This document shows positions 1-64,000 of a stretch of 64,000 nucleotides of DNA, piece after piece. The translations under genes were made by a program, and so were the position numbers. The notes beneath the pieces are model-generated. The model made no database searches. It worked only from the letters and a program-made list of their open reading frames with translations, and was not told where the DNA came from. Each line of letters begins with the position of its first letter. Positions within the stretch are counted from its first letter, which is position 1. Source of the DNA: Atopobiaceae bacterium. Its GTDB lineage: Bacteria; Actinomycetota; Coriobacteriia; Coriobacteriales; Atopobiaceae. Location: the NCBI GenBank assembly GCA_030525685.1, contig JAUNEG010000012.1:289-64288 (forward strand), given 5' to 3'.

Positions 1-500
1 ATCTGGCGCTCGGTGTTGCCCGCGGACATGGGGATCGTGGTGGCGCCGGAGTAGAGGCCGCCGTAGTGCGCGCCCAGACCGCCGGTGAACAGGCCGTAGC
101 CGTAGCAGACGTGGACCACGTCGTCCTTGCCGCCGTTGGCGTACTCGATGCCGCGCGCGAAGCACTCGCCCCAGATGTCAAGGTCATGCTGGGTGTAGCC
201 GCCCACCGTCGCCACGCCGGTGGTGCCGGAGGACATGTGGATCTCCTTCACCTCGGAGAGCGGCGTGGCAAACATGCCGTACGGGTAGTTGTCGCGCAGG
301 TCCTGCTTGGTGACGAACGGTGCCTTCTGCAGGTCGTCGAGGCTCTTGACAGAGTACGGGTCAAAGCCGGCGTCGTCGAAGCTCTTCTTGTAGAACGGCA
401 CGTTCTCGTAGCACGCGATCACGGTCTTCTTGATGCCCTCGAGCTGGATCTGCTCGATCTGCTCGTGGGGCGCGTGGAGAATCTCCTGCATGCTGCCCAT
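1..500 (-). CDS. paaK: Phenylacetate-CoA ligase family protein, N-terminal part (runs off the window edge)
   Basis: Manual translation from ATG at 500: MGSMQEILHAPHEQIEQIQLEGIKKTV...PFVTKQDLRDNYPYGMFA...IHMSSGTTG, the PaaK adenylation-domain signature. Not in the ORF track because it is truncated. Confidence 0.85.
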   Translation of the reverse strand, partial: MGSMQEILHAPHEQIEQIQLEGIKKTVIACYENVPFYKKSFDDAGFDPYSVKSLDDLQKAPFVTKQDLRDNYPYGMFATPLSEVKEIHMSSGTTGVATVGGYTQHDLDIWGECFARGIEYANGGKDDVVHVCYGYGLFTGGLGAHYGGLYSGATTIPMSAGNTERQ

Positions 501-630
501 TGGTGCTTGCCCTTCCGTTGTGACCCAAAACTCGCTGCGCTGATTCTAAGACCAGCCCGACAGGACCTGGACACGCGTTTACGGTTGTGTGACATTGCGG
601 CGGAGCCCAAGGCAGAAAAGCGGTGCCCCT

Positions 631-782
631 GTGGCACTTTTCGCCTTGTCTGAGTGCCACGAAGGACCATTGCGGGAAGCGAGTGGATTTGGCCCATTCG
701 CCAGCAGGCATTTTGTCGACCAGTCTGTCGGCTCGCTCAGACAGGGCGGAACAATCCACTCAGACAAGGCAAAAAGTGACAC
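631..782. repeat. Intergenic inverted repeat, 24/26 identical arms
   Basis: GTGGCACTTTTCGCCTTGTCTGAGTG (631-656) pairs with CACTCAGACAAGGCAAAAAGTGACAC (757-782); a partial extra arm starts at 736. Confidence 0.75.
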
Positions 783-831
783 AGCAAGGCCGAAAAACTG
801 CCCTGGGGCCATCGAACGGGCAACGATCTCC

Positions 832-1251
832 CTACCGCGCCGCCTCGAGCCGAGCGAGCACGGTCTTGGTGGCCGCGATCGCAGCGTCCACGTTGTCCTC
901 GGCGTCGGAGATCTTCTTCTGCACGTAGAGATCCACAAAGGGGTTGTCCACGAGGACGTCGAGGGCCGAGGCGATCGCGCCCACGTCCACGCGCAGCGCC
1001 TCGATGCCGCGAACGTCCGCGAGCTCGCGGGTGAACGCGTAGAGGTCGGCGCGGGCCTGGTCGAGCGCGCCGCGGGCGTCGTTGAGGCGCCAGTGCTTGA
1101 GGACGCTCGTCAAAGGTCCGCCCATCACCAGGTCGAAGAGCCCCCAGTTGCTCGCGCTGCCGAGGGCGTCGGCGGCCTCCTCCAGGCTGGCGAGCGCCCT
1201 GCGACCAGCCGACACGGCCTCCTGCACCTCGCGCCTCTCGTCCGGCGTCAT
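832..1251 (-). CDS. Hypothetical helical protein, 139 aa
   Basis: MTPDERREVQEAV...SNWGLFDLVMGG...; GC3-rich codon use; GGAGGG RBS upstream. Confidence 0.7.
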   Translation of the reverse strand: MTPDERREVQEAVSAGRRALASLEEAADALGSASNWGLFDLVMGGPLTSVLKHWRLNDARGALDQARADLYAFTRELADVRGIEALRVDVGAIASALDVLVDNPFVDLYVQKKISDAEDNVDAAIAATKTVLARLEAAR

Positions 1252-1419
1252 GGGACCCTCCTCGGTTCGAGTTCCTCTCGCCCATGGTAGCAGGCCCACG
1301 TACGGTCGCCGTGCGTAAGCCCCACGTAAATCCCTGAGAGCGATACCGTTTGCGGAGAACCGCGTACGGCCGGCCAAATTAGGCGCATACTTTTCCTATC
1401 CGTGGTCCTGAGGGAAGGA

Positions 1420-2505
1420 ATGCCCATGCTTCGAGTTGGTCTTCTCACGAGCGGCGGCGACTGCCAGGCGCTCAACGCAACCATGCGCGGCATCGTCAAG
1501 ACGCTCTACCGCCAGTCCGACGAGCCCGTCGAGGTCTACGGCTTCGAGGACGGCTACCAGGGCCTGATCTACGAGCACTACCGCATGATGGACAACCGCG
1601 ACTTCTCCGGCCTGCTCGCGCGCGGCGGAACCGTTCTCGGCACGAGCCGCACCCCGTTCAAGCTGCTCGACACGCCCGAGGCTGACGGCATCAACAAGGT
1701 CGAGGCGATGAAGCACACCTACCGCAAGCTCAAGCTCGACTGCCTGTTCATGCTCGGCGGCAACGGCTCCACCAAGACGGCCAACCGCCTACGCGAGGAG
1801 GGCCTGAACGTCATCGCCCTGCCCAAGACGATCGACAACGACACCTGGGGCACCGACACGACCTTCGGCTTCACGAGCTCCGTCGAGGTGGCCACCCGCT
1901 GCATCGACGAGATCCACACCACCGCCAGCTCCCACGGCCGCGTCTTCGTGATAGAGATCATGGGCCACAAGGTCGGCTGGATCCCGCTGTACGCGGGCGT
2001 CGCCGGCGGTGCCGACGTCATTCTCATCCCCGAGATCCCCTACGACATGGATAACGTCGTCCGCGTGATCGAGGACCGCGACAAGGCCGGCTCGCGCTTC
2101 ACGATCGTCGTGGTCGCCGAGGGTGCCATCTCCAAGGCGGAGGCCGCCCTCTCCAAGAAGGAGTACAAGAAGCTCGTGGCCTCGCGCACCACGCCGTCGA
2201 TCGCCTACGACATCGCGGCAGAGATCGACAAGCGCACCGGCCGTGAGATCCGCATCGCCGTGCCCGGCCACACCCAGCGCGGCGGCCAGCCCGACGCCCA
2301 GGACCGCATCTTCGCCACGCAGTGCGGCGTCGAGGCCGCGCTCGGCTGCCTCGAGGGCAAGTTCGGCTTCATGGTCGCCCAGAAGAAGGGCAAGATGACC
2401 CGCGTTCCGCTCGAGGAGGTCGCCGGCAAGCTCAAGTACGTCGACCCCGAGGGCGACCTCGTCCGTGAGGCCAAGGCGCTCGGCATCAGCTTCGGCGACG
2501 AGTAG
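1420..2505 (+). CDS. pfkA: 6-phosphofructokinase
   Basis: GLLTSGGDCQALN, GGTVLGTSR, GGNGS, PKTIDND, EIMGH, GHTQRGG motifs. Confidence 0.95.
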   Translation: MPMLRVGLLTSGGDCQALNATMRGIVKTLYRQSDEPVEVYGFEDGYQGLIYEHYRMMDNRDFSGLLARGGTVLGTSRTPFKLLDTPEADGINKVEAMKHTYRKLKLDCLFMLGGNGSTKTANRLREEGLNVIALPKTIDNDTWGTDTTFGFTSSVEVATRCIDEIHTTASSHGRVFVIEIMGHKVGWIPLYAGVAGGADVILIPEIPYDMDNVVRVIEDRDKAGSRFTIVVVAEGAISKAEAALSKKEYKKLVASRTTPSIAYDIAAEIDKRTGREIRIAVPGHTQRGGQPDAQDRIFATQCGVEAALGCLEGKFGFMVAQKKGKMTRVPLEEVAGKLKYVDPEGDLVREAKALGISFGDE

Positions 2506-2591
2506 CGTCCTCCCCACACGCCCAGGCGCAGAGGCGGGGCCCTGAGGGGCTCCGCCTCTTCTCATGGCGAGAAGGGCATGCGCGCGTTGCC

Positions 2592-3554
2592 CTACAGCAT
2601 GTTGCGCTCGGCGAACTCCGCCTGGACCGTGGCGAGCATGAGCTCGACGTCGTCGAGGCCGAGGTGCCGCTCGGACTCCCCCGCCCTGAGCGTGCCGCGC
2701 CGGCGCGCCCAGCTCTCGAGCGAGGCGGGCCGTTGCTCGTGAGGGAGCGTCTTGGTCTCGGGGTCCACGCGGCGGCAGATGTCGCGCGTGTCGATGGGCA
2801 CCACGCGCCCGGCCTTGCGCGCCTCCGCGTAGCCGTCGATGTGCAGCATGAACCACGAGTCCTCGAACGCGGCGTTGTGGGCCATGTACGGGTAGGCGGT
2901 GAGGGCGGCGAGAAGCGCCGCCTGGGCCCGGCTGTCCTCGCGGAACGGCCGCTTGCCCTCCAGGTCGGACCACGAGATCTTGTGGATGTCCGCCAGCGGC
3001 ACGCCCTTCTCGGCATACATCTCGGGCAGGCCGAAGTAGCCGGCAAAGGGGTCATGCGGGCGCGCGTCGGGGCCCACGGTCATGAACTCGAGGCCGACGT
3101 TGATGATGTAGCCGCGCGCGGGGTCGCGGTCGGTGGTCTCGATGTCGATGCCCACGACCATGCCCGAGACCGGCGCGTCCACCCACGCAACGTTGAGGTC
3201 GCGCGCGTCCGGTCCGGCGAGCCGCGCCACCTGCGCGTCACGCCGGTGCTGAAGCACGGCGACGGCATGGATCAGGTCCTCGTTCGAGAGGGAGCGAGCG
3301 AGCGTGGAGACGTTGACGTTGCGCAGGCGCTCGATGCCGTAGCGGTCGCAGAGGTCGCGGTTGCGGTCCGCGAGCGAGCGGATGAGGTCGAAGGCGCAGG
3401 GCTCATTGTCCGCCGGCGCATCGCGCCAGGCGCTCATGAGCGTGACCAGGGCGTCCTCGTTGCGCGTGCGCTCCGCGGAGAGCGTCGCGTCATCGGTGAG
3501 GAACCCCGGGAACACGAGGGCGCTCGCGCAGTCTATGGCCTGGCTGAGATCCAC
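2592..3554 (-). CDS. DEDDh-family 3'-5' exonuclease with N-terminal extension
   Basis: ExoI DIETT, ExoII HNAAFE, ExoIII HLGLDD; GTG start. Confidence 0.8.
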   Translation of the reverse strand: MDLSQAIDCASALVFPGFLTDDATLSAERTRNEDALVTLMSAWRDAPADNEPCAFDLIRSLADRNRDLCDRYGIERLRNVNVSTLARSLSNEDLIHAVAVLQHRRDAQVARLAGPDARDLNVAWVDAPVSGMVVGIDIETTDRDPARGYIINVGLEFMTVGPDARPHDPFAGYFGLPEMYAEKGVPLADIHKISWSDLEGKRPFREDSRAQAALLAALTAYPYMAHNAAFEDSWFMLHIDGYAEARKAGRVVPIDTRDICRRVDPETKTLPHEQRPASLESWARRRGTLRAGESERHLGLDDVELMLATVQAEFAERNML

Positions 3555-3699
3555 GAATGCTCACTCCCGTCAAAGGAAAAGACACCGAGAAGAACCCGGC
3601 GCCTTCCTAGGCTAGCAGAACGCCCGTGCCTGCGGGCGGAAAGCATGTCCCTGTCGAGGGAACGCATAACCCCGTGGATGGCCGGACCCACACAAGGGG

Positions 3700-3939
3700 G
3701 TGCTTAAGCTTTCGGGGTTGTTGTAGGTTCGCCGCATTCGAGCGCTTAAGAATTCGGAGTAGTTGTAGGCTCTGGCGCTGCTCCCTGTGGCGAGAAGTAC
3801 TTCTCGCCGATAAAACCGCAGTTGGCTCCTACGGGACAGCGCTTCTCGACGATGGAGCGCCCTCGGCGAGGCGCAACAACCCCAAATTCGTAAGCATCCA
3901 AACGACCGGACACTACAACTACCCCGAAGTCCTAAGCAC
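3700..3939. repeat. Intergenic element family A, copy 1 (nested inverted repeats around a palindrome)
   Basis: About 27-bp motif CTACAACTACCCCGAA.TC.TAAGCAC, reverse at 3700 and 3742, forward at 3873 and 3913; perfect 20-bp palindrome GGCGAGAAGTACTTCTCGCC at 3789-3808. Confidence 0.85.
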
Positions 3940-3997
3940 AAAGGGCGCCGACAAGCCCACGACAGGTGTAGCAGGCGCGAACCACCCCGCGCGACGC

Positions 3998-4519
3998 CTA
4001 CTCGGCGAGAAACACGCGGCCCTCGCGGCGCGGCTCGGCCTCGGGAACCTCCGCGGGGTACCCCAGGATGCAGTGGCCGATTCCCTCGTAGTCGCCCGCG
4101 ATGCCCAGCTCTGCGAGAATGGCCTTGCCCTCGGGCGCGTCGAACTCCTCGCGGGCGCGGTGGATCCAGCAGCTGCCCAGGCCGAGCGCATGCGCGGCGA
4201 GCATGAGGTTGCCCATCACGAGGCTGCCATCGTAGACGCGGTTGCGCTGGTCGCGCGGGGCGAGCACGACGAGGACGACCGGCGCGCCGTAGAACGGGTC
4301 GCGGTCGGGGTCGCCGATTATCTCCGCGTTCATGGCGGAGAGCCGGTCGCGCAGCTCGCGGTTCGTGATCGCGACGATGATGGGGTCCTGCTGGCCCATG
4401 CCGCTCGCCGCCCAGAGCGCGGCCTCGATCACGGCCTCGATCTGCTCTGTGCTCGGGACCTCGTCGGTGTAGGCGCGCACGCTGCGGCGCTCCTCCATGG
4501 CCCTGATGATCTCGTCCAT
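3998..4519 (-). CDS. Nitroreductase family protein
   Basis: RRSVRAY, WAASG, AAHALGLGSCWI motifs. Confidence 0.9.
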   Translation of the reverse strand: MDEIIRAMEERRSVRAYTDEVPSTEQIEAVIEAALWAASGMGQQDPIIVAITNRELRDRLSAMNAEIIGDPDRDPFYGAPVVLVVLAPRDQRNRVYDGSLVMGNLMLAAHALGLGSCWIHRAREEFDAPEGKAILAELGIAGDYEGIGHCILGYPAEVPEAEPRREGRVFLAE

Positions 4520-4576
4520 GATGCGCTCCTCTCGGGTGGGCCCGTCACGTTCGTTATACCCGAGAGGACGCGGCCG

Positions 4577-4944
4577 CTACCCCTCGACCTCGCGCAGCAG
4601 GTCGCGGGGTCCACGCCGTAGAGGCGAGCGAGCTTCACGAGGTTCGTGGTGGACGGCTCGGACGCGCCCTGCTCCCACTTCGAGACGGCCTGCCGGCTCA
4701 CGCCGAGCTTCTCGGCCACGAGCTCCTGCGTCATCTTGCAGCGCTCGCGGTGAGCGCGCAGCACCTCGCCGAGCGAGCGGCGCGCGGCCACGGTCTCGGG
4801 GCTCTTGTCAGCCTTCTCCTGCCGCAGGAACCAGCGGATGGCGAGGACCACCAGCACGATGAAGAGGACCCACGGAACAATACGGCCAAGGAGGATCGGA
4901 ATCAAGATTATCACGAGCTCCATCGGCCCCATCCCATAGATCAT
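4577..4944 (-). CDS. XRE-family HTH regulator with N-terminal transmembrane segment; apparent 1-nt frameshift near the 3' end
   Basis: MTQELVAEKLGVSRQAVSKWEQGASEPSTTNL HTH; AAGGAGG RBS; adding one base after GVDPA gives DLLREVEG-stop at 4577. Confidence 0.8.
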
Positions 4945-5011
4945 GACGCCCTCCTTACGCCGGCTTTGCCCCACTGTAGCCGAGCGCCGCGGTTGCGCAC
5001 ACCACCTATCG

Positions 5012-5278
5012 CGCAACGCGCGGAAGCGCATTGAGCACTTGCAGACTGACCCTAAAAGCTACTGCGTTTATATGCGCAATCTGTACTATGAGGAGCAAGC
5101 GGCCGAGAAGGAGAAGCGCCTCTCAGATTTTCTTTTGGAAAACCCAACAGCGTCCAAGCGTTCTGCGAGTAAGGCGCTTGGCATGTCCATGACGACCGTA
5201 TCGAAATACTGGTTATCGGCGTGTGAATCGGCTGGAATCAAAGACGCCAGAACCGGAAACCATTCGCCAAACTGTTAG
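5012..5278 (+). pseudogene. Detached C-terminal HTH portion of rep2
   Basis: RNARKRIEHL...DFLLENPTASKRSASKALGMSMTTVSKYW aligns with the rep1 tail (RNGRTQAEHV...EHPEASHSEIARALDVSRPTVIKW) and is in frame with rep2 across the 8-bp repeat. Confidence 0.75.
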
Positions 5279-5301
5279 GTAAATGCGCTGCTCATCATGG
5301 T

Positions 5302-5328
5302 ATACATATGCATGTTATACGTATGTAT
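5302..5328. promoter_or_regulatory. Putative RHH operator/centromere upstream of parA
   Basis: ATACATATGCAT (5302-5313) and ATACGTATGTAT (5317-5328), each one mismatch from palindrome ATACATATGTAT. Confidence 0.6.
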
Positions 5329-5343
5329 ACTAGGGAGGGAAAC

Positions 5344-5931
5344 GTGATAATCCCGGTTCTGAACATCAAGGGGGGCGTCGGCAAGACGACCACGGCCATA
5401 GCCCTCGCGACCGCAGCCGTCAGGGCTGGTCATGGGTCGAAGGTACTCGACGCCGACGAGCAGGGGAGCGCGACGCTGTGGGACGACACGGCTGAGCAGG
5501 CAGGTGAGCCCCTCCCCTTCCCCATCGACCCGATCAACGCGACGAGGATAAAGGCGCTCAGGCCGGAGGCCGACACATGGTGCTTCATCGACTGCGCCCC
5601 GAGCGGCAAGGCGCTCGACGCTGCCAAGGAGAAGGCCGACTTCGTCGTGATACCGACCACGCCAGCCGGTCTGGACATGCAGCAGACGTGGGTGACGGCC
5701 GAGAACCTTGTCGAGTCCGGCAAGCCGTATGCCGTGCTCCTCACGCGCACGCGCTCACACACGCTCGCGCTCGCAGCCGTGGAGCACGAGATGGAGGAGC
5801 GCGAGGCGTCGTACTTCGATGCGCAGATACCGCTGCGCGAGGACATCAAGAACTTCTTCGGGCACTCCTTCGGAAAGGACCTATACGGGTACGAGGACGT
5901 GTTCAAGGAGATTGAGGAGGCGCTTTCCTGA
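5344..5931 (+). CDS. parA: Small plasmid-type (type Ib) ParA ATPase
   Basis: Deviant Walker A KGGVGKTT, LDADEQGS, FIDCAP; no N-terminal HTH; GGGAGG RBS before GTG. Confidence 0.9.
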   Translation: MIIPVLNIKGGVGKTTTAIALATAAVRAGHGSKVLDADEQGSATLWDDTAEQAGEPLPFPIDPINATRIKALRPEADTWCFIDCAPSGKALDAAKEKADFVVIPTTPAGLDMQQTWVTAENLVESGKPYAVLLTRTRSHTLALAAVEHEMEEREASYFDAQIPLREDIKNFFGHSFGKDLYGYEDVFKEIEEALS

Positions 5932-6176
5932 TGGCGGTCAAGAAGAGGCCCAAGCCGATAATCGCCCCACAGCGGCAGAACGCCGGCCCGCTGCTCATGG
6001 ACAACCAAGACACCAAGAACAAAGGGGACGGCACGAAGGCACCGAAGAGGCCGACGACCATCCTCCTGCCGGACGACCTGAAGCGAGAGGCCCAGACATA
6101 CGCGGAGGAGCGCGGGACGACCCTGACAAGGCTCATCGTTGACGGACTTAGATGGAGGATTTCGCAGGTAGATTAG
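5931..6176 (+). CDS. Ribbon-helix-helix partition adaptor (ParG-like)
   Basis: Flexible N-terminus followed by TTILLPDDLKREAQTYAEERGTTLTRLIVDGL; start overlaps the parA stop. Confidence 0.75.
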   Translation: MAVKKRPKPIIAPQRQNAGPLLMDNQDTKNKGDGTKAPKRPTTILLPDDLKREAQTYAEERGTTLTRLIVDGLRWRISQVD

Positions 6177-6212
6177 CTATACATATGTATTTTATACATA
6201 TGTATAGCTAAT
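6171..6212. promoter_or_regulatory. Perfect 20-bp inverted repeat containing two ATACATATGTAT palindromes; putative centromere
   Basis: GATTAGCTATACATATGTAT-TT-ATACATATGTATAGCTAATC. Confidence 0.65.
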
Positions 6213-6217
6213 CTCAT

Positions 6218-6616
6218 CTAGGTCTTGTTTTTTGCATACAGCTCGTGGGAAGCGATGACGGCGGAATACAGTGAAATACATAAAGTAAATAACAGAAGGT
6301 GTGTCAAGTCGCTTGCAACGTGCTGTCTCAAGGCGTAGGCAGAAAATCCGTTTAGCAAATAAATAATACATGCAGATACGAGTGACGCTACGACACTGCT
6401 TCTGCGCCTATATGTTGAAAGAGCTACCAAAGCAATAAAAAACAGCGATATGAACCATTCTAAATAGGTTATTTCGCGCACTGAGAACGAGCATCCATGG
6501 AAATAATTAAAAACTGTATCTTTATATAGCAGATATAGAACAATCGAAGTAATCGTTGTTATGCTAATAAGATTCCTGGTAGACAAAACAACTACCTCTT
6601 CAGCGCCGTCGGCCAA
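6218..6616 (-). CDS. AT-rich multi-pass membrane protein (candidate immunity protein)
   Basis: 132-aa ORF with 3-4 hydrophobic stretches, directly downstream of a secreted protein; start codon uncertain. Confidence 0.6.
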   Translation of the reverse strand: MADGAEEVVVLSTRNLISITTITSIVLYLLYKDTVFNYFHGCSFSVREITYLEWFISLFFIALVALSTYRRRSSVVASLVSACIIYLLNGFSAYALRQHVASDLTHLLLFTLCISLYSAVIASHELYAKNKT

Positions 6617-6653
6617 ACGGGTTTGGCCGACGGCGATTGCTTCTGCTATATGC

Positions 6654-7268
6654 CTATGAAATCACAATATTGAAGCCCTGTCCTCCGGCCGTTGTTACAT
6701 CCAACGAGGCGTTGACATAGTAAACAACCACGATACCACTGTAGCTCTTGCTCTTATTCATACTCGTGCTCTTGACGTTATTTGCGGTATGAGACACGCT
6801 TCCCTCATACGCAATGACATATCCTCCAGAAACGACTCCATAGGATTGACAATTGACGCTCATGGTCATTGATTTTGGAGTCGAACCAGATGTTACTGTT
6901 GCTTTCGTATTGCCGCCGTAGTTGTATTCAAATGTTCCATTATGCCAAAAGCTTCCGCTGAAGCGTACTGTTGTCCCATACTGGGTTTTCGTTTGGTTGA
7001 AGTTTCTCGTTTGGTTTTGAGCTCTTGTTTGTGGCGATTGCGCGTCCATCGCATACATCTCAATGAACTTGGCATCTTCACCGGTAACTACGTCGCCTGG
7101 ATCATACTTATCGTAGAGTTCGTCGAAGCGTTCGCTGATTTGCTCTTGAGATAGATTAGATAAGGACTCTTCGGCATATGCCTGTGTCGGATTAAAGGCA
7201 GAAATCACAAGTGCCGTCAGCGCAAGGGTGATGGAGAATGCTAATGCAGCCATCCTTCTTGCAATCAT
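6654..7268 (-). CDS. Sec-secreted protein with acidic pro-like region and beta-rich C-terminal domain
   Basis: Signal peptide MIARRMAALAFSITLALTALVISAFNPTQAYA; AGGAGG RBS; AT-richer than host DNA. Confidence 0.8.
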   Translation of the reverse strand: MIARRMAALAFSITLALTALVISAFNPTQAYAEESLSNLSQEQISERFDELYDKYDPGDVVTGEDAKFIEMYAMDAQSPQTRAQNQTRNFNQTKTQYGTTVRFSGSFWHNGTFEYNYGGNTKATVTSGSTPKSMTMSVNCQSYGVVSGGYVIAYEGSVSHTANNVKSTSMNKSKSYSGIVVVYYVNASLDVTTAGGQGFNIVIS

Positions 7269-7454
7269 TTTTGCCTCCTTTACTCCGTCTGCTTATTCTG
7301 AAGGCGCGCCATCCGCTGACTTCAGAATGAATTATAATAGCCGCATGTTCATGGCTTTAGATTCATTCGATAGGCGGTAGGAATATGCCACTGGCGGTCC
7401 ACTCTTACACCGATACTCAAGTCGCATGGCCCGAGTTTTGCGATAAGTGCATTG

Positions 7455-7724
7455 TTATGCTTGGGCTGCTAGGTAGTAGTCAAGTGCGTCTCGGTAGACC
7501 TCTGAGGTCTTGACCCCCCGGCTGCGGGCTATCGCCGCCACGCGCTGCGTGTCTCTCGCGTCGTAGATGACCGTCACGCGGCGCTTGCCCACCGCGTCGA
7601 GGTGGGAGCCGGTGAAGACCTCTCCGCCCCCGCTCGGATAGTCTCCGCTCTCGTAGGGAGCGGCCATCGCGTCGAGTTCGGCGTCGGTGAGGCCGTGCTT
7701 CCTCATGTACTCGGATACGTTCAT
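7455..7724 (-). CDS. RHH/CopG-like antitoxin (BrnA-like)
   Basis: C-terminal RVTVIYDARDTQRVAAIARSRGVKTSEVYRDALD; follows the toxin gene. Confidence 0.7.
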   Translation of the reverse strand: MNVSEYMRKHGLTDAELDAMAAPYESGDYPSGGGEVFTGSHLDAVGKRRVTVIYDARDTQRVAAIARSRGVKTSEVYRDALDYYLAAQA

Positions 7725-7729
7725 GCTTC

Positions 7730-7990
7730 TCACCTCTCCAATCCTAGCTCGCGGAGCGTCTTGCCGGTCGGCGGTGTCATTCCGTGGAACACAAAGAAGA
7801 AGTCGTCCTCCTCGTCGTACTGGTAGACCAGCTCAACGAGCCTCCCCCTGCCGTCAAGGCCGACCGCCAGCCACTCGCCCGTCGGGCGCTGGTGATAGGA
7901 AATCATCCCGCGCATCGCGGCGGTGACGTCCTCCGGCGTGACCTCCGGGTGCCGCTGCGTGACCCTTGGGTGAACCCCTATCGTGCTCAA
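7730..7990 (-). CDS. BrnT-like toxin
   Basis: VHPRVTQRHPE...WLAVGLDGRGRLVELV...VFHGM pattern; toxin-first order; TTG start with GAGGAGG RBS. Confidence 0.7.
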   Translation of the reverse strand: MSTIGVHPRVTQRHPEVTPEDVTAAMRGMISYHQRPTGEWLAVGLDGRGRLVELVYQYDEEDDFFFVFHGMTPPTGKTLRELGLER

Positions 7991-8008
7991 GGCGTCCTCC
8001 TCTCGAAC

Positions 8009-8027
8009 ATATGATGTGACATCATAT
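8009..8027. promoter_or_regulatory. Putative TA operator
   Basis: Perfect inverted repeat ATATGATG-TGA-CATCATAT upstream of the toxin gene. Confidence 0.55.
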
Positions 8028-8385
8028 CATACTATGCTGATACCCAAGGACAGGAGACCCAAAACAGGGCGCTCGCGCAGCTGGATGGGCCGCACACACA
8101 GCCTAGAAATTGTGTTAGCTGGAATCCGTAAATTATGTTAAACGAGCTGGTGAACGATGTCGTTTTGACATGGAAGACCCCGGCCCTCGCGGCGCTCCGT
8201 TTGCGCCGTTGGTGCCGAGATCTTCGCTGCGGCGGTATCTCGTGGGCTGCGATTGCCCGGAGAGCCTACCGCGCCCGCCGTCCCTCTGGCTGCGGTTGCC
8301 CGACAACGGTTTGGCTGTCACCCGGATTGTAACCGACGCCCATACCCTGTTGGATAAAACAACCAGCCCTCGCGGCGGCAGTGCC

Positions 8386-8760
8386 TCAAACCGGCCTCAC
8401 GTCGCACTCGGGCACGTGCTTGTGGAGGCACGGCTCGCCGTCGCAGGCGGGCGACTCACGCACGAAGACGTCATAGGACCAGTCGCAGCCCTTGAAGGCC
8501 CTCCGCCCGCGCCCACGGTAGTCCACTGTCCCCACCGTCCCGGACAGCTCGCCCCACTTCGTCTCGAACCTCACGGCGTCGCCGACTTTGAAGCGCGGGC
8601 GGTGGCGTCGCGCCCATTCGTCCCAAGGCTCGCACTCCACGACGTTCGCCACGCCGCGCCGGTCTATGACGGCGGCGACGGCCTCCTCCATCGAGTCGGC
8701 ATCGACGGGAACGGGCACCCAGCTGCCGTCGTCCGTGAGCACCGTCACGCGCCACGTCAA
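8386..8760 (-). CDS. Hypothetical protein, 124 aa, with possible SH3/KOW-like C-terminal domain
   Basis: TTGA start/stop overlap with the upstream ORF; PRFKVGDAVRF...GTVGTVD. Confidence 0.55.
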   Translation of the reverse strand: MTWRVTVLTDDGSWVPVPVDADSMEEAVAAVIDRRGVANVVECEPWDEWARRHRPRFKVGDAVRFETKWGELSGTVGTVDYRGRGRRAFKGCDWSYDVFVRESPACDGEPCLHKHVPECDVRPV

Positions 8761-8924
8761 CGCCGACCACCGTCCTCCCGCCCCTCGACGGCCCCCTCCT
8801 GTATCGCGGCCACCGAGTCGATGATTTTCTTCATGTCCAGCGCGAGCTGACGGCACTCGGCCTTCGTCTCGCACGCCCCGAACCAGCGCACCACGTCGTC
8901 TGAGGCGACCTCCAAGAGGTTCAC
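8757..8924 (-). CDS. Small hypothetical protein, 55 aa
   Basis: GTG start with GGAAGG RBS; tightly packed between neighbouring ORFs. Confidence 0.45.
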   Translation of the reverse strand: MNLLEVASDDVVRWFGACETKAECRQLALDMKKIIDSVAAIQEGAVEGREDGGRR

Positions 8925-8928
8925 GGAC

Positions 8929-9081
8929 TTAACCCTTCCTGTCTGCCGCTTCCTCGCGATCCCTGCCTTTGCGCTCCCAAGTGCGCAGCCGCTTCGCGGC
9001 GTCAGCCGTCGGCAGCTCCTCGGCCCTGCACTCGGTGATTTTGTAGCCGTAGCGGTCAATCCACGCCGCCAGAGCGTCCAT
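8929..9081 (-). CDS. Small hypothetical protein, 50 aa
   Basis: MDALAAWIDRYGYKITEC...; first gene of an operon divergent from relBE. Confidence 0.4.
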   Translation of the reverse strand: MDALAAWIDRYGYKITECRAEELPTADAAKRLRTWERKGRDREEAADRKG

Positions 9082-9169
9082 GTCGATTTGCTTCCAGTCC
9101 CCGTCGCGAGCGTGGAAAGTTGTTATATAATAGTATATACCGACATACACCAACGAAGGGAGGGGCGAC

Positions 9170-9406
9170 ATGGCGACAGCGCTGACGGCAATCAGGGCGC
9201 CGGAGGAAGTGATGGAGCGCTACACGCGCCTCGCGCAGGGCACGGGCAGGTCGAGGAGCTTCTACATCAACGAGGCTCTTGAGGAGTCCATCGACCGCCT
9301 TGAGTACGAGTACGGGATTCTCCGCAAGGTCGAAGACTGGCGTGCGGGAAGGCTTGAGACCGTGAGCCTCGACGAGCTGGAGGACAGCCTTGGCTTGGCG
9401 GATTGA
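9170..9406 (+). CDS. relB: RHH antitoxin (RelB-like)
   Basis: TAIRAPEEVMERYTRLAQGTGRSRSFYINEAL; overlaps relE. Confidence 0.8.
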   Translation: MATALTAIRAPEEVMERYTRLAQGTGRSRSFYINEALEESIDRLEYEYGILRKVEDWRAGRLETVSLDELEDSLGLAD

Positions 9407-9662
9407 AATCGACAAGGACGTCCAGCGGGAGATGAAGAAGCTGGACAAGCAGGTCGCCAAGAGAATCACGGCCAAGCTGTGGGAAGTGTCGCAGCTCGAT
9501 GACCCGAGGAGCATGGGCAAGGGGCTGACCGGAAACCTCGCTGGTCTGTGGCGCTATCGGGTCGGCGACTACCGAATCATCTGCGACATCGAGGACGGCG
9601 TGCTTCTGATCCTCGTTGTCGATGTGGCGCACAGGCGCGAGGTCTACAAGCGCCGGGGATAG
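9390..9662 (+). CDS. relE: RelE/ParE-family toxin
   Basis: GKGLTGNLAGLWRYRVGDYRII...VAHRREVY. Confidence 0.9.
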   Translation: MAWRIEIDKDVQREMKKLDKQVAKRITAKLWEVSQLDDPRSMGKGLTGNLAGLWRYRVGDYRIICDIEDGVLLILVVDVAHRREVYKRRG

Positions 9663-9700
9663 CCGGAAGCCCCCTCGGACGCCGTTCCGCAGGGGGCTTC
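9661..9700 (+). terminator. Hairpin terminator; copy 1 of a 40-bp direct repeat
   Basis: GAAGCCCCCT...AGGGGGCTTC stem; 38/40 identical to 15526-15565. Confidence 0.8.
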
Positions 9701-9847
9701 CTCATGGGTGACCAATTACTGTATTGATAAATAAAAGGTCTGGCGGCGTGCCCGTATCGAGGGTGTAAAATAGCTTCATTGAATAATAATATGATCGGCG
9801 CCGCCGCCGCCGACCCCTATATGTTGTGGTTGGGGATGGAGGGTGCA

Positions 9848-11428
9848 ATGGCAGAGGTTCGGAGCGTTGACGAGCAGGTTGCCGAGTACGTCAACAAGCA
9901 CGCCGCCCTGATGCTTGAGCTTGGTGAGCCTGTGACGCCCTACCGCTTCTACCGTGAGGTGTTCCCGGAGGGCTTCTTGCAGGATGCCTACCGGGTGAAC
10001 CCCGCTGCGCCCCATGACGGGAAGTTCGTCGCCATCGCCAACGTGATTCACGAGAGGAAGGACGGCAAGGGCGTCTACCGCAGGAACCACTACGTCCTCG
10101 ATGACCTCACCCAGATAACCAAGTGGACGAACCAGGTGGCGTTCATGACCCCGTGCTCGTTCCTCGGTGGGGCCAAAGACCTCGAGCACCTGCGCTACCT
10201 GCACGCCATCGTCGTTGATCTCGACTACGTGGGCGCTCAGCAGCTCACGGACGTGTTCCACCAGTGCCAGATAGGGTTCCTCCCCACACCGACCTTCATC
10301 GTGAACTCCGGCACCGGGCTTCACCTGTACTACGTCCTAGAGCAGCCCGTCACCTGCTACAAGAAGCAGCAGGAGTGCTACAACGCCCTGAAGCACGCGC
10401 TCATCGACCTGTGCTGGAACGAGTACACGTCGCAGAGCGGCGACCGCCAGTACTCCGGTCTCGTGCAGCCCTACCGCATCCCCGGCACGCGGACGAAGCT
10501 CGACGTGGACAGGGAGACGCAGAGGGTCGTTTCGAGCGACTTCCCCGTGACCGCGTTCCGCTACGGCGGCAAGTGGACCATAGACGCGCTGCTCGACTGG
10601 GAGCCGCGCCCGAACGTCGGCACGCGCTACTACACCGAGCGCTGCGCCGGAATCCGAAAGATGCTGCGCGGCGAGATAGACGGCTTCGAGATAGCGAACA
10701 ACGGGCGCTACGTCGAGCACGGGGAGGGCAAGGTGCCGCTCGAGGTCGCCAAGGAGCGGTGGCCGGAGTGCTACGACCGCCGCATCCTGCACGGCGAGCC
10801 GCCGAAGGAAATCAAGGACTACAAGTGGCACGTGAACCCGCGCGTCTACGAGTGGTGGCTGCGCAAGATAAAGGCCGACGCGGAGCCGGGGCACCGGTAC
10901 CACTGCATCATGTGCCTCGCCATCTACGCCATCAAGTGCGACGTGCCCTACGCCAAGCTCAAGGAGGACGCCTACTCGCTCCTCGAGGTGTTCGACGGGC
11001 GCACCACCGAGGAGACGAACCACTTCCACGCCAGCGACATCGCCCAGGCGCTCAAGGCGTACCGAAACAAGGTCTACGCCACGTTCCCCATCGGCTCTAT
11101 CGAGTACTTCTCCGGCCTCCGAATTGATCGAAACCGCCGCAATGGTAGAACCCAAGCCGAGCACGTTGCGAGGATGAGCGCGCTTAGGGATGTTGACTAC
11201 CCAGACGGCTCATGGCGCAACAAGGGCGGCGCGCCCACGAAGAGCGAGCGGATACGCGCCTACGCCGTCGAGCACCCGGAGGCAAGCCACAGCGAGATTG
11301 CCCGCGCCCTCGACGTGTCCAGACCGACCGTAATCAAGTGGCTCAAGCCGGGGTGGCGCGAGGAGTGGGACGAGGAGCACAGGCCGCGCATCACCGGCCA
11401 CGTGCTCACGGTGAGATACGTCAGGTAG
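9848..11428 (+). CDS. Plasmid replication initiator rep1 (AEP/primase-like domain, helical domain, C-terminal HTH)
   Basis: VVDLD, NSGTGLHLYY, YRIPGT, PGHRYHCIM and C-terminal HTH; GGAGG RBS before ATG 9848. Confidence 0.8.
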   Translation: MAEVRSVDEQVAEYVNKHAALMLELGEPVTPYRFYREVFPEGFLQDAYRVNPAAPHDGKFVAIANVIHERKDGKGVYRRNHYVLDDLTQITKWTNQVAFMTPCSFLGGAKDLEHLRYLHAIVVDLDYVGAQQLTDVFHQCQIGFLPTPTFIVNSGTGLHLYYVLEQPVTCYKKQQECYNALKHALIDLCWNEYTSQSGDRQYSGLVQPYRIPGTRTKLDVDRETQRVVSSDFPVTAFRYGGKWTIDALLDWEPRPNVGTRYYTERCAGIRKMLRGEIDGFEIANNGRYVEHGEGKVPLEVAKERWPECYDRRILHGEPPKEIKDYKWHVNPRVYEWWLRKIKADAEPGHRYHCIMCLAIYAIKCDVPYAKLKEDAYSLLEVFDGRTTEETNHFHASDIAQALKAYRNKVYATFPIGSIEYFSGLRIDRNRRNGRTQAEHVARMSALRDVDYPDGSWRNKGGAPTKSERIRAYAVEHPEASHSEIARALDVSRPTVIKWLKPGWREEWDEEHRPRITGHVLTVRYVR

Positions 11429-11433
11429 GGCGG

Positions 11434-11488
11434 GTGTGCTCGCTTTGTCGCACACGGTAGAATGGGGTGTGCGCGCTTTGTGGCACAC
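11434..11488. promoter_or_regulatory. Two 22-bp GTGTG...CACAC repeats with 33-bp period flanking TAGAAT (copy 1)
   Basis: GTGTGCTCGCTTTGTCGCACAC (11434) and GTGTGCGCGCTTTGTGGCACAC (11467); repeated at 11850-11904. Confidence 0.65.
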
Positions 11489-11502
11489 CCGGCTCAACAG
11501 GG

Positions 11503-11844
11503 GAGTACTTCTCCGGCCTCCGAATTGATCGAAACCGCCGAAATGGAAACAGGCAAGCGGAACACCTCGAAGAGGCGCGTGCCATACGCGACGTTAGGCA
11601 GAAGCGCAAAGGCTCGAACTGGTGGGACAACGGGAACAGGAGCGGTGCGCCGGAGAAGAAGAACATCGTGCGCGCCTATGCCGTCGAGCATCCGGGCGAG
11701 AGCAACAGGAAGGTCGCCGCAGCGCTCGGAATGAGCCGCAACACCGTCAACAAGTGGCTCAAGCCGGGGTGGCGCGAGGAGTGGGACGAGGAGCACAGGC
11801 CGCTCATCACCGGCCACGTGATCACGGTGAGGCGCGGCAGATAG
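11503..11844 (+). other. Start-less alternative 3' cassette of rep1 (second HTH tail)
   Basis: Begins with 38 bp identical to 11102-11139; open frame EYFSGLRIDRNRRNG...HTH...TVRRGR-stop; no RBS or ATG. Confidence 0.85.
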
Positions 11845-11924
11845 GGCGGGTGTGCTCGCTTTGTCCCACACGGTAGAATGAGGTGTGCGCGCTTTGTGGC
11901 ACACCCGGATCAACAGGGGAAACG

Positions 11925-12239
11925 ATGGCGGAGAAGAGCAAGAACACACAACACATATCGCTGCGCGTGCCGCTCAAGGAGCTGTCCGTCATAGACATCT
12001 ACGCCGCCGCGAACGACCTCTCCCGCGCACAGGCCGTGCTCCACTTCGTGCGTCAGAGCATCGCCGCCGAGACGGGGGAGAAGCCGGTTACGAAGTCAGA
12101 CCTCGTCGCCCTCGCAGCCACGCTCACGAAGGCAATCGAGAGCCAGCCCGTCAGCGTGCAGCTGCCGCCGCAGCCACCGCCCCCGGCGCTCGAGTCGAGC
12201 AAGCAGAAGAAGCGACCGTGGTGGCGGTTCTGGGGCTGA
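11925..12239 (+). CDS. RHH (CopG-like) plasmid protein with basic-aromatic C-terminal tail
   Basis: QHISLRVPLKELSVIDIYAAANDLSRAQAV; ends KKRPWWRFWG. Confidence 0.7.
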   Translation: MAEKSKNTQHISLRVPLKELSVIDIYAAANDLSRAQAVLHFVRQSIAAETGEKPVTKSDLVALAATLTKAIESQPVSVQLPPQPPPPALESSKQKKRPWWRFWG

Positions 12240-12558
12240 GCTCCCGATAGTCGTGGTTGGCCCTTCCATTCAGTAGGGTGTCAAATTGTGCACCCTTGAC
12301 CTAATGCGACACATCCGTTCATGGCGCTGATTTATCCATTAGCCGAACAGTAAAGATGTTCTGTTCTCTTAGGGCGAGGTCAGGGTATATCCCATCAATC
12401 AAACTGCATTGGCGAGGGGTGGGTTTATGTCTCCGATAGATTTTGTCCGCATCAGAACCCATTATCCCCGTGAAAATGGCCTCCTATCCTAGCGGTACCG
12501 AATCGCATTCGATGCCGCCAATCACTCAGCAAAATGGTGATGATATTGGAGGTGCCTC

Positions 12559-13263
12559 ATGAAGCTCACGCGCAGAACCTTTCTTTCGTCCGCTGCGGCT
12601 GCCGCCTCGTTTCTTCTAATCCCCAAGAGTGCACTTGCAGCGCAGACTGATGATGTCGGTGAATTTCCAGATGAGTCTCCTGTTTCGGTCGAGATAATCG
12701 ATGAGGATACTTTTTCTATCCAGGACTCCTACGGGACATGGATTGTTTCCATTAGTGAATCTGGCCCGTACAGAATCACTGCTGCCGTGGCTCCGGATGG
12801 ATCTCAGGAAACCATTTCCTATAACAGGAAAACTGGAGAGGCCTATTCGTCAGCTACGGTTCAGGTTGTTATTCTCGGGGTTGATGAAACCTATCAAGAT
12901 GTCCCGGAGACCAAGGGTGTTATCGACCATGATCCTCAGCCAATTTACAATGGGCCATCGAGGAAGGAAACCGAGTACATCTCGTATCAGCAGCTGAAGT
13001 CGATTGCTGGAAGCGTGTCGAATGTTGCCGGCATTCTGATAGCAATAGCCGGTATCGTTGGATTTTCCATCGTTGGGACGTTCGTCGCCGGATTCGTTAA
13101 CGACAACATAGGACGCATCCTCGACGCCCTTTCCGATGGTGACCCCAATCATGGCCTAAAGCTCAAAGTTACTTTGACTGAACGGTATACCATCCATCCC
13201 ACGACCGGGGCTCACATTTACTACGACACTCTCAGGACCGTAAACAGCGTTAGCTTCTATTAG
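12559..13263 (+). CDS. Twin-arginine-signal secreted protein with hydrophobic C-terminal segment (candidate bacteriocin/toxin)
   Basis: TRRTFL Tat motif and ALA cleavage site; GILIAIAGIVGFSIVGTFVAGFV hydrophobic run; GGAGG RBS. Confidence 0.75.
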   Translation: MKLTRRTFLSSAAAAASFLLIPKSALAAQTDDVGEFPDESPVSVEIIDEDTFSIQDSYGTWIVSISESGPYRITAAVAPDGSQETISYNRKTGEAYSSATVQVVILGVDETYQDVPETKGVIDHDPQPIYNGPSRKETEYISYQQLKSIAGSVSNVAGILIAIAGIVGFSIVGTFVAGFVNDNIGRILDALSDGDPNHGLKLKVTLTERYTIHPTTGAHIYYDTLRTVNSVSFY

Positions 13264-13279
13264 CTGGCGATTTGCACGA

Positions 13280-13705
13280 TTGGATGAACCAATGGCGCTG
13301 CGAAAAATGGACGATCGGAGCACCCGAATCAACAAGATTGCCTCCATCGTTTTTGCCGTCTGCTTTGTGACAATGGTTGCTGTCGGTTCGATGCAGGATG
13401 TCGTCCTCCCCGTCAGACTTGCCCTTGCCATCGTGGGGACGCTAGCCGCATTTTTAGGAAGCCCGCTGTTCGGACGACTCGGCATGACGTGGGTTTCCTT
13501 TTTCTTCGTCTCCGGAATCTTGAGGATGTCGGCAGATGCGAGAATTCAGTTTGCCCTTCTCGTAATTGAGGCGGCATTGATTGTCTTCTACATTGGGCTT
13601 GTCAGAACTGGGAAGTGTAAAGACGAGCAAAAAGTGGGGGGAATCGCGCTAGTGGTAGCCGACGTCCTATTATTTGCAGATGTTGCCATGACTCATGTGA
13701 TTTAG
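13280..13705 (+). CDS. Four-to-five-TM membrane protein (candidate immunity protein)
   Basis: Hydrophobic 141-aa ORF starting 16 nt after the Tat-protein stop; an inverted repeat AAGGGTCGATGG/CCATCGACCCTT follows near 13819-13853. Confidence 0.65.
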   Translation: MDEPMALRKMDDRSTRINKIASIVFAVCFVTMVAVGSMQDVVLPVRLALAIVGTLAAFLGSPLFGRLGMTWVSFFFVSGILRMSADARIQFALLVIEAALIVFYIGLVRTGKCKDEQKVGGIALVVADVLLFADVAMTHVI

Positions 13706-14045
13706 TGCAACGTTTCCGTGGCTCCGACTCTCATGACGCAGTGTTCCGACCCTTTGGGCCGGAACGACTCCCCTGGTTCGAACAAGAAAGTCACACGCGC
13801 TCGCAGGCTTGGGCAAAGAAAGGGTCGATGGAGCAGAGCGTCCATCGACCCTTAATCAAGTCTGGTCTTGTCGGCTGACCGTCGCGTCAATTCCGCAATC
13901 CGTGAACGAGGTCTCCGTAGATCCGCTGCGCGGAACTACTCCGCCCCCGTGGTCACGCATTGCTGCATTGACCCGACTACCCTTCCTCACCTGCAAGCAA
14001 ATCATATCTGTAGCTCTTGAGATACTCGCGCATGAATTTACCTAT

Positions 14046-14327
14046 TTACGCTATGGCCATGAGGCCGTCGGCGAGGATTCCACGGGCATATGCGCCCGTT
14101 GACTTGCCCTCGGCCTTCGCTTCCTTCTCAAGAGCCCGCTTCATGGCGGCGGGAACCTTGAGTGACAGCGTCACGGTCTCGGGCGCGGCCTTCGGGAGCT
14201 TGCCCTCGACGATCTCGCCGACGTTGACCCATCCGCTGGGCCACTCATCGCGCTCAAGGGCGCTTTCCCAGTCGGCAATCATCTCGTCGGTCACGACCCT
14301 GCCGTTCTCGGCAACAATTCCGTTCAT
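14046..14327 (-). CDS. RHH antitoxin (BrnA/CopG-like)
   Basis: ETVTLSLKVPAAMKRALEKEAKAEGKSTGAYARGIL; GGAGG RBS. Confidence 0.7.
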   Translation of the reverse strand: MNGIVAENGRVVTDEMIADWESALERDEWPSGWVNVGEIVEGKLPKAAPETVTLSLKVPAAMKRALEKEAKAEGKSTGAYARGILADGLMAIA

Positions 14328-14329
14328 GT

Positions 14330-14584
14330 CTACCTCCATCCCAGCTCACGCTTGAATTTCTTCGCCGGCGGCACCATCGCGTGAAACACGCACCAGACGC
14401 CGTCGATATCCATGAACCCAATCAGCTCGGCAAACCTCCCATCGGGAAGCGAGCCGACCGAAATCCAGAGCGGCGGGTCATCCGTGCCGTTTCGCTGGCG
14501 GCACCGAATCGGGTTCTCCCACGCATACGCGACTTCCTCGCTGGTAAGCCCGTGCTTGAGGGCGTTCCCGTGCACTCTGACCAC
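14330..14584 (-). CDS. BrnT-like toxin
   Basis: VHGNALKHGL...WISVGSLPDGRFAELI...VFHAM. Confidence 0.75.
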   Translation of the reverse strand: MVRVHGNALKHGLTSEEVAYAWENPIRCRQRNGTDDPPLWISVGSLPDGRFAELIGFMDIDGVWCVFHAMVPPAKKFKRELGWR

Positions 14585-15024
14585 TGCCGTCCTCCCTTCT
14601 TTTCTAGTAAGTATACCCTATTAGTATACCAAATCAAAAGCACCGTGCTCCCAACACGCAAACGGGGGTGGCGTCACCCCCGTTTCCATGCCGCGAGCAC
14701 TCTCGCACTGCTGTACTAGCAGTGCTCACCGGCCAAGGCCACTCTCCGAGTTGCAAGATTTGGGAAAGGGTACTCAAATCCCGCTTTTGGCGGCATTTTC
14801 CTCCCTTTCCATCTTGCCTTTCGGGCGGACTTAGGGTCCCTCCCGAAAGGGGGTAAGAACACGCGGATGGCTTCATCCTTGATATAGTCCAAAACCGCGT
14901 TTTCGGACTTCCGAAAAACGCTTTCGGGAAATCGGCACGGTGGCTTCACCGTGGTTCCCGATTCCCGATTTCTGAAAACCGCAAACCCACGATTAGAGAA
15001 AGGGGGCTGGAACCCGCTCCGCAG

Positions 15025-15249
15025 ATGGTCTCAGAGAGCCTCAGAGCGCCCTGGACGGCTCGAAGCGATGGAGCGCGAGAGGAAAGCTTGCAGGAGAGGT
15101 TGAGGGCCTTAGAAAGCGAATCAGAGCGTTTGAAGGCCAAAATCAGCGAGCGCGAGAGCGAGTGGCGGAGCTTGACCGAGGGCTGTCTGGGCTTCGAGTG
15201 GGACGACCGCCAGTGGCGTGCAAGCTTCGTGTCCCGTCAACGGACGTAA
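15025..15249 (+). CDS. Short coiled-coil ORF, possibly a remnant
   Basis: LQERLRALESESERLKAKISERE heptad pattern; no clear RBS. Confidence 0.3.
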   Translation: MVSESLRAPWTARSDGAREESLQERLRALESESERLKAKISERESEWRSLTEGCLGFEWDDRQWRASFVSRQRT

Positions 15250-15418
15250 AACGTCCTTATCGACGGGACACCGGGCGGTCCCCTCCCGGCTTGCCCTTGC
15301 CCGCGCGAGGGAGGGCCGGCCCGCGCCGGCCGCCGCTCCCGCGGGGCGGGAGGGCACCGCCCCGCGGCGGTGCGAGAGCGGGCCCCGCGGCCCGCACGTC
15401 AGGGAAGGTGGTGCGTCG

Positions 15419-15511
15419 GTGAAGGTGACGAGCGCGCCCGGCCTCATCGCGGGAATCGCCCTGCCGGTCGTCATCTTCGGAGCCGGGTTCCTCCTCGGCA
15501 AGGACAGGTAG
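15419..15511 (+). CDS. 30-aa single-TM peptide (candidate type I toxin)
   Basis: MKVTSAPGLIAGIALPVVIFGAGFLLGKDR; GTG start with GGAAGG upstream; terminator follows. Confidence 0.5.
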   Translation: MKVTSAPGLIAGIALPVVIFGAGFLLGKDR

Positions 15512-15525
15512 ACGGCCAGCAGGAG

Positions 15526-15565
15526 AGCCGGAAGCCCCCTCGGGAGCCGTTCCGCAGGGGGCTTC
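15526..15565 (+). terminator. Hairpin terminator; copy 2 of the 40-bp direct repeat
   Basis: 38/40 identical to 9661-9700. Confidence 0.8.
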
Positions 15566-15764
15566 GTCTTGGCCGCGAGGCCAGTTGTCGTAACAACGAA
15601 ATACGGGCTATCAGCCTTGGCTTGGTACGGAAAAACGGGCTTCCAAGGGACCGTTTTCCGTACCAAGTGATACACTTCTATTGTTCAAATTACACCCCTC
15701 AATGCTGACTGTGGGGATAGGGCAAGGGAAGGGGAGTCCCCTTCCGCTCGGATTGGAGGTCCCC

Positions 15765-17450
15765 ATGCCTTCCGGCCGCATCACTCCCGACCATCCGACC
15801 GTACGCATCAACCCCTTTGAAATTCGCTCCTCCTCCCTTCCCGACGAGCAGAAGGAAGCCCTCCTCGCCTTCTGGAGCGAGCAGCAGCTCGCCGAGGAGG
15901 CCGAGCGTCAGGAGAGGGAGCTGGCGTATCAGACGGAGCAGGCCCGCTTCGTCCTGTCCCAGCCCGGCTGGTGCGAGATTCGCGCCGATTGGCTCGACCA
16001 AGCGCGGAACAGGCGGGACAGGAACGAGTGGTGCTTGGACTCCGCTGCAAGGTCATACGTCTACGACGATGACGGCAGGGGATACAGTCTCCTCTCCCTG
16101 CCCGAGGACGTTCCGACAATCCATCAGTTCTACCGTGACCTCTACGGCACCGAGGTGTCCGCCTTCCTGCCCGAGCCCTGCCCCATCCTCGTCAACCACC
16201 GGGACAGGAAGCACCCATATCAGGTCTATGACGACTACGAGACGTTCACAGAGGCCGTCCAGAAGGAGACGTCCTTCATCTACCTCGGGAGATTCTGGGA
16301 GCCGACCCGCAGGGACGGGCTCAGGTTCTCGACGTCAAAGAAGAACGTCATGACGCACATAAGCGGCGTGTGCGTGGACATCGACCGCGTCGAGGACGAC
16401 AAGGGTCAGCACTTCCAAGCGAGATGGGTGATGGAAAGCCTCTTCGAGTTCCTTTGGGAGAACGAGGGTCTTACGCCGAACTATCTCATGCTCTCGGGAA
16501 CGGGCATCCAGCTATGGTACGTGTTCGGCCAGTCCATACCCCTGCTGTCGAAGTCATCCCCGAGGCGTTCCAAGTACGATTCCTTCATCAAACTCCTGTA
16601 CGCCCACTTCGACGAGAGGCTGCCGAAGAACAGGTTCAAGGTCGATAAGGCGTGCGCCGCCTACAACCATGCCTTCCGCGCCCCCGGCTCCCCTTCAAAG
16701 AACGGGTATCCGGCCCGTCTCTTCGTGAGGGAAGGCGCGAGCCGCCCCATGATTGATCCAATCGCCCTTTCCGACCAAATCGGGGCCGAGCTGAAGCCCT
16801 ATGACGTCGGCGATTGGGATTCCGATGGGTTTGCGGCCATGACCGGCAGGAAGGGCGGCGGAAAGTCGCCAGCGAGCGAAAAGCAGCTTGCCTACATCCG
16901 CAAGCTTCACGCCAGGGGGTGCATAGATGACGAGACGTTCGGCAGGGCCGCCGAGATGACCATCGCCGATGCCGACGCTGCCATCAAGGCTGGAGAGAGC
17001 TCGTTCGTGAACGGTCTGCACTGGCGCGAGACGCAGGGAGGGTATGCCGAGACGACCAACGGGCACCGCGTGAAGCTCAGGCCGAGGAGCAGGAAGCTCT
17101 ACGAAAACACGCTCGAAAGGGTGCTCGCCGAGACGAAGCCCGGCTCGCGCTACATGTCGATGTTCGTCTTGGCTGGCCTCGCCTACAACTGCAACGTCTC
17201 GAAATCGTCTCTAGAGCACGACCTGAGAAAGCTCATGGACAGCGACTGGGGGCGCAAGCCGTCGCCGTCCGACGGGCATCCCATAACGATGCGAGACATA
17301 CGCTCGGCCATGAAGGGATACAACCCGATTGGGTGTCTGAGGAGCAGGGAGATAATCGAGGGGCTTGTCGGCTGGTCGTTCGGCCCGTCGGCGAAGCGCA
17401 ACGGCAGGTTGCGTTTCGGTTGCGGCGGGAACGTCCGCCTGGGGGCCTAG
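15765..17450 (+). pseudogene. Replication initiator rep2, interrupted at 17403; last 15 codons are host-derived
   Basis: CVDID, LSGTGIQLWY, FRAPGS, PGSRYMSM; similarity to rep1 ends at KRN and the HTH tail lies at 5012-5278. Confidence 0.75.
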
Positions 17451-18322
17451 CCGAAGAGGCTCAGGCGTGCGAGGGAGCGCCGGCAGGAGGAGAGGTCGAG
17501 CCCGCCGGGGCGGCGCAGCGACGAGAAGCAGATGGGGACCGACAGGCCGTCGCTCTTCGCAAGCGGGCGCATGACGAAGCCCTCGGGCGCCCCGGTGACG
17601 TTGCCGACGAAGATGAACGAGTAGCCCCTGTCCACGATGGAGGGGTCGAAGGACGGGCCCTCCGGGGCAAGGTCCACGACCTCGGAGCGCAGGCCCCGCC
17701 TGACGTACTCGTCGACCACGGCGTGCGCGTAGTGCTCGAAGCCCACCGGTCGGAGCACGGGATAGTCCGCGAGGTCGTCGAGCGTGAGGACGTCCTTGCC
17801 GGCAAGAGGGTGGCCCGTGGAGACGAGCACGTCGGAGGAGACGGTGCCGAGCTGACCGCACGCCACGTCGTCCGCCTCGAGCGGCCCCATGGTGATGAGG
17901 GCGTCCTCGCGCCCTGAGCGCAGCGCGTCGAGCGCGTCCACGCAGGGCGTCAGCTCGACGTCGACCTGACGGCCGAGGATCTTGCTCGTCACTGCTGAGA
18001 TGAGGCGGACGAGCCGGTCGATGCCCGGATACTCCAGGTAGCAGAAGCCCAGGCGGAAGGGGATCGCGGGGGCGCTCGCGAAGCGCTCGAGCGCGTCCCA
18101 CTCGTCGAGCACCCGATGGGCGCGCGTCGCGAAGGCGCGGCAGAGCGGGGTGGGCGTGACGCCCGCGCTGCGACGCTCGAAGAGGGGCTCGCCGAGCACG
18201 CCCTCGAGCTCCGCCATGGCCTTGGAGACCGCCTGCACGGAGACGCCCTCCCGCGCGGCGGCGGCGGAGAAGCTCCCCAGGTCCACGATGGCGCAGACGT
18301 ATCTGACCTGCTTGATGTTCAT
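17447..18322 (-). CDS. LysR-family transcriptional regulator
   Basis: MNIKQVRYVCAIVDLGSFSAAA...VSVQAVSKAMAELE...LFER. Confidence 0.9.
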   Translation of the reverse strand: MNIKQVRYVCAIVDLGSFSAAAAREGVSVQAVSKAMAELEGVLGEPLFERRSAGVTPTPLCRAFATRAHRVLDEWDALERFASAPAIPFRLGFCYLEYPGIDRLVRLISAVTSKILGRQVDVELTPCVDALDALRSGREDALITMGPLEADDVACGQLGTVSSDVLVSTGHPLAGKDVLTLDDLADYPVLRPVGFEHYAHAVVDEYVRRGLRSEVVDLAPEGPSFDPSIVDRGYSFIFVGNVTGAPEGFVMRPLAKSDGLSVPICFSSLRRPGGLDLSSCRRSLARLSLFG

Positions 18323-18596
18323 GACCCCCCCCCGGCACTCTCTTGCCCTAGATTCTTTTAATGGTTGCACATGGCCGATGGTTAACCTTTGGTAACCGCT
18401 ACCGTTAACGCACGGTTGAACGTAGCGGCGTGCGTTCGGCGAAGCCGGAGTACGCTCACGGGATTTGCCGGGCGCGCGGGCGTCAGGCGTCCTACAATGC
18501 CGATGGATGTGAGAACGTTTCCAGTCAGAAAGGCACCCAGCACATGGCGCACGAGAAGAACGTCGCGCCCGCGCCGCAGGGCCCGCGCCGCGCCCG

Positions 18597-18947
18597 TCAG
18601 CCGCTCGCCCGCTCGGCCTTGAGCTGCTCGACCGTGACCTCGCTGGAGTCGGGCGCCGCCTCCTGCAGACCGTCGAGCCAGGTGTTCCACAGCGGCACGG
18701 CGCTGCCGCCGTGGAGCACCATCACGGACATCGCCGCGTCGTCGAGCATCTGCTGGACGGTGCCGTTGGCGCCGGCCACGGAGCTGCTGATCGCGGAGGC
18801 GATCTTGGACATGGTGATCCCGTGGTCGGCGTCCCCGAAGCGCGAGTCTATCTCGGTCAGCTCGGCCTCGGCCGAGATGACCTCCATGCAGCCGTGAAGC
18901 AGCCGCGCCGCCGGGGCGGCGATCTCCCGCCACGCGCACCGCGTGCG
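18597..18947 (-). pseudogene. dhaL: Truncated dihydroxyacetone kinase L subunit
   Basis: LTEIDSRFGDADHG and GGSAVPLW motifs; about 100 codons only; upstream in-frame stop. Confidence 0.7.
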
Positions 18948-18983
18948 CTACACTAGGGGCATAACAGGGAGGTTAACGTTAAC

Positions 18984-19967
18984 ATGGACATCAACCAGAT
19001 CGCCCAGATGGCGGGCGTGTCCCGCGCAACCGTCTCACGCTACCTGAACGACGGCTACGTCAGCCAGGAGAAGCGCGCCGCCATCCGCCGCGTCATCGAG
19101 AAGACCGGCTACGTGCCCTCCCGCCAGGCAAAGTCCCTGCGCACCGGCAAGACCGACGTCGTGGGCGTCATCATCCCCAAGATCAACTCCGCCTCGGTCA
19201 GCCGGATGGTCGCGGGCATCACCCTCGTCCTCAACGAGGCCGGCTACCAGGTCCTTCTCGCCAACACGGACAACGACGCCGCGCGCGAGGTGGACTACCT
19301 GCGCCTGTTCTCCGAGAAGAGCCAGGTGGACGGCGTCATCCTCATCGCCACCGTCATCACGCCCGAGCACCGCGAGGCCATCGCGGGCCTGCCCGTGCCG
19401 GCCGTGGTGCTCGACCAGGACGTCGACGTCTGCTCCTGCGTCTACCAGGACGACTACGCGGCCATGCGCGAGGTCGCCGCGGTCGCGCTCAGGACGGCGA
19501 CTCACCCCGCCTACATCGGCGTCTTCGAGGAGGGCGCCGCCGTCGGCCAGATGCGCCGCAGGGGGTTCCTCGCGGCGTGCGCCGACGCCGGCCTCGAGGT
19601 GCCCGAGCGGGCCCTGCGCATCGCGGAGTTCTCCGTCGACTCCGGCTACGAGCAGGCAGAGGCGCTGCTCGGGGACTGCCCCGAGCTCGACGCCATCGTC
19701 TGCGCCACCGACTCGATCGCCTACGGCGCCCTCACCTGCCTGCGCGAGTACGGTCGGCGCGTCCCCGAGGACGTCGTCGTGACCGGCGTGGGCGACTCCG
19801 AGATCTCGCAGATCGTCACGCCCACGCTCACCACGGTCCATAACCACTACAAGACCTCCGGCGCCGAGACGGCGCGCATGCTCGTGGGCTTCATGTCGGG
19901 CGAGGAGAACGTTCCGCGCAAGGTCAAGATGGGCTACGAGGTCGTGACGAGGAACTCCACCCGCTAG
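18984..19967 (+). CDS. LacI-family transcriptional regulator (ScrR-like)
   Basis: MDINQIAQMAGVSRATVSRYLN HTH; palindrome GTTAACGTTAAC abuts the start codon. Confidence 0.9.
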   Translation: MDINQIAQMAGVSRATVSRYLNDGYVSQEKRAAIRRVIEKTGYVPSRQAKSLRTGKTDVVGVIIPKINSASVSRMVAGITLVLNEAGYQVLLANTDNDAAREVDYLRLFSEKSQVDGVILIATVITPEHREAIAGLPVPAVVLDQDVDVCSCVYQDDYAAMREVAAVALRTATHPAYIGVFEEGAAVGQMRRRGFLAACADAGLEVPERALRIAEFSVDSGYEQAEALLGDCPELDAIVCATDSIAYGALTCLREYGRRVPEDVVVTGVGDSEISQIVTPTLTTVHNHYKTSGAETARMLVGFMSGEENVPRKVKMGYEVVTRNSTR

Positions 19968-20114
19968 CCTCCCGACCGCCGAACCGTTTGCCGAGAAGAA
20001 CAGCGCAGTCGCAACTCAAGCGCCCTACTGGGTGTGGAATCGATTTCGCAACGCATGCAACCGAAAGGACCCCGCGATGCCGGAGCGCGCCGAGGTCGAG
20101 GCGCTTCTCGGCGT

Positions 20115-20627
20115 CTAGGCGCCCAGCGCGGCGAGAAGGGCCGCGCGCCAGCACCCGGCGAGGCGCTCCGCCGACCACGCCGCGTTCGCCGGGCTCGTCG
20201 ACGGCAGCACCTCGGCGGGAAGGCCCGTGACGGGCTCGAGCCACCGCCGGTAGAGGCGCCCCGCGGTGCCCCCGTTGCAGAGCACGGCGCCGATCGGCGC
20301 CACGCGCGTTATTCTCGCCACGTCGGCAGGGACCACGTTCCTGATGGAGGCGTCGCTCGACCCGCGGACGTCGCAGGACTCGATCACGTCCCAGAGCGCG
20401 ACGCCGCGCCGCAGCAGCAGCTCTCGCTTTGCCCCGATGTCCCCGGGCGCGGGCTCCGCCTCCCCCAGCGCCTCCGCTACGACGCGCCAGAAGCGGTTGC
20501 GCGGGTTGCCGTAGTAGAAGCGGTTCTCGCGCGAGAGCACCGAGGGGAACGAGCCCAGCACCAGCACGCGGCTGCGCTCGTCGAAGATGGGCTCGAAGCC
20601 GTTGGCTATGTGCTGATAGTCGGCCAT
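20115..20627 (-). CDS. DNA-deoxyinosine glycosylase (UDG family)
   Basis: LVLGSFPS, FYYGNPRNRFW, ALWDVI, LPSTSPANA. Confidence 0.85.
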   Translation of the reverse strand: MADYQHIANGFEPIFDERSRVLVLGSFPSVLSRENRFYYGNPRNRFWRVVAEALGEAEPAPGDIGAKRELLLRRGVALWDVIESCDVRGSSDASIRNVVPADVARITRVAPIGAVLCNGGTAGRLYRRWLEPVTGLPAEVLPSTSPANAAWSAERLAGCWRAALLAALGA

Positions 20628-20757
20628 GCCGCTCATGGTATCCCAGCTACCGCCCGCCGGAGACGGGGCGGCGTTTGGCGATGCAAATTCACCAAAGCGA
20701 CCCGCATGAGCGTAGCTTATGCTAGTGGGCAGCCACCTCGACCCCCGAGAGGACGTC

Positions 20758-21012
20758 ATGCTCGAGATTCCGTGTCACATAACCGATTCCCTGGGGCTGC
20801 ACGTGCAGCTCGCGGTCCTCCTGTCCAGCGAGGCCCAGCGCTGGCGCAGCCGCGTGACGCTCGAGCACGCGGGACGCACGGTGGGCGTGACGCAGCCCAT
20901 GGAGCTCATGATGCTCGGAATCCGCAGCGGCGAGCACATCGTCGTTCGTGTGGAGGGGCCCGACGAGGCCACCGCCGCCGAGGCGCTCCGCAAGATCATG
21001 GCAACGTTCTAG
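20758..21012 (+). CDS. Divergent HPr-family protein
   Basis: GLH motif retained, LGIRSGEHIVVRVEGPDE; 84 aa. Confidence 0.8.
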   Translation: MLEIPCHITDSLGLHVQLAVLLSSEAQRWRSRVTLEHAGRTVGVTQPMELMMLGIRSGEHIVVRVEGPDEATAAEALRKIMATF

Positions 21013-21031
21013 GCGGCGCGGCGCGCGGGCG

Positions 21032-21781
21032 CTACCGTACGATCTCGCTCAGCGCCACGCGCACAGCCTCGTCCTCGTCGTCGGTCACCATGACGAGCTC
21101 CGGGTCGAGCGGCGAGATGTTGCCCTCCTCGAGCACGGTGCCCTCGAGCCAGCCCATGAGGCCGCGCCAGTACTCGGTGCCGAAGAGGACCACGGGCGTG
21201 CGGGCGACCTTGTGCGTCTGCACGAGCGTGAGCAGCTCGAAGGCCTCGTCGAGCGTGCCGAACCCGCCCGGGAAGATGATGGCGCCGCGCGAGTACTTCA
21301 CGAACATGGTCTTGCGCACGAAGAAGTAGCGGAAGGTCATGCCCAGGTTAACCCACTTGTTGATGCCCTGCTCGTGCGGGAGCTCGATGCCCAGGCCCAC
21401 GGACTTGCCGCCTGCCTTGGCCGCGCCGCAGTTGGCGGCCTCCATGATGCCCGGGCCGCCGCCCGTGATCACGGCGACGCCCGCGTCGGCCAGCTTGCGG
21501 CCCACGTGGCGCGCGGCACGATACATCGGGTCCGTGCGCGGCGTGCGCGCCGAGCCGAAGACGCTCACCGCCAGCCCCAGCTCCGCGAGCGCGCCGAAGC
21601 CGTCCACGAACTCGGCCTGGATGCGCAGGACGCGCCACGGGTCCATGTGCAGCCAGTCGGTGTCCGCCTCGGGCGCGAGGAGGTTGCCCGTCGTGGTGTC
21701 CGACGGGATCATCGGCCCGCGCAGGATCACGGGTCCGCGGTGATAGGTGGCGTCGAACGCCTCGTCCTTCTCGTCTGCCAT
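21032..21781 (-). CDS. LOG-family (TIGR00730-type) protein
   Basis: SVFGSAR, TGGGPGIMEA, FFVRK, PGGFGTLDE. Confidence 0.9.
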   Translation of the reverse strand: MADEKDEAFDATYHRGPVILRGPMIPSDTTTGNLLAPEADTDWLHMDPWRVLRIQAEFVDGFGALAELGLAVSVFGSARTPRTDPMYRAARHVGRKLADAGVAVITGGGPGIMEAANCGAAKAGGKSVGLGIELPHEQGINKWVNLGMTFRYFFVRKTMFVKYSRGAIIFPGGFGTLDEAFELLTLVQTHKVARTPVVLFGTEYWRGLMGWLEGTVLEEGNISPLDPELVMVTDDEDEAVRVALSEIVR

Positions 21782-22057
21782 GGTCTCTCCTTTGGTCAGT
21801 GCCGCCCATGATAGGCGGTCAGCGTCAGCGGCACGTAAACGGTTCCTAGGCACTGTGTACCCACTTGGGGCGCTCCCGCTCGCGTCGGCGCCCTCCTCTC
21901 GGCCCCGGCGACCGCGCCCTCTCGCGGGTATGCGCACAGTTCAGACTTTGATTCTCAGCCAACCGCGTCGTCTACCTGCGGAAACACAAACCATGGACAA
22001 ATATCAAAGTTACATCAGTGTACATACCCGAAACAGGGGGCGCCCAGGGCGCGATCC

Positions 22058-24412
22058 CTACCCCAGGCCGAGGGCCATCCCCGCCAGGCGCACCGCGAGC
22101 GCGACGACCCACGCCACGCCGCACTGCATGGCGACCACGGCCCACATCATGCGCGTCCCCAGCTCGGCCTTCACCGCGGAAACTGCGGCCACGCACGGCG
22201 TGTAGAGCAGCGTGAACGTGAGGAACACAAACGCCGTGAGCGGCGAGAAGAGCTCGGGCAGCCCCGCGGTGGAGCCGCCCATGAGGACCGTCAGCGTGGC
22301 GACGACGTTCTCCTTGGCGCCGAAGCCCGCCGCCAGGGCCGCCGCCGCGCGCCAGTTGCCAAAGCCGAGCGGCGCGAAGAGCGGCGCCAGCAGGGCGCCG
22401 AGCGCGGCGAGCATGCTCTGGGACTGGTCGGACACCACGTCGAGGCGCACGTCGAAGGTCTGCATGAACCAGATCGCCACGCTCGCCACGAAGATGATCG
22501 TGAACGCCTTGGTGGCGAAGCCCTTGGCCTTGTCCCAGGCCAGGCGCGCCACGGTGCGCGGCGCGGGCATGCGGTAGTTGGGGAGCTCCATCACGAAGGG
22601 CACCGGGTCGCCCCTGAAGGCAGTCCCCTTGAGCACGAGCGCCACGAGGATGCCCACCACGATGCCCATGAGGTAGAGGGCGATCATGACGAGCGGCGCG
22701 CACTCCGGGAAGAACGCGGCCGAGAAGAGCGCGTAGACCGGCACCTTGGCCGAGCAGCTCATGAACGGCGTGAGCATGACGGTCATCTTGCGGTCATGCT
22801 CGGAGGGCAGGGTGCGCGTCGCCATGATCGCGGGGACCGAGCAGCCGAAGCCGATGAGCATCGGCACGAAGCTGCGGCCGGAGAGGCCCAGGCGCCGCAG
22901 CAGCTTGTCCATCACAAAGGCCACGCGCGCCATGTAGCCAGAGTCCTCGAGGATCGAAAGCAGGATGAAAAGCACCACGATGATCGGCAGGAAGGAGAGC
23001 ACGCTGCCCACGCCGGCAAAGATGCCGTCGATCACGAGGCTGTGCACCACGGGGTTGAGCTCGAAGGCCGTGAGCGCGGCGTCGACCTGCGCCGTCACCC
23101 AGTCGATGCCGGCGGCGAGAAGGTCGGAGAGCCGCTGGCCCACCACGTCGAAGGTGAGCCAGAAGACGAGCGCCATGATGGCGACGAACACCGGGATGGC
23201 GGTGTAGCGGCCCGTGAGGATGCGGTCGGCCGCCACCGAGCGTGCGTGCTCGCGGCTCTCGTGCGGCTTGACCACGCACTCGGCGCAGACGCCCTCGATG
23301 AACGAGAAGCGCATGTCCGCGAGGGCCGCCATGCGGTCGCGCCCGCTCTCCCCCTCCATCTGGCAGATGATGTGCTCCACGGCGTCGAGCTCGTTCTGGT
23401 CCAGCCCGAGGGTGTCCATGACAAGGCGGTCGCCCTCGATGAGCTTGGTCGCGGCAAAGCGCACCGGCAGGTTGGCCGCGACGGCGTGGTCCTCGATGAT
23501 GTGGCCGATGCCGTGGATGCAGCGGTGCAGGGCGCCGTGGTCGGGGCCCTCCGGCGCACAGAAGTCCACGCGCCCCGGGTGCTCGCGGAAGCGCGCCACG
23601 TGCAGCACGTGCTCCACGAGCTCTGAGATGCCCTCCTCGCGCGCCGCGGAGATGGGCACCACGGGGATGCCGAGCGCGGCCTCCAGGCGGTTCACGCTCA
23701 CCGTGCCGCCGTTGGCCGTGAGCTCGTCCATCATGTTGAGCGCAAGGACCATCGGCCGGTCGAGCTCCATGAGCTGGAGCGTCAGGTAGAGGTTGCGCTC
23801 GATGTTGGTGGCGTCCACGATGTCGATGATCGCGTCCGGGTCGTCCTCGAGGATGAAGCGGCGGCTCACCACCTCCTCGCTCGTGTAGGGGCTGAGCGAG
23901 TAGATGCCCGGCAGGTCCGTGACCGTGGCCTCGGGGTGGCCCTTGATCTGCCCGTCCTTGCGGTCGACGGTCACGCCCGGGAAGTTGCCCACGTGCTGGT
24001 TCGACCCCGTGAGCGCGTTGAAGAGCGTGGTCTTGCCGCAGTTCTGGTTGCCCGCCAGCGCCAGCTTGAGCGGGCGTCCCTCGGGAATCGCCGTGCCGGC
24101 CGCGCGCGGCGCGTACCTCTCGCCGATGGCGGGGTGCTCTGCGGCCTCCAGGCGCTCGCGGCCGCGCGGGGCGTCGTGCATGTCGTGCACCTGCGTGAGC
24201 GCGATGTGCGCGGCGTCGTCGCGACGCAGGGTGAGCTCGTAGCCGCGCAGGCGGATCTCCAGCGGGTCGCCCATGGGGGCGCGCTTCATGAGCGTGACCT
24301 CCACGCCGGGTGTGAGCCCCATGTCGAGGATGTGCTGGCGCAGCGACGGCTCGTCGCAGTCCACCGACGCGACGACGGCGTCCTTGCCGATCTCCAGCTC
24401 GTCCAGGTTCAC
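22058..24412 (-). CDS. feoB: Ferrous iron transporter, FeoA-FeoB fusion
   Basis: N-terminal FeoA (MGLTPG...APMGDP), then GNQNCGKTTLFN, VGNFPGVTV, DLPG and membrane domain. Confidence 0.95.
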   Translation of the reverse strand: MNLDELEIGKDAVVASVDCDEPSLRQHILDMGLTPGVEVTLMKRAPMGDPLEIRLRGYELTLRRDDAAHIALTQVHDMHDAPRGRERLEAAEHPAIGERYAPRAAGTAIPEGRPLKLALAGNQNCGKTTLFNALTGSNQHVGNFPGVTVDRKDGQIKGHPEATVTDLPGIYSLSPYTSEEVVSRRFILEDDPDAIIDIVDATNIERNLYLTLQLMELDRPMVLALNMMDELTANGGTVSVNRLEAALGIPVVPISAAREEGISELVEHVLHVARFREHPGRVDFCAPEGPDHGALHRCIHGIGHIIEDHAVAANLPVRFAATKLIEGDRLVMDTLGLDQNELDAVEHIICQMEGESGRDRMAALADMRFSFIEGVCAECVVKPHESREHARSVAADRILTGRYTAIPVFVAIMALVFWLTFDVVGQRLSDLLAAGIDWVTAQVDAALTAFELNPVVHSLVIDGIFAGVGSVLSFLPIIVVLFILLSILEDSGYMARVAFVMDKLLRRLGLSGRSFVPMLIGFGCSVPAIMATRTLPSEHDRKMTVMLTPFMSCSAKVPVYALFSAAFFPECAPLVMIALYLMGIVVGILVALVLKGTAFRGDPVPFVMELPNYRMPAPRTVARLAWDKAKGFATKAFTIIFVASVAIWFMQTFDVRLDVVSDQSQSMLAALGALLAPLFAPLGFGNWRAAAALAAGFGAKENVVATLTVLMGGSTAGLPELFSPLTAFVFLTFTLLYTPCVAAVSAVKAELGTRMMWAVVAMQCGVAWVVALAVRLAGMALGLG

Positions 24413-24476
24413 GCATGCCCTTCCTCACGGCTTGTACGCACGCCATTGTAGCCCGAGGCGCACGGCGGCGTTTGCC

Positions 24477-24702
24477 GTGTCCCAGAATCGTCGGCCTTCC
24501 CGGCCTGTGCGGGGACGGCGTCCTGGAATCGCCGAGCTTCTCGCCAAGCGGCGCCCGTCTGTCCCGGAATCGCCGACCTTCTCGGCCGTGCGTCCGGGAA
24601 TCGCGGGGTTTCCCGCGCAAGATGCGTCTGACATCGGAGAAGGTCGCCAATTCTCGGACGCAACGAACCGCCGATGCGGGAACCTCCCGATTTCCGGGAC
24701 AG
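24477..24702. repeat. Intergenic element family B, copy 1
   Basis: 23-bp motif like GTCCCGGAATCGCCGACCTTC, forward at 24477, 24518, 24559, 24590 and reverse at 24639, 24680. Confidence 0.8.
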
Positions 24703-24733
24703 CAGACGCCGAGAAGAACGAGCCGCCGCGCCC

Positions 24734-25588
24734 CTACGCGCGGGCGAGGAAGGCGACGCCGAGGGCACCGGGGCCGCAGTGCGAGGTGATGACGTTGCCG
24801 GTCTCGTACCACTCCGCGCGCTCGAAGCCCAGGTCGCGGGCGTGGCCCTCCACCGTCTGGACGACCTGCTCGGGCAGGCCCGGCGACTTCACGAACACGA
24901 TGCGCGACGGGTCGAACTCCTCGCGCAGCGCCAGGTAGTCGACAAGCGCGACGGCGGCCGAGGACATGGAGCCGCGCAGCTTCTTGGTGGCCACGAGCTT
25001 GCCGTCCACGAGCTCGACCACGGGCTTGATCTTGAGGAGCGTGGCCCCGAGGAACGCCACGTTGGAGAGACGCCCGCCGGCGCGCAGGTACCCCAGGTCG
25101 CCGGGGAGAAACGCCATGCGGGTCCGCGCGGCGACGTCCTCGGCGTGGGCACGGGCCTCGTCGAGGGTGGCCTCGGGATGGGCGGCGAGCCAGGCAGCGA
25201 GCTCGCGCACGACGAGGCCCTGCCCGATCGTGACGTGGCGGGTGTCGAGCGTCGCCACGTAGTCGCGCCCCTCGGCCGCCGCCTCGGCGGACGCGAGCGA
25301 GCAGGTCGTGACGGCGGAGTAGGCGACGTGCAGAATCTGCGCCTCGGGGTCCTCGGCATGGATGCGGTCGAACACGACCTGGAAGTCGTGAGGGGTGCAG
25401 CCGCTCGTCTTGGGCAGCACGCCGAGCTGGCGGCACTGCTCGAGCATCTCCGCGGGGGTGAGCTCGCCGTCGTCGATGGTCTTCTCGCCTATGGTCACGT
25501 GCATCGGGACGAGCACGACGCCCAGCTCTGCCGCCTCGGCGGGGGTGACGTCGCATCCGGTCTCGGCTGTGATCACGATCTTTGGCAT
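24734..25588 (-). CDS. DegV-family fatty acid-binding protein
   Basis: VITAETGCD, PKTSG, GGRLS, SHCGPGA. Confidence 0.9.
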   Translation of the reverse strand: MPKIVITAETGCDVTPAEAAELGVVLVPMHVTIGEKTIDDGELTPAEMLEQCRQLGVLPKTSGCTPHDFQVVFDRIHAEDPEAQILHVAYSAVTTCSLASAEAAAEGRDYVATLDTRHVTIGQGLVVRELAAWLAAHPEATLDEARAHAEDVAARTRMAFLPGDLGYLRAGGRLSNVAFLGATLLKIKPVVELVDGKLVATKKLRGSMSSAAVALVDYLALREEFDPSRIVFVKSPGLPEQVVQTVEGHARDLGFERAEWYETGNVITSHCGPGALGVAFLARA

Positions 25589-25736
25589 GAGCTCCTCCCA
25601 GGTCGCAGACATATGCACATTTTAGCCGGATGCCCTGCTTCTCGCTCGCGGGCTTTCCGCAGATGCGACACAACTTTGATTCGAAAATGTGCGATGCTTG
25701 AGGGCCAGAGCGACATCCGAGGGAGAGGGAGGGGAC

Positions 25737-27506
25737 ATGCATCTCGAGCACGTCAGCTCGCCCACAGACGTCCGCGCCCTCCCCGCCTCCGCGCTCCCCG
25801 CCCTCGCCGCCGAGATCCGCTCCGCCATCGTCGGGAGCACGTCCGTCATGGGCGGCCACACCGGCTCCAACCTCGCGTCCGTCGAGCTCACCATCGCGCT
25901 CCACCGCGTGTTCGAGACCCCGCGCGACAAGATCGTCTTCGACGTCTCCCACCAGACGTACGCCCACAAGATGCTCACCGGACGCGCGGGCGCGTTCCTC
26001 GACCCCGCGCGCTACGGCGAGGTCTCCGGGTTCTCCAACCCCTCCGAGTCCGAGCACGACCTCTTTGCCATGGGCCACACGTCCACGTCCGTGAGCCTTG
26101 CCTGCGGCCTCGCGGCGGCGCGCGACCTCGCGGGCGAGAAGTACGACGTGGTGGCCGTCATCGGAGACGGCTCGCTCTCCGGCGGGCTGGCCTTCGAGGG
26201 GCTGGACAACGCCGTCGAGCTGGGCAGCAACCTCATCGTCGTCGTGAACGACAACGAGTGGTCCATCGCCCCCAACCACGGCGGCCTCTATCGCAACCTC
26301 GCCGAGCTGCGGGCCACCCACGGCGAGGCGCCGAGAAACGCGTTCCGCGCGCTGGGCCTGGACTACCGCTACCTCGAGGACGGGCACGACATCACCGCCC
26401 TCGAGGCCGCGCTCGCCGAGCTGCGCGGCACGGACCACCCCGTGGTGCTGCACGTCCACACCGAGAAGGGCCATGGCTACGCGCCTGCCGCCGGCAACCC
26501 CGAGGGCTGGCACCACGCCGTCCCCTTCGACGTCGAGACGGGCGCCGCCCTGCCCGGCGCCGCGGCCCACCCCGCCGACGAGAACTACGCCAACGTCACC
26601 GGCGCGCTCCTCATGGACTGGATGCGGACGGACCCGCGCGTCGTCGCGGTGAACGCCGCCACCCCCTACATCATGGGCTTCACCCCCGAGCTCCGCGCGC
26701 GGGCGGGGGCCCAGTTCGTGGACGTCGGAATCGCCGAGGAGCACGCGGTCAGCTACGCGACCGGGCTCGCCCGCGGCGGCGCCCGACCGGTCCTGGGCAT
26801 CTACGCCACCTTCCTGCAGCGGGCCTACGACCAGCTCTGGCACGACCTCTGCCTGAACGCCGCCCCGGTGACCATCCTCGTCTTCGGCGCGTCCGCCTTC
26901 GGCACCTCCGATGCCACCCACCTGGGCTTCTTCGACATCCCCATGCTCGGGTCCATGCCCGGGCTCACCTACCTCGCCCCCACCTGCATCGAGGAGTACC
27001 TCGACATGCTCTCCTGGTCGATCGAGCACGAGGGCGGGCCCGTGGCCATTCGCGTGCCCGTCGCAGAGGGCGTGGTGTCCCGGCCGGACTTCGCGCGCGC
27101 GGACGACTACGCCCGCGGCTGGGAGGTCCTGCGCGAGGGATCCGACGTTGCCCTGCTCGCCCTCGGCGACTTCCTCCCGCTCGGGGAGCGGGTCGCGGAC
27201 GCGCTGGGCGAGCGCGGCGTGAGCGCCACGCTGGTCAACCCCCGCCTCGCCACCACCACCGACGAGGCCCTGCTCGGCCTCCTCGCCGCCGGGCATCGCG
27301 TGATCGTGACCCTCGAGGACGGCATCCTGGACGGCGGCTTCGGCGAGCGCTGCACCCGTGCCCTGTCGACCGACGACGTCCGTACCCTGTGCTACGGGCT
27401 TCCGCGGGCCTTCGTGGACCGCTACGACCCGGACGCCCTTCTCGCCAGCTGCGGCATCACCGTCGAGGGCGTCGTCGCGGACGCGCTGGCCGCGCTGGGG
27501 CGCTAG
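25737..27506 (+). CDS. dxs: 1-deoxy-D-xylulose-5-phosphate synthase family protein
   Basis: GGHTGSNL, FDVSHQTY, GDGSLSGG...NDN, GIAEEHA. Confidence 0.9.
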   Translation: MHLEHVSSPTDVRALPASALPALAAEIRSAIVGSTSVMGGHTGSNLASVELTIALHRVFETPRDKIVFDVSHQTYAHKMLTGRAGAFLDPARYGEVSGFSNPSESEHDLFAMGHTSTSVSLACGLAAARDLAGEKYDVVAVIGDGSLSGGLAFEGLDNAVELGSNLIVVVNDNEWSIAPNHGGLYRNLAELRATHGEAPRNAFRALGLDYRYLEDGHDITALEAALAELRGTDHPVVLHVHTEKGHGYAPAAGNPEGWHHAVPFDVETGAALPGAAAHPADENYANVTGALLMDWMRTDPRVVAVNAATPYIMGFTPELRARAGAQFVDVGIAEEHAVSYATGLARGGARPVLGIYATFLQRAYDQLWHDLCLNAAPVTILVFGASAFGTSDATHLGFFDIPMLGSMPGLTYLAPTCIEEYLDMLSWSIEHEGGPVAIRVPVAEGVVSRPDFARADDYARGWEVLREGSDVALLALGDFLPLGERVADALGERGVSATLVNPRLATTTDEALLGLLAAGHRVIVTLEDGILDGGFGERCTRALSTDDVRTLCYGLPRAFVDRYDPDALLASCGITVEGVVADALAALGR

Positions 27507-27509
27507 GCC

Positions 27510-28883
27510 CTACTCCACCTCGTCCGGCTCCACGGCGTCGAGCGTCTCCCCCCTCTCGGCACGCGCCTCGGCGAACTTCTCGCGCATCGTGGGATTCTTC
27601 CAGGTGAGCTTCCTGATGGTGAGCTCGTCGGCCTTCTTGTTGGCAAGACGCAGCTGGTTCTCCGACGAGGTGAGGTTCTCCTTGACCTTCTGGAGGTGCG
27701 CGATGGTCTTGTCAATCTCGTCTATCGCCGTCTGGAACTTGCGGGACGCCGTCTCATAGTTCTTCCCGAACCTGTCCTTGAAGTCCTCGAGCGCGTCCTC
27801 GAAGCGCGTGATGTCGATGTTCTGCTGACGGACCTCCGCGAGCTCGCGACGGTAGGAGTGCGCGTTCTCCGCGGCGTTTCTCAGCAGCGTGATCATGGGG
27901 ATGAAGAACTGCGGGCGGATGACGTACATCTTCTCGTACTCGTAGGAGACGTCCACGATGCCCGAGTTGTAGAGCTCGCTCTCCGGCTCGAGCATGGAGA
28001 CGAGCACTGCGTACTCGCAGTTCTTGTTGCGACGGTCCTGGTCGAGCTTCTTGAGGAAGTCGGCGTTCTTGTGGCGGCTGGAGGCGGCCGAGGCGTCATC
28101 CTCGTTCTTCATCTCGAACATGATGGAGACGACCTCGACGCCGTCATCGTCCACCTCGCGGAAGACGTAGTCGCCCTTGGAGCCTCCCACGACCTCGTTG
28201 TCCTTGTGGAACTCCGCGCCGCGGAAGCCGAGGCTGCGCCAGCGGTTGAACTCCATCTCGCAGTGCTGCTCCAGCGTCTCGCCGATGAGCTTGGTCGAGA
28301 GGCGGGCGCGCTGGTTGCGCAGACGCTCGATCTCGTCCTCGCGGTCGCGGATGGTCTGGTCCTTGTACTGGGCCTGCTCGGCCATCTGCTGGCGCAGCGT
28401 GGCCTCCGTCTGCTGGCGCTCGAGCTGCGCGGCGCGCAGGCTCCCCTCCAGCTCCACGATGCGGCGGTCCTGCTCGCCGGTGGCCTGGGTGACGGCGAGG
28501 GCCCTCTCGGCGTCGAACGCGGACTCGCGCGCCTTGAGCTGCTCCGTGAGCTGCGCGATCTGGCGCTCCCGCTCGGCGAGCTGTTCGGCGAGGCTCTTCT
28601 CGGCGTGCGCGCGCTCCAGGGCCAGCGCGTCCGCGCTCTCCCTGACACGGGCCTTGAGCTGGGCGATCTCCGCGTCCTTCTGCGCCGAGGACGTCAGCGC
28701 CTCCTGGCGCGCCCGCGCGACGGCCGCCTCGACCGCGCTCTCGCGCTCGCGCTCGGCGCTCCTCTCGCGCGCCGTGAGCTCGCGCCGGAACTCGGCGTCG
28801 CGCACCTGGCGCACGATCTGCGCGTACTCCGTCTCGTCGACCTGGAACACCTCGCCGCAGTGCGGGCACCTGATCTCCGCCAT
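27510..28883 (-). CDS. DUF2130-like coiled-coil protein
   Basis: N-terminal CPHCG; GETLEQHCE; FEMKNE; YAVLVSMLE. Confidence 0.8.
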   Translation of the reverse strand: MAEIRCPHCGEVFQVDETEYAQIVRQVRDAEFRRELTARERSAERERESAVEAAVARARQEALTSSAQKDAEIAQLKARVRESADALALERAHAEKSLAEQLAERERQIAQLTEQLKARESAFDAERALAVTQATGEQDRRIVELEGSLRAAQLERQQTEATLRQQMAEQAQYKDQTIRDREDEIERLRNQRARLSTKLIGETLEQHCEMEFNRWRSLGFRGAEFHKDNEVVGGSKGDYVFREVDDDGVEVVSIMFEMKNEDDASAASSRHKNADFLKKLDQDRRNKNCEYAVLVSMLEPESELYNSGIVDVSYEYEKMYVIRPQFFIPMITLLRNAAENAHSYRRELAEVRQQNIDITRFEDALEDFKDRFGKNYETASRKFQTAIDEIDKTIAHLQKVKENLTSSENQLRLANKKADELTIRKLTWKNPTMREKFAEARAERGETLDAVEPDEVE

Positions 28884-29214
28884 GGGACCCTCCGTCCTTC
28901 TCGCCTGGCGTAAATCTTACCCGCCCCACCGGACAACAATTGCGAGAAGCCCGGGACCGACCGCCTCGCGCGCCCCTCCCGCGCGGCCAGCAGGCGCCGG
29001 TGACGGGTTCTGCGTCCCGTCGCGGCCATCGGGCGCCCACGATGCGCACGACCTGTCACTCGAAAGCCTGCCAGGGCGCACGGCCGCCCGCGGCACGTAA
29101 AACCCGTCACTCGAGAAGGACGGCGGGCGCCCGACCGACGCCGGCCGACGAGAAGGGCCCCGCGCCGGACACGCTGCCGGCACGGGGCCCAGAGTCGCCG
29201 CCCTTCCCGACGCG

Positions 29215-30591
29215 CTAGCGTCCGAAGGGGTTATTGCGCTGCCGCTGGTACTGCTCGTAGAGGCGGATGAGGTCGTCGACGCTGATCTCCTGGCCGTTGA
29301 CGGTCACGGTCTCCTCCTCCTGCTGCTCCTGGAGCGCCTCGTCGGAGCCGAGCGTCACCTCGAAGGTCCTCTCCTGGTCGCCGCGCATGACCGTGACCTC
29401 CACGGTGTCGCCGATCTCGTGGGAGCGCACGGCGAGGATGGCGCCGTCCGCCGAGCCGATGGTCTCGCCGCCGATGCTGGTGATGACGTCGCCGGCCTGG
29501 ATGCCCGCCTCGGCGGCCGGCCCGCCCTCGGTGACCTCAACGACGTAGGCGCCCTCGTCGACCGCCAGCCCGTTGGAGAGCGCGTTGGACGGCGTCACGG
29601 TCTGCATGGAGAGGCCGATGTAGGCGTGGGTGACCGTCTCACCGGCGATGATCTTGTCGACGACCTGCGTGGCGTAGTCGCTCGGGATCGCGTAGCCGAT
29701 GCCGGCGAAGCTCTCCGTGTCGGACGAGAAGAGCGTGCAGATGCCCACGAGCTGGCCGCGGTCGTTCACGAGCGCGCCGCCGGAGTTGCCCGGGTTGATC
29801 GTGGCGTCGGTCTGGATGAGGTTGGTGTAGAGGGTGTTGCCCGAGGCGCCGCTGAGCAGCGTGCTGCGCGAGAGCGCGGAGACGATGCCCTGCGAGACGG
29901 AGTTCTCGAGACCGAAGGGGCTGCCCACGGACATGACCCAGTCGCCCACCTGGAGCGCGGAGGAGTCGCCGACCTCCATGGGCGTGACCTCGTCGTCGCC
30001 GAAGTCCACGTGGATCACCGCGACGTCGCTGGAGGGGTCAGTCCCCACGAGCGTGGCGTCGTAGCTCTTGCCGTTGTAGGTGACCGAGATGCTCTCCGCG
30101 CCCTCCACCACGTGGTGGTTGGTGATGATGTTGCCGTCGGTGTCGTAGATGACGCCGGAGCCCATGCCCTCGCCCTCGGCGAAGGTGCAGTAGATCGTCG
30201 CCACCGACGGGAGCGCCTTGGCGGCGACCGCGTTGGCGGTGGTGGTGTCCTCGTCGGAGGGGTCGATCGTGATCTGCTGGGTGCCGTCGGTGGCCACGAT
30301 CTGCGGGTCCGTCGTGCCGACGACGCCGGTCGCGAACAGCGTCCCCGCCAGCAGGCCCGCGCCGAGGACGCCGCCCAGAAGACCCATCAGCAGCGCCTTG
30401 AGGCCGGTGCGGGGCTTGCCGCCCTTCTCGTGCTTGGGCGCCGGGTCGTGGTCGAAGTCGGGGGGCGCGGGGTGAGCGGGTGCGGGCGGGCGGGCCTCGG
30501 TGCGGGCCTGCGCGTCCTGCCCGTCCGTCTCCTCGGTCCTTCTCCTCAGGCCCTCGGGCTCGGGGGCGCCGTAGTCAGGGTACTCGCTCAT
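29215..30591 (-). CDS. htrA: HtrA-family membrane serine protease with PDZ domain
   Basis: TM segment, TNHHVV, SDVAV, INPGNSGG, then PDZ. Confidence 0.92.
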   Translation of the reverse strand: MSEYPDYGAPEPEGLRRRTEETDGQDAQARTEARPPAPAHPAPPDFDHDPAPKHEKGGKPRTGLKALLMGLLGGVLGAGLLAGTLFATGVVGTTDPQIVATDGTQQITIDPSDEDTTTANAVAAKALPSVATIYCTFAEGEGMGSGVIYDTDGNIITNHHVVEGAESISVTYNGKSYDATLVGTDPSSDVAVIHVDFGDDEVTPMEVGDSSALQVGDWVMSVGSPFGLENSVSQGIVSALSRSTLLSGASGNTLYTNLIQTDATINPGNSGGALVNDRGQLVGICTLFSSDTESFAGIGYAIPSDYATQVVDKIIAGETVTHAYIGLSMQTVTPSNALSNGLAVDEGAYVVEVTEGGPAAEAGIQAGDVITSIGGETIGSADGAILAVRSHEIGDTVEVTVMRGDQERTFEVTLGSDEALQEQQEEETVTVNGQEISVDDLIRLYEQYQRQRNNPFGR

Positions 30592-30885
30592 GGCATGACT
30601 TCCTCTCTGCGGCAGGGCCGCGTCGTCTTCCACTGCACAATGTACCCCGCCGGCCGACGCGCTGTCGCGGCGGGGGCGGCACCACCTGCGCGACACGTTG
30701 CTTTTCGGTTCCTGAAAGTCGCGAGAAGGCCGGGGGCTCCAAATCGCGCGCCCCTCTCGCCCCGCGGATAACGCACAAGATCGAGCACAACTTTCTATAT
30801 CCGCAGTTGGAAATAACGCACAGTACGATTCTGTATGTTAATCGGTCGAGAAAAAAGGGCGCCCCGGAGGGCGCCCATCAAGGTC

Positions 30886-30959
30886 TGGAGGCGAAGCCCG
30901 GATTCGAACCGGGGGTCAGGGCTTTGCAGGCCCGTGCCTTACCACTTGGCCACTTCGCC
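30886..30959 (-). tRNA. tRNA-Cys(GCA)
   Basis: GGCGAAGTGGCCAAGTGGTAAGGC...CTGCAAA...GGTTCGAATCC...CCA. Confidence 0.95.
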
Positions 30960-30996
30960 GTATGAAAAAGGCCGAGAGGCTCGGCCCGGAGCTTCA

Positions 30997-31072
30997 TGGA
31001 GCGGGCTACGGGGTTCGAACCCGCGACCTCAACCTTGGCAAGGTTGCGCGCTACCAACTGCGCTAAGCCCGC
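30997..31072 (-). tRNA. tRNA-Gly(GCC)
   Basis: GCGGGCTTAGCGCAGTTGGTAGCGC...TTGCCAA...GGTTCGAACC...CCA. Confidence 0.95.
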
Positions 31073-31167
31073 AAAAGCAGAGAATACTATACGGGGCGGG
31101 ACCCGCCCGCGCAAGCGTCTTTCCACGAACGGATGAAGAAAACGTGAAGCGGGCGGGCGGCGCGGCA

Positions 31168-31920
31168 TCAGGGGCGCACGCGGGCGGCGGGACCCACGAG
31201 CTTCACGAGCCGGACCACCGTCCCCTCGCCCGACGCCTTGCGCGATATGGTGACCGAGTCCGTGAGCAGCCGCATGAGCCGTATGCCGCGCCCGCGCTCG
31301 GCGCACGGCCCCGCCTCGGGCGGCTCCTCGTCCTCGGCGAGCTCGAACCCGCACCCGCAGTCCGAGACCTCCACGCACACGCGGTCCGGGTAGTCGGCCA
31401 CCGTGACGAGCACCCCGCCCGCGCAGGTGTGGTCGACCGCGTTGCCCAGCGCCTCCCCCACCGCGAGCGTCATGTCGAACACCTCGTCGGGGGTGAGCGG
31501 CAGCTCGCCGAGAAGGTCGGCGACGCGGGCGCGGGCGTCGATGAGCGACCCCTCGTCGACGCGGAACGTCATGCGTCGCTGGGGGAGCACCCCCAGGTCC
31601 AGGTTGGCGGGCAGGGCGTGCGGGCCCGTGCGGCGCACGGGCATGAGGTCGAGCACCCTCATGCGACGGAGCGCGTGGTAGGCCTGGTCGGACACGTTCA
31701 TGAGCGAGAGCAGGCCCCCCTTGGAGCGCATCTGACGCAGCTCGGTGAGGATGAGGCCCATGCCCGCCGAGTCGACGTAGCTCGCGTCGGCGAGGTTCAG
31801 GAATATGCGTCGGCAGCCCCTCGACACGAGGCGGTCGATCCGCCGGCGCACGGCGGGGACCGTTGTCACGTCGAGGTCCCCCTCGACGGGGACGAGGGCT
31901 ATGTTCACGCGGGCAGCCAT
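31168..31920 (-). CDS. STAS (anti-anti-sigma) plus HATPase_c (anti-sigma kinase) fusion
   Basis: GDLD...YVDSAG in STAS; EALGNAVDH, D.G.GF and GRGIRLM boxes. Confidence 0.85.
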   Translation of the reverse strand: MAARVNIALVPVEGDLDVTTVPAVRRRIDRLVSRGCRRIFLNLADASYVDSAGMGLILTELRQMRSKGGLLSLMNVSDQAYHALRRMRVLDLMPVRRTGPHALPANLDLGVLPQRRMTFRVDEGSLIDARARVADLLGELPLTPDEVFDMTLAVGEALGNAVDHTCAGGVLVTVADYPDRVCVEVSDCGCGFELAEDEEPPEAGPCAERGRGIRLMRLLTDSVTISRKASGEGTVVRLVKLVGPAARVRP

Positions 31921-31949
31921 GCCCTAGTTATTCCCCGCGCGGGCGTGCC

Positions 31950-34238
31950 CTAACGCCGTGGGGAGGCCCGCTCGGCGGATGGGACGGCCGCCTCGGCCGG
32001 GGCGTCCCCCTCGCCCCGCCCGACCTCGTCGAAGCGCAGCGCCATCATGGCGACGTCGTCCTCGAGGTTGCGACCGGTGAAGGTCTCGAGCGTCTCGAGC
32101 AGGCGCCCGACGAAGCCCTCGAAGGGCCTGTCGCCCGCGGACTCCCGCATGGCCGCCTCGCGCAGGCCGTCCTCGCCGAAGAAGGCGCCGTCCCCGTTGC
32201 GCGCCTCGGTGGTCCCGTCGGTGTAGAGCAGGAGCACGTCGCCAGGGACCAGATGCGCGATGCCGTCCTGGTAGACGATATCGTGGAAGGCCCCCACGAC
32301 GCCGGACTGGACGTCCAGGGTCGAGATCTCGTCGGCGCCGACACCCACGAGCAGCGCCGGCGGGTGCCCGGCCGAGCAGTAGCGGATCGTTCCCTCGGAC
32401 AGGTCGACGATTCCCACGAAGAGCGTCGCGAAGGTCTCGAGGCGCGAGAAGCCTAGGAGGAACTCGTTGAGCGAGCGCACCATGCGCGCCGGGGCGAGCC
32501 CCTCCCAGGCATAGGCGGCGAGCGCCGTCTTCACGGCGGCGGAGACCGACGCGGCCTCCACGCCCTTGCCCGAGACGTCGCCCATGATGACGCAGGCACG
32601 CCGGCCCGGGAGGCGGACGAGGTCGTAGAAGTCCCCGCCCACCAGCGCCGACGCCGTCGCCGAAGAGTACACCGCCTCGGCGGTGATGCCCTCCACATGC
32701 TGGAGCTCGTTGCGCATGCCCGTCTGGAGCGCCTGGGAGATGCGCTTGTCCTGCTCGCGCGCCTCCTGGCCGCGTGCGATGTCGCGGACGTCCGCCACGA
32801 GGTCGAGCAGAAACTCGACCTCGAGCTCCCCGAGGGGCTCGACGTCGTCGGCGCGCAGGAGAAGCGCGCGGCGCGGGGCGCCCGACAGCTCCCCGAAGTC
32901 GAGCAGGGCGCCGACGCAGGGCTCCCCCAGCTCTCGGAGCATGCGCGACAGGTCGGACTCGGGGGAAATCGGCACCACCGCGGCCCCGTCGAGCGCATGG
33001 GGCGAGACGAGCGCGTCGAGGTCCAGGGAGAGCTCCCGAGGGCCGCTCACCGGCATGTCGACGACGACCGTGCCGCTCGCGGCCGACGGGAGCACGGGCG
33101 CGACCGTGGCCTCGAGCTCCGTCGACACCGTGCACATCACGTCCTCCATGCACGAGACCACGCGCTCGTCCCCGCCCTCGGTGGCGGCGTCGAGCAGCTC
33201 CTCGCGCAGTTCCGTCTCCAGGGAGGCGAGCTGGTCGGCACGCTGGGAGCGCAGCGCGGTGAAGGCGCTCGCCAGCTGGACCGAGAGGTAGTGGGCAACC
33301 GAGTCGAGCAGACTGGCGTCGTCCTTGAGCAGCGGGTGCATGCGCCGCCAGCCCACCTCGATGATCGCGATGACATGCCCCCCGAACCACACGGGGACCA
33401 CCATGAAGCTCGTGAACGGCGGCAGCAGCGCGCTCCTGACCCGTATGACCTCGTGGGTCTCCTCGCTCACGACCTCCCGGTGGGTGAGGCGACCATGGCG
33501 CAGGGCGTCGTTGTCGGGCGCCTTGACGCGCAGGCGCACCGTATGTCCGTCGTGAACCGCGACGCGCTCGATGCTGCGGCCGAACGGCATGAAGCGGGCG
33601 AGACGGTCGTCGAGCAGCGAGCTCGAGACGCCGCGCAGGCGGAAGCCGTCGGACTCGGAGAGGTAGACGAGGGTGCCGTCCGCCTCCATCGTCTCGGTTA
33701 TCTCCTCGAGGACGCGCCCGAAGAGCGCCTGGAGGTCGTCGGCGTCTATCGTGTCCAGCACGATGTTCAGCGTGCCGGAGAGGCGGTGGTTGGCGCGGCG
33801 CAGGTCCAGGAGGGCGCGCTCCGCCTCATGCCCAACGAGCTCGTCGCGGCCGGCGGGGATCGCGAGCAGGAGGTACGTCTCGCCCGGCGCGCGCACGCGG
33901 TCGCAGCGGACGCGCACCTCGAGCTGGCGCCCCGAGGGCGTGAGGCAGGTGACGAGGCCCGCCGTCCCGTCGAGCGGGAACGGGAGCGATCCCCCCGCCA
34001 CCTCGCCCGCGGCGGGGGCGCCGTCAGAGGAGGGGAAGAGGAGGCGCACGTCTGAGCCCACGATGCCGGCAGGGCCCGCGAAGAGCCCCTCGGCCTCCTC
34101 GTTGGCGAGCAGGACGCGGCCGGCGCCGTCGAAGACGAGCACCGCCTCGCTCGTGAGCTGCAGCATCTTGGAGAACGTCCCGACGACGCCCCCCTCTCCG
34201 ATACCCTCGACGCGCCTGCTGAGTGCGCCCTGTGCCAT
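31950..34238 (-). CDS. PAS/GAF-containing SpoIIE (PP2C) phosphatase
   Basis: VGGDFYD, MGDVSGKG, SAGHPP, YTDGTTE, DDVAM. Confidence 0.9.
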   Translation of the reverse strand: MAQGALSRRVEGIGEGGVVGTFSKMLQLTSEAVLVFDGAGRVLLANEEAEGLFAGPAGIVGSDVRLLFPSSDGAPAAGEVAGGSLPFPLDGTAGLVTCLTPSGRQLEVRVRCDRVRAPGETYLLLAIPAGRDELVGHEAERALLDLRRANHRLSGTLNIVLDTIDADDLQALFGRVLEEITETMEADGTLVYLSESDGFRLRGVSSSLLDDRLARFMPFGRSIERVAVHDGHTVRLRVKAPDNDALRHGRLTHREVVSEETHEVIRVRSALLPPFTSFMVVPVWFGGHVIAIIEVGWRRMHPLLKDDASLLDSVAHYLSVQLASAFTALRSQRADQLASLETELREELLDAATEGGDERVVSCMEDVMCTVSTELEATVAPVLPSAASGTVVVDMPVSGPRELSLDLDALVSPHALDGAAVVPISPESDLSRMLRELGEPCVGALLDFGELSGAPRRALLLRADDVEPLGELEVEFLLDLVADVRDIARGQEAREQDKRISQALQTGMRNELQHVEGITAEAVYSSATASALVGGDFYDLVRLPGRRACVIMGDVSGKGVEAASVSAAVKTALAAYAWEGLAPARMVRSLNEFLLGFSRLETFATLFVGIVDLSEGTIRYCSAGHPPALLVGVGADEISTLDVQSGVVGAFHDIVYQDGIAHLVPGDVLLLYTDGTTEARNGDGAFFGEDGLREAAMRESAGDRPFEGFVGRLLETLETFTGRNLEDDVAMMALRFDEVGRGEGDAPAEAAVPSAERASPRR

Positions 34239-34348
34239 GCGAGCCCCCTCGTCGCGGTTCCCCTCGGCTAGCGTACCACGTGACGCCGCAGGCCCGCAGG
34301 CCTGTCCGCATACGAAAACGGGCCCCTTTCGGGGCCCGTGCACCTTCG

Positions 34349-34439
34349 TGGTGTCGGAGGCGGGACTTGAACCCGCACGACCTTTTAGTCAGTCACTAGC
34401 ACCTCAAGCTAGCGCGTCTGCCAATTCCGCCACTCCGAC
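34349..34439 (-). tRNA. tRNA-Leu(GAG)
   Basis: GTCGGAGTGGCGGAATTGGCAGACGC...TTGAGGT..., long variable arm, GGTTCAAGTCC...CCA. Confidence 0.95.
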
Positions 34440-34571
34440 TTGTCACTGCGCTTTCGCGCAAGGGATAGTATGCACCACTCCCCCATCCGGTGCAAGCACC
34501 AATTTGAAAAATGGCGCCCCCGCGCTAGGACGGGGGCGCCAGGCTTCACAGAGCCGAGAAGGACCACGGGC

Positions 34572-35597
34572 CTAAAGCTCGATCGAGGTCTCCTTGATCG
34601 GGTTCACGGCCGCGCAGTGGCACGCGCAGAAGTGACCCGGCGCGACCTCGCGCAGCTCGGGCTGCTCCTCGGAGCAGACGGCCTGGGCGATCGGGCAGCG
34701 CGTGTGGAAGCGGCAGCCGCTCGGCGGGTCGATCGGCGAGGGCGGGTCACCCGGGAGGATGATGCGCTTGCGCGTCTTCTGGACGTCCGGGTCGGGCACC
34801 GGGACGGCCGAGAGCAGCGACTGCGTGTAGGGGTGGTGCGGCTCGGTGTAGAGCGTCTTCCAGTCGGAGATCTCGACGATCTTGCCGAGGTACATCACGG
34901 CCACGCGGTCGGAGATATGCTGCACGACGGAGAGGTCGTGGGCGATGAAGAGATACGCCGTCCCGAAGTGGTCCTGCAGGTCCTTGAGGAGGTTCAGGAC
35001 CTGCGCCTGGATGGACACGTCGAGCGCCGAGACCGGCTCGTCGCAGATGATGAGCTTGGGGCGCAGGGCGAAGGCACGGGCGATGCCGATGCGCTGGCGC
35101 TGGCCGCCGGAGAACTCGTGCGGGTAGCGGTTGATGTGCTCCGGGTTCAGGCCGACGACGTCGAGAAGCTCGCGGACACGCTCGATGCGCTCCTCCTTGG
35201 TCCCGATGCCGTGGATGACCATCGGCTCGGAGACGATCTCGCCGATCGTCATGCGGGGGTTCAGCGACGCCTGCGGGTCCTGGAAGACGAACTGCATCTC
35301 GCGGCGCATGGCCTTGAGCTCCTTGCTGCTCATCTGGGCGACGTCCTTGCCCTCGAAGTATACGTGACCCGCCGTGGGGTTGGTGAGGCGCATGATGGAG
35401 CGGCCGGTGGTGGACTTGCCGCAGCCGGACTCGCCGACCAGGCCGAAGGTCTCACCGGGGTAGATCTCGAAGGAGATGTCCTTGACGGCCGAGACGACGC
35501 GCTTGGAGAAGCGGCCGGCGATCATGCCGGACTCGGCGGGGAACTCCTTGGAGAGGTGCTCGACCTTGAGCAGAGGCTCCTTCGCGGTGTCGGTCAT
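34572..35597 (-). CDS. oppF: Oligopeptide ABC transporter ATPase
   Basis: [18 protein letters not shown]-terminal Cys cluster. Confidence 0.92.
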
Positions 35598-36728
35598 TTA
35601 GTCCTCACCTCCCGTCAGGTCGGGGCCAAGCGTGTCGGGCATGCCCGTGGCGATCTTCCCGCGGGAGCGGGAGGTGTCGGGCGCGAACTTGAGGAACTCG
35701 GGGTCGTCGGCGAAGTGGCAGGCCGAGTAGTGGCCGGTCTCGGCGACGATGTGCTCGGGCTCCCTCTGGTGGCAGATGTCCACGGCGTAGGGGCACCTCG
35801 GCGCGAACGGGCAGCCGGAGGGCAGGTTCACGAGCGAGGGCGGGTTGCCGTGGATCGGCGTGAGCGGCTTCTTCTCGTCGATCGCCTGCTCGGGGATCGA
35901 GCGGATGAGGCCCCAGGTGTAGGGGTGGCGGCTCTCGTAGAAGATCTCGTCCGCGGTGCCGAACTCGACCGGGCGACCGGCGTACATGACCATGATCTTG
36001 TCGGCCATGTCGGCGACGACGCCCAGGTCGTGGGTGATCATGATGATGGCGTTGCCGTTCTTCTCCTGCATCCCCTTCATGAGCTCGATGATCTGGGCCT
36101 GGATGGTGACGTCCAGGGCCGTGGTGGGCTCGTCGGCGATCAGGATGTCGGGGTCGCAGGCCAGCGCCATGGCGATCATGACGCGCTGGCGCATGCCGCC
36201 GGAGAACTGGTGCGGGTACTCGTTGACGCGCTTCTCGGGGGACGGGATGCCCACGAGGCGCAGCAGCTCGGTCGCACGCTCGAGGGCCTCCTTCTTGGAG
36301 CAGCCGCGGTGCAGGCGCAGGCCCTCGCCCACCTGACGGCCGATCTTGTAGACCGGGTTCAGGGAGGTCATGGGGTCCTGGAAGATCATGGCGATGTCGT
36401 TGCCGCGGATGTGCTGCATCTCCTGCTCGCTCATCTCGAGCAGCGACTTCCCGCGATAGCGGACGTCGCCCTCCTCGATCTTCCCCGGGGGCATGTCGAT
36501 GAGGCCCATTATGGTCATGTGCGTCACGGACTTGCCGGAGCCGGACTCGCCCACGACGCCGAGGGTCTCGCCGCGGTCGAGCGTGTAGGAGACGCCGTTG
36601 ACGGCCTTGACCACGCCGTCCTCGGTGTGGAAAAACATCTTGAGGTTGTCGACCTCGAGCAGGTGGTGCCCCTCGGGGATGGGCTGCGTCTTGAGATCGA
36701 CGTAATCGCTCTTCTTCTTTGCCATCAT
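35598..36728 (-). CDS. oppD: Oligopeptide ABC transporter ATPase
   Basis: [24 protein letters not shown]. Confidence 0.92.
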
Positions 36729-37678
36729 GCATCCTTCATCTTGACGTCGAGGGCGTCACGCAGACCGTCGCCGAGCAGCGTGAAGGCGAGCACGGTGGAG
36801 AGGATCGCGAGACCCGGCATGATCATGAGCCAGGGGGCCGTCATGAGGTAGGCCTGGCCGTCCTGGATCATGATGCCCCAGGAGGGGTTGGGCGGCTGGA
36901 CGCCCATGCCGAGGAAGGAGATGGCCGCCTCGGACAGGATGGCGGAGCCGATGTTCATCGTCGCGTAGACGACGATGGACGCCACGGAGTTGGGGAAGAT
37001 GTGGCGGGCGATGATGCGCGCGTCGGAGGCGCCCATCGCGCGGGCCGCGTCGACGTAGTCGTTCTCCTTGACCGAGAGGATCGCGGAGCGGAAGACGCGC
37101 GCGATGCTCGGCCAGCCGAGGATGCCGATGGCCACGAACACGTTCGTGATGCTCTGTCCCAGGGCAGCGATCAGGCACAGGACGAAGAGCACGTACGGGA
37201 AGGCCAGGAAGATGTCGGCGGCGCGCATGATGATGGTGTCCCAGATGCCGCCGTAGTAGGCCGCGAGGGCGCCCATCACCAGGCCGATCGCCGTGGAGAT
37301 CGCGGTGGCGAGAAGACCGATCGTGAGCGAGATGCGGGCGCCGTAGATCACGCGGACGAGGATGTCGCGGCCGGTGACGTCGGTGCCGAAGGGGTGCTCG
37401 AGCGAGGGCGGCTGCAGCGACTGCGCGGCCATCTGCGTGGTGTCGGCCGCCGTCGGCGAGCCGAGGAGCTGCGGCGCCCAGAGGTCCGCCGTGATGGCGA
37501 CGAGGGCGACGAAGATGATCCAGACGGCCGCGATGATGGCGAGCTTGTTCTGGCGCAGACGCCTCCAGGCGTCACCCCAGAGCGTGCGCGAGGCGCCGCT
37601 GCCCTTGTCGTGCTCCTGGGCCACGGCCTCGGACGCGGCCTCCATGCCCAGCTTCTGAGTGGGGCTCGGATACAGCAT
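36725..37678 (-). CDS. oppC: Oligopeptide ABC permease
   Basis: HPFGTD, EAA-type loop AARAMGASD. Confidence 0.92.
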   Translation of the reverse strand: MLYPSPTQKLGMEAASEAVAQEHDKGSGASRTLWGDAWRRLRQNKLAIIAAVWIIFVALVAITADLWAPQLLGSPTAADTTQMAAQSLQPPSLEHPFGTDVTGRDILVRVIYGARISLTIGLLATAISTAIGLVMGALAAYYGGIWDTIIMRAADIFLAFPYVLFVLCLIAALGQSITNVFVAIGILGWPSIARVFRSAILSVKENDYVDAARAMGASDARIIARHIFPNSVASIVVYATMNIGSAILSEAAISFLGMGVQPPNPSWGIMIQDGQAYLMTAPWLMIMPGLAILSTVLAFTLLGDGLRDALDVKMKDA

Positions 37679-37689
37679 GCTCTCCCCTC

Positions 37690-38727
37690 CTAGTCTTCGC
37701 TCTTGCTGCTACCCAGCCTGATGCGAGGATCAAGGAAGGCATAGCTGATGTCGACGATCAGGTTGATGACCATGACGACCACGATGATGATCGTCACGCC
37801 GCCCATGACGAGCGGCCAGTCGCGCCCGGAGATCGCGCGGTAGATCTCGTAGCCGACGCCCGGCCAGTTGAAGACCGTCTCGGTGAGGATGGCGCCCGCC
37901 ATCATCGCGCCGAAGTCGATGCCGATGTAGGTGACGACGGGGATGAGGGCGTTCTTGAGGGCGTGGTGCACGATAACCGCGCGGTTGGAGAGGCCCTTGG
38001 CCTTGGCCGTGCGGATGTAGTCCTGGTTGAGGACGTCAAGCAGCTGCGAGCGCATGATGCGCGCGGTATAGGCCGTGGAGACCGCCGCGAGCGTGAACGC
38101 CGGCAGGATGTAGTGCATGAAGTCCTGGTACGGGGAGGTCGGACCGCCCGAGCCGGAGATGGGCATCGAGAAGGCGCCGCCCGTGATGTTCTTGAGCCAG
38201 ATGCCGAAGATCAGCTGCAGGATCATGCCGAGCCAGAACGCCGGGACGGCGACGAGCACCGAGGTCACGAGCGTCACCAGGACGTCCCAGAACGAGTAGC
38301 GCTTCACGGCCGAGATGAGACCGGCACCGATGCCCATGACCGCCTCCAGGCAGATGGCGCAGGCGGCAAGGCGGATCGTGTAGGGGTACTTCTCGGCGAA
38401 GATGTCCGTGACCGGGCGATTCTTGGAGTAGGAGCTGCCCAGGTCGCCATGGAGAAGATCGTCCATGTAGCGGATGTACTGCTCCCAGATGGGGACGGGA
38501 ATGGTCTCGCCGTTCTCGTCGTAGATCGGCTGGCCGTTCTCGTCGCCGTAGATCATGTTGTTCTGCACCTCGAGCCGAAGACGCGTCTGCTCGGGCACAG
38601 CACGGCCACCGGTGATCATCGAGATCGGGTCACCGGGCACGATTGCCTTCATGGCGAACAGAATGATCGTCACGCCGATGAAGACAGGGATGAATTGAAG
38701 CATGCGCTTCAATATGTACTTCCCCAT
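37690..38727 (-). CDS. oppB: Oligopeptide ABC permease
   Basis: PGDP, YIRTAKAKGL, ETVFNWPG. Confidence 0.92.
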   Translation of the reverse strand: MGKYILKRMLQFIPVFIGVTIILFAMKAIVPGDPISMITGGRAVPEQTRLRLEVQNNMIYGDENGQPIYDENGETIPVPIWEQYIRYMDDLLHGDLGSSYSKNRPVTDIFAEKYPYTIRLAACAICLEAVMGIGAGLISAVKRYSFWDVLVTLVTSVLVAVPAFWLGMILQLIFGIWLKNITGGAFSMPISGSGGPTSPYQDFMHYILPAFTLAAVSTAYTARIMRSQLLDVLNQDYIRTAKAKGLSNRAVIVHHALKNALIPVVTYIGIDFGAMMAGAILTETVFNWPGVGYEIYRAISGRDWPLVMGGVTIIIVVVMVINLIVDISYAFLDPRIRLGSSKSED

Positions 38728-38839
38728 AGACTTCTCCCTGCTACCTGTTCCATCAAAAGGCGGGCGCCCATCCACGAGGACGGGCGCCCTGCACAGACAT
38801 AATCGAAATTATATCTTTAGAAGCCCTTGTCCACCAAAG

Positions 38840-40525
38840 CTACTCAGCGCTGACGAGCTGGGCCTTGGCGAGGTCGGGCTTCTTCTGCGGGTCGAGGTAC
38901 AGGGTGGCCACGTTGGGGCCGCCGACGCAGGTGTGCGTGTAGAACATCAGCGGGATGACCGGCATGTCCTCGCCGATCTCCTTGTTGACGGCCTGGAGGG
39001 CGGCCTTGCGCTCGGCGTCGTCAACGGTGGAGCGGGCGGCCATGAGCTTCTCGTCGACATCCGGGTTGCTGTAGCCGGCGCGGTTGTCGCCGTTGCCGGT
39101 GTAGAACAGCGGGAACAGGAAGTTGTCCATAATCGGGTAGTCGGCGACCCAGCCCAGACGGCCGAACTGGTACTCGAGCTTCTGGTAGCGGTTGAGGACC
39201 GTGGCCCAGTCGGGGGTGTCGGCGACGCAGGAGATGCCCACGGCAGCGAGGTCGGAGATGACGGAGTCCATGACCTCCTTGTGGCCGCCGTCCTGGTTAG
39301 AGGTGATCTCGAGCTCGAGGCCGCGGTTGCCGTCGGCGTCAGCGGGGTAGTACTCGTCGAGGATCGCCTTGGCGGCGTCGACGTCGTACTTGGCGTACTG
39401 CCACGCGCCCTCCTCGTAGCCGTCGATTCCGGGCGGGACGATGTTGTCAGCCGGGGTACGGGAGCCGTTGAAGAGCGTGTCGCAGATGGCCTGGCGGTTG
39501 ATGGCCATGGACACGGCGTGACGCAGGTTCACGTCGGCGAACGGGCCGTCAGCGACGTTGCAGGTCAGGTAGTACGTGGAGGGCTCGGTGCCGTTGAGGA
39601 ACTGGTGGCCCGGGGTGATGGTGTAGCCGTCCTCGGAGGTGCCGTAGGTCTCGGCGGCGGAGGCGAGGGAGGCGACGGGGATGTCGCAGACGTCGAGGTT
39701 GCCGGCCTGGAACTCCTTGTAGGCGGTCTCCACGTCCTTCTGGATCATGAAGTTGACGCCGTCGAGGATGGCGGGCTCGCCGTAGTAGTCGTCAAAGCGG
39801 ACGACGTTGATGTACTGGCCGTCGACCCACTCGCCGTCCATCTTGAAGGGGCCGTTGCCCACGGGGGCGAGACCGAACTTGACCTGCTCCATCTCCTTGG
39901 CGGAGTCGGGGATGGGCGCCAGGGCCGGGTGAGAGGCGACGTAGGGGAAGTCGGCGTAGCTGTAGGAGAGCTTGACGACGAGGGTGCTGTCGTCGGGGCA
40001 GGTGATGCCCGTCATCTCCTCGGCCTCGCCGGCGGCGAGGGCGTCATAGCCGTCGACCATGGCGAGGTGGTAGCCGATGACCGAGGGGTTCTCGGGGTTG
40101 GTGGCGGGGTTGACGATGCGCTCCCAGCCGTACTTCCAGTTGGCAGCCTTGACGTCGGTGCCGTCGTGGAACTTGGCGGCCTTCAGGTGGAAGGTGAACT
40201 CGGTGGCGTCGTCGTTGACGTCATAGCTCTCGCAGGCGAGGCACTCGAGCTTGCCCTCCTGGAAGTTGTACTGGGTCAGCGAGTCGAAGAGCTGGAAGCC
40301 GACCTTGGTGCCCTGATCCTCCTGCAGGTTGAAGGGATCGATGCAGTACGGGTTGTTGATGTAGTAGCGAAGGGTGCCGCCGGTGGCAGCGGTGGTCTCG
40401 TCGTCAGTGGCAGCCTCGCCGCCGCCCTTCTGGCCGCAGCCGGCGAGCACGGCGAGCGCGCTGGCGGCGAGACCGCCCTTCACGAACGAACGACGAGTGA
40501 CACCACCCATCTTCTCCTGAGCCAT
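38840..40525 (-). CDS. oppA: Oligopeptide-binding lipoprotein with twin-arginine signal
   Basis: TRRSFV, LAGC lipobox, family-5 solute-binding motifs. Confidence 0.9.
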   Translation of the reverse strand: MAQEKMGGVTRRSFVKGGLAASALAVLAGCGQKGGGEAATDDETTAATGGTLRYYINNPYCIDPFNLQEDQGTKVGFQLFDSLTQYNFQEGKLECLACESYDVNDDATEFTFHLKAAKFHDGTDVKAANWKYGWERIVNPATNPENPSVIGYHLAMVDGYDALAAGEAEEMTGITCPDDSTLVVKLSYSYADFPYVASHPALAPIPDSAKEMEQVKFGLAPVGNGPFKMDGEWVDGQYINVVRFDDYYGEPAILDGVNFMIQKDVETAYKEFQAGNLDVCDIPVASLASAAETYGTSEDGYTITPGHQFLNGTEPSTYYLTCNVADGPFADVNLRHAVSMAINRQAICDTLFNGSRTPADNIVPPGIDGYEEGAWQYAKYDVDAAKAILDEYYPADADGNRGLELEITSNQDGGHKEVMDSVISDLAAVGISCVADTPDWATVLNRYQKLEYQFGRLGWVADYPIMDNFLFPLFYTGNGDNRAGYSNPDVDEKLMAARSTVDDAERKAALQAVNKEIGEDMPVIPLMFYTHTCVGGPNVATLYLDPQKKPDLAKAQLVSAE

Positions 40526-40736
40526 ACTGTTTCCTCCTCCTATGAACGAGGCGGGCAAGCTTTTTGCCCCGTCCCTCGGTCCGTGACAGGGGTTTCTACT
40601 GCCCCTATCTTGACGGGTCGCTACTTTACTCCAAAAAAGCGTGAGAGTTCCGTCCCGACACGCATCTGAAACCTTTGCGCCCCCGGGCGCCGCGTGAGCG
40701 GTACCCGGGGGCGCGGCGGTTCGTTGTCCTCTCGCC

Positions 40737-40988
40737 CTAGCCGAGCGTGCCGGTGGGGAACGTCAGGGCCATGACGACCACGCACAGGACGAAGACCGCC
40801 GTGGTGATCACGGTGAGGCGGTTGAGGTTCTTCTCGAGCACGCCCGAGCCGGTGCCGGAGTTGTAGAGCGAGGACGCGATCATCTCCGAGACGCCGGTGC
40901 CCTTGCCGGAGTGCATGAGCACGAGGATCACGGTAAGCGCACCGGAGAGGAACAGCAGGACGGTGAGGATGACGTTGAGCGGGTTCAC
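40737..40988 (-). CDS. secG: Preprotein translocase SecG
   Basis: VLMHSGKGTG...EKNLNRLT. Confidence 0.9.
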   Translation of the reverse strand: MNPLNVILTVLLFLSGALTVILVLMHSGKGTGVSEMIASSLYNSGTGSGVLEKNLNRLTVITTAVFVLCVVVMALTFPTGTLG

Positions 40989-41122
40989 TGAGGCTCCTTC
41001 AGGACAGATTCATAGCAGCTGGTAATGATAGCACAGATTCTGGGGCGTACGTCCTTCTCGCCGCTCCTCCACGTTCTTCTCGGCCCCTCCGCCTCCGCCC
41101 AAAGGGGCGCCGGGAGAGGGCC

Positions 41123-41359
41123 GTGTCCCAAAATCGGCGAGGTTCTCCGCAAACGACCTGCGTGCGTCCCGGAATTGGCGACCTTCTACACGGGCGAGAA
41201 GAACCCGTCCGAGAATCACGGGGTTTCTCGCCCCACCGTCCCGGAATCGGTGGGGTTCCCGCTCCGCAGCAAGGCCCAGACCCAGACTGGGCGGGGAACG
41301 TCGCCGATTTCTAGACGCGCCCCCTGCTTTCGCGGGGAACATCGCCGTTTCCCGGACAC
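41123..41359. repeat. Intergenic element family B, copy 2
   Basis: Motif forward at 41123, 41164, 41205, 41236 and reverse at 41296, 41337. Confidence 0.8.
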
Positions 41360-41435
41360 GCCTTCGTCGCACAGGCCCAACAGAAAAGGGGCCCGGACGA
41401 CTCCGGGCCCCTGCCTCAACGCGTGTCGAGAAGAA

Positions 41436-42203
41436 CTACGCCATGGCACTCTTGACCATGGCCGCGAAGCTCTCGGCCACGAGGGAGGCGCCGCCGACGA
41501 GCGCGCCGTCGACGTCCTCCTTCTCGAGGAAGCCCGCGATGTTCTCGGGCTTGGCGGAGCCGCCGTAGAGGACGCGGATGCCGGAGGCGGTCTCCTCGCC
41601 GAAGACCTCGACGAGGGTGGCGCGGATGGCGCCGCAGACCTCCTGGGCGTCGTCGGCCGTGGCGGTCTTGCCGGTGCCGATGGCCCAGATGGGCTCGTAG
41701 GCGATCACGTACTTGGAGGGGTCGGTGATCTCGAGGCCCTCGGTGTCCCTCTTGATCTGGTCGACGACGAACTCGACGTGCTCGCCGGCCTCGCGGACCT
41801 CGAGGGACTCGCCGCAGCAGGAGATCGGCACGATGCCGTGAGCCATGAGGGCCTTGGCCTTCTTGTTCACGTCCTCGTCGGTCTCGCCGAAGTAGTCGCG
41901 GCGCTCGGAGTGGCCGATGACGCAGTGGGTTGCGCCCACGGCCTCGAGCATGTTGGGAGCGGTCTCGCCGGTGTAGGCGCCGGACTCCTCCCAGTAGACG
42001 TTCTGGGCGCCGAGTGCGAACGGCGCGCTCGTCTGCTCGATGACCTCGGAGACGCCCTTGAGGTCGACGGCGGGCGGGCAGACGACGACGTCGACGTCGC
42101 CGGTGCCGTCCTTGAGCTCGTCGGCAAGGCCCTGGGCGAGGACGACGCCCTCGCTGTAGGTCTTGTTCATCTTCCAGTTGCCAGCAATCATCCTCTTACG
42201 CAT
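41436..42203 (-). CDS. tpiA: Triosephosphate isomerase
   Basis: AGNWKMN, GHSERR, AYEPIWAIGTG. Confidence 0.97.
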   Translation of the reverse strand: MRKRMIAGNWKMNKTYSEGVVLAQGLADELKDGTGDVDVVVCPPAVDLKGVSEVIEQTSAPFALGAQNVYWEESGAYTGETAPNMLEAVGATHCVIGHSERRDYFGETDEDVNKKAKALMAHGIVPISCCGESLEVREAGEHVEFVVDQIKRDTEGLEITDPSKYVIAYEPIWAIGTGKTATADDAQEVCGAIRATLVEVFGEETASGIRVLYGGSAKPENIAGFLEKEDVDGALVGGASLVAESFAAMVKSAMA

Positions 42204-43386
42204 CGAGAAGCGCCTCCACTCCAGGAAGGGCCTTGCCCTCGACGAGCTCCATGGAAGCGCCACCGCCGGTGGAGATCCAGCTCATCTTGTCGGCCAGGCC
42301 GAACTTGTTGATTGCCGCGACGGAGTCGCCGCCGCCGATGATCGAGGTGCAGTCGGAGTCCGCGATGGCGCGGGCGACGGCCTCGGTGCCGTGGGCGAAG
42401 TTGTCGAACTCGAAGACGCCCATCGGGCCGTTCCAGAAGACGGTCTTGGCGGCCTTGACGGCGTCAGCGTAGAGCTTCTCGGTCTCGGGGCCGATGTCCA
42501 TGCCCTCGCGGTCGTCGGGGATGGAGTCGGAGGCGACGACCTCCGGCACGGCGTCCTCGCCGAAGTGGTCGGCGACGCGGTTGTCGATCGGGAGGAGGAT
42601 CTTGACGCCCTTCTCCTCGGCCTTCTTCAGCATCTCGCCGGCGCGCTCGACCCAGTCCTCCTCCTTGAGGGAGAGGCCGACGCTCATGCCCTGGGCGAGG
42701 AAGAAGGTGTAGGCCATGCCGCCGCCGATGATCAGGGTGTCGGCGGAGTCGATCAGGTGATCGAGGACGCCGATCTTGGAGGACACCTTGGAGCCGCCGA
42801 CGATGGCGACGAAGGGACGCTCGGGCTCGGCGAAGATCGAGGTCAGGGTGTCGACCTCCTTCTCGAGCAGGAAGCCGGCGTAGGCGGGCAGGTAGGCGGC
42901 GGGGCCCACGACGGAGCCCTGGGCGCGGTGCGCGGTGCCGAAGGCGTCGAGCACGAAGATGTCGCCGTAGGAGGCGAGGGTCTTCGCGATCTCGGGGTCG
43001 TTCTTCTTCTCGCGCTTGTCGAAGCGGACGTTCTCGAGGACGAGGATCTCGCCGTCCTGGAGCGCGTCGACGGCGGCCTTGGCCTTCTCGCCGTAGGTGT
43101 CGTCGACGAACTTCACGTCATAGCCGGTGAGCTCGGCGAGCTTGTCGGCAGCCGGCTTGAGGGAGAACTGGGGCTCGGGACCGTCGCCCTTGGGGCGGCC
43201 GAGGTGGCTCATGAGGATGATCTTGGCGCCCTTGTCCTTGAGGTACTCGATCGTGGGGATGGCGGCGCGGACGCGGGTGTCGTCCGTGACGACGCCGTCC
43301 TTCAGGGGGACGTTGAAGTCCACGCGCATGAGGACGCGCTTGCCCGCAACGTCGGCGTCGCGGACGGTCTTCTTGGTGAAGGCCAT
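42196..43386 (-). CDS. pgk: Phosphoglycerate kinase
   Basis: RVDFNVP, SHLGRP, WNGPMGVFE, STGGGAS. Confidence 0.97.
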   Translation of the reverse strand: MAFTKKTVRDADVAGKRVLMRVDFNVPLKDGVVTDDTRVRAAIPTIEYLKDKGAKIILMSHLGRPKGDGPEPQFSLKPAADKLAELTGYDVKFVDDTYGEKAKAAVDALQDGEILVLENVRFDKREKKNDPEIAKTLASYGDIFVLDAFGTAHRAQGSVVGPAAYLPAYAGFLLEKEVDTLTSIFAEPERPFVAIVGGSKVSSKIGVLDHLIDSADTLIIGGGMAYTFFLAQGMSVGLSLKEEDWVERAGEMLKKAEEKGVKILLPIDNRVADHFGEDAVPEVVASDSIPDDREGMDIGPETEKLYADAVKAAKTVFWNGPMGVFEFDNFAHGTEAVARAIADSDCTSIIGGGDSVAAINKFGLADKMSWISTGGGASMELVEGKALPGVEALLDA

Positions 43387-43481
43387 GGTTTGCTCCTTTG
43401 ACGGGTTCCTGCGAAAAGGGGGTGCGGCCGCGGCCCTGTGAGCTGCGACCGCACCCCTGCGAAGCTGATGCGAAGCGAGAG

Positions 43482-44507
43482 CTACGCGACGAACTTCTCG
43501 AAGTACTTGATGGTGCGGACCATCTGGGAGGTGTAGGAGTTCTCGTTGTCGTACCAGGAGACGACCTGGACGAGGGTCTGGCCGTTGCCGAGGTCAGAGC
43601 ACATGGTCTGGGTGGCGTCGAAGATGGAGCCGTGGGTCTCGCCGATGATGTCGCGGGAGACGATCTCGTCGGTGACGTAGCCGAAGGTCTCGGGGATGGT
43701 CTCGGCGTAGGCCTTCATGGCAGCGTTGACCTCGTCCTTGGTGACGACCTTGTCAACCACGGCGTAGAGGTTGGTGAGGGAGCCGGTGGGCGTCGGGACA
43801 CGCTGGGCGGCACCGATCAGCTTGCCGTTGAGCTCCGGGAGGACCAGGCCGATGGCCTTGGCGGCGCCGGTGGAGTTGGGGACGATGTTCTCGGAGGCCG
43901 CGCGGGAGCGACGCTTGTCACCCTTGCGCTGCGGGCCGTCGAGGGTCATCTGGTCGCCGGTGAAGGCGTGGATGGTGGTCATGATGCCGGAGACGATGGG
44001 GGCGAAGTCGTTCAGGCCCTTGGCCATCGGGGCGAGGCAGTTGGTGGTGCAGGAGGCCGCGGAGATGATGTTGTCATCGGCGGTCAGCGCCTCGTGGTTG
44101 ACGTTGTAGACGATCGTGGGGAGGTCGTTGCCCGCGGGGGCGGAGATGACGACCTTCTTGGCGCCGGCGTCGATGTGAGCCTGGGCCTTGGCCTTGGAGG
44201 TGTAGAAGCCGGTGCACTCGAGGACGACGTCGACGTCGAGCTCGCCCCAGGGCAGGTCGGCGGCGTTGGCCTCCTTGTAGATCTTGATCTCCTTGCCGTC
44301 GACGACGATGGCGTCCTCGGTGGAGGTGACCTCGTGGTCGCGGCCGTAGTTGCCCTGCGTGGAGTCATACTTCAGGAGGTACGCGAGCATGTCGGGGGAG
44401 GTGAGGTCGTTGATGGCGACGATCTCGGAGCCCTCGTGACCGAACATCTGACGGAAAGCCAGACGGCCGATGCGACCAAAGCCGTTGATTGCAACCTTAA
44501 CTGCCAT
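43482..44507 (-). CDS. gap: Glyceraldehyde-3-phosphate dehydrogenase
   Basis: [22 protein letters not shown]. Confidence 0.97.
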
Positions 44508-44813
44508 GCTTTCTCCTTTCACGGTGTCGCCAAGGACCTCCCTCGACGACCCAAAGCATTCGGGCAGGATGCCCTAACCATCCGATAGTGTACCCCACGC
44601 GCGGGCGCGTGGGCGGCTTAATCTGAATGCGGAGGCATTTCGGCCGCAGGCGCCCCGTTTTCCGCCGTCGACGCAAGAATGTTCCCATAGCGCGTGCCAA
44701 GGGAAGAGGGCCCGACTGCGGCGCCGCGGGCGTCACCGACCTTGCGAAAGGCAGCGAAAACGGGCCCGAAAACGTTACCGGCCGCACGGCGGGGCAGGCA
44801 GACGAGAGGGGCG

Positions 44814-45770
44814 TCAGGGCCGCTCGTCCTTCTCGGCGTCGCCCTCCGCCTCGTCCACGAGGGCCTGGAGGCGCAGGAAGCGGTGGTACATGGCCGACTT
44901 TGAGGCGGGCGGGTCGAGCATCTCCCCCAGGGCGGCGAGGCTGAGCTCGGGGTGCGCGCGGCGGGCGCGGCAGAAGTCGCGCAGCGCCGGCGGCAGCGAG
45001 GGGAGCCCCAGGAGCCGCTCGGCGCGCTCGATGAGCTCGAGCTGCTCGGCGGCGGCGCCCGTGGAGCGGGCCTGGTTCGCCATCTCGGCGTTCACGCGAC
45101 GGTTGACGTCGTTCTTGACGGACTTCTTGGCGCGCGCCACCTCGACGAAGCGCGCCATGCGCCGCGCTCCCATCGCCCGCAGGAGCGCGCTCACGTCGTC
45201 GTAGCTCTTGAGGTAGATCGCGAAGGCACCGCGGCGCCGGTTGAGACGCGCCGAGGCGCCGAGTGCGCCGACGAGGCGCGCCAGGTCGGCGGCATAGTCC
45301 TCCCCCGTCACGGCTATCTCCAGGTGGAACTCGCCGCGCGGGTCGGCGATGAAGCCTCCCGCCATGAAGGCCCCGCGCACGTAGGCGGCGCGAGCCTCGG
45401 GCGAGGACACGAGCGTGGCGGGCACGCCGGGCGTGAGGCCGCGGCCCGGTGTCAGGATCCCCATGCGCACCAGGTCCGCGTCCAGGCCCTCCTGGACCGG
45501 CATCTCGATCAGGTAGTTGCGCGTCTTGTGCAGCACGGAGCGGCGCACCGTGAGCGAGGTCTCCAGGTCGAAGAGCTTGTGCGTGAGCTTGATCACCGTG
45601 CGCGCCACGGCGCCCGTCTCCGTTGCCACGCGGATCGAGTAGCGCCCCGAGCCGTGGAACGAGAGCGTCCCGCAGATGCGCACGAGCGCGGAGAGCTGCG
45701 CCAGCTCGGCCGCGCGCGCGGGCGCCTCGACGCGGGAGAGCTCGTCTTTGACCTCGGCGGTGAACGACAT
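44814..45770 (-). CDS. whiA: WhiA DNA-binding protein
   Basis: MSFTAEVKDEL, RGAFMAGG, NRRVNAEMAN, SKSAMYHR. Confidence 0.92.
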   Translation of the reverse strand: MSFTAEVKDELSRVEAPARAAELAQLSALVRICGTLSFHGSGRYSIRVATETGAVARTVIKLTHKLFDLETSLTVRRSVLHKTRNYLIEMPVQEGLDADLVRMGILTPGRGLTPGVPATLVSSPEARAAYVRGAFMAGGFIADPRGEFHLEIAVTGEDYAADLARLVGALGASARLNRRRGAFAIYLKSYDDVSALLRAMGARRMARFVEVARAKKSVKNDVNRRVNAEMANQARSTGAAAEQLELIERAERLLGLPSLPPALRDFCRARRAHPELSLAALGEMLDPPASKSAMYHRFLRLQALVDEAEGDAEKDERP

Positions 45771-45777
45771 GGCGCCC

Positions 45778-46704
45778 CTAGCTCGTCCGGGCGTTGGCGA
45801 GGGCCAGGTCGCGGTGCGAGATGCTCACGTGGTAGCCGCTCTTCTCGAGGTAGGCGGCCGTGGCCTCGGCGATGGCGACGCTGCGGTGCTGGCCGCCCGT
45901 GCAGCCCACCGCGATGGCAAGGTGGCTCTTGCCCTCGGCGACGTAGCCCGGCATCGCGACGTCGAGCAGCTGCTGCCAGGCGTCCATGAACCGCTCGGTG
46001 GTGGGGTTCCCCAACACGAAGTCGGCGACGAGCCGGTCCTTGCCGGTGAGCGTGCGCATCACCGGGTCGTAGAAGGGGTTGGGCAGGAAGCGAACGTCGA
46101 TCATGAGGTCGGCCTCGACCGGCATGCCGTGCTTGAAGCCAAAGGAGAAGACCGACACCTCCATGAGCTGCCGGTCCGTGAGCTCGGAGAAGGTGCGGCG
46201 CAGGCGGGTGCGCAGGTCGCGCGGGCGCAGCTGGCTCGTGTCTATGACGAGGTCGGCGGCGTTGCGGACGGCCGCGAGCTGCGCGCGCTCGCGGGAGATC
46301 GCGTGCGAGACGCTCTCCCCGGGGGCGGCCAGCGGGTGGCGCCGGCGGTTCTCGTCATAGCGGCGCATGAGGACGTCGTCGGAGGTGTCGAGGAACACCA
46401 CGCTGCAGGTCATCTCGTGCTCGCGCAGCCGCGTGACCGACTCCGCGAACTCGTCGAAGAGGCCCTGGCTGCGCAGGTCGCACGTCACGGCGAGGTGGCG
46501 CCCCACCCCCGAGTTGATGCCCACGAGCTCCGCGAGCTGCAGAAGCAAGCGCGGCGGGAGGTTGTCGATGCAGTAGTAGCCCATGTCCTCGAAGACATGG
46601 AGGGCCTGCGTGCGGCCGGAGCCGCTCATGCCCGTGATCACCACGACGTCGGGCACGCGCGCGGCACCCTCCGCGGCGCGCATCTGCTGGCCGGCATCGC
46701 TCAT
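45778..46704 (-). CDS. rapZ: RapZ/YvcJ P-loop protein
   Basis: TGMSGSGRT, DNLPP, DVRFLPNP, GCTGGQHRS. Confidence 0.92.
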   Translation of the reverse strand: MSDAGQQMRAAEGAARVPDVVVITGMSGSGRTQALHVFEDMGYYCIDNLPPRLLLQLAELVGINSGVGRHLAVTCDLRSQGLFDEFAESVTRLREHEMTCSVVFLDTSDDVLMRRYDENRRRHPLAAPGESVSHAISRERAQLAAVRNAADLVIDTSQLRPRDLRTRLRRTFSELTDRQLMEVSVFSFGFKHGMPVEADLMIDVRFLPNPFYDPVMRTLTGKDRLVADFVLGNPTTERFMDAWQQLLDVAMPGYVAEGKSHLAIAVGCTGGQHRSVAIAEATAAYLEKSGYHVSISHRDLALANARTS

Positions 46705-46757
46705 GGGTCTCCCTTCTCGCTGGGACCCAGTATAGCCGCCCGGCGGCGGCGCGGGAC

Positions 46758-46994
46758 GCTTACGAATCCGGGGTAGTTGCAGGGCGCACGGCGATTTCCG
46801 CTTACGTTTTCGGGGTAGTTGTACCTCTCGGCGCGCCATGCGGCGGCGAGAAGGACCGTCGACTTTTCGCCAACAGGCCTTTTGTCGGCGAGAAGTTCTT
46901 CTCGCCGTGGGTCGGGCGTTCGTGCTTACAACTACTCCGGATTCGTAAGCACGAAATCTGCGCCGCCCTGCAACTACCCCGGATTCGTAAGCAG
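46758..46994. repeat. Intergenic element family A, copy 2
   Basis: Motif reverse at 46758 and 46800, forward at 46927 and 46969; palindrome CGGCGAGAAG-TT-CTTCTCGCCG at 46886-46907. Confidence 0.85.
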
Positions 46995-47000
46995 CGGCGC

Positions 47001-47099
47001 CTACTCCCCCATCACGACCGCGTTCTTGCGCGCGCGGTACTCGGCAGGCACGTCTCCGCAGGTGAGAATCATGGCGTCGTCGAAGGCGGCGTAGCTCAC
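47001..47099 (-). other. 32-codon ORF, possibly a gene remnant
   Basis: MSYAAFDDAMILTCGDVPAEYRARKNAVVMGE; host-like codons; weak resemblance to a metallophosphoesterase CGD motif. Confidence 0.3.
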
Positions 47100-47179
47100 G
47101 CGGCGCCCGTCGCCCCCTTGAGCTCGCCCCGCCGCGCGACGGCGGACGCGATCTGCGCAAGCCGCTCCTCGACGAGCGC

Positions 47180-48238
47180 CTACCGCTCCTCGGGGTAGAC
47201 GACGCCCCAGTCGGCGCGCAGGCGCGTCATGAGCTCCATGACGTCGGCGGCGTAGCCGAGAAGGGCGCGCCTCTCGGCGTCCCCCGCCACCGCGGCCTCG
47301 AGGTCGGCCATCTCGTAGCAGAGCGCGTAGGCCTCCTCGCCCGCGCGCACGGCCTCGCGCCGCCCGTCCTCGGTCCACACGATCGTGGCCTCATCGGCGC
47401 GCGGGTACTCCTCGACCTCAACGTAGCAGCGGTCGAAGGAGAGCACCGCGCGCTTGGGCTGCTTGGAGCGCAGGGTGAGCGAGACCACGCCGAGCTGGCC
47501 CTCGGCGTTGCGGCAGACGACGCCGCCCGCCTCGTCCACGCCGGTCGTGGCCAGGTTGCCGAGCGAGACGACCTCGGTGGGCTGGCTCTCCATGAACAGG
47601 CGCATCAGCGAGAGCGCGTAGACGCCGATGTCGAGCATCGCGCCGCCGGCGAGGTCGATGTTGTAGAAGCGGTTGGTGAGGTCGCCGTACTCCTTGTAGC
47701 TGCCGAAGTTCAGCTGGGCGAGGTTCATGCGGCCGAACTCGCCCGCGCGGGCGCGGCGCAGCAGCTCGACGTAGAGTGGCATGTGCAGGATCGTCGTGGC
47801 GTCCATGAGGACCACGCCGTTCTTCTCGGCCAGCGCGCGGGCCTCGTCGAGCTCGGCGGAGTTGAGCGTGATGGACTTCTCGCAGAGCACGTGCTTGCCC
47901 GCGGCGAGGGCGCCGCGCAGGTAGCGAATGTGCGTGTTGTGCGGGGTGGTGACGTAGACGGCGTCCACCTCGGGATCGGCGTAGAGGTCCTCGACGGTGT
48001 CGTAGACGCGCTCGACGCCGTGGCGCTCCGCGAATGCCGCGGCCTTCTCGCGGGTACGGTTGGCCACGCCGTGGATGCGGCGGCCGGCGAGGGCGAGCGC
48101 CTCCGCCATCTGGTTGGCAATCACGCCGCAGCCAATCACGGCCCAGGTGAGCTGCGGCGCAGTAAAGACGTCGTCGGGGAACGGGCGGTTCTTCACGGCC
48201 TCGTGGGCGGCAGCGGCGGCGGCTGCGGCGTCGGGCAT
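47180..48238 (-). CDS. Gfo/Idh/MocA-family oxidoreductase
   Basis: WAVIGCGVIA, GKHVLCEK, GGAMLDIGVY. Confidence 0.9.
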   Translation of the reverse strand: MPDAAAAAAAAHEAVKNRPFPDDVFTAPQLTWAVIGCGVIANQMAEALALAGRRIHGVANRTREKAAAFAERHGVERVYDTVEDLYADPEVDAVYVTTPHNTHIRYLRGALAAGKHVLCEKSITLNSAELDEARALAEKNGVVLMDATTILHMPLYVELLRRARAGEFGRMNLAQLNFGSYKEYGDLTNRFYNIDLAGGAMLDIGVYALSLMRLFMESQPTEVVSLGNLATTGVDEAGGVVCRNAEGQLGVVSLTLRSKQPKRAVLSFDRCYVEVEEYPRADEATIVWTEDGRREAVRAGEEAYALCYEMADLEAAVAGDAERRALLGYAADVMELMTRLRADWGVVYPEER

Positions 48239-48374
48239 GGGGAGGTCCTTTCTCGCGCGAGGCTCTTCTCGCCCCCCCATGGTAGTCGAAGCCCCGGACG
48301 CGCCAAGGCCCGCTCGTGAATTCACGAGCGGCAGTTCCGTGCACGAGGCGCGCGGCGAGAGGGACGTGCGCCCG

Positions 48375-49064
48375 TCACTCCCCCGCCGCGGCGACGAACC
48401 AGCTCGTGATCGTGGTGGGGTGCGTGATCGCGGTGCCCACCACGACCGCCCAGGCGCCGGCGTCGAGCGCGGCGCGCGCGTCGGCCGGGGTGTGGACGTG
48501 GCCCTCGCAGACGATGGGCACCTCGGGGAACTCCGCGACCGCCGCGCGCAGGAGCGGCAGGTCGGGACCGTCGTCGAGCACGGTCCCCGCCGCCGCGCGC
48601 CCGTGCGAGAGCGTCGTGGAGACCAGCTCGCAGCCGGCGGCCACGCCGCGGCGGACGTCCTCGATCGTGGCGCAGTCGGCCATGAGCGCCACGTCGCTCG
48701 CCGCGCGCACGCCCGCCAGGATTTCCTCGAACGTCCGACCGTCCGGGCGCGGGCGGTCCGTGGCGTCGAGCGCCACCACGTCGGCGCCGGCACTCGCGCA
48801 CGCGAGCGCGTGGCGCAGCGTGGGCGTGATGAAGACGCCGTCGTGGCCCTCCTTCCACAGGCCGATCACGGGCACCTCCACGCGCCCCTTGATCGCCGCG
48901 ATGTCGGCGAGCCCCTGGCAGCGGATGGCCGCGGCCCCGCCCAGCTCGCAGGCGCGGGCCATCTGGGCCATCGTCTCGGGGTGGCGCAGCGGCTCGCCCG
49001 GGTAGGCCTGGACGCTCGCGATGACGCGCCCGCTCAGGGCGGCGGCGACGGGATGGACGGACAT
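48375..49064 (-). CDS. nanE: N-acetylmannosamine-6-phosphate 2-epimerase
   Basis: IASVQA, VIGLWK, ITPT, VGTAITHP. Confidence 0.9.
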   Translation of the reverse strand: MSVHPVAAALSGRVIASVQAYPGEPLRHPETMAQMARACELGGAAAIRCQGLADIAAIKGRVEVPVIGLWKEGHDGVFITPTLRHALACASAGADVVALDATDRPRPDGRTFEEILAGVRAASDVALMADCATIEDVRRGVAAGCELVSTTLSHGRAAAGTVLDDGPDLPLLRAAVAEFPEVPIVCEGHVHTPADARAALDAGAWAVVVGTAITHPTTITSWFVAAAGE

Positions 49065-49065
49065 G

Positions 49066-51051
49066 CTACTCCCCTCCCGCGGGCGAGCCCGCGTCCTTCT
49101 CGGCCGGATCCTCCGGCCCCAGCTCGTGCAGCGCCTGCCAGACGGCGCGCGCCACCTCGGCGGGCACGCCCGGCGTGGCGGCGATCTCCTCCTCGCTCGC
49201 GGCGCGCAGCCGCTTCATGGACCCGAAGCGCCTCATGAGCGCGCGGCGACGCTTGGGCCCCACGCCCGGGACGTCGTCTATGGCCGAGCGCGTCATGGCC
49301 TTGTCGCGCAGCTCGCGGTGGAACGTGATCGCGAAGCGGTGGGACTCGTCGCGCACCTGCTTGATCAGGTAGAGCGAGGGCGACCCGCTCGGCAGGACCA
49401 CCGGCGTGTCGTCCCACGGCACGAAGATCTCCTCGTCGGACTTGGCGAGGCCGCAGACCGGGATGTCCAGCCCCAGCTCCCCGAGCTGCGCCATGGCAGC
49501 GGTGAGCTGCGGCTTTCCGCCGTCCACGACGAGAAGGTCGGGGCGCGAGCCAAAGCGCTCGTCGGCCATGCGCTCAGGTGCGTAGCGCCGCCCGAGCACC
49601 TCCGACATGCTCACGAAGTCGTTCGCCTCCGTGAGCGGGGTCTGGATCTTGAAGCGGCGGTACTGGGACTTGTCGGGCCGCCCGTTGGTGAAGACCACCA
49701 TCGAGGCCACCGTGAAGTGGCCGTGCAGCGTGGAGATGTCGAAGCACTCGATGCGCAGCGGCGGCGCGTCGAGCGCCAGCGCGCTCTCCAGCTGCAGCAG
49801 CGCCTGGTTGGTGCGCTCGTCGGCATAGCCGGTCTTGACCATGTGGCGCATGAGGGCGTGGCGGGCGTTCTCGGCGGCCATGTCGAGCAGGCGGCGCTTC
49901 TCGCCGCGGCGCGGGTGGTGGAGGCGCACCGGTCGCCCGCGCTTCTCGGCGAGCCATCCCTCGACGACCTCCGCGTCGACGAGCTCGCAGTCCAGGTCGA
50001 CCTCGGCCGGAATGTCGGCCGTCTCGTCGTAGTAGCGCTTCACGAAGCCGCCGACGAGCTCCTCCTCGCTCACGTCGAGCCCCTTGTCGAGGATGAACTC
50101 GACCGAGCGCACCGTGCGGCCCTCGCGCACCACGAAGACGCAGGCGCAGCTGATGGTCTCCTCGCGATAGATGCCCACGAGGTCGGCGCTCACGTTCCCC
50201 GAGAGGACCACCTGCTGGCGGTCGTCGAGGGCGTCCAGCCCGTCGAGGCGCGCCTTGAGGCGCCCCGCGCGCTCGAAGTCGAGGTTGGCGGCCGCCTCGC
50301 GCATCTGCTCGGTGAGCTCGCCCACGATGGCCCGGCGGTTGCCGGCGAGGAAGCTCTCGACCTGGCGCACGTGGCGGGCGTACTCGACCGTGTCGATCAT
50401 GCCCGCGCACACGCCGGGGCCCCGGCCCACGTGGTAGTCGAAGCAGGGGCGACAGCGCTGGCCCAGCACGAGGTTGGCCACGGCCGCCTGCGAGGGGTCG
50501 CGGTCCAGCAGGCGCTTGGCGCGCTTCCACTCGGCGCAGGTGGCCGTGCAGATGGGCACCACCTTGCGCAGGGTGTCGATGGTCTCGCGGGCGGCGCGCG
50601 CGTCGGTGTAGGGCCCGAAGTAGCGCGTCCCCTTGCGGTGCCTCTCGCGCGTGTACTTGATCGCGGGGAAGACGTCGGACTCGGTGATGGCGATGAACGG
50701 GTAGCTCTTGTCGTCCTTGTAGTCGACGTTGAAGTAGGGGTGGTACTGCGCGATGAGGTTGCGCTCCAGCACGAGCGCCTCGTGCTCGGACCCCACGACC
50801 ACGTAGTCGAAGTCCTGCACCACCTGCATCATGAGCGGGATCTTCTCGCGCTCGTCGGAGAGCGTCACGTACTGGCGCATGCGGGCGCGCAGGCTCTTTG
50901 CCTTGCCCACGTAGACGACCTCGCCCTTGCCGTCCTTCCACAGGTAGCAGCCGGGGTCGGTGGGGACCTGCGCCACGCGCGCAGCGAGAAGGGCGAGGTG
51001 CTCGTCCGTCCCCCGGGCGCCCGCGCCCACCTGTCTGAGGTCGGCCGCCAT
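49066..51051 (-). CDS. uvrC: Excinuclease ABC subunit C
   Basis: GIY-YIG domain (YVGKAKSLRAR), IECFDIS, VRDESHRFA, HhH. Confidence 0.97.
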   Translation of the reverse strand: MAADLRQVGAGARGTDEHLALLAARVAQVPTDPGCYLWKDGKGEVVYVGKAKSLRARMRQYVTLSDEREKIPLMMQVVQDFDYVVVGSEHEALVLERNLIAQYHPYFNVDYKDDKSYPFIAITESDVFPAIKYTRERHRKGTRYFGPYTDARAARETIDTLRKVVPICTATCAEWKRAKRLLDRDPSQAAVANLVLGQRCRPCFDYHVGRGPGVCAGMIDTVEYARHVRQVESFLAGNRRAIVGELTEQMREAAANLDFERAGRLKARLDGLDALDDRQQVVLSGNVSADLVGIYREETISCACVFVVREGRTVRSVEFILDKGLDVSEEELVGGFVKRYYDETADIPAEVDLDCELVDAEVVEGWLAEKRGRPVRLHHPRRGEKRRLLDMAAENARHALMRHMVKTGYADERTNQALLQLESALALDAPPLRIECFDISTLHGHFTVASMVVFTNGRPDKSQYRRFKIQTPLTEANDFVSMSEVLGRRYAPERMADERFGSRPDLLVVDGGKPQLTAAMAQLGELGLDIPVCGLAKSDEEIFVPWDDTPVVLPSGSPSLYLIKQVRDESHRFAITFHRELRDKAMTRSAIDDVPGVGPKRRRALMRRFGSMKRLRAASEEEIAATPGVPAEVARAVWQALHELGPEDPAEKDAGSPAGGE

Positions 51052-51053
51052 GG

Positions 51054-52745
51054 CTACCTCTTGAGCCGCCGCGTGATCGACGAGAGCATGCCGACCTCGG
51101 GGATCCGGAGCGCGACGGCGGGGACGAACGTCACGACCAGCGAGACGATGCCGGAGACCACGACGTAGGCCAGCGCACGGCCCAGGCTCGCGACCTCAGC
51201 GGCCCCGCCCGCGCCGACGACGGTCAGCGGCGCGACGAGGGTCTCGAGCGCCCGGAGGACCGCGCCGCCGGCGAGGGCGCCGACGAGTCCGAGAGCCAGG
51301 CCGAGGACCGCCCCGTGCAGCATGGCCCGCACCCGCAGGCCCCTCAGCCTCCGACGCATCCAGACGACGGCGCCGGCGTTGGCGACCAGGTAGAACGCAA
51401 CCGTCGAGAACGCGATCGCAGGCATGCCCCCACCGAGCCGCACGCCCACGACGAGCGCCCAGACGACCTGCATGAGCGAGCCGAGCACCATGAAGACGGC
51501 ATAGGGTCGCATGTCCATAAGCGCCGAGCACCCCTTCTGCGCGAGCATGCAGACGCCGTAGAGCGGCAGCGCGGGCGCCAGGAAGCGCAGGTACTCGCTC
51601 ACCAGGCGGACGCCCTCGTAGTCGAACCTGCCAGAGCTGTAGATCATGTTGAGCGGCTCCGCGAACACGACGAGGTAGAGCGCGAACGGGATGAGGAAGA
51701 AGAGCTGCTCCGCCACGCCGCGCGAGAAGCCCGCGCGCACCGCGTCGTCGTCGCCGCGCGCCGCGTCACGGGCGAGCTCGGTGTAGAGGGCCGTGTTGAG
51801 CGACACCGAGATCAGGGCGTAGGGAAGCGTGTACCACAGGCGCGCGTAGGCGATCACCGACGCGCCCGTGCCCGGCTGGACCGCGAGCGCCGCCGAGTTC
51901 TGCACGGACGCCGTCACGAAGGTGCACGCGGTCGCGACCAGCGTGGGAACGCCGAGCGAGACGGTCTTCCTCAGCCGCCTGTCGGCGAGGTCGACATGGA
52001 AGCGCGGACGCAGGCCGTACTTGGCGAGCGCCGGGATCTGACATGCCATCTGCGCGAAGACGCCCAGCGTCGTGCCCACGGCGAGCACCGTCACCGCCAG
52101 GCCCGAGCTCATCGCCTCGAGGGCGGGGAAGGCCGCGAAGCTGGCGATGACCACCACGTTGTTGAGGGTGGGGGCGAAGTTGCTCCAGAAGTAGTCGCGG
52201 TGGGCGTTGAGCACGCCGGAGAACACGGACCCCAGGCCGTAGAACAGCACCTGGATCGCAAAGAAGCGGAAGAAGTAGACGGCTACCTCCATCTCCTCCC
52301 CGCCGCTCATGAACGACTGCGTCCAGATGAGGGCCGGGGCGAAGGCGATGGCGAGAAGCGATATGCCGCCGAGAAGGACGAGCAGGACCGAGAGGAGGTT
52401 CGAGACGTAGGCGTTGGCCGCCTCACGCCCGCCGCTGCGGCGCGCCTCCATGTACACGGGCAAAAACGCCGTGACGAGCATGCCCCCCATGACGAGCTCG
52501 TAGAGCATGTTGGGGAGGTTGTTGGCTATGTTGTAGGAGGAGGCGAGGTAGGAGACGCCGAAGGCGATGCCCATGACCCACGTGCGGGCGAAGCCGGTCA
52601 CGCGCGACACGATGATGAGACCCGTCATGAGGCTGGCCGAGCGCCCTACGCTCTCGTAGTCTCCAGACCCCTGGAAGTCGTCATCCTTCTCGCCCGTCTT
52701 TCGAGCGAAGTGCCGCCCCTGCGGACGCTGGTGTTTCGACACCAT
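51054..52745 (-). CDS. murJ: Lipid II flippase
   Basis: SRVTGFAR, NNLPNMLYEL, about 14 TM segments; start codon uncertain. Confidence 0.88.
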   Translation of the reverse strand: MVSKHQRPQGRHFARKTGEKDDDFQGSGDYESVGRSASLMTGLIIVSRVTGFARTWVMGIAFGVSYLASSYNIANNLPNMLYELVMGGMLVTAFLPVYMEARRSGGREAANAYVSNLLSVLLVLLGGISLLAIAFAPALIWTQSFMSGGEEMEVAVYFFRFFAIQVLFYGLGSVFSGVLNAHRDYFWSNFAPTLNNVVVIASFAAFPALEAMSSGLAVTVLAVGTTLGVFAQMACQIPALAKYGLRPRFHVDLADRRLRKTVSLGVPTLVATACTFVTASVQNSAALAVQPGTGASVIAYARLWYTLPYALISVSLNTALYTELARDAARGDDDAVRAGFSRGVAEQLFFLIPFALYLVVFAEPLNMIYSSGRFDYEGVRLVSEYLRFLAPALPLYGVCMLAQKGCSALMDMRPYAVFMVLGSLMQVVWALVVGVRLGGGMPAIAFSTVAFYLVANAGAVVWMRRRLRGLRVRAMLHGAVLGLALGLVGALAGGAVLRALETLVAPLTVVGAGGAAEVASLGRALAYVVVSGIVSLVVTFVPAVALRIPEVGMLSSITRRLKR

Positions 52746-52935
52746 CACCCTCCTCGTTTCCGTCCTGGTCTCCTGATTGTATCGACTCGCGTCCTGCCAC
52801 GCTGCCTCTGCCATCGTTTCATGCAGAAACGGCGCATATGCGCGCGGCGTCACGGGCGGACGCTATACTTTCTTCTCTGACGTCGCGCCGCGTGCGGGTC
52901 GTCCGGTAACCATGCCCCGCGTAGGAAGGCGCCCC

Positions 52936-54186
52936 ATGAGGTTCGTCGACCGTGAGTTCGTTCCCGTGCTCCTGGGAGGAGACATCAACGCCTACTCCGT
53001 CGCACGTGCCTTCTACGAACAGTACCAGGTGAAGAGCATCGTGATCGGCAAGTACGGGACCGGCCCCTCCTACCGCAGCCGCATAGCCGACTACCGGCAC
53101 GACCCCGCGATTGACACCTACGACACCCTCCTGCGCACGGTCAACGCCATCGCCGGCGAGCACGCCGACAAGACGGTCGTGCTCATGGGCTGCGGGGACA
53201 GCTACGTCGCACTCGTGGCGCAGGCCAAGGACGCCGGGGCGCTCGCCGACAACGTCGTCGCGCCGTACGGGCCCTTCGAGATCATGGACAGCGCCCAGCG
53301 CAAGGAGGTCTTCTACCAGCTTTGCGAGAAGCACGGGGTGCCCTATCCGCACACCCTCACCTTCACGCGAGAGATGCTGACTCCCGACGGCGAGCCGCTC
53401 TCCGCCCTCGACGCCATCGACTTCCCCTACCCGATGATCCTCAAGCCCTCCGACGGCATCGAGTACTGGGCGCATCCCTTCGCCTCGCAGGAGAAGGCCT
53501 ATGCCATATCCTCGCGCGAGGAGCTGGAGTCCACCATCCGCGACGTCTACGCCTCCGGCTATTCCGACGACCTCATCATCCAGGACCGCGTGCCCGGCAA
53601 CGACGAGCGCATGCGCGTGCTCACGAGCTACTCCGACCAGACGGGCACGGTGCGCATGATGTGCCTGGGCCACGTCCTTCTCGAGGAGCACGAGCCCCAC
53701 GCGGTGGGCAACCACGCCGTGATCATCACCGAGCCGAACGACGAGCTCTGCGAGAGCGTCCGCGCGCTTCTGGAGGACCTGCGCTTCGTGGGCTTCTCCA
53801 ACTTCGACGTCAAGTACGACGAGCGCGACGGCTCGTTCAAGTTCTTCGACTTCAACACGCGCCAGGGCCGCAGCAACTACTACGTGACGGGCTCCGGCCT
53901 CAACGTCGCCAAGTACGTCGTTGAGGAGTACGTCTACCACCGTCCCTTCGAGCCCGCCTTCGAGACGGCGTGCGAGGAGCACCTCTGGACGGTCCTTCCC
54001 TACCGTGCGATCGACGAGTTCGTCCGCGACGCGGGGCTGCGCGACCTCGCCCACCGGCTCATCCGCGAGGGCAAGGCGGTCAACCCCGTCTTCATGAGGG
54101 GCGACAACGTCCCGCACCGCTGGCTGCGCATGGTGCGCCAGCACTTCCGCTGTCTCGCGCAGATGCGCCGGTACTATCACGACTAG
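52936..54186 (+). CDS. ATP-grasp carboxylate-amine ligase (D-aspartate ligase-like)
   Basis: LLGGDINAYSVARAF, ILKP, GFSNFDVK, NTRQGRSNYY; adjacent to a racemase. Confidence 0.85.
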   Translation: MRFVDREFVPVLLGGDINAYSVARAFYEQYQVKSIVIGKYGTGPSYRSRIADYRHDPAIDTYDTLLRTVNAIAGEHADKTVVLMGCGDSYVALVAQAKDAGALADNVVAPYGPFEIMDSAQRKEVFYQLCEKHGVPYPHTLTFTREMLTPDGEPLSALDAIDFPYPMILKPSDGIEYWAHPFASQEKAYAISSREELESTIRDVYASGYSDDLIIQDRVPGNDERMRVLTSYSDQTGTVRMMCLGHVLLEEHEPHAVGNHAVIITEPNDELCESVRALLEDLRFVGFSNFDVKYDERDGSFKFFDFNTRQGRSNYYVTGSGLNVAKYVVEEYVYHRPFEPAFETACEEHLWTVLPYRAIDEFVRDAGLRDLAHRLIREGKAVNPVFMRGDNVPHRWLRMVRQHFRCLAQMRRYYHD

Positions 54187-54194
54187 GGGGCGGC

Positions 54195-54896
54195 ATGGAG
54201 AAGCTCGGCGTGATCGGGGGCATGGGCCCGGAGGCAACCGCGTACTACTATGACCAGGTGGTGCGGCACACCCAGGCCGCGACCGACCAGGACCACATCG
54301 ACATGGTCATCCTCTCCTGCGCCTCCATGCCCGACCGCACGCGCGCGATCCAGACCGGGGACGCCCGGTCGCTGCTCACGACGATGCGCTCGTGCGTGCA
54401 GCTGCTCGAGCAGGCAGGGTGCGCCCGCATCGCCATCCCCTGCAACACGTCGCACTTCTTCTACGACCAGATCCAGGCGTTCACCGGCATCCCCGTCATC
54501 CACATGCCGCGCGAGGCCGTCCGGGAGACCGTGGTCATGGGCGGCGCCCGCCGCGTGGGAGTCATGGGGACGGACGGCACGGTCGCCTCGGGCGTGTACG
54601 CCCGCGAGTGCGAGGCACTGGGCGCGACGTGCGTCACTCCCCCCGCGGAGCTCCAGGCCAGCGTCATGTCCATCATCTACGACGACGTCAAGGCGGGACG
54701 GGACCCCGACCTCGACGCGTTCGACCGCGTGATCGAGTGGTTTCTGGACGAGGGCGCCTGCGACAGCGTGATCCTCGCCTGCACCGAGCTCTCCGTGGTC
54801 TCGCAGTGCCGCCGCCTTCCCGAGGCGGTGCGCGACGCCATGGACGTGCTCGTGCGCAAGTCGATCCTGCTCTCGGGGGCGCGCTACCGCGCCTAG
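54195..54896 (+). CDS. Aspartate racemase
   Basis: GVIGGMGPEAT, PCNTSH, LACTELS. Confidence 0.9.
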   Translation: MEKLGVIGGMGPEATAYYYDQVVRHTQAATDQDHIDMVILSCASMPDRTRAIQTGDARSLLTTMRSCVQLLEQAGCARIAIPCNTSHFFYDQIQAFTGIPVIHMPREAVRETVVMGGARRVGVMGTDGTVASGVYARECEALGATCVTPPAELQASVMSIIYDDVKAGRDPDLDAFDRVIEWFLDEGACDSVILACTELSVVSQCRRLPEAVRDAMDVLVRKSILLSGARYRA

Positions 54897-55210
54897 CGCC
54901 GCCGCGCGTCGAGCTCGCCGGCGAGCTCGTCAAGCGTCACCCCGTAGCGCTCGAGCGCGACGAGCAGGTGGTAGACGAGGTCGGCGGCCTCGTAGCGGAT
55001 ATGGTCGTGGTCGCGGTCCTTGCAGGCCATGACAACCTCGGTCGCCTCCTCGGTGAGCTTCTTGAGCAGACCGTCCTCCTTGCCCTGGAGCAGCCGAGCC
55101 GTGTAGGATGCCTCCGGCGAGGCGTCGCGACGGCCGTGAATCACGGCCGCGAGGCCGGCAATGGTCTCCCCCAGGTTCCCGTCGACGACGTTCTCCGTAC
55201 GCTCGCCCAT
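54893..55210 (-). CDS. hisE: Phosphoribosyl-ATP diphosphatase
   Basis: SYTARLL, KKLTEEATE, EAADLVYH. Confidence 0.92.
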   Translation of the reverse strand: MGERTENVVDGNLGETIAGLAAVIHGRRDASPEASYTARLLQGKEDGLLKKLTEEATEVVMACKDRDHDHIRYEAADLVYHLLVALERYGVTLDELAGELDARRR

Positions 55211-55566
55211 CACACGTCTCCGTTCTTCTCGTCCGCCCCGTCGTCGAGCCCCCTGAAGAAGCAGCTCCGATTCCCCGTGTGGCACGCGGGGCCCGGCGAG
55301 TCCACCTCCACGAGCAGCGTATCGGCGTCGCAGTCCACGAGCACGCGCCGCACCCGCTGGACGTTTCCGCTGGTGGCTCCCTTGTTCCAGAGCTCCTGCC
55401 TGCTGCGGCTCCAGAACCACGTGGTCCCCGTCTCCAGGGTCAGGCGCAGCGACTCCGCGCTCATCCATGCCACCATGAGGACCTCGCCAGTGCCCTCCTG
55501 CTGAACCACCGCGGGAACGAGGCCGCGGTCGTCAAAGCGCACGTCGGAAATCGAGATCAGCTCCAT
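55210..55566 (-). CDS. hisI: Phosphoribosyl-AMP cyclohydrolase
   Basis: [27 protein letters not shown]. Confidence 0.93.
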
Positions 55567-55666
55567 GGTCCTCCCCTTCCCTTCCCGTGTCTCGGCGAAC
55601 CATGCACACCCCGTGATTTTATGCCCTCGAGGGGCGGGTTCCGACGGGTGTGTATGGTCGCCCGCC

Positions 55667-56434
55667 CTAGAAGTCCAGGCGCACCGGGATGCCCTGGCTC
55701 GCCATGTACTCCTTGACCTGGCGGATCGTGAACGTGCCGAAGTGGAAGACGCTCGCCGCGAGCACGGCGTCGGCCTCGCCCTCCAGGATGCCCTCGGCGA
55801 AGTGCTCGAGCGTGCCCACGCCGCCGGACGCGATGACGGGGATGGGAACGGCGCGCGCCACCGCACGGGTGAGCGCGAGGTCGAAGCCGTCCTTGGTGCC
55901 GTCGCGGTCCATGCTCGTGAGCAGGATCTCGCCGGCGCCGCGGCGCGCGGCCTCCTCGGCCCAGGCCACGGCGTCGATGCCGGTGGCCTGCCGACCTCCG
56001 GCCAGGTAGACCTCCCAGCGGTCCTCGCGGCCCACGCGCTTGGCGTCGATCGCGCAGATAACGGCCTGCGAGCCGAAGGCCGTGGCCGCGGCGGTGATGA
56101 GGCTTGGGTCGCGCACGGCCGCGGAGTTGACCGAGACCTTGTCGGCGCCCGCCGCGATCATCGCGCGGCAGCCCGCGACGTCGCGGAAGCCGCCGCCCAC
56201 CGTGTAGGGGATGCGGAGCTCGGCGGCAGCGCGGCTGGCCAGCTCGATCGTGGTGGCGCGGTCGTCCGAGGTGGCCGTGATGTCCAGGAACACGACCTCG
56301 TCGGCGCCCTCGCGGTCGTACGTGCGCGCCAGCTCCACGGGGTCGCCGGCGTCGCGCAGGTCCACGAAGTTGACGCCCTTCACCACACGGCCGTCGTGTA
56401 CGTCCAGGCACGGAATGACGCGCTTGGTCAGCAT
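55667..56434 (-). CDS. hisF: IGP synthase cyclase subunit
   Basis: [23 protein letters not shown]. Confidence 0.96.
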
Positions 56435-57180
56435 AGGCCCCCCTCAGTCGAAAAGGCGGCGAGGGCGTCCTCGAGCGAGAAGGACCCCTCGTAGAGGGCG
56501 CGACCGGTGATGGCGCCCTCGATGACGTCCGGGCCGAGGGCCGAAAGCGCCCGCAGGTCGTCCAGGCTCGCGATGCCGCCCGAGGCGACCACCGGAAAGC
56601 CCGCCACCCCCGCGACGTGACGGTACGCCTCGGCGTCGATGCCGCAGCGCATCCCGTCGCGGGCCACGTCGGTGAAGACCAGGTGGCGATACCCCAGCTC
56701 GGCGAGGCGGGCGACGAGCTCGTCGGCGGAGAGCGACGCGCCCTCGCGCCAACCGTTCACGCGCACCTCCCCGGCTCGCGCGGCCACGTCGGCGACGACG
56801 AGCTCGCCGAACTCGCGGGCCGCCGCCTCGGCGAAGCCGGGGTCGCGCACGAGCGCAGTCCCAATCGCGATGCGCCGCACGCCCTGGCCCGCCAGGCGCT
56901 CCACCGCGGCCATCGAGCGCACGCCGCCCCCGGCGTCCACCGAGATGCCGTCCACGGCGCAGATCGCGCGGATCGCGGCGTCGTTGGCCGCGCGCGCGGC
57001 CTCGTCCTCCTCGAGCGTGGCAGAGAGGTCAACCACGTGGACCCAGCGCGCCCCGGCGTCGCGGAAGGACTCGGCCACCGCCGCCGGGTCGTCGGAGTAG
57101 ACGTCCATGCGAGAGCGCTCGCCGTTCGCGAGTCGCACCACACGCCCGCCCACCAGGTCGATCGCCGGGAAGAGGATCAT
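56428..57180 (-). CDS. hisA: ProFAR isomerase
   Basis: LFPAIDL, GGGVRS, TDVARDG, ASGG. Confidence 0.93.
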
Positions 57181-57830
57181 GCGGCACCCCCCGCCAGGCG
57201 CACGAAGCTGCGCAGGATCTGAAGGCCCACCGCCGAGCTCTTCTCGGGGTGGAACTGCACGCCGTAGGTGTTGGCGCCGTCCCAGGCCGCGGAGGCGAAG
57301 CTGCGGGCGTAGTGCGTGCGCGCGGCCACGAGCTCCGCCGGCACGTCGTCCGCGAGCGCATACGAGTGGGTGAAGTAGACGTGCGCGCCCTCCGCCACGT
57401 CCGCGAAGAGCGGGCAGGAGCGGCCGAGCGGCGTGAGGTCGAGCTGGTCCCAGCCCACGTGCGGCACCTTGAGCCGCGTGGACTCCAGGCGCGTGGCGGA
57501 CCCCGCCATGACGCCCAGCCCCGCCGCCCACGAGCCGTCGTCCGTCTCGCTTCCGCGCTCGAAGAGCAGCTGGAGGCCCAGGCAGATGCCCAGGAACGGC
57601 ACGCCGCGACCAAGTGCGGCGAGAAGGGCCTCGCGCTGGCCGCTCTCCCCCAGGTAGGCCGCCGCGTCGCCGAAGCTGCCCACTCCGGGGAGCACCAGCG
57701 CGTCGGCGGCGGCGATCGCCGCCGGGTCGTCCGTCACGACCGCCGTGCCGCCGGCCTCGACCAGCCCCCGCTCCACCGAGCGCAGGTTGCCCTTGTGGTA
57801 GTCGACGATGACGATCGGGCGCGCCGTCAC
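57177..57830 (-). CDS. hisH: IGP synthase glutaminase subunit
   Basis: [19 protein letters not shown]. Confidence 0.95.
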
Positions 57831-58414
57831 AGCGAGCCCTTCGTGGAGGGCACGCCGTCGACGCGTGGGTCGCCCTCGACGGCCTCGCGCAGGGCGCGCG
57901 CCGCAGCCTTGAACGTTGCCTCGATGATGTGATGGGCGTTCTCGCCGGTGACGAGGCGCAGGTGCAGCGTGATGCCGGCCTCGCGAGCGAGCCCGACGAA
58001 GAACTCCTTCGCGAGCTCGGTGTCGAAGGCCCCCACCTTGGCGGGACCGATGGGCACGTCCCAGTAGAGCCCGCCACGGCCGGAGACGTCAACGGACGCC
58101 ATGACGAGCGCCTCGTCGAGCGGCACCATCACGGAGCCGAAGCGGCGGATGCCGCGCTTGTCGCCGAGCGCCTCGCGCAGCGCCTGGCCGAGCACGATGC
58201 CCGTGTCCTCGACGGTGTGGTGGTCGTCCACCTCGGTGTCGCCCTTGGCGCGCACCGTGAGGTCCACGAGCGAGTGACGCGCGAGCGCGCAGAGCATGTG
58301 GTCGAAGAAGCCCACGCCCGTCTCGACGTCGGCGGCACCGGTGCCGTCCAGGTCCACGGAGATCCCGATGTCCGTCTCTGCGGTGGCGCGGACGACCTTG
58401 GCGGTCCTTGTCAT
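57827..58414 (-). CDS. hisB: Imidazoleglycerol-phosphate dehydratase
   Basis: [21 protein letters not shown]. Confidence 0.95.
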
Positions 58415-59502
58415 GATTCCTCCCTTGTGAGCACCGAGAGCGCGTCGAGGAGGGCGTCGTTCTCCTCCCGCGTGCCCACGGTGAGCCTGAGACAGTCGTC
58501 GAGCCCCGGCGTGGAGCTGAAGTCGCGCACCAGGATCGAGTGCTCGTCGCGCAGCCGCTCCCACGTGCGGTGGGCGTTCGGCACGCGCACCAGCACGAAG
58601 TTGGCGGCAGACGGCCACACGCGCACGCCGGGCAGCGCGGAGAGGCCCGCGGCCAGCCGCTCCCGCTCGACCATGATGTTGGCCACGACGGGGGCGAGGA
58701 GCGCGCGGCGTCCCACGAAGGCGAGCGCGACCGCCTGTGCGAGCACGTCTACCGAGTATATCTGGCGCACGGCGCCGAGGGCGTCCACGACCTTGGGGTC
58801 CGCCACGAGATAGCCCACGCGCAGGCCCGCGAGGGCGAAGGCCTTGGAGAGCGTCCGCAGCACGATGAGGCGCGGGTTGCCCGGGACGAGCGGCGCGAGG
58901 CTCTCATCCTCGCCGGCGAACTCCACGTACGCCTCGTCCACGAGCACGAGCGCCTCGGTCTCCGCGAGCAGCCGCTCCACGAGCGCGCGGTCGACGAGGC
59001 CGCCCGTGGGGTTGTTCGGTGACGTGAGGATCACGAGGGCCGCGTCCGCCGCGACGGCGAGAAGACCCTCGGTGTCCACGGAGAAGTCCTCCGCGTCGCG
59101 CGGGACGACGACGACCGGCGTCTCGCACATCGCGGCGAAGTTGGCGTACTCGGCGAAGTCCGGCGGGCAGGTCACGACCGCGCGCCCGGGGCCGCCGAAG
59201 GCGAAGAGCAGGTTGAAGAGCAGCTCGTCCCCGCCGTTGCCCACGATCACGTGGGCGCGGTCCGTGCCGTGGCGCTCGGCCAGCGCGTCGCGCAGGGCGT
59301 TTGCCATGGGGTCGGGGTAGCGGTTGAGCGGCGTGGCGGGCACGGCCTCGCGCACGACCTCGGAGAGCTCCGCAGGCAGCGGGTGCGTGTTCTCGTTCGC
59401 GGAGAGGTTCACGCGCACGGGCGAGAAGCGCGGGTCGTAGGGCTCGAAGGTGCGCAGCGCGGGACGCAGGCGCGCCGTGGCGTCGAGGCACTTCTTTGCC
59501 AT
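58411..59502 (-). CDS. hisC: Histidinol-phosphate aminotransferase
   Basis: [29 protein letters not shown]. Confidence 0.95.
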
Positions 59503-59504
59503 GG

Positions 59505-60890
59505 CTAGCCCCTCCGCTCGAAGCCGGGCAGCGGGACGCCGGCCGGCGCGGGCAGCGCCTCCGGCCAGGCAACGCGTGCCACGTCGCGGACGTCGACCTC
59601 GGCACCCTCCGCGGCGCGACGGCGCAGGCCGACGGAGAGGGCGTGGGCCCAGAGGCCCTCGGCCTGGGCGATGGTCTGCGTGGCGGGGGCGTCCGCGAGC
59701 AGCCCCTCGGGCGTGTAGCAGATCACGCTCGAGCGCTTCTGGAAGTCGTAGACGCCGAGCGGGTTGGCCCAGCGCGCGGTGCCGCCCGTGGGCAGCGTGT
59801 GGTTGGGGCCGGCCACGTAGTCGCCCAGGGGCTCGGAGCTCCAGGGGCCCACGAAGATCGCGCCCGCGTTGCGCACGCGGCCGAGGAGCCCGAGCGCGTC
59901 CGCGCAGTGGAGCTCCAGGTGCTCGGGCGCGATCACGTTGATCGCGTCCACGGCGGCGTCGAGCGTGTCGCAGACCACGACCACGCCGCGGTCGTCCAGG
60001 CTCGCTCGGGTGATCTCCTCGCGCGGGCTCTGGGAGACGAGCAGCTCTACGGCCGCCTCGACGCGCTCGGCGAGCGCGGCGTAGCAGGTCACGAGGTAGC
60101 AGCTCGCCATCGGGTCGTGCTCGGCCTGGGCCATGAGGTCGGCGGCGACCACCTCGGGCGCGGCCGCGAGGTCCGCGAGCACGCAGACCTCGGAGGGGCC
60201 GGCCACCATGTCGATGCCCACGTCGCCGGAGACGTAGCGCTTGGCGGCGGCCACGTAGGCGTTGCCCGGCCCCACGATCTTCTCGACCGCCGGGATGGAC
60301 TCGGTACCGTAGGCCACTGCTCCGATCGCCTGGGCGCCGCCCACGGCGTAGACCTCGTCCACGCCCGCGAGCGCAGCGGCGGCGAGCGTGTAGGCGGAGA
60401 GCGTGCCGTCCGCCTGCGGCGGCGTGACCATGACCACGCGCTCCACGCCGGCGACCTTGGCAGGGATGGTGTCCATGAGGACCGTGGAGGGGTACTGCGC
60501 GCGGCCACCGGGCACGTAGACCGCGGCTGAGGCAACGGGCGTCACCTTCACGCCGAGCATCGTGCCGTCCGCGCGGGTGGTGAACCAGGACTGCTCGCGC
60601 TCGCGCTCGTGGAAGTCGCGGATCTGGTCGCGCGCCTGGGTGAGCGCGGCCAGAAACTCGGGCGGCACGAGGTCGAGCGCCCCGCGCACGAGCTCGTCCG
60701 GCACGCGGAAGTCCCGCGGGCACGCGCCGTCGAAGCGCAGGCAAAAGTCGCGCACCGCGGCGTCCCCGCGCTCGCGCACGTCGTCGACGATCTTCTCGGC
60801 CGCCGCCATGACCTCGGCGGGAAGGACCCCCGAGCGGTTGAGGTCAGCCTGCGTGAGGCGGGCTCCCCCTTCGAGCGTTACCGTCCTCAT
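59505..60890 (-). CDS. hisD: Histidinol dehydrogenase
   Basis: YVPGG, GPGNAYV, AGPSE, QAEHD, PEHLE, NHTLPT. Confidence 0.96.
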   Translation of the reverse strand: MRTVTLEGGARLTQADLNRSGVLPAEVMAAAEKIVDDVRERGDAAVRDFCLRFDGACPRDFRVPDELVRGALDLVPPEFLAALTQARDQIRDFHEREREQSWFTTRADGTMLGVKVTPVASAAVYVPGGRAQYPSTVLMDTIPAKVAGVERVVMVTPPQADGTLSAYTLAAAALAGVDEVYAVGGAQAIGAVAYGTESIPAVEKIVGPGNAYVAAAKRYVSGDVGIDMVAGPSEVCVLADLAAAPEVVAADLMAQAEHDPMASCYLVTCYAALAERVEAAVELLVSQSPREEITRASLDDRGVVVVCDTLDAAVDAINVIAPEHLELHCADALGLLGRVRNAGAIFVGPWSSEPLGDYVAGPNHTLPTGGTARWANPLGVYDFQKRSSVICYTPEGLLADAPATQTIAQAEGLWAHALSVGLRRRAAEGAEVDVRDVARVAWPEALPAPAGVPLPGFERRG

Positions 60891-62554
60891 GACGCACTCC
60901 CCTTCCCGACCTCGGCGAGACGAGCCGCGAGGTCGCGAATCCTCCTGTCGCAGCGATACGCCGCAGGCCCCGCGAAGAAGCGCGCCGAGCACTCCATGAT
61001 CTGGTCGACGACCACGAGGTCGTTCTCGGCGAGGGTGGTGCCGGTGGCGGTGATGTCCACGATGCGGTCCGTCATGCCCACGATCGGGCCCAGCTCGATG
61101 TTGCCGTGCAGCGTGACGATGTCCACCTGCTGGCCGATGGAGTCGTAGTAGCGCTGCGTGATGCGCGGGTACTTGGTGGCCACGCGCACCGTGCCGCGCC
61201 AGGCGTAGGCGCGCTCGGCCTCGCCCGCGCGGTCTGCCGGCTCCGCCACGACGAAGCGGCACGCCCCGTAGCCCATGTCCACGAGCTGCAGCAGGTCGAG
61301 GTCCGCCTCCACGAGCGAGTCCGTGCCGCAGAAGCCGCAGTCGGCGCCGCCGTGACCCACGAAGGCCGGGGCGTCCTGGGCGCGCACGATCACGTACTCG
61401 ACGTCACCCTCGCGCACCACGAGGCGGCGCCCGGGGTTCTCCAGCTCTGCCGTGGGAAGCCCCGCCGCGGCGAGCACGCGCACCGTGTCCTTGAAGAGCG
61501 ACCCCTTGGGCACCGCCACGCGCAGCGGACGCTCCGCCAGGCGCACGCCCGGCGTCACCACGCCGGACTCGCCCGGCTCGCCGAGCACTTCCTGCAGGCG
61601 CTCGAGCGAGAGCGCGAATCCGCAGGCCACGAGGTCCGGCCGACCGTAGTTGGCGAGGACCGCGTCGTAGCGTCCGCCCGAGGCGAGGCTCGCGGCGATG
61701 CCCTCGGCGTAGCCCTTGAAGATGATGCCGGTGTAGTAGTCGAACGAGTTGATGATCGAGAAGTCAAAGGAGACGCGGCCGGCCTCGAAGAGGTCGGCGA
61801 GCTCCTCAGCGAGCGCGGAGAGCTCGGCTGTGCCGCGCCGCGTCTCGGGCACGCCCGCGTCGGCGAGAAGCCCGTCGAGCCGTGCGATCACGTCGACGCC
61901 GCCGCCCATGCGGCAGGCCTCGGAGAGGGCGCGCGCGGCGGCGGGTGCGAGGTTCTTCTCGGCACCCAGCACCTCGTCGAGCGTGACGAGGTCCGAGTCG
62001 TGGACCAGCGTGCGCACGCGCTCGGAGAAGGCCGCGCTCGGCGAGCAGGCATCGAGCAGCGCCGTCACGGGCACCGGGGAGCCGAAGACGATGCGCCAGG
62101 CCGGCACCTCCAGCCGCTCGAGGGTCTCCGCGAGCAGGCGCACGACCTCGGCCTCCGACGCGATGCCGTCACGGGCCACGAGCTCGACGCCGAGCTGCGT
62201 GAACTGGCGCGGCTGGCCGCGCAGCGACGGCTCCTCGCGGACCACCGGGGCGCTGTAGCGCAGGCGGACGGGCAGGTCGGCCTCGCCCATGCGGCCGGCG
62301 ACGAGACGCGCCGCCGGCAGCGTGAGGTCGGGTCGCAGCGTGAGGAGGGTCTGGTCGGTGTCGAAGAGCTGGAAGGCGCTGTCCTTTATCCGGCCGCCCC
62401 GCTCGAGCGCGGACCGCTCCTCCAGAAGCGGCGTCTCCACCGGGAGGTAGCCGTGCTCCGAGAAGCACCCGCGCACCACGTCCTTGATGCGCTCGCGGGC
62501 GAGCGCCTCCCTCGGGAGGATGTCCCTGAAGCCACGGGGCGTTGCTGCCGTCAC
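60887..62554 (-). CDS. hisG: HisZ-HisG fusion ATP phosphoribosyltransferase
   Basis: N-terminal HisZ (PRGFRD, LRPDLT, YYTG, GGRYD) in frame with short HisG (AVPKG, VATKYP, IVDITATG). Confidence 0.9.
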   Translation of the reverse strand: MTAATPRGFRDILPREALARERIKDVVRGCFSEHGYLPVETPLLEERSALERGGRIKDSAFQLFDTDQTLLTLRPDLTLPAARLVAGRMGEADLPVRLRYSAPVVREEPSLRGQPRQFTQLGVELVARDGIASEAEVVRLLAETLERLEVPAWRIVFGSPVPVTALLDACSPSAAFSERVRTLVHDSDLVTLDEVLGAEKNLAPAAARALSEACRMGGGVDVIARLDGLLADAGVPETRRGTAELSALAEELADLFEAGRVSFDFSIINSFDYYTGIIFKGYAEGIAASLASGGRYDAVLANYGRPDLVACGFALSLERLQEVLGEPGESGVVTPGVRLAERPLRVAVPKGSLFKDTVRVLAAAGLPTAELENPGRRLVVREGDVEYVIVRAQDAPAFVGHGGADCGFCGTDSLVEADLDLLQLVDMGYGACRFVVAEPADRAGEAERAYAWRGTVRVATKYPRITQRYYDSIGQQVDIVTLHGNIELGPIVGMTDRIVDITATGTTLAENDLVVVDQIMECSARFFAGPAAYRCDRRIRDLAARLAEVGKGSAS

Positions 62555-62859
62555 GTCCGTTCCCTTCCTTCCGCGTCCCTCGCGTTCCGTGCCCCATCAC
62601 TTTATCACACTAAAGCGCTCGCGCAAGGACCGTCCGGTTTGTTCGCGATCGCACGCCGTCGTCGCCGTCTCCGCGCGGGGCGGGCCGGCGGGGGCCTCCC
62701 GCGGGCGAGAAGGACCCTCTCGCCGACAAACGATCGAACCATCCCGGCCGTACGGAGGTCGCGAGCTGCGACGTCAGACTGCCGTCAGCCACGCGTCGGA
62801 CAGCCGTCAGGGACGCCCTGCTACGCTGGCGCCCCCACATCCGAGAGAAGGGAGCAAGC

Positions 62860-63309
62860 ATGGCACTGAGCTGGGAAGAGGCGCGGGTGATCGTGACCTG
62901 TCGCGACCTGCGCGAGCTCGGGGAGGTGGCGAGCGACGCGATCGTCGTCACGCTCACGCCCGACGAGGCGCGCCAGGCCGAGTCGGCCGAGGCGGTCCGT
63001 AACCTCGTGCTCGACCGCACGATTGAGCGGCGTCGCCAGACGCTGAACGAGGTCTACGAGCTCGGGACCTCCCTGCCCGAGCCCACGTTCGAGGGGGAGG
63101 ACCTCGACGACGACGCGGCCGCCGCGGAGCGCGAGCTCCTGAAGAGCCTGCTCGAGCTCGAGGCGGAGCGCGGCGAGAGGGACGATGAGGACGACTGGGC
63201 GGGCTCGACGCTCGACCCCGTCGAGCACGGCCTCATGCTCGGTGGCGCCGCTGGCTCGGGCGTGCGCATCTTCATCGGCCGCGTGGAGGAGCTCGTGGTG
63301 AACAACTGA
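62860..63309 (+). CDS. Acidic hypothetical protein
   Basis: 149 aa, host-like codons, GGGAG RBS. Confidence 0.7.
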   Translation: MALSWEEARVIVTCRDLRELGEVASDAIVVTLTPDEARQAESAEAVRNLVLDRTIERRRQTLNEVYELGTSLPEPTFEGEDLDDDAAAAERELLKSLLELEAERGERDDEDDWAGSTLDPVEHGLMLGGAAGSGVRIFIGRVEELVVNN

Positions 63310-63404
63310 GCGGCGCGGCGGGCGGCGGTGACTCGCCGCCCGCCTAACTGCTTCTTGGCCTCCCCCTAGTTTTGTATAACGTTTCGTTTAACGGAAGGTG
63401 CGCC

Positions 63405-63660
63405 GTGAGGAAGGGCCTCATCCGGATCCATGAACGCATCCCCCGCCGACATCCGGAACTCTCGGCGACCGGCGTGCTGAAAGCATGGAGCAGCGCCTTC
63501 GTCGTCGCCGAGCGCGTCGGCGACGACCTGCCCCATCCCACGCTCGTCGCCCTTGGGCATGACGGGCGGGGAAGGGCTCTGGAGTTGATGGGAACCGTTC
63601 TGGAGGATGGGTCCGTCCTCGTTTTCCACGCCCAGACCCCTCCAGCGAAGTGCCCGAGCC
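63405..63660 (+). pseudogene. Orphan BrnT-like toxin gene or remnant
   Basis: IHERIPRRHPEL...LVALGHDGRGRALEL...VFHAQTPP resembles the 7730-7990 toxin; the frame runs on into ybaK; no antitoxin follows. Confidence 0.5.
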
Positions 63661-63759
63661 GGCGGTACGCGCCTTTGACGAGAAGGCCACCCGGAACGGG
63701 CAGACGCGCTCACAACGGCTGCGCCAGCTCATCGAGCGTGACCTCAACGAGGACGACGC

Positions 63760-64000
63760 CTAGCCCCGCACAATGTCGGCGAGGGTCGCCTCGCAGAAGC
63801 GGACGAGGTCGTCGGGGGCAAGCGTGAGGCTCACGCCGCGCCGGCCACCCGAGACGTGGATCTCGTCGAAGAGCTGGGCCGTCTCGTCGACCAGCGTGGG
63901 AAAGCGCCTCTTCATGCCGATGGGCGAGCAGCCGCCGCGAACGTAGCCGGTGACCGACTCGAGGTCGCGCACGTGCATCAGGCTGAGGCTCTTCTCGCCC
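63760..64000 (-). CDS. ybaK: Cys-tRNA(Pro) deacylase, C-terminal part (runs off the window edge)
   Basis: TGYVRGGCSPIGMK...SGGRRG. Confidence 0.9.
   Translation of the reverse strand, partial: GEKSLSLMHVRDLESVTGYVRGGCSPIGMKRRFPTLVDETAQLFDEIHVSGGRRGVSLTLAPDDLVRFCEATLADIVRG

Follow-up and report, generated by a model that had tools for sequence, protein, structure and literature searches.

Natural integration of a gut Coriobacteriia plasmid into the chromosome through its own primase-type rep gene, probably by recombinase-independent short-homology recombination

Small plasmids are known to integrate into bacterial chromosomes by short-homology (illegitimate) recombination, for example pE194 in Bacillus subtilis. 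The locus analysed here, in a window of 64,000 nucleotides from an Atopobiaceae bacterium, resembles pE194-type integration in the lack of an element-encoded recombinase, in the reciprocal exchange between circle and chromosome at a few shared bases, in the circular permutation of the plasmid and in the interruption of one plasmid gene, but it arose naturally in an anaerobic actinobacterium of the gut and not under laboratory selection. A classical nick-site hot spot is not applicable here because the plasmid presumably replicates via an AEP primase and not by a rolling circle. Division of an element's own gene is described for the archaeal SSV family, whose “suicidal” integrases, according to the accounts in PMC7253208 and PMC8371274, carry attP inside int and are split upon integration. 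As in SSV, a key gene of the present element is distributed between both ends and would be restored by exact excision. In SSV the split gene encodes the recombinase, and a conserved att sequence in common with a tRNA gene is used repeatedly, whereas here the split gene encodes a primase-type replicase, the sequence common to the partners amounts to 2 bp (10 of 13 when mismatches are allowed) and the event has no second example. AEPs of bacterial mobile elements have been surveyed (PMC5862659); like the AEP plasmid replicases RepB′ of RSF1010 (PDB 3h20), ORF904 of pRN1 and CAPP Prim-Pol, the Rep2 type described below consists of a catalytic domain followed by helical domains, but it comprises ca. 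650 aa and ends with a C-terminal HTH after a variable linker. Chromosomal elements of Slackia, such as L105, L028 and L029, have in common with the window element a Rep of this family (31% identity) and a neighbouring ParA gene; they contain a tyrosine integrase (PF00589, E = 1e-25) beside a host gene and a full-length rep, whereas the window element has no integrase and its rep2 is split.

The element is an integrated, circularly permuted plasmid of 12,385 bp (window positions 5024–17408) with a GC content of 58.7%, compared to 69.0% in the rest of the window, and is flanked by an XRE-type and a LysR gene on the chromosome of a Thermophilibacter/Olsenella-like bacterium. The left neighbour codes for a membrane-anchored XRE-type HTH regulator (4429–4945, minus strand; Pfam HTH_3, E = 6e-18), which likely starts with the ATG at 4945 preceded by GGAGG; a longer ORF reaching position 5031, and thereby into the junction, is probably not real. 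This gene is kept in relatives with an empty site. The right neighbour is a LysR-family regulator (17447–18370, minus strand; Pfam HTH_1 and LysR_substrate), whose stop codon lies 38 nt from the right junction and whose 74% identical counterpart in Thermophilibacter gallinarum adjoins the empty site. The integration site is a 116-nt intergenic spacer, and the host genes are undamaged. The spacer contains the inverted repeat CGCAAC-N5-GTTGCG, and nowhere in the window are CGCAAC/GTTGCG motifs clustered more densely than at this chromosomal site.

The sequence GCGCAACG is found at 5011–5018 and 17396–17403 of the plus strand, as recorded in the initial annotation, which regarded these copies as the crossover point. 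Their positions hold, but the exchange took place 3 nt further to the right, at a common GG. The 8-mer by itself is about as frequent in the window as chance predicts (7 copies versus 6.96 expected), and the pair is taken as real because of independent evidence. The left junction, attL (GCGCAACG-CGC-GG, 5011–5023, plus strand), is chromosomal up to 5023 and plasmid-derived from 5024, while the right junction, attR (GCGCAACG-GCA-GG, 17396–17408, plus strand), is plasmid-derived up to 17408 and chromosomal from 17409. Contigs with an empty site from runs X1–X4 match the window as far as 5023 and proceed with TTGCGTTTCGGTTGCGGCGGGAACGTCCGC, which corresponds to 17409–17438; plasmid contigs from runs X12, X17, X23 and X24 follow the window to 17408 and then continue with AAGCGCATTGAGCACTTGCAGACTGACCCT, which corresponds to 5024–5053. 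The crossover is assigned to the GG at 5022–5023/17407–17408 because both types of contigs switch there. In the free plasmid the joint leads from 17406 to 5022 with 2 shared letters, and the jump back of 12,385 bases reproduces the circle size initially deduced from the repeat pair. The plasmid-side partner reads ...GCGAA GCGCAACG GCA GG|AAGCGCATTGAG... and belongs to the codons with which rep2 specifies the conserved motif KRNGRKR; its counterpart on the chromosome reads ...CTATC GCGCAACG CGC GG|TTGCGTTTCGG.... The three nucleotides between 8-mer and GG differ, being CGC (chromosomal) on the left and GCA (plasmid) on the right; identity at the point of exchange is limited to the GG, and 10 of 13 bases match around it. 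The exchange was reciprocal and base-perfect at the common GG with no base gained or lost, and attB, attP, attL and attR were all recovered.

Free, empty and integrated forms can all be retrieved from public data, the integrated junctions from one assembly. The initial suggestion to look for an unbroken rep2 on free plasmids was answered by contigs from four independent gut metagenomes that carry the intact junction. In the plasmid contig L016 (9,613 bp), considered circular because of its 30-nt terminal overlap, the two separated parts are exactly adjacent at the DNA level: window 15665–17408 corresponds to L016 3327–5058 and window 5022–6205 to L016 5057–6241. The rebuilt core gives a single blastn match spanning the join with both L016 and L022, and the gene order rep, parA and 81-aa gene recurs on small, plasmid-sized contigs, one of them circular. 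Upstream of 15424 the free rep2 plasmids part from the window and encode MobA_MobL instead. The empty site of the same species is represented by an X1 contig with 3 differences in 358 nt followed by 30 of 30 letters of the right flank; it is likewise found in contigs of other strains, in the related genomes G004, G006 and G020 and in T. gallinarum.

The element ends split rep2 such that its 5′ part (15762–17408, plus strand; 549 codons), encoding the AEP primase domain and the helical domains, runs out rightward, and its 3′ fragment (5024–5278, plus strand; 84 codons and stop), encoding the variable linker and the C-terminal HTH, enters from the left end. In the integrated state the frame of the 5′ part enters chromosomal DNA and stops at 17448–17450, giving a 562-aa product ending with ...KRNGRLRFGCGGNVRLGA. 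The 5′ part is 94% identical to L017 and 87% identical to L016 at the nucleotide level, and the 3′ fragment was matched by tblastn with residues 562–648 of the L016 Rep (84% identity). Reversal of the event restores a full-length Rep in frame, as initially proposed: the rejoined rep2 forms a single reading frame of 633 codons that aligns colinearly, and without indels at the join, with P0002 (87%) and P0001 (88%); full-length homologues of ca. 650 aa, up to 87% identical, cross the join uninterrupted. The question whether rep2 homologues naturally end at KRNG was likewise settled, as all 29 aligned homologues run past it into the HTH. Among these 29, Rep residues R562, N563, R565, H570 and L571 are invariant; exact reversal at the GG regenerates KRNGRKR with the glycine present in nearly all homologues, whereas recombination at the 8-mer would yield KRNA.

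The AEP catalytic motifs DxD, sGxG and R-x-PG appear in the window as DIDRV, SGTGIQLWYVF and RAPGSPSK, and D226, D228, G266, G268, R326, A327 and P328 (P0002 numbering) are invariant in the 29 homologues. The predicted model of P0002 (mean pLDDT 82) has a low-confidence linker at residues ~555–590. Foldseek related it to RepB′ (3h20; E = 5e-4, probability 1.00) and Prim-Pol (7nqd; probability 0.99), with D5 and pRN1 primases among the matches too; the TM-scores are low owing to the multi-domain query. On the basis of this model, Rep2 is predicted to adopt an AEP (RepB′-like) primase fold and not that of a nuclease. The N-terminal 85% of the Rep2 type matched no Pfam or NCBIfam model; neither a recombinase domain (Pfam, NCBIfam) nor a helicase domain was detected in the rep2 product. 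The region upstream of rep2 (15522–15667, plus strand) contains a hairpin at 15522–15572 that recurs upstream of rep1 at 9657–9707 (repeat D3/I1), and a long hairpin at ~15621–15667, which folds as DNA with −24.8 kcal/mol (z = −4.0), may serve as a single-strand initiation site or as an origin.

The second replicase gene, rep1 (9779–11428, plus strand), is intact and codes for 549 aa with a C-terminal HTH (HTH_23 at 488–523). Its product and the L016 Rep, which is of the rep2 type, are 22% identical over 388 aa (E = 8e-12), and on sequence grounds the two replicases are assigned to the same superfamily. An extra tandem copy of the rep1 C-terminal cassette of linker and HTH (11503–11920, plus strand; repeat families D1 and D2) is ~85% identical to 11102–11504; the X24 contig possesses a single cassette, with a joint from 11251 to 11668 that skips 416 positions. 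With rep1 and its HTH undamaged, there is no obvious reason to regard the element as unable to replicate. The partition module (5308–6176, plus strand) encodes a ParA ATPase (5308–5931; Pfam CbiA, AAA_31 and ParA) and an 81-aa partner (5931–6176), is bounded by palindromic boxes at 5301–5329 and 6170–6214 (repeats D11, I4 and I7) and is 91% identical in its genes to those directly after the intact rep in L016. The adjacent cargo (6218–9114, minus strand), devoid of Pfam and NCBIfam matches and of family assignment, includes an AT-rich pair of a secreted (6654–7268) and a membrane protein (6218–6616), small ORFs at 7455–7990 and a 162-aa ORF at 8386–8874; its part 7471–9114 is contiguous with the partition module on the X17 plasmid contig. 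An RHH antitoxin (9170–9406) and a ParE toxin (9390–9662) follow on the plus strand (Pfam RHH_1, E = 1e-3, and ParE_toxin, E = 3e-14). Further cargo (11883–15423) comprises an RHH protein (11883–12239), a secreted protein (12559–13263), a membrane protein (13280–13705) and an RHH antitoxin-like pair (14046–14584, minus strand).

The portrayal of the element as an integrated plasmid broken in its own rep2 and lacking a recognizable recombinase holds, the last point being borne out by a scan of 98 stop-to-stop frames of at least 70 aa (4900–17500) against Pfam. Integrase, resolvase, transposase and relaxase families were found in none of the 98 element frames, the matches being confined to ParA, ParE, RHH and HTH families; NCBIfam provided no recombinase match in the element, and a tblastn search with the L016 MobA relaxase found no counterpart in the window. 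The initial annotation had further considered integration as an on/off switch of replication and had proposed to search relatives for insertions at the same codon. The rep gene is split at the KRNGR codon in 0 of 77 related loci (13 from genomes, 64 from metagenomes), rep2 was detected once among 272 host-family genomes, which hold no second case of the split, and the words spanning the integrated junctions are absent from the indexed public runs. The plasmid-side core reads GCGCAACGGCAGG in the window, GCGTAATGGCAGG in L016 and GAGGAACGGGCGA in L017, and is not kept as a DNA site because synonymous positions vary among relatives. Together with the intact rep1, these data leave the switch without support, and the one-off illegitimate recombination mentioned there as an alternative fits best.

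We therefore favour, with a probability of roughly 0.77, one recent recombinase-independent, short-homology recombination between plasmid and chromosome. In this scenario the 12,385-bp plasmid, a free circle with two replicons, would have undergone a single recombination with the chromosome of its Thermophilibacter/Olsenella-like gut host, and the exchange at the GG would have parted the primase and helical portion of rep2 from the linker and HTH. Breakage and joining might be attributed to general DNA metabolism, for instance to template switching during replication, microhomology-mediated end joining or an error of a topoisomerase. The exchange was presumably not the work of an element-encoded enzyme because Rep2 is of the AEP primase type and no recombinase is encoded. 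The event appears to be recent, as the rep2 fragments are still open and 94–98% identical to free plasmids. The position of the break inside rep2 may reflect chance or selection; an active replicon often does harm once it is integrated, and integrants without rep2 function may persist for this reason.

A programmed, reversible integration, in which an unrecognized recombinase of element or host acts on an attP within rep2 and integration silences replication until excision restores it, would parallel the SSV-type integrases. It accords with the reciprocal, base-perfect exchange, the reading frame kept at both joins, the break in a conserved motif at a domain boundary and in the low-confidence linker of the model, the motif cluster at the chromosomal site and the several ORFs without known family, but we consider it very unlikely given the lack of a recombinase family in any frame, the mere 2 bp identical at the crossover (10 of 13 around it), the plasmid-side site unconserved as DNA in close relatives and split in none of the 77 loci, the intact rep1, and the distant chromosomal Rep relatives, which adjoin a tyrosine integrase and keep rep unbroken. 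Just as improbable in our judgement is an assembly or binning artefact, in which a plasmid free in the sample was joined into a chromosomal contig. The genome is a 49-contig draft of 92.6% completeness, junction-spanning words occur in no indexed public run, and comparable samples frequently contain free plasmids as well as empty sites; against this, two false joins would have to be exactly reciprocal, enclosing one whole permuted plasmid copy without a base gained or lost, plasmid and chromosome have only 8 + 2 bases in common, far below any assembler word size, and a separate rep2 contig is absent from the assembly.

Relaxases such as TrwC of R388 are able to catalyse site-specific integration, and the free relatives encode a MobA_MobL relaxase, which acting in trans might have linked the transferred strand to a chromosomal sequence resembling oriT. 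This route is highly improbable, as the element contains no relaxase, the junction lies inside rep, away from the mob region where oriT is expected, and no oriT-like inverted repeat adjoins the plasmid-side site. An insertion resembling transposition, in which GCGCAACG represents an 8-bp duplication of the target site, would account for the direct repeat at both element flanks and its single copy in the empty site, but is refuted by the empty-site and free-plasmid contigs and has a next to negligible likelihood: the 8-mer pre-exists in the free plasmid beside the join, the 3 nt past it retain their parental identity and thus place the exchange at the GG, terminal inverted repeats and a transposase are both missing, and with a target duplication the restoration of rep would not require removal of the element plus one repeat copy.

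Within the favoured short-homology recombination, some observations run counter to a purely random break. The crossover hit a motif that ranks among the most strongly conserved in the Rep family, ca. 6–27 nt from the points at which related plasmids switch between linker variants, and the tandem C-terminal cassettes of rep1 start diverging at the homologous RRNG codons; a random break so near this position has a probability of roughly 0.5%. A local hot spot at the rep2 crossover is accordingly possible. The broader notion that the KRNGR-coding stretch at the boundary of helical domain and linker serves as a hot spot for both HTH-cassette swaps and an occasional reversible, integrase-free integration splitting rep is very doubtful; if true, bacteria would have in these replicases an equivalent of the self-splitting integrases of archaea.

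The event is a clean natural example of an already known kind and does not reveal a new integration mechanism or regulatory switch. It displays the natural, integrase-free entry of a plasmid into a chromosome readable to the base, at a GG beside an imperfect 13-bp match. It also highlights a Rep family of the AEP-primase type that is widespread on small plasmids of Coriobacteriia and was unmatched by the Pfam and NCBIfam models in these searches. For gut Coriobacteriia, such an integration offers a route to the chromosomal fixation of plasmid cargo, here toxin-antitoxin pairs and pairs of secreted and membrane proteins.

Sequence comparison indicates that the element is an insertion between an XRE-type gene on its left and a LysR gene on its right. 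The two flanks are contiguous in three related genomes (G004, G006 and G020), where they read ...CACCTATC GCGCAACG TGCGGTTGCGTTTGGGTTGCGG..., and the identical flank arrangement in Thermophilibacter gallinarum DSM 107455 places the host in a Thermophilibacter/Olsenella-like genus of the Atopobiaceae. Contigs of four metagenome runs (X1–X4) follow the left flank up to position 5023 and continue with TTGCGTTTCGGTTGCGGCGGGAACGTCCGC, which corresponds to window positions 17409–17438; the X1 contig deviates at only 3 positions in 358 nt and thus derives from the same species without the element. The empty site (4987–5023 plus 17409–17426) lies in the spacer separating the stop codon of the LysR gene from the start of the XRE gene and carries four CGCAAC/GTTGCG motifs in ca. 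60 bp. This cluster, the densest of the window, includes an inverted repeat CGCAAC-N5-GTTGCG, is kept in relatives and probably represents an operator which is now split by the insertion.

The two pieces of rep2 (15762–17408 and 5024–5278) are, judged from their homologues, parts of one gene. The open reading frame at 15681–17450, with ATG 15762 as probable start, terminates in ...GWSFGPSAKRNGRLRFGCGGNVRLGA, and the frame coming in at 5019 reads ARKRIEHLQTDPKSY...GMSMTTVSKYW...NHSPNC. Used as a query, the joined protein retrieved 38 proteins, the best of which are 640–690 residues long, share up to 84% identity over residues 300–632 and cover this region fully. Homologues pass the join without a gap, as exemplified by the Rep protein P0002 with ...GWSFGPSAKRNGRNRMEHLQTDPKSYCVYMRNLHYEE...GMSMTTVQKYW.... 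Across 29 aligned homologues, R562, N563, R565, H570 and L571 of the KRNGR..HL motif are invariant and, therefore, the Rep family does not end naturally at KRNG, a possibility considered in the initial annotation. P0002 originates from a 9,613-bp Logan contig (L016), whose ends overlap by 30 nt, indicating a circle. Its rep gene is directly followed by parA and a gene for an 81-residue protein, an order matched in the window downstream of the 3′ rep fragment (5308–6176). Window positions 15665–17408 align with 3327–5058 of L016 and positions 5022–6205 with 5057–6241, so that in the plasmid the two rep2 parts abut exactly; the rebuilt core gives one match spanning the join with both L016 (87%) and the related contig L022 (80%).

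A free form with intact rep2, for which a search had been recommended, was found in plasmid contigs of four other runs (X12, X17, X23 and X24; mostly chicken or bird gut). These contigs track rep2 to 17406–17408 and proceed with AAGCGCATTGAGCACTTGCAGACTGACCCT, equivalent to window positions 5024–5053; in all four runs the joint leads from 17406 to 5022, 12,385 bases back, with two shared letters, and the circle junction reads …AACGGCAGG/AAGCGC…, where the slash marks the exchange point. Written in the same manner, the free plasmid site (attP) is GCGAA-GCGCAACG-GCA-GG/AAGCGCATTGAG and the empty chromosomal site (attB) CTATC-GCGCAACG-CGC-GG/TTGCGTTTCGG. The left junction of the window (attL) combines the left half of attB with the right half of attP, and the right junction (attR) the left half of attP with the right half of attB. 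The three bases separating the 8-mer GCGCAACG from GG are still those of the respective parent, and the exchange therefore occurred at GG (5022–5023 and 17407–17408) and not within the 8-mer; at the exchange, the plasmid and chromosomal partners have 10 of 13 positions in common. The integrated plasmid with a split rep2 described in the initial annotation is thereby confirmed, but the crossover lies 5 nt further right than proposed, as established by the free and empty contigs. The circle size of 12,385 bp is unchanged by this correction. Exact reversal at GG yields KRNGRKRIEHLQ with the glycine found in nearly all homologues; recombination inside the 8-mer would be in frame too, but would produce KRNA.

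The 8-mer itself, present at 5011–5018 and 17396–17403, is ruled out as crossover or target-site duplication by the free and empty forms, and it was also rejected as a significant repeat, because its seven copies in the window correspond to the chance level (6.96 in shuffled sequences). A symmetry of the kind recognized by serine or tyrosine recombinases was likewise dismissed: the chromosomal CGCAAC-N5-GTTGCG is centred 2–3 nt off the exchange point, and the plasmid side, as read from the sequence, contains a direct repeat (AAGCGCA twice) and no inverted one.

The 29-sequence alignment was used to model P0002 with AlphaFold (mean pLDDT 82). The best PDB matches of this model are the primase RepB′ of RSF1010 (3h20; E 5e-4, probability 1.00), the CAPP Prim-Pol domain (7nqd), the poxvirus D5 primase-helicase and the pRN1 primase. 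Residues D226, D228, G266, G268 and R326-A327-P328, invariant in the 29 homologues, agree with the AEP motifs. Fold matches and motifs together predict that Rep2 is a primase-type initiator of the AEP superfamily with a C-terminal HTH, and neither a HUH nuclease nor a recombinase. In the model, the break falls into a low-confidence linker (residues ca. 555–590) with the helical domain on one side and the HTH on the other. Between KRNGR..HL and the HTH (ca. 566–600 in P0002), at least three unrelated linker variants exist (TDPKSYCVYMRN..., ADNWFE.QDDG... and WGDWTVE.DDG...), whose distribution does not follow N-terminal similarity and suggests cassette exchange among plasmids. Just upstream of rep2, at 15621–15667, a long hairpin with perfect stem (CTTGGTACGGAAAAACGG...CCGTTTTCCGTACCAAG; DNA fold z = −4.0) represents a candidate for the single-strand initiation site or the origin of the RepB′-like primase. 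A crossover at the replication origin was discarded, since this best candidate is located away from the break.

A Pfam scan of 98 stop-to-stop frames of at least 70 residues between 4900 and 17500 detected only ParA-type ATPase, ParE toxin, RHH and HTH families and no integrase, resolvase, transposase or relaxase, as had been noted before. Upstream of rep, the free relatives L016 and L017 encode a MobA_MobL relaxase, to which nothing in the window matches. What free rep2 plasmids have in common with the window is limited to the core 15424–17408 plus 5022–6207, to which X17 adds 7471–9114; upstream of 15424 they depart from it. In X24, the rep1 segment 9121–12249 is found on a separate contig, which has a single C-terminal cassette and in which a joint leads from 15511 to 9121 (6,391 back). 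These separate free contigs suggest that the element is a mosaic or cointegrate, made up of a rep1-type replicon of ca. 6.4 kb (9121–15511) and a rep2-type replicon of ca. 6.0 kb (15512–17408 plus 5024–9120) and lacking the mob module. The G+C content is 58.7% between the two 8-mers and 69.0% in the remaining window.

The product of rep1 (9779–11428) comprises 549 residues, is intact including the HTH and shares 22% identity with the rep2-type Rep of L016. The C-terminal part of rep1 (linker and HTH) is tandemly doubled together with a downstream box at 11102–11920 (401 and ca. 417 nt, 85–87% identical), and the frame of the second cassette is still open; a related rep1 plasmid contig in X24 has one copy, with a joint from 11251 to 11668. 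A 51-nt hairpin box lies upstream of both rep genes (9657–9707 and 15522–15572). Palindromic TATACATATG-type boxes at 5301–5329 and 6170–6214, on either side of the parA/81-residue gene pair, are kept in L016 and L017 and probably serve the partition module as centromere or operator. PLSDB contains no near-identical plasmid; the sole near match covers 180 nt (8801–8980) with 89–90% identity to small plasmids of Collinsella aerofaciens and Eggerthella lenta, under or beside a 'Rep family protein' gene, and tblastn against PLSDB gave only distant Rep matches, which span the join.

Of the 272 host-family genomes searched, only that of the window contains rep2. Species-representative genomes contain 13 related loci, none of them split at KRNG (a few short matches stop at a contig edge), and the 64 loci on metagenome contigs (JGI/ENA) provide no second split, all running to residue 646–647 unless the contig ends; contigs of close relatives measure 2.7–13 kb. 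Insertions at the same codon, which the initial annotation proposed to look for in related strains, were thus absent from all three sets. The plasmid-side core differs as DNA, being GCGTAATGGCAGG in L016 and GAGGAACGGGCGA in L017. Junction-spanning words matched none of the indexed public runs, and a 146-nt query retrieved only runs with one side or the other. In Slackia, a distant Rep clade (31% identity) resides on the chromosome (L105 903–4578; L028, L029; many metagenome loci), on contigs of up to 182 kb. At these loci rep is intact and accompanied by a tyrosine integrase gene (PF00589, E 1e-25), which adjoins a gene for a Na+/H+ antiporter; a ParA gene is nearby, and the whole is an integrative element based on this replicase.

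The lack of recurrence, the unconserved plasmid-side core and the lack of junction-spanning words in the indexed runs fit a single illegitimate recombination and argue against a dedicated site or switch. We therefore retain the notion of an integrase-free plasmid integrated via its own rep gene, which exact excision would restore, but not the postulated on/off replication switch, for which there is no evidence. From established knowledge of RecA-independent deletion, 8-bp repeats separated by 12.4 kb would recombine with each other extremely rarely. The insertion is unlikely to be an assembly artefact, since the assembler would have had to make two reciprocal false joins, both base-perfect, where no more than 8 + 2 bases are shared. 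A local recombination hot spot might be considered because the break falls in a Rep motif that ranks among the most conserved, 6–27 nt upstream of the linker-variant change (core positions 1991–2012, where the matches to L017, L021, L023 and L024 stop, against 1985 for the join), and because the tandem rep1 cassettes, too, start diverging at the homologous RRNG codons. The chromosomal site was counted as unusual as well for its CGCAAC/GTTGCG repeats; palindromes favour breakage. A conserved motif is the expected exchange point between diverged plasmids but not for exchange with a chromosome, which speaks for such a hot spot; we nevertheless regard it as highly improbable. In the favoured single-event reading, one illegitimate short-homology recombination joined plasmid and chromosome. 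The element is probably a case of illegitimate plasmid integration, which is already known, and its plasmid family is an uncharacterised AEP-Rep family of gut Coriobacteriia.

Follow-up and report, generated by a model that had tools for sequence, protein, structure and literature searches.

A chromosomally integrated two-replicon plasmid of an Atopobiaceae bacterium, with a 40-bp hairpin that probably marks module boundaries rather than a fusion seam

An element of 12,385 bp (positions 5024–17408) is inserted in the chromosome of a Thermophilibacter (Atopobiaceae) and carries two replication genes, rep1 and rep2, each preceded by a copy of the same 40-bp hairpin. Within the window, i.e. the whole stretch of 64,000 nucleotides that was analysed, this element is probably an integrated two-replicon plasmid of a Coriobacteriia family, in which the hairpin would be a pre-existing boundary and not the seam between two plasmids. 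The original prediction had proposed a free circle made of mini-plasmids of 5,865 bp (rep1) and 6,520 bp (rep2) with one hairpin each, fused at this hairpin and resolvable there. The two sizes do add up to the length of the element, and both replicons exist, but the element is not a free circle and the flanks of both hairpin copies speak against the proposed seam.

The integration of the two-replicon element, which splits rep2, is shown by its junctions, known from only one short-read assembly. Homology to the empty sites of G002 and G014 stops at these junctions, with an overlap of 13 bp. On the left (5011–5023) lies the chromosomal copy of the microhomology, GCGCAACGCGCGG, plasmid sequence starting at 5024; on the right (17396–17408) lies the plasmid copy, GCGCAACGGCAGG, the chromosome resuming at 17409. 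The intact plasmid L025 spans the junction and reads GCAACGGCAGG directly followed by AAGCGTATCGAG. The integration point is inside rep2, which is thus divided into a 5' part of codons 1 to about 576 (15681–17408, + strand; 92% identical to Rep2 of L013) and a 3' part of about 85 codons carrying a C-terminal HTH (5024–5278, + strand; 84% identical to the C-terminus of Rep2 of L016 and 78% to that of L025). Once rejoined, the two parts form a single ORF of 660 aa, colinear with the full-length proteins P0121 and P0122 and within the size range of its relatives (640–690 aa versus 589 aa in the window). Neither the contig (C45) nor the element encodes a tyrosine or serine recombinase. The element would have entered the chromosome by illegitimate recombination at the 13-bp microhomology in rep2. 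As rep2 is cut by the integration, the element cannot give rise to the 6,520-bp circle while it remains integrated.

The rep1 gene (9779–11428, + strand) encodes a protein 90% identical to the Rep of L014, and 214 plasmid records, some of them circles of a few kb, contain homologues with about 33% identity. Rep1 and Rep2 share only 22–26% identity, and searches of Pfam, NCBIfam and PDB sequences returned no match for them. Structure models, that of Rep2 being made from its 93%-identical relative P0121 and not from the protein of the window, predict an AEP primase fold for both, with a likeness to RSF1010 RepB' and to S-2L PrimPol (Foldseek matches of Rep1 to 6zp9, E 3.7e-6, and 3h20, E 5.7e-6; of Rep2 to 3h20, E 8.7e-5, and 7nqd, E 0.017). 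The two proteins have in common with RepB' and other prim-pol initiators (PDB 3h20; pRN1 ORF904) this predicted AEP catalytic fold and an invariant DxD motif, which is accompanied by an invariant sGxGxH in the Rep1 family. They differ from these initiators by the lack of sequence-level family membership, by the C-terminal HTH of both, by an invariant Gln in place of the motif II His in the Rep2 family and by the absence of any recognisable helicase domain.

The two replicons are shown to exist separately in nature. A circular plasmid of 7,502 bp found in two samples (L014/L015) carries rep1 only; circular plasmids of 9,583 bp (L016) and about 12,005 bp (L017–L019, from Collinsella sp. An2) carry rep2 only, and rep1 and rep2 occur together in none of the approximately 17 relatives compared. 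The backbone of the element is colinear with that of the rep2 plasmids. The partition genes (5308–6176, + strand), i.e. parA (5308–5931; Pfam CbiA/AAA_31) and its 81-aa partner (5931–6176), are 92% and 99% identical to those of L013, and such a pair follows rep2 in L013, L016–L025, L031 and L032. A BrnT/BrnA-like pair (7455–7990, − strand), for which no Pfam match exceeded the threshold, shows 91–92% protein identity to the pair carried by the rep2-only Collinsella plasmid (L017–L020). On the same strand, orf162, orf100 and the C-terminal remnant of a DUF3847-like gene (8386–9171, the remnant at 8929–9171) follow the gene order of L017 (4611–6561) and are found upstream of the mobilisation (Mob) module in the relatives; orf162 is 91% identical to its counterpart in L025 and 64% to that in L017, and orf80 is 77% identical to a gene of L015 and 65% to the 99-aa DUF3847 protein of L028.

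The first copy of the hairpin, AGCCGGAAGCCCCCTCGGACGCCGTTCCGCAGGGGGCTTC (9661–9700, + strand), begins at the stop codon of relE and leaves 78 nt to the rep1 ORF, whereas the second (15526–15565, + strand) begins 14 nt past the stop codon of a gene remnant and ends 115–150 nt before rep2. As predicted, these direct repeats, 5,865 bp apart from start to start, are identical at 38 of 40 positions, the only changes being AC to GA in the loop, and lie about 80–150 nt upstream of each replication gene. By a rough estimate, such a pair would be expected by chance in 64 kb with a frequency of about 1e-9, and when the full 1.93-Mb assembly was scanned with up to 8 substitutions allowed, only these two copies were found. 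They are the sole direct repeat shared by the rep1 and rep2 halves; their longest uninterrupted identity is 20 nt, and a weaker similarity extends about 20 nt further 3' (to about 9720 for copy 1). Each copy folds stably into a GC stem of 10–11 bp with an extension of 3–5 bp (−32.1 and −28.7 kcal/mol; z −3.7 and −2.3).

The hairpin is confirmed, but the term 'terminator', as originally used, is not: no U-tract follows either copy and a consensus terminator scan did not call the full hairpin. High-GC Actinobacteria are credited with U-tract-less, 'I-shaped' intrinsic terminators whose activity in vitro is disputed. The hairpin resembles these by its GC-rich perfect stem right after a stop codon, by the lack of a T run and by its actinobacterial host with 67% GC; it is unlike ordinary terminators in being 95% conserved between otherwise unrelated flanks. 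It lies 3' of a stop codon in every context seen, in the window as well as in the relatives, and a putative terminator function would shield rep expression from read-through.

Comparison with the relatives indicates that the hairpin would be a portable, terminator-like module boundary and not a plasmid fusion seam. From relBE to rep1, the window (9110–11488) is 92% identical to L014 (2988–5396) without interruption over the first copy; from the end of a 202-aa gene to rep2, it (15424–17404) is 94% identical to L013 (2459–4443), again unbroken over the second. Since both copies keep the flanks that they have in single-replicon plasmids, the fusion seams most likely lie elsewhere. The relBE pair (9170–9662, + strand; relB, an RHH gene, and relE, a ParE_toxin match with Pfam E 3e-14; 96–99% identical to L014), which had been assigned to the rep2 half, accompanies rep1, upstream of it, in L014, L015 and L028. 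The arrangements expected of the two resolved circles, i.e. 202-aa remnant–hairpin–rep1 and relBE–hairpin–rep2, were seen in no relative compared. Fusion and resolution at the hairpin would agree with the single hairpin before rep in relatives of both Rep types, with the absence of any other direct repeat common to the halves and with the homology and mosaic breaks at its edges. It is nevertheless unlikely, given these flanks, the split rep2, the lack of a recombinase and a perfect match of at most 20 nt. RecA recombination in Escherichia coli has a minimal efficient segment of about 23–27 bp. From this short identity and the absence of a recombinase on the contig, resolution should be rare, and circles of 5,865 and 6,520 bp would represent recombination products rather than restored parents.

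A far better substrate would be the Mob module, which is 94% identical between L013 and L014 over 2.5 kb, the homology stopping at the stop codon of the 202-aa gene, and remnants of which are retained in both halves of the element. At joint J1 (9113–9119), the truncated DUF3847-like gene abuts the relBE promoter and, compared with L014, the entire module (about 127–2988 in L014) is absent. Joint J2 (about 15424) is the left edge of the last 88 bp of the 202-aa gene (15424–15511, + strand), which supply the final 28 codons of a fusion ORF (15218–15511) previously listed as a small peptide. The seams are thus most likely located in the deleted mobilisation modules. The remnant is slightly closer to rep1-type plasmids (85/88 to L014 and L028, 80/88 to L013), whereas the next 14 nt match L013 exactly, a mismatch in affinity that might point to a crossover close to the hairpin.

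Taken as a whole, the history of the element as an integrated two-replicon plasmid can be viewed as follows. The parent of the backbone would be a rep2–parAB plasmid whose Mob module comprised, in order, a DUF3847-like gene, oriT, a MobA/L relaxase gene, a 126-aa gene and the 202-aa gene. The core of this module would have been replaced by a rep1 segment carrying relBE, hairpin, rep1, RHH gene, Tat/membrane cargo, an sso-like element, a second BrnTA pair and a relaxase relic, most likely through the fusion of two plasmids via their Mob modules or through insertion into one of them. Later deletions would have removed the Mob copies and so locked the fusion, before the entry into the chromosome. 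Each parent would already have carried the hairpin, positioned after the closest upstream gene, relE in one case and the 202-aa gene in the other, and before the promoter or leader of rep. If the two copies now recombined, which should be rare, the chromosome would release a 5,865-bp circle with rep1. Parsimony over a handful of relatives underlies the order of events, whether the Mob modules fused first and two deletions came later or a single insertion-deletion took place; plasmids with relBE–hairpin–rep2 or 202-aa end–hairpin–rep1 could exist unsampled, and with them a joining of the replicons at the hairpin would be just as simple.

The hairpin is a recurrent module boundary, and the relatives form, as anticipated, a modular family. 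The window resembles L014 to its left (97%) and L028 to its right (92–94%), L027 diverges 20 nt 3' of it, and homology and mosaic breakpoints cluster at its 3' edge. Homology would break there because the hairpin alone is kept while the cassettes on either side are swapped. Three independent breaks at 0–25 nt from the 3' edge, and one exactly at the 5' edge, would also suit a dedicated recombination site (the hairpin and about 20 nt) at which an enzyme of the host or of the plasmid would exchange cassettes and fuse or resolve plasmids. Such a site is highly improbable, as the element encodes no recombinase, no core-and-arm layout is recognisable, selection alone predicts breaks between functional modules and further breakpoints lie away from the hairpin (e.g. 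9280–9340 and 11123–11287).

The distribution of the 40-mer also bears on a possible role in replication. Its expected presence upstream of other rep genes holds for close relatives (L013, L014/L015 and L028) but not among remoter members of the two Rep families, and in L027 it follows relBE and precedes an unrelated EamA-like gene with no rep downstream. In L016, just 52 nt separate the upstream gene from rep2, and in L030 and relBE–rep RCR plasmids another hairpin stands at the corresponding position. RSF1010 RepB' uses the 40-nt hairpins ssiA and ssiB. A similar single-strand initiation or primase-loading site for AEP-type Reps would fit the RepB' primase fold matched by both Reps and the stable 40-nt hairpin adjoining each rep gene. 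It is very unlikely considering this patchy distribution, the use of one hairpin by two such divergent Reps and the location of both copies on the same strand rather than on opposite strands.

In small staphylococcal plasmids (pT181, pE194, pUB110), cointegrates and cassette shuffling arise at two short shared sequences, RSA, the oriT of the Pre/Mob relaxase, and RSB, a conserved sequence within the hairpin-forming lagging-strand origin ssoA (PMC5703833); they provide a precedent for fusion at a hairpin and, with RSB, for a hairpin acting in recombination. The present family likewise combines a short hairpin with a Mob/oriT module, both of them shared. Unlike in those cointegrates, the hairpin copies keep their parental flanks, so that the crossover was probably elsewhere; the replicons belong to AEP-primase types instead of rolling-circle ones, and the relaxase genes are deleted, so that Pre-mediated recombination cannot be invoked. 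The cycle of fusion then deletion is known for staphylococcal multireplicon plasmids (Ipoutcha et al. 2026, PMC13672794), in which, as proposed here, replicons are joined via shared mobile or homologous sequence and deletions trim the fusion while the backbones are kept. The element differs from these by the absence of IS or transposase, by the mobilisation module as the shared part and by its chromosomal integration.

The coordinates of the genes attributed to each half were confirmed, but the assignment of the BrnT-like genes relies on sub-threshold matches only. The second pair (14046–14584, − strand) has such matches to BrnT_toxin (Pfam E 0.056; PHROG toxin E 0.001) and RHH and is 36–47% identical to a pair of L026. 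The Sec/membrane cargo of the backbone, i.e. a 132-aa membrane protein and a 204-aa Sec-signal protein (6218–7268, − strand), is AT-rich (45% GC) and has no family match and no counterpart in related plasmids. Downstream of rep1 lie a duplicated rep1 tail ORF (11467–11844), present as one copy only in L014 and L028, and a gene encoding a 118-aa RHH protein (11883–12239), both on the + strand, then the genes of a 234-aa Tat-signal protein and a 141-aa membrane protein (12559–13705, + strand), 64% and 56% identical to the pair of L014. A weak relic of the C-terminal region of a Pre-like relaxase (15007–15150, + strand) shows 75% DNA and 37.5% protein identity to the 'plasmid recombination protein' of pCaero2. 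A non-coding 180-bp element (13811–13990) common to small RCR plasmids has a shape like that of a single-strand origin (ssDNA fold z −6.0, minus strand) and is 88–90% identical to pCaero2, which has two copies, and to Eggerthella lenta pF2-3_2.

The element that carries the two rep genes is integrated in the chromosome, where it splits rep2; the free circle assumed in the original prediction is therefore not borne out. The homology of the left flank to six relatives ends at position 5023 and that of the right flank restarts at 17396, and in two genomes (G002 and G014) these flanks abut with a 13-bp overlap, which represents a precise empty site. At the left end, the chromosome runs through GCGCAACGCGCGG into AAGCGCATTGAG, the plasmid starting at 5024; at the right end, GCGCAACGGCAGG is followed by TTGCGTTT and the chromosome, the plasmid ending at 17408. 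The related plasmid L025, which is intact across the corresponding point, reads GCAACGGCAGGAAGCGTATCGAG. As the limits of flank homology, the empty sites and the intact L025 sequence agree, the element can be delimited as 5024–17408 (12,385 bp). Its insertion is best read, from these alignments, as a crossover at an 11/13 microhomology inside rep2. The ORF found at 4943–5278 matches the C-terminal ~90 residues of full-length Rep2 proteins, and Rep2 is 589 aa long here vs 640–690 aa in its relatives. Once joined, 15681–17408 and 5024–5278 form a single 660-aa frame, colinear end to end with two full-length relatives (P0121 and P0122). No match to tyrosine or serine recombinases (PF00589, PF00239) was found anywhere on contig C45 of the source assembly. 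Integrative elements are expected to carry their own integrase or resolvase and att sites; here, neither is found and the ends share only the 11/13 microhomology inside rep2. Misassembly at the two junctions with the chromosome was rejected, the shared sequence being only 13 bp (11/13), and the assembly holds no second copy of the element.

A LacI-type gene beside the element shares 98% identity with its Thermophilibacter gallinarum counterpart and further matches are to Olsenella/Atopobiaceae, so that the host belongs to Atopobiaceae and not to Collinsella. All the named plasmid relatives come from Collinsella (Coriobacteriaceae), the others being unbinned gut contigs. No match to the region 13700–15600 was found in 38 other genomes of the host genus. 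These data suggest that the plasmid was transferred between families and then integrated in a dead end, which left one copy of the fused plasmid stranded in a Thermophilibacter chromosome. The chromosomal part of the window also carries, at ~63420–63650, a third BrnT-like ORF that is 36–39% identical to those of pairs 1 and 2 of the element.

Both halves of the element have relatives that exist separately. The closest Rep1 relative (90% identical) is encoded by two loci of identical length from two samples (L014 and L015), which correspond to a 7,502-bp circle, as indicated by their 30-nt terminal overlap. This circle carries, in this order, a DUF3847-like gene, the genes encoding a MobA/L relaxase, a 126-aa protein and a 202-aa protein, relB, relE, a hairpin, rep1 and the genes of an RHH protein, a Tat protein and a membrane protein; L028 is another rep1 plasmid of this type. 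The closest Rep2 relative (93% identical) is encoded by L013, in which the relaxase, 126-aa and 202-aa genes are followed by the hairpin, rep2, parA and an 81-aa gene. More distant Rep2 plasmids include circles of 9,583 bp (L016) and ~12,005 bp (L017–L019, from Collinsella sp. An2) and always harbor both the rep2-parA-81-aa gene block and a Mob (mobilisation) module. None of the ~17 fetched relatives encodes both Reps. The two replicons are thus able to exist alone, as had been proposed, one as the rep1-only circle L014/L015 and the other as the rep2-only circles L016 and L017–L019. Since the two halves are found separately and never together in these relatives, the element can be regarded, on comparative grounds, as a fusion of two replicon types. 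Multireplicon plasmids, integrated plasmids and small plasmids evolving cassette by cassette are well known; to our knowledge, plasmids of gut Coriobacteriia are almost undescribed, and the locus provides a clean additional example of a multireplicon and integrated plasmid from this group. A near-perfect palindrome located directly 3' of the 81-aa par gene (6170–6214) is conserved in L013, L025 and L032 and marks the point where the homology to these three loci stops; it is probably the terminator of the par operon.

Except for a C-terminal HTH, neither Rep1 nor Rep2 has any sequence match in Pfam, NCBIfam or PDB, and look-ups of the exact Rep1, Rep2 and BrnA2 proteins of the window retrieved nothing. 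Rep1 homologues (~33% identical) are encoded by 214 plasmid records, some of them small circles of a few kb, and one homologue from C. difficile is annotated as repA; Rep2 has no match in PLSDB. Structure models were built from family alignments (pLDDT 83 and 82), that of Rep2 from P0121, the intact relative that is 93% identical to the truncated protein of the window. The AEP catalytic fold was recovered in both cases: the Rep1 model matches the S-2L PrimPol (6zp9, E 3.7e-6) and RepB' of RSF1010 (3h20, E 5.7e-6), and the Rep2 model matches RepB' (3h20, E 8.7e-5) and a CRISPR-associated prim-pol (7nqd, E 0.017). According to our own reading of the alignments, from which the motifs were assigned, both families have an invariant DxD motif; it is followed by a motif II that reads sGxGxH in Rep1 and sGtGiQ in Rep2, its last residue (His or Gln, respectively) being invariant in each. 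Throughout the Rep2 family (alignment A3), this motif extends to sGtGiQLWY, Gln replacing the His usual in AEP motif II, and a later Asp is also invariant; the Gln may reflect either an altered catalysis or a non-catalytic initiator. Rep1 and Rep2 share 22–26% identity. Owing to the plasmid-borne homologues of Rep1, the AEP-like models and the invariant DxD, the assignment of both genes as rep is well supported. Both proteins, as modeled, resemble AEP-primase initiators such as RepB' and prim-pols, yet fit no curated family; the locus defines two related and unannotated families of AEP-primase Reps with C-terminal HTH domains, each running its own small plasmids in Collinsella.

Each rep gene is preceded by a conserved leader, GTGTAAAATAnC...ATTGAATAATnATAnGGTCGGCGGCG for rep1 (9762–9815) and GTGATACACTTCTATTGTTCAnATTACACCCCTCAAT for rep2 (15660–15700). 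Both are kept even in relatives showing 65–78% identity, and probably serve as promoter/operator or origin sequences. A ~400-bp tandem duplication (11102–11920) spans the rep1 3' end and yields a separate 125-aa ORF that carries a diverged Rep1 HTH tail, 78% identical to the tail of L014; this tail is present as a single copy in L014 and L028.

The two 40-mers predicted upstream of the rep genes were confirmed by sequence comparison at 9661–9700 (copy 1, before rep1) and 15526–15565 (copy 2, before rep2). They match at 38 of 40 positions, both mismatches falling in the loop of a hairpin whose GC stem of 10–11 bp bears a short extension (-32.1 kcal/mol for copy 1 and -28.7 kcal/mol for copy 2). 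The block common to the relatives spans AGCCGGAAG to GGGGGCTTC and is followed on its 3' side by ~20 nt of weaker similarity (alignment A1). As the copies differ and no identical run between them exceeds 20 nt, misassembly at the hairpin was rejected. The whole 1.93-Mb, 49-contig assembly contains only these two copies, even when up to 8 substitutions are allowed, so that the 40-mer is not a dispersed host terminator, a possibility that would have undermined the original prediction. No Rfam match was obtained, and a scan for the exact hairpin pattern detected none in genome contigs or viral contigs and only L027 and L028 among metagenome contigs.

The idea that the 40-mer also precedes other rep genes holds for L013, L014, L015 and L028, each of which carries a single copy, but not for distant members of the family, which lack it (L029 and L030 for Rep1; L016–L025, L031 and L032 for Rep2), nor for L027, where it is found without rep. 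In these distant plasmids, homology to the window starts only at the conserved rep leaders (~9762 and ~15660), and in L030 a different hairpin occupies the same place. The hairpin always lies close behind a gene end: in all five contexts, a stop codon is found 0–14 nt before it (0–2 nt after relE, 14 nt after the 202-aa gene). Its right-hand neighbour varies, being the rep1 leader, the rep2 leader or an EamA-like gene (L027). With this constant stop-codon context, variable right-hand neighbour and absence from distant Rep plasmids, the hairpin fits a putative terminator/insulator of the upstream unit that would shield the rep promoter, and a Rep-specific origin element agrees poorly with its pattern of occurrence. 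The ssi sites of the RSF1010 type are expected to be primase-specific and paired on opposite strands; here, one hairpin type precedes two Reps of only 22–26% mutual identity and both copies lie on the same strand. Its earlier description as a terminator is accurate as regards a GC-rich stem-loop located directly 3' of a gene, close to the stop codon, but no U-tract follows the stem (the following bases are CTCATGGG and GTCTTGGC) and a consensus terminator scan did not call the full hairpin.

L027 carries relBE and the 40-mer (1–1407, 96% identical to the window); 20 nt past the hairpin, the sequence passes into a gene for an EamA-like transporter, encoded on the other strand. This context of the relBE-hairpin cassette may be chromosomal or belong to another plasmid. 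Small RCR plasmids of Collinsella aerofaciens and Eggerthella lenta (pCaero2, i.e. L033, 3040–3165; L034, 170–300) show relBE, a different hairpin and then an unrelated rolling-circle Rep gene. As these plasmids share the order with an unrelated Rep, the location of relBE directly upstream of rep is recurrent in Coriobacteriia plasmids.

Identity changes abruptly around the hairpin, which can be considered, from such alignments, as a real module boundary. The 94% homology between the Mob modules of L013 and L014 stops at the stop codon of the 202-aa gene, beyond which the hairpin is the sole shared block. L027 diverges from the window 20 nt past the hairpin; L014 falls from 97% identity to the window before the hairpin to 68% immediately beyond it, and L028 is 63–85% identical before it and 92–94% after it. 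The hairpin thus provides a landmark for the left edge of rep cassettes and for following module exchange. Were it, together with its 20-nt 3' extension, an active recombination site, i.e. a hotspot or portable linker for swaps of TA, mobilisation and replication cassettes and for reversible replicon fusion in Coriobacteriia plasmids, the shuffling of these plasmids would be explained and the integrated element could release from the chromosome an autonomous rep1 plasmid of 5.9 kb. We regard this as improbable. Since further mosaic breakpoints lie away from the hairpin, selection for intact cassettes may suffice to account for the clustering of breakpoints, with no dedicated recombination activity.

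A crossover at the hairpin would leave different parents on either side of each copy. The alignment of 9110–11488 with L014 (2988–5396, 92%) runs unbroken through hairpin 1, from relBE to rep1, and that of 15424–17404 with L013 (2459–4443, 94%) runs unbroken through hairpin 2, from the end of the 202-aa gene and its 14-nt spacer to rep2. Both copies thus keep the flanks of known single-replicon plasmids, and fusion at the hairpin is unsupported; likewise, the continuity of relBE, hairpin and rep1 with L014 speaks against the assignment of relBE to the rep2 half. The novel joints lie elsewhere. At J1 (~9113–9119), a truncated DUF3847-like gene (8929–9171, C-terminal half only) meets the relBE promoter, the entire Mob module being missing relative to L014; at J2 (15424), unrelated sequence with a weak relaxase relic meets the 3'-terminal 88 bp of the 202-aa gene. 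On the left side of J1, the genes are of rep2 type and follow the order of L017, i.e. BrnTA pair 1 (91%), orf162 (91% to L025) and orf100. The simplest description would be a rep2 plasmid whose Mob core was replaced by a rep1 segment. The Mob modules of L013 and L014 are 94% identical over 2,546 bp; for recombination, such a stretch is much more suitable than a 40-mer in which no perfect run exceeds 20 nt. Because the novel joints lie in Mob and this homology exceeds that of the 40-mer, we infer that the replicons fused through or into the Mob module and that both Mob copies would have been lost subsequently, which would also have stabilised the fusion. This route is a parsimony argument drawn from few relatives and would be weakened if plasmids with swapped arrangements exist. 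The 88-bp remnant of the 202-aa gene is slightly closer to rep1-type plasmids (85/88) than to L013 (80/88); the Mob alleles, however, show no sorting by Rep type.

Just upstream of this remnant, 15007–15150 retains a weak relic of a Pre-like 'plasmid recombination protein' such as that of pCaero2, from its C-terminal region (75% identity in DNA, 37.5% in protein over 48 aa), which may point to a third mobilisation module, now decayed. In addition, a 180-bp non-coding element (13811–13990) is 88–90% identical to sequences of small rolling-circle plasmids, namely Collinsella aerofaciens pCaero2, where two copies flank pre, and Eggerthella lenta pF2-3_2. It shows a very strong ssDNA fold (minus strand, z -6.0) and looks like a single-strand origin.

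The nearest precedent is that of staphylococcal rolling-circle plasmids, which fuse at short shared sequences, RSA and RSB (PMC5703833). RSB is located in the hairpin-forming ssoA, and RSA is the oriT where the Pre/Mob relaxase forms cointegrates (PMC5703833); a fusion-deletion cycle has also been documented in staphylococcal plasmids (PMC13672794). The present family has counterparts of both, a shared hairpin and a shared Mob/oriT module. As in the RSA/RSB systems, two stand-alone replicons are found and the single-replicon plasmids L013, L014, L015 and L028 carry one copy of the shared sequence each; compared with the few relatives sampled, the fused element shows no novel joint at the repeat. 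The anatomy of the locus points to the Mob module and not to the hairpin as the fusion site. Taken as a whole, two replicons, a hairpin before rep and a modular family are retained from the original prediction, but not fusion or resolution at the hairpin, the attribution of relBE or the free circle.

In the integrated state, recombination between the hairpin copies would excise a 5,865-bp circle holding rep1, the RHH gene, the Tat/membrane cargo, the sso-like element and BrnTA pair 2, and would leave par, cargo, BrnTA pair 1, relBE, one hairpin and the split rep2 in the chromosome; the 6,520-bp circle requires that the whole element be excised first. Both circles would be recombinants of a kind absent from the relatives sampled. 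Recombination, whether RecA-dependent or RecA-independent, depends on the length of identity. As the maximal identity is 20 nt, the copies lie 5.9 kb apart and no recombinase was found, resolution at the hairpin is expected to be rare, and no circle of 5.9 or 6.5 kb with hairpin-resolved junctions was found among the fetched loci. Two contigs of the source assembly, C35 (6,533 bp) and C38 (5,932 bp), have sizes similar to those of the predicted circles but are unrelated to the element. The sole likeness of C38 to the element is a paralogue of its Sec-signal protein (C38 4215–4808, 36% identical).

Follow-up and report, generated by a model that had tools for sequence, protein, structure and literature searches.

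Two divergent Rep tails in tandem in an integrated gut plasmid, a probable recombination scar

Introduction

Why is a plasmid replication initiator gene followed immediately by a second, divergent version of its own 3' end? The question is raised by rep1 of an Atopobiaceae bacterium, which lies in a stretch of 64,000 nucleotides that we analysed as a whole (the window). A preliminary description of this locus proposed that the second tail is a silent allele, captured from a related plasmid and stored, which one crossover could place on Rep to change its origin recognition. Our analysis gives a different answer. The tandem is probably the scar of a single recombination involving two related gut plasmids, not a built-in switch. 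All coordinates are those of the window, and rep1, both tail units, their boxes and the gene that follows them lie on its forward strand.

Results

The gene rep1 (9848-11428) encodes a full-length replication initiator of 526 amino acids from ATG 9848. The frame is open from TTG 9779, and the ATG is preceded by the Shine-Dalgarno (SD) sequence GGAGGG; homologues begin with MAEV or MSEV. Rep consists of an archaeo-eukaryotic primase (AEP) primase-polymerase core, a helical domain, a flexible linker and a C-terminal helix-turn-helix (HTH), the last belonging to tail 1. When the AlphaFold model of Rep (pLDDT 80) was searched with Foldseek, it matched the S-2L PrimPol AEP domain (6zp9; E 2.7e-6, TM(target) 0.63) and RSF1010 RepB' (3h20; E 5.2e-6). 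The AEP motifs VVDLDY (acidic DxD) and NSGTGLHLYY (sGxGxH-type) are invariant in 20 homologues. The model indicates that Rep has an AEP catalytic fold.

Rep had been described as a ColE2-type primase. Its fold and architecture, an AEP primase with a C-terminal HTH, agree with that description, but its Pfam families do not. The ColE2 initiator is defined as PF03090 (Replicase) plus PriCT (bioRxiv 10.1101/2024.09.03.610885). Pfam scans at E<=0.01 and E<=10 returned only HTH families for rep1 and nothing for rep2, a second initiator gene in the window, with neither PF03090 nor PriCT among the matches. The host, a high-GC gut Gram-positive, also sets this Rep apart from ColE2-related replicons. 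The family is large (more than 600 homologues; n = 648), uncharacterised and mostly annotated as hypothetical. Its members are found mostly on contigs of 2-10 kb and also on complete plasmids of 5-7 kb, and the hosts of these 5-7 kb gut plasmids include Clostridia, Collinsella, Enterococcus and C. difficile.

The tandem consists of unit 1 at 11102-11502 (401 nt) followed head-to-tail by unit 2 at 11503-11918 (416 nt), and the difference in size is a single 15-nt in-frame indel. The 5' box of unit 1 (11102-11139) encodes EYFSGLRIDRNRR, where the helical domain meets the tail. It is identical at 38/38 positions to 11503-11540 and to plasmid L007, and about 3e-14 perfect repeats of 38 nt are expected by chance in 64 kb. 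The 3' boxes (11335-11502 vs 11751-11918) have 10 mismatches in 168 nt (94% identical), with a longest perfect run of 53 nt. Our repeat search stretches the 3' boxes to 11504 and 11920, or about 170 nt, and the 5' and 3' boxes overlap by GA at the junction.

Between its boxes, unit 1 has a variable middle (11140-11334) composed of linker type 1 (11140-11254) and HTH type 1 (11255-11334; SHSEIARALDVSRPTVIKW). Its 3' box (11335-11504) contains the last 31 rep1 codons and the stop (to 11428), followed by hairpin 1, a -10-like element, hairpin 2 and an orphan copy of a ribosome binding site (RBS). Unit 2 carries a coding fragment (11503-11844), a 5'-truncated rep of 113 codons plus a stop, which is made up of the second 5' box (11503-11540), linker type 2 (11541-11670), HTH type 2 (11671-11750; SNRKVAAALGMSRNTVNKW) and the conserved C-terminal end. 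The second 3' box (11751-11920) contains the end of this fragment, hairpins at 11850-11871 and 11882-11905, a -10 element at 11874-11879 and the functional RBS of the next gene at 11915-11920. The 3' box is only partly coding, since about 75 nt of it are the intergenic hairpin, -10 and RBS region of that downstream gene.

The middles of the two units are separated by dS ~1.1 and dN ~0.49, and the boxes by dS ~0.1. These data indicate that the middles are old alleles inside recently shared flanks. Both tails score on Pfam HTH_23 (unit 2 at 3.8e-7), and their putative recognition helices differ (SRPTVIKW vs SRNTVNKW). The layout first reported for this locus is therefore borne out: the tandem of 401 and about 416 bp with its identical 38-bp box and near-identical 3' box, the highly divergent middle that is still coding and stays in frame across the 15-nt indel, and the HTH pattern, correctly quoted for both units. 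The further proposal was that a crossover in the 38-bp boxes would give Rep the second tail and that one in the 3' boxes would delete it. Both computed products keep the reading frame, at lengths of 531 aa (tail 2) and 526 aa (tail 1).

The novel junction (11502-11505) joins the end of an intergenic region to rep codon 419 (526-aa numbering), with the context CAACAGGG-GA-GTACTTC and a microhomology of 2 nt, GA, only. Read from its sequence, this is an illegitimate, novel head-to-tail join with near-zero homology. We examined whether a second assembly is consistent with it. The Logan contig L171, from an independent k=31 assembly of sample SRR24915832, is 100% identical to the window and ends at 11131 (11102+29), exactly 30 nt into the first 5' box. 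This is where a real repeat predicts a break, because the word starting at 11102 has a second predecessor, namely the junction. A plain two-allele bubble would break at 11139 instead.

These observations bear on the possibility that the assembly wrongly concatenated two strain alleles of a rep gene with only one tail. The genome resembles a metagenome bin (49 contigs, 92.6% complete), both allele types exist in gut samples, and the exact junction word has no match in public genome contigs or in the sequencing-run index. However, a two-allele bubble contains no word joining CAACAGGGGA to GTACTTC, so the reads must carry it. The break of the second assembler's contig also lies at the repeat position, and the two flanking contigs match at 100% identity across 8.3 and 6.5 kb, showing no strain variation. 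We therefore regard an assembly artefact as highly improbable. The junction is very probably in the read set, judging from two assemblies that are probably of the same reads. None of the small Logan unitigs of SRR24915832 that would represent the junction or either unit was on record under exact protein look-up.

Unit 2 is a genuine alternative Rep tail allele and not a decayed unit 1. Near-identical sequence occurs in other samples. Sample X1 has only unit 1. X6 has only unit 2, which there appears to be the sole tail behind a rep body; X7 is recombinant, and X5 has only unit-2 and downstream pieces. The circular 7.5-kb plasmid L007/L008 carries one mosaic tail, whose linker resembles that of unit 2 and whose HTH resembles that of unit 1. 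In L173 tail 1 is followed directly by the downstream gene, and P0010 is a single-tail relative with the unit 1 middle type. Across full-length homologues, linker and HTH types occur in all four combinations and assort freely. Both tail types and mixed forms are thus found singly in related plasmids and samples, which supports the capture of unit 2 from a relative.

If the tandem were a maintained cassette, similar tandems might be found at related loci. A second tail was present at 0 of 163 related tail-carrying loci, a set with few close relatives (>75% identity), so that uniqueness is weak at short distance. Of the proposal that unit 2 is a stored allele captured from a related plasmid, the capture is supported. 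Storage under selection is not supported, given this survey, a repeat geometry that runs one way and a replicon that has become integrated.

The 3' box of unit 1 carries hairpin 1 (GTGTGC-N10-GCACAC; 11434-11455), the -10-like element GGTAGAAT (11456-11463), hairpin 2 (11466-11489) and the RBS AGGGGA (11499-11504), and its predicted RNA fold has z = -3.5. L007 and L010 retain GGTAGAAT as well, and distant relatives carry a classical promoter for the following gene at this position (L138: TTGACA-N17-TAGAAT). The next gene here (11925-12239) encodes a ribbon-helix-helix (RHH)-like protein of 104 aa with a weak VapB/RHH match, and its counterpart behind rep in plasmid L007 is 97.5% identical. The predicted promoter and operator hairpins of the 3' box probably belong to this RHH gene. 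The relative L012 has a different RHH gene with its own palindromes upstream.

We also considered whether the hairpins behind rep might be iterons recognised by the HTH. This candidate was set aside as unsupported on three grounds: tails of both HTH types have these hairpins behind them, other type-1 tails (L010, L011) lack them, and in relatives the position holds a promoter or palindromes of the next gene. Because the same region follows both tails and does not vary with HTH type, there is no link between tail type and the adjacent cis sites. An iteron search of the surrounding island returned nothing convincing and identified no origin. We infer that a change of tail might change origin specificity.

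Could unit 2 be expressed? With respect to rep1, unit 2 lies in the +2 frame (401 = 3n+2), and its own frame has a stop at 11458-11460; read-through or frameshifting from rep1 into unit 2 was rejected on this basis. Unit 2 had been described as lacking both an RBS and an ATG. The RBS part of that claim fails, as the AGGGGA copy lies at its edge, but the start part holds, as no start codon follows this copied RBS. The sole in-frame canonical starts are GTG 11467, which is inside a hairpin and, about 4 nt after the -10 element, too near to it, and GTG 11668, which has GGAG 12 nt upstream, a poor spacing, and would give a 58-aa HTH peptide. A search of proteins of tail size found no stand-alone tail genes and only two matches. 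One of them, P0122, was rejected as a contig-end fragment. The other, P0121, reads as a C-terminal piece of rep. These features suggest that unit 2 is probably transcribed from the duplicated predicted promoter but not translated, and that it has no plausible route to translation.

An alternative reading is that unit 2 is expressed alone. A transcript from the duplicated promoter would yield a tail-only HTH protein from GTG 11668 or a non-canonical start, and this protein would regulate rep or the RHH operon, or bind the origin of a competing tail-2 plasmid. The -10-like element and hairpins duplicated directly upstream, the 113 open codons with their HTH_23 match, and the GGAG ahead of GTG 11668 all speak for this reading. 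It is nevertheless unlikely, since no start lies at a working distance from the copied RBS, the SD spacing at GTG 11668 is poor, the two proteins of matching size are a contig-end fragment and a C-terminal-like piece, and the tandem is not conserved. Origin binding would make such a protein an incompatibility or exclusion factor, by analogy with N-terminally truncated inhibitory Rep forms, and we hold this part of the reading to be just as doubtful. Short pi forms of R6K are N-terminally truncated Rep regulators. A precedent is RepR' of pIGRK, an in-frame truncated Rep that inhibits replication (PMC6854812); as there, a polypeptide with the C-terminal DNA-binding domain alone could oppose the full initiator. 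In contrast, RepR' and the R6K pi forms arise from an internal start within one rep gene, whereas unit 2 is a separate downstream piece without a convincing start.

The tandem lies in a plasmid-derived island of 12.4 kb (5011-17403), which has two rep genes and lower GC, is bounded by the 8-bp repeat GCGCAACG and sits inside chromosomal sequence. Its cargo comprises ParA, RelB/ParE, rep1 with the tandem, the RHH gene, a 234-aa protein and rep2. L171 (2808-11131) and L172 (11774 to ~23813) cross both island ends at 100% identity. rep2 is at 15681-17403, and its HTH tail continues at 5019-5278. Because an 8-bp microhomology event severed rep2 at the equivalent core/tail boundary, illegitimate recombination has acted at this locus on more than one occasion. 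With the replicon integrated in the chromosome, the function of Rep may be dispensable.

We then weighed the proposal that unit 2 is a silent allele, kept so that one crossover in the 38-nt boxes changes the recognition tail of Rep and with it origin specificity or escape from incompatibility. In its favour, both crossover products are in frame, the recognition helices differ and tail modules are clearly exchanged in nature. The variable C-terminal end of Rep in ColE2-related replicons is also linked to specificity and to the coexistence of related plasmids (PMC5304414). However, the tandem is unique among the surveyed loci. The repeat search found direct repeats only around the units, with no inverted repeats, so any resolution would be a one-way deletion. 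At 38 nt, moreover, the boxes are close to the minimum length that homologous recombination requires. The scanned island ORFs, which include part of the small ones, contain no recombinase domain. The same cis region stands behind both tail types with no visible pairing of tail and site, an integrated replicon has no obvious use for specificity switching, and in RepA-PFP replicons incompatibility was mapped experimentally to the control module and not to the Rep C-terminal end (PMC5304414). Taken together, these data make the proposal quite improbable, and a dedicated specificity switch is not supported.

Discussion

We favour the interpretation that the tandem is a recombination scar. In the order of events that we infer, two closely related small plasmids of one AEP-primase Rep family, with near-identical flanks and different linker-plus-HTH alleles, would have been joined once by illegitimate recombination at the GA microhomology. 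One side of the join would be the position just past the RBS of the gene that follows rep in one copy, and the other side rep codon 419 of the second copy. Its product would be, in order, an intact rep1 with tail 1, a duplicated promoter/operator/RBS region, a truncated rep fragment with tail 2, and the normal RHH promoter and RBS. Its recent origin and neutrality, together with the present location of the whole replicon in the chromosome, would explain why the fragment persists. Either tail could later be deleted by RecA-type recombination between the direct repeats, as a by-product of this geometry and with no dedicated switch. Two observations point the other way. The duplicated promoter could yield a unit 2 transcript and GTG 11668 a 58-aa peptide, and the open frame of unit 2, with a coding-like GC3 of 0.80, leaves room for selection on it.

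Partial tandem duplications and truncated rep remnants from illegitimate recombination, known from plasmids and integrated elements, offer a close likeness: a head-to-tail arrangement, a 2-nt microhomology, a truncated copy without expression signals and a single occurrence. Unlike in those cases, the second copy here is a divergent allele from a relative, and the repeat is a mosaic with identical ends and a saturated middle. The pilE/pilS, shufflon and phase-variable hsdS systems are conserved, usually multi-copy and reversible through gene conversion or site-specific inversion. They share with this locus an expressed gene beside a promoterless or start-less alternative 3' segment with conserved boxes, and unit 2, with its different frame, its stop and no start after the RBS, is indeed start-less. 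Here, in contrast, there is one spare cassette, with direct repeats only, one-way deletion and no conservation. Judged by recurrence and by geometry, a programmed silent-cassette switch is not supported: none of the 163 loci repeats the arrangement, L007/L008 and L173 are single-tailed, and direct repeats with no recombinase in the scanned ORFs do not provide for reversible exchange.

The RepA-PFP/RepJ replicons of Pseudomonas and the ColE2/ColE3 chimeras combine a primase core with a C-terminal HTH and are most variable at the C-terminal end (PMC5304414). Coexisting ColE2-related plasmids swap replicon segments by recombination, and their cis sites are placed at the 3' end of rep or immediately beyond it (PMC5304414). 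The Rep described here resembles them in its core, its HTH, its variable C-terminal end and its exchange of segments. It differs from these systems in that two tail alleles stand in tandem, not yet resolved into a finished chimera.

Taken alone, the tandem is one neutral-looking rearrangement of a plasmid that has integrated, and no new mechanism. As a rare intermediate that has not yet resolved, it shows a C-terminal DNA-binding module of a plasmid initiator being swapped between related plasmids. There is a slim chance that the fragment is kept as a working part, either as an alternative tail to be grafted by one crossover or as a tail-only decoy that blocks tail-2 competitors. If so, this uncharacterised AEP-primase Rep family of gut plasmids would possess a plasmid-encoded device that changes or polices origin recognition.

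The Rep proteins of this family have three module boundaries, at the 5' box, the RAYAVEHP patch and the KWLKPGW box. These boundaries supply natural chimeras for asking which part of Rep reads the origin. The 38-nt 5' box was also considered as a cis-acting origin or nick site, but this is not supported, as the box is not among the 15 most conserved windows when codon-level conservation is compared across six rep genes. The idea had come from two features of the box: it is identical in three sequences, and rep2 is broken at the equivalent codons.

The Rep tail is present in tandem as two divergent alleles between shared flanks

Unit 1 comprises 401 nt from position 11102, namely the final 109 codons of the plasmid replication gene rep1 and a 74-nt intergenic region, and unit 2 (416 nt, 11503-11918) lies head to tail behind it. 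The 5' boxes (11102-11139 and 11503-11540) are identical at 38 of 38 positions, and the 3' boxes (11335-11502 and 11751-11918) differ at 10 of 168 nt; their longest identical stretch is 53 nt. Between the boxes, both units encode an HTH_23-type helix-turn-helix (HTH). These comparisons confirm the tandem of shared boxes and divergent HTH-coding middles seen in the preliminary description. Synonymous sites in the middles are saturated (dS about 1.1, dN about 0.49), whereas dS in the boxes is about 0.1. This difference argues that the middles are old alleles within recently shared flanks, and not the product of duplication followed by divergence. In an AlphaFold model of the rep1 protein (pLDDT 80), a helical domain ends with the 5' box. 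Next come a linker modelled at low confidence and a three-helix HTH that is well folded, so the repeat unit starts at a predicted domain boundary of Rep.

rep1 encodes a predicted AEP-primase initiator

The rep1 open frame extends from a TTG at 9779 to 11428. Because the ATG at 9848 has a good SD (GGAGGG) upstream and agrees with the MAEV/MSEV starts of homologues, including P0002 and P0003, the protein probably has 526 aa, not 549. A Pfam scan returned HTH matches alone, even with the cut-off relaxed to E<=10, and the sequence had no match among all Protein Data Bank chains. In a fold search, the model matched the PrimPol of cyanophage S-2L at its AEP domain (E 2.7e-6; target TM 0.63) and also RepB', the primase of RSF1010 (E 5.2e-6). 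The motifs VVDLDY and NSGTGLHLYY do not vary across 20 homologues. At least 648 proteins belong to the family, most of them on contigs of 2-10 kb. Complete plasmids of 5-7 kb from Collinsella, Blautia, Enterococcus faecium and C. difficile also carry it, usually with the label hypothetical. Together, these data indicate that rep1 is, by its modelled fold, a plasmid initiator of the AEP-primase type that ends in an HTH. It had been described as a ColE2-type Rep; the architecture is indeed alike, but by sequence rep1 falls outside the ColE2 family as defined in 10.1101/2024.09.03.610885.

The tandem junction is supported by independent contigs

Since the host genome is a draft in 49 contigs, we considered whether the tandem is an assembly artefact. 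The exact junction word had no match in public genome contigs or in any indexed sequencing run, as an artefact would allow. We compared Logan contigs (k=31) of sample SRR24915832 with the window. Two of them, L171 (2808-11131) and L172 (11774 to about 23813), are 100% identical to it. L171 ends exactly 30 nt inside the first 5' box, which under k=31 unitig rules implies that the junction is a second predecessor of the word starting at 11102. Were the region only a bubble of two alleles, the contig would end at 11139 rather than 11131; such a bubble also contains no words joining CAACAGGGGA to GTACTTC. An artefact is thus highly improbable.

Single tails and mosaics occur in relatives

The 7,532-nt contig L007/L008, seen in three samples, has termini that overlap by 30 nt and is therefore a circular plasmid, mobilisable and about 7.5 kb in size. 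Its gene order is collinear with window 8953-13693, with genes for MobA/MobL, RelB, ParE, a Rep that shares 90% identity with rep1, a ribbon-helix-helix-like (RHH) protein and a 234-aa protein. Its one tail is mosaic, with a unit-2-like linker (91.5%) and a unit-1-like HTH (88.8%). Three hairpin repeats lie 3' of its rep, compared with two per unit in the window. In another sample, the RHH gene directly follows tail 1 (L173). Among other gut samples, as represented by their contigs, one has unit 1 only (X1), one has unit 2 only, with a separate rep-body contig that stops at 11135 (X6), and one has a single recombinant tail joining 11226 to 11643 (X7). Every combination of linker types 1 and 2 with HTH types 1 and 2 occurs among full-length homologues, independently of core identity. 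Both tails thus exist elsewhere as single alleles, and there is good support for the proposed capture of unit 2 from a relative of the plasmid.

We consider it fairly probable that the tandem is a one-off illegitimate join of the rep alleles of two relatives. A single illegitimate recombination between two co-resident related plasmids, or inside a heterodimer of the two, would have left a complete rep1 and a 5'-truncated rep fragment of a different allele. Homologous recombination at the direct repeats could give either single-tail gene, and both products would be in frame, as anticipated when unit 2 was proposed to be a stored allele able to switch origin specificity. However, such recombination would be one-way and incidental, and a second tail, and hence a similar tandem, was found in 0 of 163 related tail-bearing loci; selection for a stored allele is accordingly improbable. 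The variable Rep C-end of RepA-PFP replicons was once proposed as a compatibility determinant, and experiments placed incompatibility in the control module instead, a caution for reading Rep C-end variation as a change of compatibility (PMC5304414).

The 3' box carries putative control elements, and unit 2 is probably untranslated

The 3' box is coding in part only, and its remainder is the region 3' of the rep stop. Copy 1 contains hairpin 1 (GTGTGC-N10-GCACAC, 11434-11455), a GGAGAAT-type -10-like element (GGTAGAAT, 11456-11463), hairpin 2 (GGTGTGC-N10-GCACACC, 11466-11489) and an RBS copy, AGGGGA (11499-11504). In copy 2, AGGGGA lies 4 nt upstream of the ATG of the RHH gene (11925-12239, 104 aa). 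GGTAGAAT is kept 3' of rep in L007 and at the related locus L010, and in distant relatives its place is taken by a textbook promoter (L138) or by different palindromes before another RHH gene (L012). These features suggest that the non-coding part of the 3' box serves the next operon as promoter, operators and RBS. A consensus promoter scan requiring a -35 element gave no match. Four half-sites, GTGTGC or GCACAC, flank GGTAGAAT on both sides (11434-11489; also 11850-11905), and the RHH protein probably uses them as operators; the region can also fold as a single nested structure (RNA z = -3.5 in copy 1, -0.55 in copy 2).

As 401 = 3n+2, rep1 and unit 2 lie in different frames, and the frame of unit 2 contains a stop codon at 11458-11460. 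Unit 2 had been said to have neither RBS nor ATG; the RBS copy is present, but no ATG, GTG or TTG follows it. GTG 11467 lies within hairpin 2, 4 nt past the -10 element, and GTG 11668 has GGAG 12 nt upstream. A protein search for stand-alone proteins of unit-2 size gave two matches only, a fragment at a contig end (P0122) and a sequence resembling a C-terminal rep piece (P0121). Expression of unit 2 as a tail-only regulator or decoy has a precedent in pIGRK RepR' (PMC6854812), but is unlikely given the missing start codon. The duplicated promoter probably yields a transcript of unit 2 that is not translated.

The tandem lies in an integrated plasmid

The tandem is inside a 12.4-kb lower-GC island (5011-17403) with genes for ParA, RelB/ParE, rep1, the RHH protein and rep2, which is 24% identical to rep1 and had no match in a Pfam scan. 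When 17403 is joined to 5019 at the 8-bp repeat GCGCAACG, rep2 (15681-17403 plus 5019-5278), split by the chromosomal insertion, regains its own in-frame HTH tail (...ENPTASKRSASKALGMSMTTVSKYW...). In the alignment, the rep2 break, between KRN and A, coincides with the RNRR codons that end the rep1 5' box; the core/tail boundary is therefore broken or mosaic in both reps. Logan contigs span both ends of the island, which shows chromosomal integration of the plasmid. A second, 8-bp microhomology event gave rise to this integration and, added to the tandem join, shows repeated illegitimate recombination on the element. This suggests that Rep function there may no longer be selected.

A GC-rich 51-nt hairpin (GGAAGCCCCCT...AGGGGGCTTCC) lies upstream of rep1 (9657-9707) and rep2 (15522-15572), with 90% identity. 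L007 has it too, and its positions 2874-2961 match window 15424-15511 at 96.6%, indicating the same backbone context for two very different reps. AT-rich palindromes (TATACATATG...CATATGTATA) at 5301-5329 and 6178-6206 (also 6170-6214), among them one perfect 21-nt inverted repeat, lie on either side of the genes for ParA and an 81-aa protein and are candidate partition (centromere-like) sites. The gene for the 234-aa protein (12559-13263) has lower GC and no match in a Pfam scan; on L007, the free plasmid, it is conserved 3' of the RHH gene (6112-6816) at about 70% nucleotide identity.
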